Origin: Promethearchaeota archaeon
Lineage (GTDB): Archaea > Asgardarchaeota > Odinarchaeia > Odinarchaeales > JBHLKK01
DNA length: 14,684 nt
Reading direction: 5' to 3'
Assembly (NCBI GenBank): GCA_048939465.1
Contig: JBHLPL010000002.1
Coordinates: 37,708 to 52,391, forward strand
Shown piece after piece: positions 1-14,684 of this stretch. Numbering within the stretch: the stretch's first letter is position 1; the number at the start of each line of letters is the position of its first letter. The position numbers were made by a program, and so were the translations under genes. The notes beneath the pieces were generated by a model. It searched no databases. It was not told where the DNA came from and worked only from the letters and a program-made list of their open reading frames with translations.

Positions 1-90
1 TTACTTTTGCTTTGGTTACTTTTGCTTTGGTTACTTTTGCTTTGGTTACTTTTGCTTTGGTTACTTTTGCTTTGGTTACTTTTGCTTTGG
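1..90 (-). repeat. Perfect 15-bp tandem repeat (plus strand TTACTTTTGCTTTGG) x6, encoding TKAKV on the minus strand
   Basis: Six identical units counted directly; the array runs off the window start. Confidence 0.97.
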
Positions 91-142
91 TTCCCTTGTC
101 CTTCTCCGAATCAGAGGGCTCTTTCTTAGTTTTTTTGACCAT
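1..142 (-). CDS. 5' portion of the gene downstream of rps4, most likely uS11 with a basic repetitive N-terminal extension; truncated at window edge
   Basis: Not in the ORF track. ATG at 142-140, preceded by SD-like AGGAG, reads MVKKTKKEPSDSEKDKG(TKAKV)x6 to the window end without a stop. An alternative in-frame ATG lies at 160. Identity rests only on the conserved archaeal order rps13-rps4-rps11; no S11 core is visible. Confidence 0.55.
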   Translation of the reverse strand, partial: MVKKTKKEPSDSEKDKGTKAKVTKAKVTKAKVTKAKVTKAKVTKAKV

Positions 143-197
143 TTTACTCCTTTCCTCCATCTCTATCTTCTTGGATGATACTTCTTCATATCAGTCG

Positions 198-749
198 TCA
201 TTTAGACTCCTTCGAGATTTTCGCTTCTTCAGAAGCGATGGATAGCCTTATGGGATGGTCAGAGTCACCATAAGGACTCTTAGGGGCATATCCTATTTTG
301 TCATCTTCATCAATAGACACTATATAGCCAGGCACAGTGATTATTTGGTCTCCAATAGCTATATGGCGATGGACAATTAGTTGACGTGCCTGATAGGGTG
401 TCTTCGCTAGTCTCTTCTGATAGACGAGTGTCTGAAGTCTTCTTTCCAGCATATCCTGCGTTGTTAAGCTTAATATACTGTCAAGAGTGGCACCCTCACG
501 TAATAGTCCTAGACGCTCAACCTTAGCGAGAAGTTGCTCTTCTCTGATAGCGCGCTCCTCAGGAGAAAGCCCTAGCAAACCACGAGCTCGGCTTCTTAAT
601 CCTGCTATTGCAGTTCTATGCTTCCATATCTCTTTTTTATTCTTTAAGCCGTATTGACCCACGAATACTAGTTCTTCCTGTAGTCTGTCCTTTTGCCAAG
701 GATGACCTGGTTTTGCGTATTTCTTTCTTTGCTTCTTTGGATCACCCAC
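198..749 (-). CDS. rps4: 30S ribosomal protein uS4
   Basis: MGDPKKQRKKY..P.HPW, YGLKNKKEIW and ERRLQT motifs. GTG start with GAGGT SD. Follows rps13. Confidence 0.97.
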   Translation of the reverse strand: MGDPKKQRKKYAKPGHPWQKDRLQEELVFVGQYGLKNKKEIWKHRTAIAGLRSRARGLLGLSPEERAIREEQLLAKVERLGLLREGATLDSILSLTTQDMLERRLQTLVYQKRLAKTPYQARQLIVHRHIAIGDQIITVPGYIVSIDEDDKIGYAPKSPYGDSDHPIRLSIASEEAKISKESK

Positions 750-777
750 ACCGTTCTACCTCAATTCCTTTTTCGCC

Positions 778-1263
778 CTACGCTTTCAGTGTCTTACGTT
801 TCACACCGACTGTAATACCTTTTCTTCCACTTGTTCTGGTTTTTTGTCCCCTAACCTTTAGCCCAAGGCTATGACGAATTCCTTTCCAGCTTTTTGACCG
901 CATCATTCTGTCTATGTCTTCCTTTTGAGACAGTAGTATGTTAGTGCCAAATACGTGTTTATCTTCTCCAGTTACTGCGTCCCTTTGACGGTTCAGCGTC
1001 CAGGCAGGTATCTCGTGTTTCTTGGGATTCTGAAGTACTTGTTCAATTCTCTTTGCCTCAGCTTCGGTCAGTGTTCCTAACCTTTGGTCGGGATCAACTT
1101 GAGCCGTACGTACGATAATGTGAGCTAATCGGATATTTATTCCTCTAATCGTAGTCAATGCATATGGTACTTTCTTTGTTCCGTCCAGATCTGTTTTCGC
1201 TATTCTAATAACTGGGCGTATCTTAGTAGGTATTGATGAGATCGAAGAGGACTCTTGTGTCAT
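778..1263 (-). CDS. rps13: 30S ribosomal protein uS13
   Basis: IRIAKTDLDG, ALTTIRGI, P.W.LNRQRD..TG and KGIRHSLGLKVRGQKTRT motifs. Confidence 0.97.
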   Translation of the reverse strand: MTQESSSISSIPTKIRPVIRIAKTDLDGTKKVPYALTTIRGINIRLAHIIVRTAQVDPDQRLGTLTEAEAKRIEQVLQNPKKHEIPAWTLNRQRDAVTGEDKHVFGTNILLSQKEDIDRMMRSKSWKGIRHSLGLKVRGQKTRTSGRKGITVGVKRKTLKA

Positions 1264-1316
1264 TTAGTTCCCCCCAAATAGGTTCCGACATCGTGTTGTA
1301 ACCGTTACATGCGAAA

Positions 1317-1332
1317 TATTTAAATCATTCTG
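1317..1332 (-). promoter_or_regulatory. Candidate TATA box (TTTAAATA, 1324-1317) with purine-rich BRE-like upstream sequence, for rps13-rps4-rps11
   Basis: Archaeal TATA consensus match about 55 nt upstream of the rps13 ATG, inside the tRNA-rps13 spacer. Confidence 0.55.
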
Positions 1333-1389
1333 TTTTTGAGAACGTTGATATACGTAGTTTTGAAAGTTTTTGTGGCGCGGGGAACGGGA

Positions 1390-1414
1390 ATCTCGTGAGA
1401 GTTGTGGCCCTCAA
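1390..1414 (-). other. 25-nt non-canonical tRNA intron at position 59/60 (T-loop)
   Basis: BHB: central helix TTCG(54-57)/CGAG, bulges AA|T and AT|T, intron helix TGAGGG/CTCTCA with a 6-nt loop. Removal restores the TTCGAAT T-loop. Confidence 0.88.
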
Positions 1415-1449
1415 TTCGAACCCGTGCGACTCAAACTGAGTCACAGGCT

Positions 1450-1465
1450 TAATGGTTTTTCAAAT
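1450..1465 (-). other. 16-nt canonical tRNA intron at position 37/38
   Basis: Intron ATTTGAAAAACCATTA. Relaxed BHB: central helix TTGG/CCAT (one U-U mismatch), bulges AG|A and TA|A, short TTT/AAA intron helix. Confidence 0.85.
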
Positions 1466-1544
1466 CTCCAAGCCTGCGCCGTAACCACTTGGCTACCCCC
1501 GCCGCTCAGAATTCTCGATAGTCTCATAATAATCCATAGATTAT

Positions 1545-2561
1545 TTATTCTTTCGCTTTAACTTCTTTTGACTTCCAAAATGAAGGGTACGTTCCTAATG
1601 GCATTACCACTCTTTCTGTTTTGACGACAAGACCATGATCTGTTTCAAGGATTTGTTTGGTTGTCTTCAGAGCTCTCGCTAAAGCAACAAGTTCTTCTTT
1701 TAATGTGAAGATCACCACAAACATGCCGGGTTCTATGCCTGCCTCAATCCTCACGACGCCCGGTGCCGCCAGATGGGCGCCGTGACATATTGCATCTACA
1801 GCTGTATCTCTAATAGTGATTTTAGGCACGTGTGAAACAGCATTCTCCACAGGTAATACGATGTCTCTCAGAGGCTGCTCCATCTTATCCTCTTTCCAAA
1901 ACTCATAAGCATCCATCAAATCATGAAGCGTAGCCAATGACTTGTCTTCTTTGAAAGGGCCGCTCCTAGTTCTTCTCAATTCCTGCATATGAGCGCCACA
2001 GCCGAGAACCTCCCCTATGTCGTGAACAAGCTTTCTAATATACGTTCCAGCCTGGCACCCCACACGTAATAGAACATTCCTGTTTTCAATCTCCAGTACG
2101 TCTATGTAGTAGATTGTTCTTGTTCTGAGTCGCCTTTTAACCGATGAACGAAGTGGCGGACGTTGATAGATCTTACCTTGAAATTCCCTAACAGCTTCAG
2201 TTATTCTTTTATCCGGTTGTTCTTTGTGTAACCTCATAATCGTTACATATTCCTTAGCAGACCCGAGGAGCACTGGGATTATCTTTGTTGCATTCATCAA
2301 GGCCACCGGGAGTATTCCAGTTACCTGAGGGTCAAGTGTCCCACTATGCCCTGCCTTGGACATCCCAAGTATTCGCTTTAGCCAAGCGACGACTTCGTGA
2401 GAAGTTGGGCCAGGAGGCTTGTCGAGATTGACTACCCCGTTCTGGAGGAGTCGCTCTATACTCCTCTTTTGGGGCGGGGTCCCATATTTCGGATCAGTTA
2501 CAGCATCTGTTCTAACAATCACCTCTCTTCTCTTGTCACATGGCAGCTCCCTTTTTTCCAA
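1545..2561 (-). CDS. cbf5: H/ACA RNP / tRNA pseudouridine synthase Cbf5 (TruB family, C-terminal PUA domain)
   Basis: NLDKPPGPTSHEVV, catalytic GHSGTLDP, CQAGTYIRKL and ELRRTRSG motifs; PUA-like AVDAICHGA. TTG start. Confidence 0.96.
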   Translation of the reverse strand: MEKRELPCDKRREVIVRTDAVTDPKYGTPPQKRSIERLLQNGVVNLDKPPGPTSHEVVAWLKRILGMSKAGHSGTLDPQVTGILPVALMNATKIIPVLLGSAKEYVTIMRLHKEQPDKRITEAVREFQGKIYQRPPLRSSVKRRLRTRTIYYIDVLEIENRNVLLRVGCQAGTYIRKLVHDIGEVLGCGAHMQELRRTRSGPFKEDKSLATLHDLMDAYEFWKEDKMEQPLRDIVLPVENAVSHVPKITIRDTAVDAICHGAHLAAPGVVRIEAGIEPGMFVVIFTLKEELVALARALKTTKQILETDHGLVVKTERVVMPLGTYPSFWKSKEVKAKE

Positions 2562-2657
2562 GATAATAGCCTCAGAGACTATCTATCACATAGAAACATC
2601 ATTAATTGAAGATGAAGAAACTATTAAAAAAACTGTTATTTATTTAGCGGTCAACAG

Positions 2658-2942
2658 CTAGGCCAGTTCAATCTGTATCGGTGCTTTCATATAATCCAGT
2701 TTTCCAGAACTCTCTATAGCTTTTTTGACTTCTTCATCAGATGCTCCTTTTTTGATATCTATCTTATCTGGAGTTAATTCTACATGGGAAGTGTTGACTC
2801 TCCTTCTTTTGACATCGGATACGTCTTTCGGTCCCGTTATGAGTACAAAGTTTTTGTCAATTAGTTCCACAATAACACACTTTCTGCCAGCTTCCCGTCC
2901 CACGGTTTTTACACACACGCGTCCTACTTCAAGGATGGCCAT
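2658..2942 (-). CDS. rpl14e: 50S ribosomal protein eL14
   Basis: GRVCVKTVGREAGRKCVIV..ID.NFVLITGP motif. Start moved to ATG 2942, which has GAGGTGA SD 8 nt upstream. Confidence 0.94.
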   Translation of the reverse strand: MAILEVGRVCVKTVGREAGRKCVIVELIDKNFVLITGPKDVSDVKRRRVNTSHVELTPDKIDIKKGASDEEVKKAIESSGKLDYMKAPIQIELA

Positions 2943-2973
2943 TCTTACTCTCACCTCTTCTTCGCATCTTCAC

Positions 2974-3549
2974 TCAGCTTGACGATCCACCGATCTCTTT
3001 TCCTCTTCTTAAAGGAGAGGAAACGTATTCCCGAACTGCAAATTCAAGTATTCTCGTGGTGGCATCAGCCGTGTATACGCTCGTATTTAGGATTAGATCA
3101 TAGATTTCATAATCTTCTATATCAATGTCGTATAATTCCCTGTACCGCTTTCTTTCACTTTCTTCTCGAAATATGGTTTCATTTTTGACTCCGGAAGGGG
3201 ATCTGCTTTCTCGCTCAGCAATACGTTTTATTCTAATTTCGAGCGGGCAATGTAGCCTTATTCTGTAAGCATCCAAGTCTTTGGTCATCCAAGCAACCAA
3301 GCGTCCTTCCAAGACTACGTCACCCCTTCTGGCCTCTTCTCGCATTTTCTGATCCAGCTCAAGATCTATTTTGGTATCTCTTTCAGCCTTTTTGCTAAAT
3401 TGTTCTATCGTAAGATTCCTCTCTTCAGCCAGTTTTCTAAATATCTTCCCGGCGGAAATATAGCGTAGCCCAAGTTTTCCAGCCAAGCTCTCCGCATTAA
3501 CCGACTTGCCTGTTCCAGCAGAACCACTTATTGTTATCACCGGGACCAT
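2974..3549 (-). CDS. cmk: Archaeal cytidylate kinase
   Basis: ITISGSAGTGKS P-loop, ISAG.IFR, VLEGRL and RIAERE motifs. Conserved position after rpl34e. Start reassigned to ATG 3549 because the ORF-track extension overlaps rpl34e. Confidence 0.92.
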   Translation of the reverse strand: MVPVITISGSAGTGKSVNAESLAGKLGLRYISAGKIFRKLAEERNLTIEQFSKKAERDTKIDLELDQKMREEARRGDVVLEGRLVAWMTKDLDAYRIRLHCPLEIRIKRIAERESRSPSGVKNETIFREESERKRYRELYDIDIEDYEIYDLILNTSVYTADATTRILEFAVREYVSSPLRRGKEIGGSSS

Positions 3550-3551
3550 AG

Positions 3552-3842
3552 TCACAAACCCTCTAAATCCGTGTAGATTTGAGATATTTGAGATTTCAAG
3601 AGCATTTTCAGACATTGATGACATAGATGGCCTCCATATTTTCTACTTGCGCGTTTTTTGGATTTGGGCATCTTCGTAAGCCCTGCGGGTGACAGGCGGG
3701 GTGTTCCTGAGACGGGTCTTTTACATATTGCGCATTTGGATACAGCCGGTTTCGGCTTTAGATAGTGTATTGAATCTCTTCCTCCCGGCAGCGGAGCCTT
3801 TCTCCTCTTTAGCGAGCGAGAACGTTGGTAGGGTTTTGGCAT
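3552..3842 (-). CDS. rpl34e: 50S ribosomal protein eL34
   Basis: MPKP..RSRS, PGGR...HY, CxxC (CAIC) and YGG.LCxxC motifs. Confidence 0.93.
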   Translation of the reverse strand: MPKPYQRSRSLKRRKAPLPGGRDSIHYLKPKPAVSKCAICKRPVSGTPRLSPAGLTKMPKSKKRASRKYGGHLCHQCLKMLLKSQISQIYTDLEGL

Positions 3843-3866
3843 TCCTGACCACCTTCTTTCATATTC

Positions 3867-4412
3867 TTAATCGCCAGACAGTCCAAAGATTCTGTTTATG
3901 ATCGGGGAAAATGTAAAGCTGCATATACCATACCAGAAAATGAAGTAAAGACCATACAGATTAAGACCAGGATCCTTCGTTCCAAGCATCCCACCAAGAA
4001 ACGGGATGTGTTCCAGGTTTGCAGGAAAGTAAGTGACCACACCTGAGAATATTCCTGAAAATGAAATCCCGAGAAAGAACGCGATACTGGGAACTATGGT
4101 GAAAATAAGAGGTTTCATCCTATCCTTTGACATTTTGGCCGAGATCTTTTGTATATACTTTCCTTTTCGTCTCAGTCTGACTATGGTTTTCATATCATCC
4201 TGGAGTTCGGCTTTTTTGATAGCAGCACGCCATTCCTTTACCTGCCTTGAATATCGCCTCAATTGCTTTGTGTCGATCAGCAATGTCCCAATTAAACCCG
4301 AAAATAGAGCAAATGCAAGGGAAACCAGTAATAAAAATATCATCGAACCGGGAGGACTCCTTATCAAATCTACAAAAGCAGGCATAAACTGGGTAGTGTG
4401 GACTGATAACAT
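3867..4412 (-). CDS. DUF106 / EMC3-TMCO1-like (Oxa1-superfamily) membrane protein
   Basis: TM helix, then a basic coiled-coil region, then KPLIFTIVP and further TM helices, ending F.WYGICSF...IINRIFG. Conserved position between adk and rpl34e. Confidence 0.85.
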   Translation of the reverse strand: MLSVHTTQFMPAFVDLIRSPPGSMIFLLLVSLAFALFSGLIGTLLIDTKQLRRYSRQVKEWRAAIKKAELQDDMKTIVRLRRKGKYIQKISAKMSKDRMKPLIFTIVPSIAFFLGISFSGIFSGVVTYFPANLEHIPFLGGMLGTKDPGLNLYGLYFIFWYGICSFTFSPIINRIFGLSGD

Positions 4413-4435
4413 CGTTACATCACCTATCCGATTTA

Positions 4436-5029
4436 CTATTCAAGCATTAAAACCTGAACAAGCTCCTTTGCTGCATCCTCTGCTTTTCCTGGGGGATTGC
4501 CTATGATTTTGACTGTACAACCATGCATCAATATGCACATTGCTGCTGACCTACAGAGGTCTTGATGTAATTCTATTAGAGCAACTGCTTCGTCGTCCCG
4601 TTCTCTTGTCTCGTCATCAAGACGTCGCCTAACTATTCTTTTGGGATCTGCCTCAATGAGCACAATTGTGTCAGGTTTTAGGGGATCCAATACCCATTCA
4701 GGAATCCCGGCAAGAAAACCCAAAGGGGTACTTATCAGCATATGGGTATCAACGATTATGACTCCTTCATGTGACCCCCGCCTAATTGACTTTGCAGCCT
4801 GTGCTTGTAGTTTTCTTTGAAGCTCTATTGGGAGTCTTCTCATCTCATCTCTATTCTCAGCTAATCGCTTTTTCTTAGCCAGCTCAAACATTGCAGTTCC
4901 ATAATTAGCCAAAGTAACCGTTCTTCCCCGCTTTTTAGCCATCTCAATAGCATGATCGACTACTGTCGATTTTCCGACGCCTGGAGTGCCGCATACAACA
5001 ACTACTTTGGCTTTTTCACCTTTTTTCAT
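4436..5029 (-). CDS. adkA: Archaeal-type adenylate kinase
   Basis: VVCGTPGVGKST P-loop, NYGTAM, RDEMRRL, VDTH and RR..D.TR.RD motifs. Directly downstream of secY. Confidence 0.94.
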   Translation of the reverse strand: MKKGEKAKVVVVCGTPGVGKSTVVDHAIEMAKKRGRTVTLANYGTAMFELAKKKRLAENRDEMRRLPIELQRKLQAQAAKSIRRGSHEGVIIVDTHMLISTPLGFLAGIPEWVLDPLKPDTIVLIEADPKRIVRRRLDDETRERDDEAVALIELHQDLCRSAAMCILMHGCTVKIIGNPPGKAEDAAKELVQVLMLE

Positions 5030-5041
5030 ACATGCACCTGC

Positions 5042-6457
5042 CTAAGTTGATCTTCCCAATATTTGAGCTAGGGCACCAGCCTGCTCTTCGGCAATGGTAC
5101 GCAGGTACTGAAATGCAATACCTACTGTTAACAGTACCCCCATTCCAGTCCCGAGAGCACCGAGAAAATCTGCAAACACGGTTAGGAGTCCTACGAACAT
5201 GCCACCAAGTATAGTAACCGTCGGTATGTAACGGCTTAGAACCTTTTCATAGATTACAGGAGATCGTCTGTAGCCAGGTATCTGCAATTCAGAACTCAAT
5301 AACTGTTGAGCTACGTCTCTTGAAGTGATTCCAGAGACTTCTACCCATATCACCGCTAAACCAGCACAAAGCAACACGAATATACCGAGATATATGAAGG
5401 CATGAAGCGGATCAGCAGTGACACTGTTTGCTCCGATCAAACCACGCGGAGGCGTCAAATAATATACGAATCCACCTGTTGGAACTACTTGTCCTTCAGC
5501 TGTTGTCCTAAACGTTCCAAATAGGTTAAGCCACACATTGTTATTGTCGGGGTTGAAGGCAGACCAGACTCCTTGGGAAACGAGTAGAACATTTGAATAG
5601 ACTGCCTGTACAAGGATGACCGGAATGTTGGAAACGTATAGAAATCTAATCGGGTAACGACCTGCGTAACCTCTATAACGCGCTAGCTTCAAAGGGATTT
5701 CTACACGTACAGTCTCGAAGTAAACAACCAGAACCACGACCAGTACGGTGGCAAGAAATCCTATTATATCAGGAGAATTTTGACGGTATATGGCTCCCAG
5801 GGGATTGCCAGCGATTACTGATTGGACGAGGGCCAGGACTGCGCCACGATAGAAACCGTCAGCCTCCAATACCGGGGAGAACATGTTCCAAAAGATTTGG
5901 CTTGTGACGCCAGCCATTATGAAGAGACTTACTCCGCTTCCAAGACCCCATCCCTTTTGTAGCATCTCATCCAGCAATATGATTATTATTCCGGCAAAGA
6001 ATAACTGAAGAAAAACACCAACTGCCAATTCAAATGTTAATGCACCATAAGCACCAAAACCTATGTAGGCAACTGCCTGAAATCCAGTCATTATTATTGC
6101 CAAAACCTTTTGAGTACCTGTGAATAGCGCTCGATCTACAGGGTCTGCGAAGTTTACCTGAATTATCTTAGATCCAGCGAGTATCTGCAGAATCAATCCA
6201 GCAGTTACTATAGGCATGATTCCCAATTCAACGAGAGAACCTCTGGTCGATGCAAAAAGCACTCGCCACCAATAAAGATAATCAAGACCACCCCCCCTTT
6301 CAACGCCCCAGAGGGGTATATTTGACATTATAAGATAGATTAGCAGCACTAGGAGAGTCCAGAAAAGCTTTCTTCCAAATGTGACTTTCTTTTCAGGCGG
6401 CTTCACCTCTGGCATTATCCGTATCAGTGGTGTGAACACACGAAGGAACCGTCCCAT
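5042..6457 (-). CDS. secY: Preprotein translocase SecY/Sec61alpha
   Basis: Multi-pass hydrophobic protein of 471 aa with ELGIMPIVTAGLILQ, KGWGLGSGVSLFI, YPIRFLYVSNIP and GTGMGVLL motifs. Confidence 0.98.
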   Translation of the reverse strand: MGRFLRVFTPLIRIMPEVKPPEKKVTFGRKLFWTLLVLLIYLIMSNIPLWGVERGGGLDYLYWWRVLFASTRGSLVELGIMPIVTAGLILQILAGSKIIQVNFADPVDRALFTGTQKVLAIIMTGFQAVAYIGFGAYGALTFELAVGVFLQLFFAGIIIILLDEMLQKGWGLGSGVSLFIMAGVTSQIFWNMFSPVLEADGFYRGAVLALVQSVIAGNPLGAIYRQNSPDIIGFLATVLVVVLVVYFETVRVEIPLKLARYRGYAGRYPIRFLYVSNIPVILVQAVYSNVLLVSQGVWSAFNPDNNNVWLNLFGTFRTTAEGQVVPTGGFVYYLTPPRGLIGANSVTADPLHAFIYLGIFVLLCAGLAVIWVEVSGITSRDVAQQLLSSELQIPGYRRSPVIYEKVLSRYIPTVTILGGMFVGLLTVFADFLGALGTGMGVLLTVGIAFQYLRTIAEEQAGALAQILGRST

Positions 6458-6496
6458 TGTTAGACCCTACCGTTTTTGGCTCTCTTATTAGAGATA

Positions 6497-6508
6497 ATTA
6501 TTAAAAAA
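6497..6508 (-). promoter_or_regulatory. T-run / TATA-like element (TTTTTTAATAAT) immediately after the rpl15 stop; possible terminator or internal secY promoter
   Basis: AT-rich element in the 53-nt rpl15-secY spacer, about 40 nt upstream of the secY ATG. Role ambiguous. Confidence 0.3.
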
Positions 6509-6510
6509 CC

Positions 6511-6954
6511 TTATGTGTCTTGGATTATCTTACCCCCAGCCGCCTCCATCTTTTTCGAGACAAGTTTACTAAACTTGGATACTGTAACAACCAAAGGCCG
6601 CGTTATCATCCCATCTCCCAGGAGTTTATCGTAGCCAAGCTCTGTCAAATTCACAAATATCTCTTTCTCCTTCTTCTCGGCTGCTTTTTCCTCAAGCAAG
6701 TTGTCTATCATCTGATCGAGTTGCTTCAGATTTATCGTTTTTGGTTTCTTAATCAAACAAGGAGGTCTTTTAAAACCATGTTTGCCAAAATAATTTGGCA
6801 TGTAGCGCAGTATATACGATTTACCGTGTTTTTTCCTGCCAGCTGCCCCTTTCCCACCGCGTTTTCCTGCTTTCCTGTGCTGACCCACACGACCGTAGCC
6901 GTGCGTTCTTGAACCTCGCCTCTTATGTGTCTTCTTAGCAAAATGGATGGTCAA
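6511..6954 (-). CDS. rpl15: 50S ribosomal protein uL15
   Basis: RGSRTHGYG, RGGKGAAG, YFGKHGF, INL..LD and KLLGDG motifs. TTG start with GGGTGA SD. Confidence 0.95.
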   Translation of the reverse strand: MTIHFAKKTHKRRGSRTHGYGRVGQHRKAGKRGGKGAAGRKKHGKSYILRYMPNYFGKHGFKRPPCLIKKPKTINLKQLDQMIDNLLEEKAAEKKEKEIFVNLTELGYDKLLGDGMITRPLVVTVSKFSKLVSKKMEAAGGKIIQDT

Positions 6955-6983
6955 TTTTTGTCACCCAGTTATTGGCTTCCAGA

Positions 6984-7559
6984 TTATTCCACGTCGATTT
7001 TCGTACCCTCTTCTCCTTTTTCCACTTTTTCGAACTCAACTTCAAGGACGCCGTTCTTGTATATTGCCTTTGACGACTGAGGAAGGACTTCTACATGTAG
7101 ATCAACCTTTTTGTAATACTTCCTTTCGGGCGTTTCTGCAGATATCGTTACTGAGTCTTCAGTTGCTTTGAGCTGGATATCTTTCTTTTCTACACCAGGC
7201 ATTTCGGCTACGATGACTATTTTGTCTTTTTCATCTATGACTTCGACGAGCGGTTCTCTGTCTTCTCGAACCATGGCCCCTCTCATGCTTGGTTCTACGT
7301 TCCCAAACTCACGGACCATTGGCTTCTTGTCAGGTCCTACCGTAACAGAAAATCCCCAGACAAACGGCCCTCTTTTCTCCATTTTACCGGGTAATCGCAT
7401 ACCCTTTATCAGATCTTCAATCATTTCTTCCAGTTTTGGAAACTGGAACATCCGTTCACCAAACATCTTGAAGATATCATCAAAGGATTCGATATCCCCA
7501 AACCATGGGTCTCTTTCCCACCACGGTAGTTTTTTCTTCTTCTTGTCATCACGAGACAA
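6984..7559 (-). CDS. Small heat-shock protein (archaeal Hsp20 / alpha-crystallin domain)
   Basis: GPFVWGFSVTVGPD.KP.VREFGN segment typical of archaeal Hsp20. ACD motifs PLVEV, AEMPGVEKKDI and YKNGVLEV; C-terminal IXI-like IDV. TTG start with a G6 SD-like run. Confidence 0.93.
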   Translation of the reverse strand: MSRDDKKKKKLPWWERDPWFGDIESFDDIFKMFGERMFQFPKLEEMIEDLIKGMRLPGKMEKRGPFVWGFSVTVGPDKKPMVREFGNVEPSMRGAMVREDREPLVEVIDEKDKIVIVAEMPGVEKKDIQLKATEDSVTISAETPERKYYKKVDLHVEVLPQSSKAIYKNGVLEVEFEKVEKGEEGTKIDVE

Positions 7560-7606
7560 TCGAGCAAACCCCCCTTATTTTTCTGATAATCATTGGAAAC
7601 TACAGC

Positions 7607-7625
7607 TATAATTAAAGGTTGCTTT
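7607..7625 (-). promoter_or_regulatory. Candidate internal promoter for hsp20 (TTTAATTATA at 7616-7607, with A-rich upstream element)
   Basis: TATA-like box in the 66-nt rpl30-hsp20 spacer, about 48 nt upstream of the TTG. Confidence 0.5.
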
Positions 7626-8114
7626 TTAAATCATTCTTTCTAGTAGAAGATTGATCCTTGAACCCCGATATCCTAACTCTCCGCCAACTGAGAAAGCTCT
7701 TTTCTTTTTCCCCTCAAAGCCTTTTTTTGGCGGATGAAGACGAAAGACTGGTTTAAGACTGGGGAGGTCTTTAATCTCCACCTTGAATTCAATTAGTGAT
7801 TTTGAAAAATCTTCAATTGATTTGAATGTCGAGTTCTGTCTGACATAATCATCGGTTACGGGTTTGTTGCCAGTTAAGCGTCCTCTTTTTCTTATGAGTT
7901 CAGAGAGAGTCGGCGCATCTATTTCACCCCATGTAATGTAATCTTTTGCTTTCTGTAGCATTCGCTTGTATGACGAGCGGTCATCTATTACCACCGCATG
8001 ATTGGGTTTGTGAAGTCGCAGTATTCTCAGTGTATCCTCAACCTCCTTCCGAACATCGACAGTCCCACGAATACGTATCACGCTAAGTTTTTTCGTTCTC
8101 TCGATTTTTGGCAT
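7626..8114 (-). CDS. rpl30: 50S ribosomal protein uL30 (long archaeal form)
   Basis: VIRIRG, TL..LRL.K.NHAV, ITWGE, PVFRLHPPKKG and GELGYRG motifs. Confidence 0.96.
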   Translation of the reverse strand: MPKIERTKKLSVIRIRGTVDVRKEVEDTLRILRLHKPNHAVVIDDRSSYKRMLQKAKDYITWGEIDAPTLSELIRKRGRLTGNKPVTDDYVRQNSTFKSIEDFSKSLIEFKVEIKDLPSLKPVFRLHPPKKGFEGKKKRAFSVGGELGYRGSRINLLLERMI

Positions 8115-8738
8115 CTAGACCCTCTCCCAGTCCGCTGGTGTCATTATTCGATATGTCTGCCTTAAGGCATTCAGAGCGGCTTTGGCAAAATTCACCGTTG
8201 TTCTTGTGTGTCCTCTTGTGTTAGACCAAACGTCACTGATACCAGCCAATCTAAGAACCGTTCTCACATAACCTGCAGCTGCCAGTCCCGTACCTTTAGG
8301 CGCAGGTAGTAATTCTACTCTGACACTTCCTGCCTTTCCAGAAACTCTAAATGGTACTGTGTGTGGATGACCGCAGTCACATTGCCAACTACCACATCCT
8401 CGTCTAACGGGTATTATGTTTAATTTTGCGTGGGATATGGCAGCTCTAATGGCCGGTCCCGTTTCTCTTAGCTTTATTTCCCCAATTCCAACATATCCAT
8501 TTGAGTTTCCTACGATTACAGTTGCTTTGAATCTTGATTGTCTTCCCGCATCTGTTTGTCTCTGAACGAGATTAACATCAATTACTTCTTCTTCAAGATT
8601 CGGCAGAAGTATATCCACTATTTCAGGTTCTCTTATCGGAAGATTCAATTTGAAGATTTCATCTATAGTTGTTATGCGACCTTCCTTTACCAGAGCGCCC
8701 ATCTTCGTTTTTGGAACCCAATCATCAAGAGAAGACAT
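8115..8738 (-). CDS. rps5: 30S ribosomal protein uS5
   Basis: [26 protein letters not shown] and PAPKGTGL motifs. Confidence 0.97.
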
Positions 8739-8741
8739 GTG

Positions 8742-9341
8742 TTACTTTCCCCCGAAACTGTCGATCATGTTTTTCTTAATCTTGTCAAAATGTTCAGGAA
8801 AATCCCTCGGATCTAGTCCTCTTTTTATTATTCTGGAAAACTGTTTATTGAATAGGCGAGAATCCTCACTCGCTAGTTTCTTTGCGTATTCTGCAATATG
8901 CTTTCCTCTTATACGATCTTCGGAAGGAAGAACTTCTTCACTGTGCGGAACGTCAAGTCCTGCATCAAGCGCGCCTTTGAGGGCGGCAAAAACACGAGAT
9001 CCTTTGGTTGGGGGTATCAGTCCAATATCTAATACCGCATGTTTAATTCGCTTCTTGGTAGCCCGTAAAGCCAGTAGATATGCTGTTAGATAGGCAGCAG
9101 AGAGGTTTCCTACGCCGGCCAACCAGCCGTATTCTTTTTTCAACTCCCCGGAAAACGCTGAGATTAGGGTCTTATCCCCTTTGACTTTTGCATCACATAT
9201 TTGAGTTATTATATAGTTTAGAGTCTTTCGGACAACCAGTCTCGGCCCACGAGAAGCCAGTAATTTCTTTCTAAGATAATAATTCGTCTTCCCCGTTCTA
9301 TGTCTTCTGAACAGTACTCTGTATTGAGCGCTTTTTGCCAT
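8742..9341 (-). CDS. rpl18: 50S ribosomal protein uL18
   Basis: FRR.R.GKTNY..R, PRLVVR, AAYLT, LDIGL and VFAALKGALDAGL motifs. ATG 9341 preferred for SD spacing; ATG 9350 is the alternative. Confidence 0.95.
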   Translation of the reverse strand: MAKSAQYRVLFRRHRTGKTNYYLRKKLLASRGPRLVVRKTLNYIITQICDAKVKGDKTLISAFSGELKKEYGWLAGVGNLSAAYLTAYLLALRATKKRIKHAVLDIGLIPPTKGSRVFAALKGALDAGLDVPHSEEVLPSEDRIRGKHIAEYAKKLASEDSRLFNKQFSRIIKRGLDPRDFPEHFDKIKKNMIDSFGGK

Positions 9342-9346
9342 CTCAT

Positions 9347-9796
9347 TCATCTCCTCAATAACTTCTTATTCTTTATGTAGGTCTCTAATTGACGTGTGCT
9401 GTTGAAGAGACCACCTTTTGCCTTGAGATATAGATCACGATAAACTTGGGGAGTTATTGCCCTTCTGGCCCTTAGCCGTCTTAGATATCTTCTGATAGGA
9501 CGGATACTTTGCATCCAGATTTCTTTCTTAGATATCTTACTCGTAATCTTGCCTTCTCGACTCCCAGGACCTTTTCTTAGTCCCTTTTTTCTCTTCTCGT
9601 GAAGCTCTCTTGCACGACCTCGACTCACGCCTACCCCAGGTTTAGCCTTTATTATACCTTCATGGATTAGACGCCTAATATCCGCACGCCGAATTGCAAG
9701 CGCAATATCATCAGTACGTTCAGGGTCCATCCATACCCGACCGACCCCTACTTTTAGAATCTTAGCGGCAATGACTTTCTTTGAGTTTAGACTCAT
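9347..9796 (-). CDS. rpl19e: 50S ribosomal protein eL19
   Basis: AAKILKVG.GRVW.DP, GPGSREG, WM..IR..RR.L and LYLKAKGG motifs. Confidence 0.96.
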   Translation of the reverse strand: MSLNSKKVIAAKILKVGVGRVWMDPERTDDIALAIRRADIRRLIHEGIIKAKPGVGVSRGRARELHEKRKKGLRKGPGSREGKITSKISKKEIWMQSIRPIRRYLRRLRARRAITPQVYRDLYLKAKGGLFNSTRQLETYIKNKKLLRR

Positions 9797-9821
9797 AGGA
9801 GAACCTCCATACCGACAGATT

Positions 9822-10334
9822 TCATTTCTTCTGCTTTTCTTCTTTTGCTAGCTCCTCCGCTAGCTCCTCCGCTAGTTCTTCTTCCATCTCTTCCTCTCGT
9901 CCCTCTTCTTCAATCTCCTCAAATTCTTCCAGTTCTAGCTCTTCCTCCTTTTCAGGTAGAGTGGGATTCAGTATCTTCAGATTGAGTTCATTTGCACGAT
10001 CAATAAGGATAACACGCTTCCTTGTTCCGACCGTACGACCGATACGTATACTGTGCAAATCAGGGTTGAGTTTCTCAAGTTCTGAAACATTATGGATTAG
10101 AACATCCTCCAATCCAGAAGGATGAAGGCCCCTAACCATTCTGGGTGCGCGGTAACCGATATCGGGCATTTTAGGCCATCCTTTCTTTCTTTTACGCATT
10201 TTGTTGTCAATACCCTTTGGCCGCCTCCATGACGGATTCAACCTCTTGAGTCTCCAACTCTCTTGGCGCACAAACTTGGGCCTTTTTCTTTTGTTCATTC
10301 CTCTGAGCCGTAATAATCTATCTTTTTCAGACAT
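9822..10334 (-). CDS. rpl32e: 50S ribosomal protein eL32 with long acidic C-terminal tail
   Basis: KRPKFVRQE, WRRPKGIDNKMR, GLHPSG and VLIHNV.ELE motifs, followed by an approximately 43-aa Glu-rich tail. Confidence 0.96.
   Translation of the reverse strand: MSEKDRLLRLRGMNKRKRPKFVRQESWRLKRLNPSWRRPKGIDNKMRKRKKGWPKMPDIGYRAPRMVRGLHPSGLEDVLIHNVSELEKLNPDLHSIRIGRTVGTRKRVILIDRANELNLKILNPTLPEKEEELELEEFEEIEEEGREEEMEEELAEELAEELAKEEKQKK
9847..9875 (-). repeat. 12-bp coding tandem repeat (plus strand GCTAGCTCCTCC) x2.4, encoding EELA repeats
   Basis: Read directly from the sequence. Confidence 0.85.
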
Positions 10335-10354
10335 CCTAACTCGCCTCTGTTCGA

Positions 10355-10930
10355 CTAAAGAATCTTCCAGATAGTCTTGTCTCCCACGAGTTTTTGATAG
10401 ACAAAGATACCATCCATGAACACCCTTGGATCCTTGTTCCTTATCTTGGTCCTAGCTTGAATATTTGCAGCTGTCTGAGCGACTTCTTCTATGCTGTTTC
10501 CTTCGATTACTACGTCATCCCCCGTTACAGTAACATTGACATCGCCGAATATTCTGGCATAGCGCGATCCTCTCTCTCCTATAAAGTTCTCTATTTTAAC
10601 TAGTTTCTTGTTCATATCTATTCTAACAGTAATTGGGAAGTGTGCATATACGATCTTCATAACATACTTGAATCCGTGAGTTACTCCCAAAATCATGTTC
10701 TCTATGTGGGCTGCGACCGTGTTAACCTTAGCTGCCACTTTTCTGCGTGGGTTATGAACATAGGTTTTGACTCCTTCGTCAGACTTTTCTATATGAATCG
10801 ATGCATGAGAGAAGTCTTTAGTAAGGCTTCCTCGTGGACCAACTACCATTACCGTACTATTCTCAATCTGAATCTGAACATCGTTTGGAATTGGAATAGT
10901 CTTCTCAAAATATGTCGCTCTTTCCATCAT
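10355..10930 (-). CDS. rpl6: 50S ribosomal protein uL6
   Basis: V.GPRG.L, NM..GVT.GF.Y.MKIVYAHFP, NFIGER and DPRVFMDGIFV motifs. Confidence 0.96.
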   Translation of the reverse strand: MMERATYFEKTIPIPNDVQIQIENSTVMVVGPRGSLTKDFSHASIHIEKSDEGVKTYVHNPRRKVAAKVNTVAAHIENMILGVTHGFKYVMKIVYAHFPITVRIDMNKKLVKIENFIGERGSRYARIFGDVNVTVTGDDVVIEGNSIEEVAQTAANIQARTKIRNKDPRVFMDGIFVYQKLVGDKTIWKIL

Positions 10931-10960
10931 TGATCCACACGCCTCATTGGTCGGTCCTGC

Positions 10961-11353
10961 TTAGTAGATGTAAGCAATCAGCCGTCCTCCGACTTTCTTC
11001 TTTTTTGCCTCAATGTGAGAGATAACTCCCATGGGAGTCGTGATAATGAGAAGGCCAAAATGACGAGACGGCAAGTATCTCTCCTCCCATTTTTCGTATT
11101 CATTGTGTTTTACAGGATGACGTGGCGTAACCACACCACATGAGTTTATTCGTCCCAGCAGTTGAACTCGAAACTTCCCTGCTCGTCCATCGTCAATTAA
11201 CTCAAACTCCCCAATGTAGCCTGCATGCTGCATGATTCTGAGAGTGCTTGCTATCATTTTTGAGGCAGGGGTTATTATGCACTCTCGTCTACCTATTCTC
11301 TCTCGGTTCAAAATGTTTGAAAGAGCATCCGCCAACGGATTCATAAGGGGCAC
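10961..11353 (-). CDS. rps8: 30S ribosomal protein uS8
   Basis: PLADALS.I, GYIGEFE.IDDGRAG and TTPMGV.SH.EAK...GG motifs. GTG start with GGTGA SD. Confidence 0.97.
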
Positions 11354-11364
11354 GATATTTCACC

Positions 11365-11514
11365 TTAGCTGTATTTTTTAAAGCCTAGTTTCCTTGCTGC
11401 CTCCCGAAAACATCTGCGGCATATCATCAGTCCATGTCTTCTAATGATAGCCTGACTTGTTCCACATATTCTGCATGTACGACTTCCTTTTCCGTATTTC
11501 TTTTGTACAGTCAA
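11365..11514 (-). CDS. rps14: 30S ribosomal protein uS14, zinc-finger type (49 aa; absent from the ORF track)
   Basis: Manual translation [49 protein letters not shown] with two CxxC pairs. TTG start 7 nt after GAGGT. Confidence 0.95.
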
Positions 11515-11531
11515 TATCACTACCTCGTACT

Positions 11532-12071
11532 TCAGGTTGGTTCAACTTTGAATTCTTTTTTCATGAATAGGATAGCTTCATTTCTTGTTACTCGGTGCGA
11601 TTTGGGAATCTTTCTTCTGCTCCTTTTTCTTCGTTTTATACGGTAGCCTGGTCTTTCAAGAGAAACACATACATCCATGCCGAATATACCAATATCAGGA
11701 TCGTAAGTGATGTTAGGAAGTTCAATATGCTCTTTGATTCCGAAGGAGAGATTTCCATTTGAATCAAAAGACTGTTTCTTTAGAGTGAATTCATCGATAT
11801 TTAGAGCGGCTTTTAGAAATTCACTCGCTTTGTCTCCTCTTAGCGTTACCTTGCAGGCAATACGCTCACCTTTCCTTACGTTAAAGTCACGAAGGCTTTT
11901 CTTCGCCTTCACTGGAGTGGGTTTTTGGTTTGTGACAGCTTCCAATACAGCTATAGCCTTTTCGAGCTTTTCGCCGCCTCCTCCAACCCCGATGTTAACC
12001 GTAACGCTATATATTCTGGGTTTCCGCATAGGATTGGATTTCCAATCTTCGAGTATTTCTCTCTCACTCAT
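11532..12071 (-). CDS. rpl5: 50S ribosomal protein uL5
   Basis: [32 protein letters not shown] and GIFGMDV motifs. Confidence 0.97.
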
Positions 12072-12826
12072 GTCGATGCCTCCGGTATCGAGATTAGTGG
12101 TTTTTCAGCGCCTATGGGGAATACGTATTTCAGAAGTGTTTGGAAAGATGTATCGTCATTTCCCTTTAGAGTAACTATGCTTGGATATGAGGCAGAGCCG
12201 CGTTCAATTTTCTCAATTTTGCCGACAAGGCCGAGATTCTTGCCAGCTATTGTTAGGGCAACCACACCCTCCTCGGTCTTTATATGATCCTTAACTCCTT
12301 GTTTAGGTAGTGAAAGCACGATTACTTCATGAACTTTATAGATATCCTCAGTAGGGTTGTGAGGATCAGTCAACTTAATCAAGTAATTTCTACCATCGTG
12401 AAGATTCAACTGAATATGCCCGCCCTTAACACATGTCTTATTCTCAATCCTGCACAACTTGAAATTCGTCTCAGATTTTTTAATAGGGTGTAGGACGAGA
12501 CCTCGTTTTGGAGCAGGTAGAATCCGGAAAGAGTCTTTGGTCTCTGGTATCTCAACCACATCCATTAGCCCCACTGAGAATCGAGGATTACGCCTGACTT
12601 TACCATCAACCTCAATCCTACCTTCTGTAATTATGCGCCGAGCTTCTTTGGCGGTATAAGCATAATTCAAGATGTATCTGAGAATAACCACAAGTGGTAT
12701 ACTTGCATCCTTTGAATGTGGGCCGGGTGTTGGACGTGCCGCCCAGACAGCTTCCTTTTTTGGCATTCGCCAAAAGTGCGGTGCCAGAAGCCTTTTTAGA
12801 TGTGCTTTGCCGCCTTTCTTTACCAT
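12068..12826 (-). CDS. rps4e: 30S ribosomal protein eS4
   Basis: HLKRL.AP..W, PGPH, VDGKVR and VGLMDVV motifs. Start reassigned to ATG 12826, just after the rpl24 stop. Confidence 0.96.
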   Translation of the reverse strand: MVKKGGKAHLKRLLAPHFWRMPKKEAVWAARPTPGPHSKDASIPLVVILRYILNYAYTAKEARRIITEGRIEVDGKVRRNPRFSVGLMDVVEIPETKDSFRILPAPKRGLVLHPIKKSETNFKLCRIENKTCVKGGHIQLNLHDGRNYLIKLTDPHNPTEDIYKVHEVIVLSLPKQGVKDHIKTEEGVVALTIAGKNLGLVGKIEKIERGSASYPSIVTLKGNDDTSFQTLLKYVFPIGAEKPLISIPEAST

Positions 12827-12828
12827 TA

Positions 12829-13209
12829 TTATTCTTCCTCCAGTATCTCTGTTTTTCGAGCGATTATCTTGTCTCGCCATTTGTCCTTTTCAAGTTTTGT
12901 AATCATCACTCTCGATATAGCAATAGGAAAGTTGTATTCGGATCCTTCAGCTTTTTCAATGGCTACCTCCTTGATGTATACACGGAAGTTTTTTCTATCT
13001 ACTCGGATGACTTTTCCTTCAGTGTCTTTGAATGACCCAGTAATAACCATTACTGTGTCTCCTTCCCTGACAGGCAGATTACGTATCTCATGTTCACTAG
13101 CCAGATCGGGAGATAGCCTAGCTCCCATTTTTTTCTTTCTCAAGTGAGGTGGCATTGTATAGATAGCCTTTCGTTGTTTTCGGGGACTTCTTGTTTTCAT
13201 TTTTACCAT
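12829..13209 (-). CDS. rpl24: 50S ribosomal protein uL24
   Basis: PRKQRK, P.H.R.K, LPVREGD.V.V..G.FK (KOW) motifs. True start may be ATG 13209 or 13200. Confidence 0.96.
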   Translation of the reverse strand: MVKMKTRSPRKQRKAIYTMPPHLRKKKMGARLSPDLASEHEIRNLPVREGDTVMVITGSFKDTEGKVIRVDRKNFRVYIKEVAIEKAEGSEYNFPIAISRVMITKLEKDKWRDKIIARKTEILEEE

Positions 13210-13210
13210 C

Positions 13211-13261
13211 TCAAGGAATGTCTATCTTTTTGAGCAGAGGAATTGAGTTCACCATGATCAT
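13211..13261 (-). CDS. Putative 16-aa mini-ORF (MIMVNSIPLLKKIDIP) in the rpl14-rpl24 spacer
   Basis: AAGGAG SD then ATG at 13261; TGA ends 1 nt before the rpl24 ATG. No homology is recognisable. Confidence 0.25.
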   Translation of the reverse strand: MIMVNSIPLLKKIDIP

Positions 13262-13290
13262 AAACTCCTTCATCAAGGGGGAGGAGCAGT

Positions 13291-13722
13291 TCACACGACC
13301 ATGCTTGCAGCACTGGCAAGTCTTGGCCATCTTTCAGCTGCTTCCTTTGCCACAACACCACGGATTTCGGACCCCTTTGGCTCACCTATTGGCGTCGTTA
13401 TTACGGCTGCATTATCTTCAAACTGAATCCACTGTCCTGTTTTTCTGCGAAACAGCTTTCGCTGGCGTACAATGATCGCAGTTAGTACTTGACGGCGCAT
13501 TTCAGGATTACCTTTCTTTACAGAGATGACAACCATATCACCTACTCCAGCACTTGGATACCTATTAAGACGGCCTTTGTAGCCCTTTACACTAATGAGC
13601 TCCAGCACCCTGGCCCCCGTATTATCGGCACATTTTAGGCTGGTTCCCGTTGTTATGCCTCTCGAGACTTTTGGCTTTAGGAGCAGGCCAACTTTTCTTC
13701 GTCCTCTTCTCGATTTTGACAT
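13291..13722 (-). CDS. rpl14: 50S ribosomal protein uL14
   Basis: [29 protein letters not shown] and [11 protein letters not shown] motifs. Confidence 0.98.
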
Positions 13723-14058
13723 CTATGTCTCCTCCGTTTTCTGCACAACGACAAATGAAACTGTCTTTGAAAGAGGGCGACATTCCGCAATTTTGACCCG
13801 ATTTCCAACGCTTACTTCGATACACGGAGGAAGATGGGCAGGAATATGGGAATGCCTTCTTTCGTATCGAGCATACTTTTTCGTATACAGTAGATAATCC
13901 CGTCTGACAATTATGGTGTTTCTCATCTTGTTCTTCACAACTACTCCGTCCATTATCTTTCCACGGACAGCTAGCGTCCCATGAAATGGACAATTTGGAT
14001 CATTACATTCGTCCTTTGGTGATTCAACAGGCAGGCCTGTGCTTGGCAATATTACCAC
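13723..14058 (-). CDS. rps17: 30S ribosomal protein uS17
   Basis: C.DPNCPFHG.L.VRG, KYARYE.R.S.I.AH and AECRPLSKT.SF motifs. GTG start. Confidence 0.97.
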   Translation of the reverse strand: MVILPSTGLPVESPKDECNDPNCPFHGTLAVRGKIMDGVVVKNKMRNTIIVRRDYLLYTKKYARYERRHSHIPAHLPPCIEVSVGNRVKIAECRPLSKTVSFVVVQKTEET

Positions 14059-14336
14059 TTCCTCCGAATTGGTTTTTTGACACGATTTTCCGGTCTCCCT
14101 AAAAGCTTCTTTCCGTCAATCTCAACGACACTTCCGTCGGGCAAGATGATATGAAGCTTAACTATATGCTTTGTGATCCTTTTTTCCGTTTGATTACTTA
14201 ATATTACCAAAGTTTTTTCGGTTTCATCTATTATGGTTCCAGTTATGTTAACAATACTCCGGTCAACACTTCCGACGATTTTAACTCTAAGTCCTATTAG
14301 TTCGTGGTGAAGGATGTTTTGAGGAGTGATGGGCAT
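14052..14336 (-). CDS. rnp1: Ribonuclease P protein component 1 (Rpp29/Pop4)
   Basis: NI..HELIGL.V, G.IIDET.KTL and IDG..L.GRPE.R motifs. Conserved position between rpl29 and rps17. Confidence 0.94.
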   Translation of the reverse strand: MPITPQNILHHELIGLRVKIVGSVDRSIVNITGTIIDETEKTLVILSNQTEKRITKHIVKLHIILPDGSVVEIDGKKLLGRPENRVKKPIRRKW

Positions 14337-14338
14337 TC

Positions 14339-14566
14339 CTATTCACTTGATGCAGATTTAGCTGATTTCCGCTCTTCCTCATGCATGACTGTAAGTATAC
14401 GTGCAATGGCACGCCTGATCTCGCGGCTTTTCCCTGGATTCTCCATGGATCCCCCACCAGCAATGATTACTCTTTGCTGAGATAATTCTACCCGCAGCTC
14501 CTCCAGCTTCTTTATTCTCTCTCTAGGTCTCATTTCTCTTATTTGGCTCATACGCAGTATAGGCAT
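14339..14566 (-). CDS. rpl29: 50S ribosomal protein uL29
   Basis: MPILR..QIREM, GG..ENPG..REIRR.IAR.LT motifs. Confidence 0.94.
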   Translation of the reverse strand: MPILRMSQIREMRPRERIKKLEELRVELSQQRVIIAGGGSMENPGKSREIRRAIARILTVMHEEERKSAKSASSE

Positions 14567-14684
14567 TATTTGGTCACTTCTTCTACCTTTTCTTCTTTTT
14601 CCTCAACCACTTCTTCTACCTTTTCTTCTTTTTCCTCAACCACTTCTTCTACCTTTTCTTCTTTTTCCTCAACCACTTCTTCTA
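14566..14684 (-). CDS. 3' end of the upstream gene, most likely uS3 with an acidic repetitive C-terminal tail; truncated
   Basis: Open frame reading ...(VEEKEEKVEEV)x3-T-K-stop. TAA at 14568-14566 overlaps the rpl29 ATG (TAATG). Identity comes from the conserved rps3-rpl29 order only. Confidence 0.65.
   Translation of the reverse strand, partial: EEVVEEKEEKVEEVVEEKEEKVEEVVEEKEEKVEEVTK
14575..14684 (-). repeat. Perfect 33-bp tandem repeat (plus strand CACTTCTTCTACCTTTTCTTCTTTTTCCTCAAC) x3.3, encoding VEEKEEKVEEV
   Basis: Units start at 14575, 14608 and 14641, with a partial unit at 14674; the array runs off the window end. Confidence 0.97.

Follow-up and report, generated by a model that had tools for sequence, protein, structure and literature searches.

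An intact gene for an archaeal small heat-shock protein (sHSP) of the Hsp20 family is located between the ribosomal protein genes uL30 and uL15 in a 14,684-nt stretch of DNA (the window), and the same sHSP ortholog occupies this one slot of a highly conserved operon in six Asgard families and in part of the Bathyarchaeia. According to the sequence comparisons, the order uL30-hsp20-uL15 is most likely inherited and lineage-wide, and not the result of a recent insertion, a recent horizontal transfer or an assembly error. We consider it likely that hsp20 encodes a general holdase in this inherited arrangement, which would be transcribed both from an own promoter and by read-through of the operon, together with uL15.

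The window covers an archaeal S10/spc-type ribosomal protein cluster of an Asgard archaeon with all genes on the minus strand, in the order L29, RNase P p29, S17, L14, L24, S4e, L5, S14, S8, L6, L32e, L19e, L18, S5, L30, Hsp20, L15, SecY, Adk, EMC3/DUF106 protein, L34e, Cmk, L14e, Cbf5, S13, and S4. The genes around hsp20 are the following:

7626..8114, minus strand: uL30 (L30p/L7e), directly upstream of hsp20; Pfam PF00327, E 3.4e-13
7626-7628, minus strand: stop codon TAA of uL30
6984..7559, minus strand: hsp20, 191 aa, TTG start; NF041800, 180.3 bits
6511..6954, minus strand: uL15, TTG start; Pfam PF00828, E 1.7e-15
5042..6457, minus strand: SecY; Pfam PF00344, E 2.1e-64

The TTG start of uL15 is identical in a sister species. 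In another part of the cluster, the 281-nt gap between Cbf5 and S13 contains a probable class II tRNA (1373-1502, minus strand) with a long variable arm and an encoded CCA, which can be read as Ser-GGA or Leu-GAG depending on the intron borders; apparently two introns are present, one of ~16 nt in the anticodon loop and one of ~23 nt in the T-arm. This candidate was missed by ARAGORN and Rfam, and neither Rfam nor tRNA scans yielded a hit in the window or in an insertion in the sister species G002 (see below).

The identity of the gene is clear. The open reading frame and the Pfam and NCBIfam profiles agree with the sequence-only reading of this DNA, which had described an intact 191-aa Hsp20 gene co-oriented with and lying between uL30 and uL15. 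The match to Pfam PF00011 (HSP20) is modest (31.2 bits at a gathering score of 20.8, residues 107-190), while NCBIfam NF041800 ("archaeal heat shock protein Hsp20") is matched over profile positions 3-162 of 162, with a score above the equivalog cut-off of 140 bits for the whole protein. The alpha-crystallin domain of a Sulfolobus Hsp20-family protein (PDB 4RZK) matches residues 96-178 with E 6.3e-19. The protein can be divided as follows:

Residues 1-95: N-terminal region, rich in W and F (alignment with orthologs)
Residues 96-178: alpha-crystallin domain (PDB 4RZK match and ortholog alignment)
Residues 179-191: C-terminal extension (ortholog alignment)
Residues 188-190 (6990..6998, minus strand): I-D-V, the I-x-I/V motif of small heat-shock proteins

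Orthologs of the same genus speak for the TTG start, as they align from residue 1 with 89-92% identity and one of them has ATG at this position. I188-D189-V190 is part of an 18-residue tail after the last strand; in small heat-shock proteins the C-terminal I-x-I/V serves as oligomerisation motif. By these sequence features, the Hsp20 of the window has all hallmarks of a general holdase, and the gene would encode a canonical, ATP-independent holdase of the Sulfolobus Hsp20 type. In the genome of the window (G000), a single Hsp20 match was obtained at E < 1e-15, and the embedded hsp20 is the only one above the NF041800 cut-off. A divergent Hsp20-like paralog of 179 aa on contig C1 (L006:1075-1614, plus strand) scores 85 bits, below the cut-off, and has a shortened alpha-crystallin domain without I-x-I tail. 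Judged by these scores, the embedded hsp20 is the resident ortholog and not an extra foreign copy.

Both junctions of hsp20 are real, as they are spanned by independent contigs of X3 and X7. Positions 6000-8800 lie on a single 12.4-kb contig of run X3 (three differences), and both junctions are also bridged by contigs of X7 (6865-7145, 7143-7626, and 7597-8041). Near-identical DNA is present in mangrove and sediment metagenomes from several studies. Because independent mangrove assemblies bridge both junctions and the gene order recurs in many genomes, an assembly chimera was ruled out. The composition of hsp20 is native: GC, GC3 (0.45), and codon usage (r 0.69) resemble those of the neighbouring genes, and no anomaly in these measures relative to the neighbours was found. 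It had been stated before that no transposase, inverted repeats or target duplication are apparent, and both the ORF search and the flank-repeat search bear this out: no transposase ORF was found in the window, no terminal inverted repeats or target duplication were found at hsp20, and direct or inverted repeats flanking the gene were only matches of chance size. A recent mobile-element insertion, which lacks transposase, terminal inverted repeats, and target duplication here, was ruled out as well.

The spacers on either side of hsp20 measure exactly 66 nt (from the uL30 stop) and 29 nt (to the uL15 start), as had been read from the sequence before. Together with the spacer following uL15, they contain these elements:

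7560..7625, minus strand: uL30-hsp20 spacer, 66 nt, no run of four or more T
7607..7616, minus strand: TATA-like TTTAATTATA, candidate internal hsp20 promoter, starting 10 nt after the uL30 stop
7569..7574, minus strand: Shine-Dalgarno-like GGGGGG, 9 nt before the TTG of hsp20, read from the sequence
6955..6983, minus strand: hsp20-uL15 spacer, 29 nt, only a Shine-Dalgarno-like GGGTGA
6458..6510, minus strand: uL15-SecY spacer, a T6 run with TATA-like TTTTAATA directly behind it

Archaeal terminators are marked by oligo-T runs of four or more T. On the coding strand, no such run was found in either of the spacers flanking hsp20, and since no terminator signal precedes hsp20, read-through from the upstream ribosomal protein genes would provide a first input to its expression. 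A second input would come from an own TATA-type promoter right after the uL30 stop. Three species of the genus share the first ~20 nt of the 66-nt spacer and the AGTTTCC block after it without any difference, whereas their flanking coding DNA is ~80% identical. The spacers of the core from L29 to Adk contain only two TATA-like motifs; one of these, the TTTAATTATA box, is kept in L008 and L009 of the same genus (three species in total), and the G-run before the hsp20 start is kept in both sister species. As this TATA-like box is conserved in the 66-nt spacer, hsp20 probably has an own promoter in this genus besides read-through. With either input, uL15 would be on the same RNA as hsp20, and the T6 run and the second TATA-like box would then divide uL15 from SecY. 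The uL15-SecY spacer possibly holds a terminator or attenuator and a SecY promoter, and thereby a transcription boundary between the two genes. The outcome would be a basal, growth-coupled supply of the sHSP with possible stress induction. The promoter and the co-transcription are what we infer from the spacers, and the holdase activity from the protein family.

The earlier argument that any transcript reaching uL15 must traverse hsp20 fits the sequence, as the Shine-Dalgarno-like GGGTGA is the only element of the 29-nt spacer and neither a TATA-like box nor an oligo-T run was found there. The proposal derived from it, expression of the chaperone along with the ribosomal proteins, stands as far as read-through is concerned; the idea of pure co-expression has to be modified in view of the conserved TATA-like box, a candidate promoter of hsp20 itself.

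Regulatory motifs near this box were also inspected. Downstream of TTTAATTATA, TGAT-A-ATCA / ATAATTAT forms a weak, imperfect palindrome at best. Thermosome genes of G000 carry TTTATATA boxes, and the regions upstream of this genome's thermosome, CDC48, and further alpha-crystallin genes revealed no operator motif shared with hsp20. A scan for promoters and terminators of the bacterial type gave counts at the level of shuffled sequence, with models that are bacterial and a host that is archaeal. Conservation of the TATA-like box extends to no more than three close species and might instead reflect a constraint on an RNA element, although folding of the spacer gave no support for this. As a special case, the spacer could act as an RNA thermometer, the fold of which hides the Shine-Dalgarno sequence at low temperature while the heat-shock gene rides on a constitutive operon transcript. 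We regard this as extremely improbable: the minimum-energy fold pairs the conserved 5′ block of the spacer with the Shine-Dalgarno G-run, but its stability does not exceed that of shuffled sequence (z −0.40), and the consensus fold of the three species is weak (−7 kcal/mol) and has no compensatory change. With stability at shuffle level and no covariation, an RNA thermometer in the 66-nt spacer was rejected.

For analysis of the distribution, L18, S5, L30, Hsp20, L15, SecY, and Adk of the window were compared with fetched loci by tblastn, and the uL30-Hsp20-uL15 adjacency in Asgard archaea was sampled family by family out of 400 genomes. The arrangement is conserved; it was found in the following six families:

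f1 (own genus of the window): 3 of 3 loci
f2 (taken to be Odin): 4 of 4
f6 (taken to be Thor): all 15 genomes sampled
f12: 8 of 8
f19: 2 of 2
f26: 1, with uL30 inverted

Family f1 is that of the window, and f2 belongs to the same order, with four genomes of 1.3-1.4 Mb of which one is closed (1.4 Mb). All embedded Asgard hsp20 genes are intact open reading frames of 176-194 aa. The embedded copies score 170 bits (f2), 155 bits (f6), and 161 bits (f12) against NF041800, and 122 bits in f19, which is below the cut-off. The uL30-hsp20 spacer comprises 1-35 nt with a Shine-Dalgarno sequence in f2 (16-23 nt), f6 (about 1-23 nt), and f12; at this length, read-through is the simplest source of transcripts. 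As such spacers are too short for a promoter, expression by two inputs may apply only to the genus of the window and to the Bathyarchaeia.

Nine Asgard families (f3, f4, f5, f7, f8, f10, f13, f15, and f16) have no embedded gene. Their gap between uL30 and uL15 is 5-59 nt (13 of 15 loci have 5-37 nt, a further one 59 nt), usually with a Shine-Dalgarno-like and without a TATA-like motif. As the junction is tight and without TATA in these nine families, a pre-existing operon boundary between uL30 and uL15 was ruled out for Asgard archaea. Where the arrangement is lacking, the Hsp20 ortholog adjoins a thermosome gene in five families and the gene of a CDC48-type AAA+ ATPase in nine; these copies carry a TATA box with a palindrome behind it. 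The CDC48 and thermosome genes of G000 are located on contigs other than that of hsp20.

Several further features were observed at the fetched loci. In L074 (f26), uL30 lies alone on the opposite strand beside the embedded hsp20, and in G010 (f6; L090/L114), SecY is inverted relative to uL15 near the embedded hsp20. In the sister species G002, an interspersed repeat of ~300 nt (L008:1175-1495) is located between hsp20 and uL15, where the spacer is 329 nt long. This repeat family has at least 20 near-full-length copies in G000 (72-85% identity; for example C66:3253-3554, C38:1581-1877, and C69:24354-24645), and is also present in G002 (~10 copies) and G001 (several). It is either MITE-like or made up of small RNA genes, and Rfam gave no hit for it. 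The SecY proteins of f7 (L122, L123), f12 (L058-L060), and f19 (L091, L126) have 500-565 aa, with an insertion of ~60-100 residues between the parts aligning to ~1-213 and ~220/305-463 of the window SecY. In f16, the SecY gene (L104, L107) contains one in-frame TAG in both genomes of the genus, which could be recoding or a shared break.

A part of these data would also fit an hsp20 gene that merely sits at a permissive junction, is transcribed separately from its own promoter and has no functional tie to its neighbours. The TATA-like box directly after the uL30 stop, here and in the embedded Bathyarchaeia loci, points in this direction, as do the inverted uL30 of f26, the spacers of 144 nt and 200 nt in f19, and the repeat in G002, by which the junction evidently tolerates extra DNA. 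We nevertheless judge such a passive role to be quite improbable. The arrangement persists with intact frames in six Asgard families and part of the Bathyarchaeia, separate control would not fit into the short spacers of f2, f6, and f12, neither side of hsp20 has an oligo-T terminator, and the 29-nt spacer offers no promoter-like motif for uL15.

Outside the Asgard archaea, the Hsp20 match immediately precedes that of uL15 within one contig in 11 of the 151 Bathyarchaeia genomes sampled; in a twelfth, Hsp20 is upstream of uL15 across a contig break. Fetched loci confirm the order uL30-Hsp20-uL15-SecY with intact reading frames. The embedded copies keep the I-x-I tail, and their uL30-hsp20 spacer of ~51-57 nt contains TTTAAA or TTTATA at a distance of 7-11 nt from the uL30 stop. 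In L133 (Bathyarchaeia G408), an inverted repeat, CTTGC-ATAGAC-GCAAG, comes after TTTAAA immediately before the embedded hsp20; it resembles an operator that covers the predicted start site. Three genomes with embedded hsp20 also have a second, non-embedded paralog of a distinct clade, and the embedded Bathyarchaeia copies group apart from the main Bathyarchaeia Hsp20 clade in the tree. The identities of L15, L30, and SecY of Bathyarchaeia to those of the window are the same with or without embedded hsp20. A prior report of uL30-Hsp20-uL15 in Bathyarchaeia was not found in the literature searched.

The Hsp20 and SecY trees agree at the level of family and order, joining f1 with f2 and f6 with f12; in the SecY tree, the pair of f1 and f2 is fully supported. 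In the free Hsp20 tree, the embedded copies fall into three to four groups, with three to four changes of the embedded state and poorly resolved deep nodes. Inheritance from a single event is for this reason no more than a possibility. A single clade of all embedded Asgard copies was not rejected by the AU test (p 0.28); the monophyletic operon-embedded clade proposed for phylogenetic testing by the sequence-only reading is absent from the free trees and at the same time compatible with the constrained comparison.

Against this inherited order stands the possibility, put forward for Thor and Odin by Tirumalai et al. (2023; PMC10833476), that the cluster recently took up a foreign Hsp20 by horizontal transfer. 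The embedded Bathyarchaeia copies are located on the Asgard-rich side of the tree, away from the non-embedded Bathyarchaeia clade, and copies of the Asgard families f7 and f13 are nested among those of Bathyarchaeia. As the copies of both groups are interleaved, some transfer between these sediment phyla is plausible. A recent acquisition is nonetheless very unlikely in our view: composition and codon usage of hsp20 are native, it is the sole copy above the family cut-off in G000, the Hsp20 tree mirrors the SecY tree at the family and order level, and no traces of mobile elements were found. Any transfer would have to be ancient. The sequence data do not favour the transfer suggested in PMC10833476 as a recent event.

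The embedded proteins differ in their C-terminus. The copies of f6 (11 of 11), f12 (8 of 8), f19, and f26 end 6-7 residues past the last strand without I-x-I (loci L059, L065, L091, and L074 are among them). The embedded copies of f1 and f2 have a tail of 18-19 residues with the motif, like nearly all non-embedded copies. In f19, the tail-less embedded copy occurs together with canonical tailed copies elsewhere in the genome. This loss in Thor-like, f12, f19, and f26 copies hints at specialisation and could speak for a dedicated chaperone of translation and the translocon. Such an Hsp20 would act on orphan ribosomal proteins, nascent chains or SecY substrates, its dose would have to track uL15, SecY, and the ribosome, and the slot would be under selection. 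Translation-related proteins are common clients of small heat-shock proteins in vivo. The occupation of the slot in two archaeal phyla, the flanking ribosomal protein genes of Bathyarchaeia that are without sign of transfer, and the tight spacers in f2, f6, and f12 would agree with this role. However, the argument is one of gene context, the protein of the window is a full canonical sHSP with no distinguishing feature, and nine Asgard families do without the arrangement and have the ortholog beside CDC48 or thermosome genes. We therefore think a dedicated role unlikely. That the slot is conserved over long evolutionary distances, or repeatedly used, would agree with selection for expressing hsp20 together with uL15, SecY or the ribosome, and also with a permissive junction.

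A broader and still doubtful extension is that the slot between uL30 and uL15 holds a specialised, operon-type Hsp20 which selection retained, or brought there more than once, beside uL15 and SecY in two phyla, where read-through would couple its dose and a private promoter would add stress induction. If this were true, the tail-less Thor-like forms would be a derived, non-oligomerising variant devoted to that role. The occurrence in several lineages provides a natural comparative system to ask whether archaeal relatives of eukaryotes have chaperone dose wired to the production of ribosome and translocon, and by what means a stress gene is regulated inside a growth-rate-regulated operon. This wider pattern may outweigh the window itself in value.

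Compared with known systems, the protein is closest to the Sulfolobus-type Hsp20 (NF041800, 4RZK), with which it shares the orthologous family by score, ~50% identity over the alpha-crystallin domain, the GP..WG.S....GPD.KP..(E)FGN block, and the C-terminal I-x-I/V, whereas the genomic context differs. Characterised crenarchaeal hsp20 genes are known as stand-alone stress genes. The hsp20 copies of other Asgard families in CDC48 or thermosome context belong to the same protein family, but the gene of the window neighbours uL30 and uL15, and in contrast to their TATA box with palindrome its motif after the TATA-like box is an imperfect palindrome at best. The chaperone-context copies are comparable to the Phr regulon of Thermococcales, in which a TATA box is followed by a palindromic operator shared with chaperone genes. 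The Bathyarchaeia loci resemble the window in slot, orientation, kept tail, and the TATA-like box after the uL30 stop, but belong to another phylum in which only 11-12 of 151 sampled genomes have the arrangement.

The closest precedent are the Thor and Odin clusters. Tirumalai et al. (Archaea 2023:5512414, PMC10833476) described an HSP20/COG0071 gene added to the S10-spc cluster in Thorarchaeota bin8, bin27, FW25, and BC and in Odinarchaeote LCB4; they suggested horizontal transfer and gave no position, phylogeny or regulation. The sequence-only reading, which did not recall any description of the arrangement, is thus corrected on this point, and with this report and the order in six Asgard families and Bathyarchaeia the arrangement is both common and documented in the lineage. 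As in the window, the Hsp20 gene of these Asgard archaea is co-oriented inside the S10-spc cluster, and in f2 and f6, taken to be Odin and Thor, its position is between uL30 and uL15. The window differs in belonging to family f1 from mangrove and sediment and in its 66-nt spacer with TATA-like box versus 16-23 nt (f2) and about 1-23 nt (f6), and its Hsp20 keeps the I-x-V tail, whereas Thor-like copies are without it. The window is one more lineage with an arrangement already reported for Odin- and Thorarchaeota, to which the present analysis makes modest additions, namely the distribution across phyla, the contrast to the CDC48 and thermosome contexts, the loss of the tail in some lineages, and the conserved box in the spacer.
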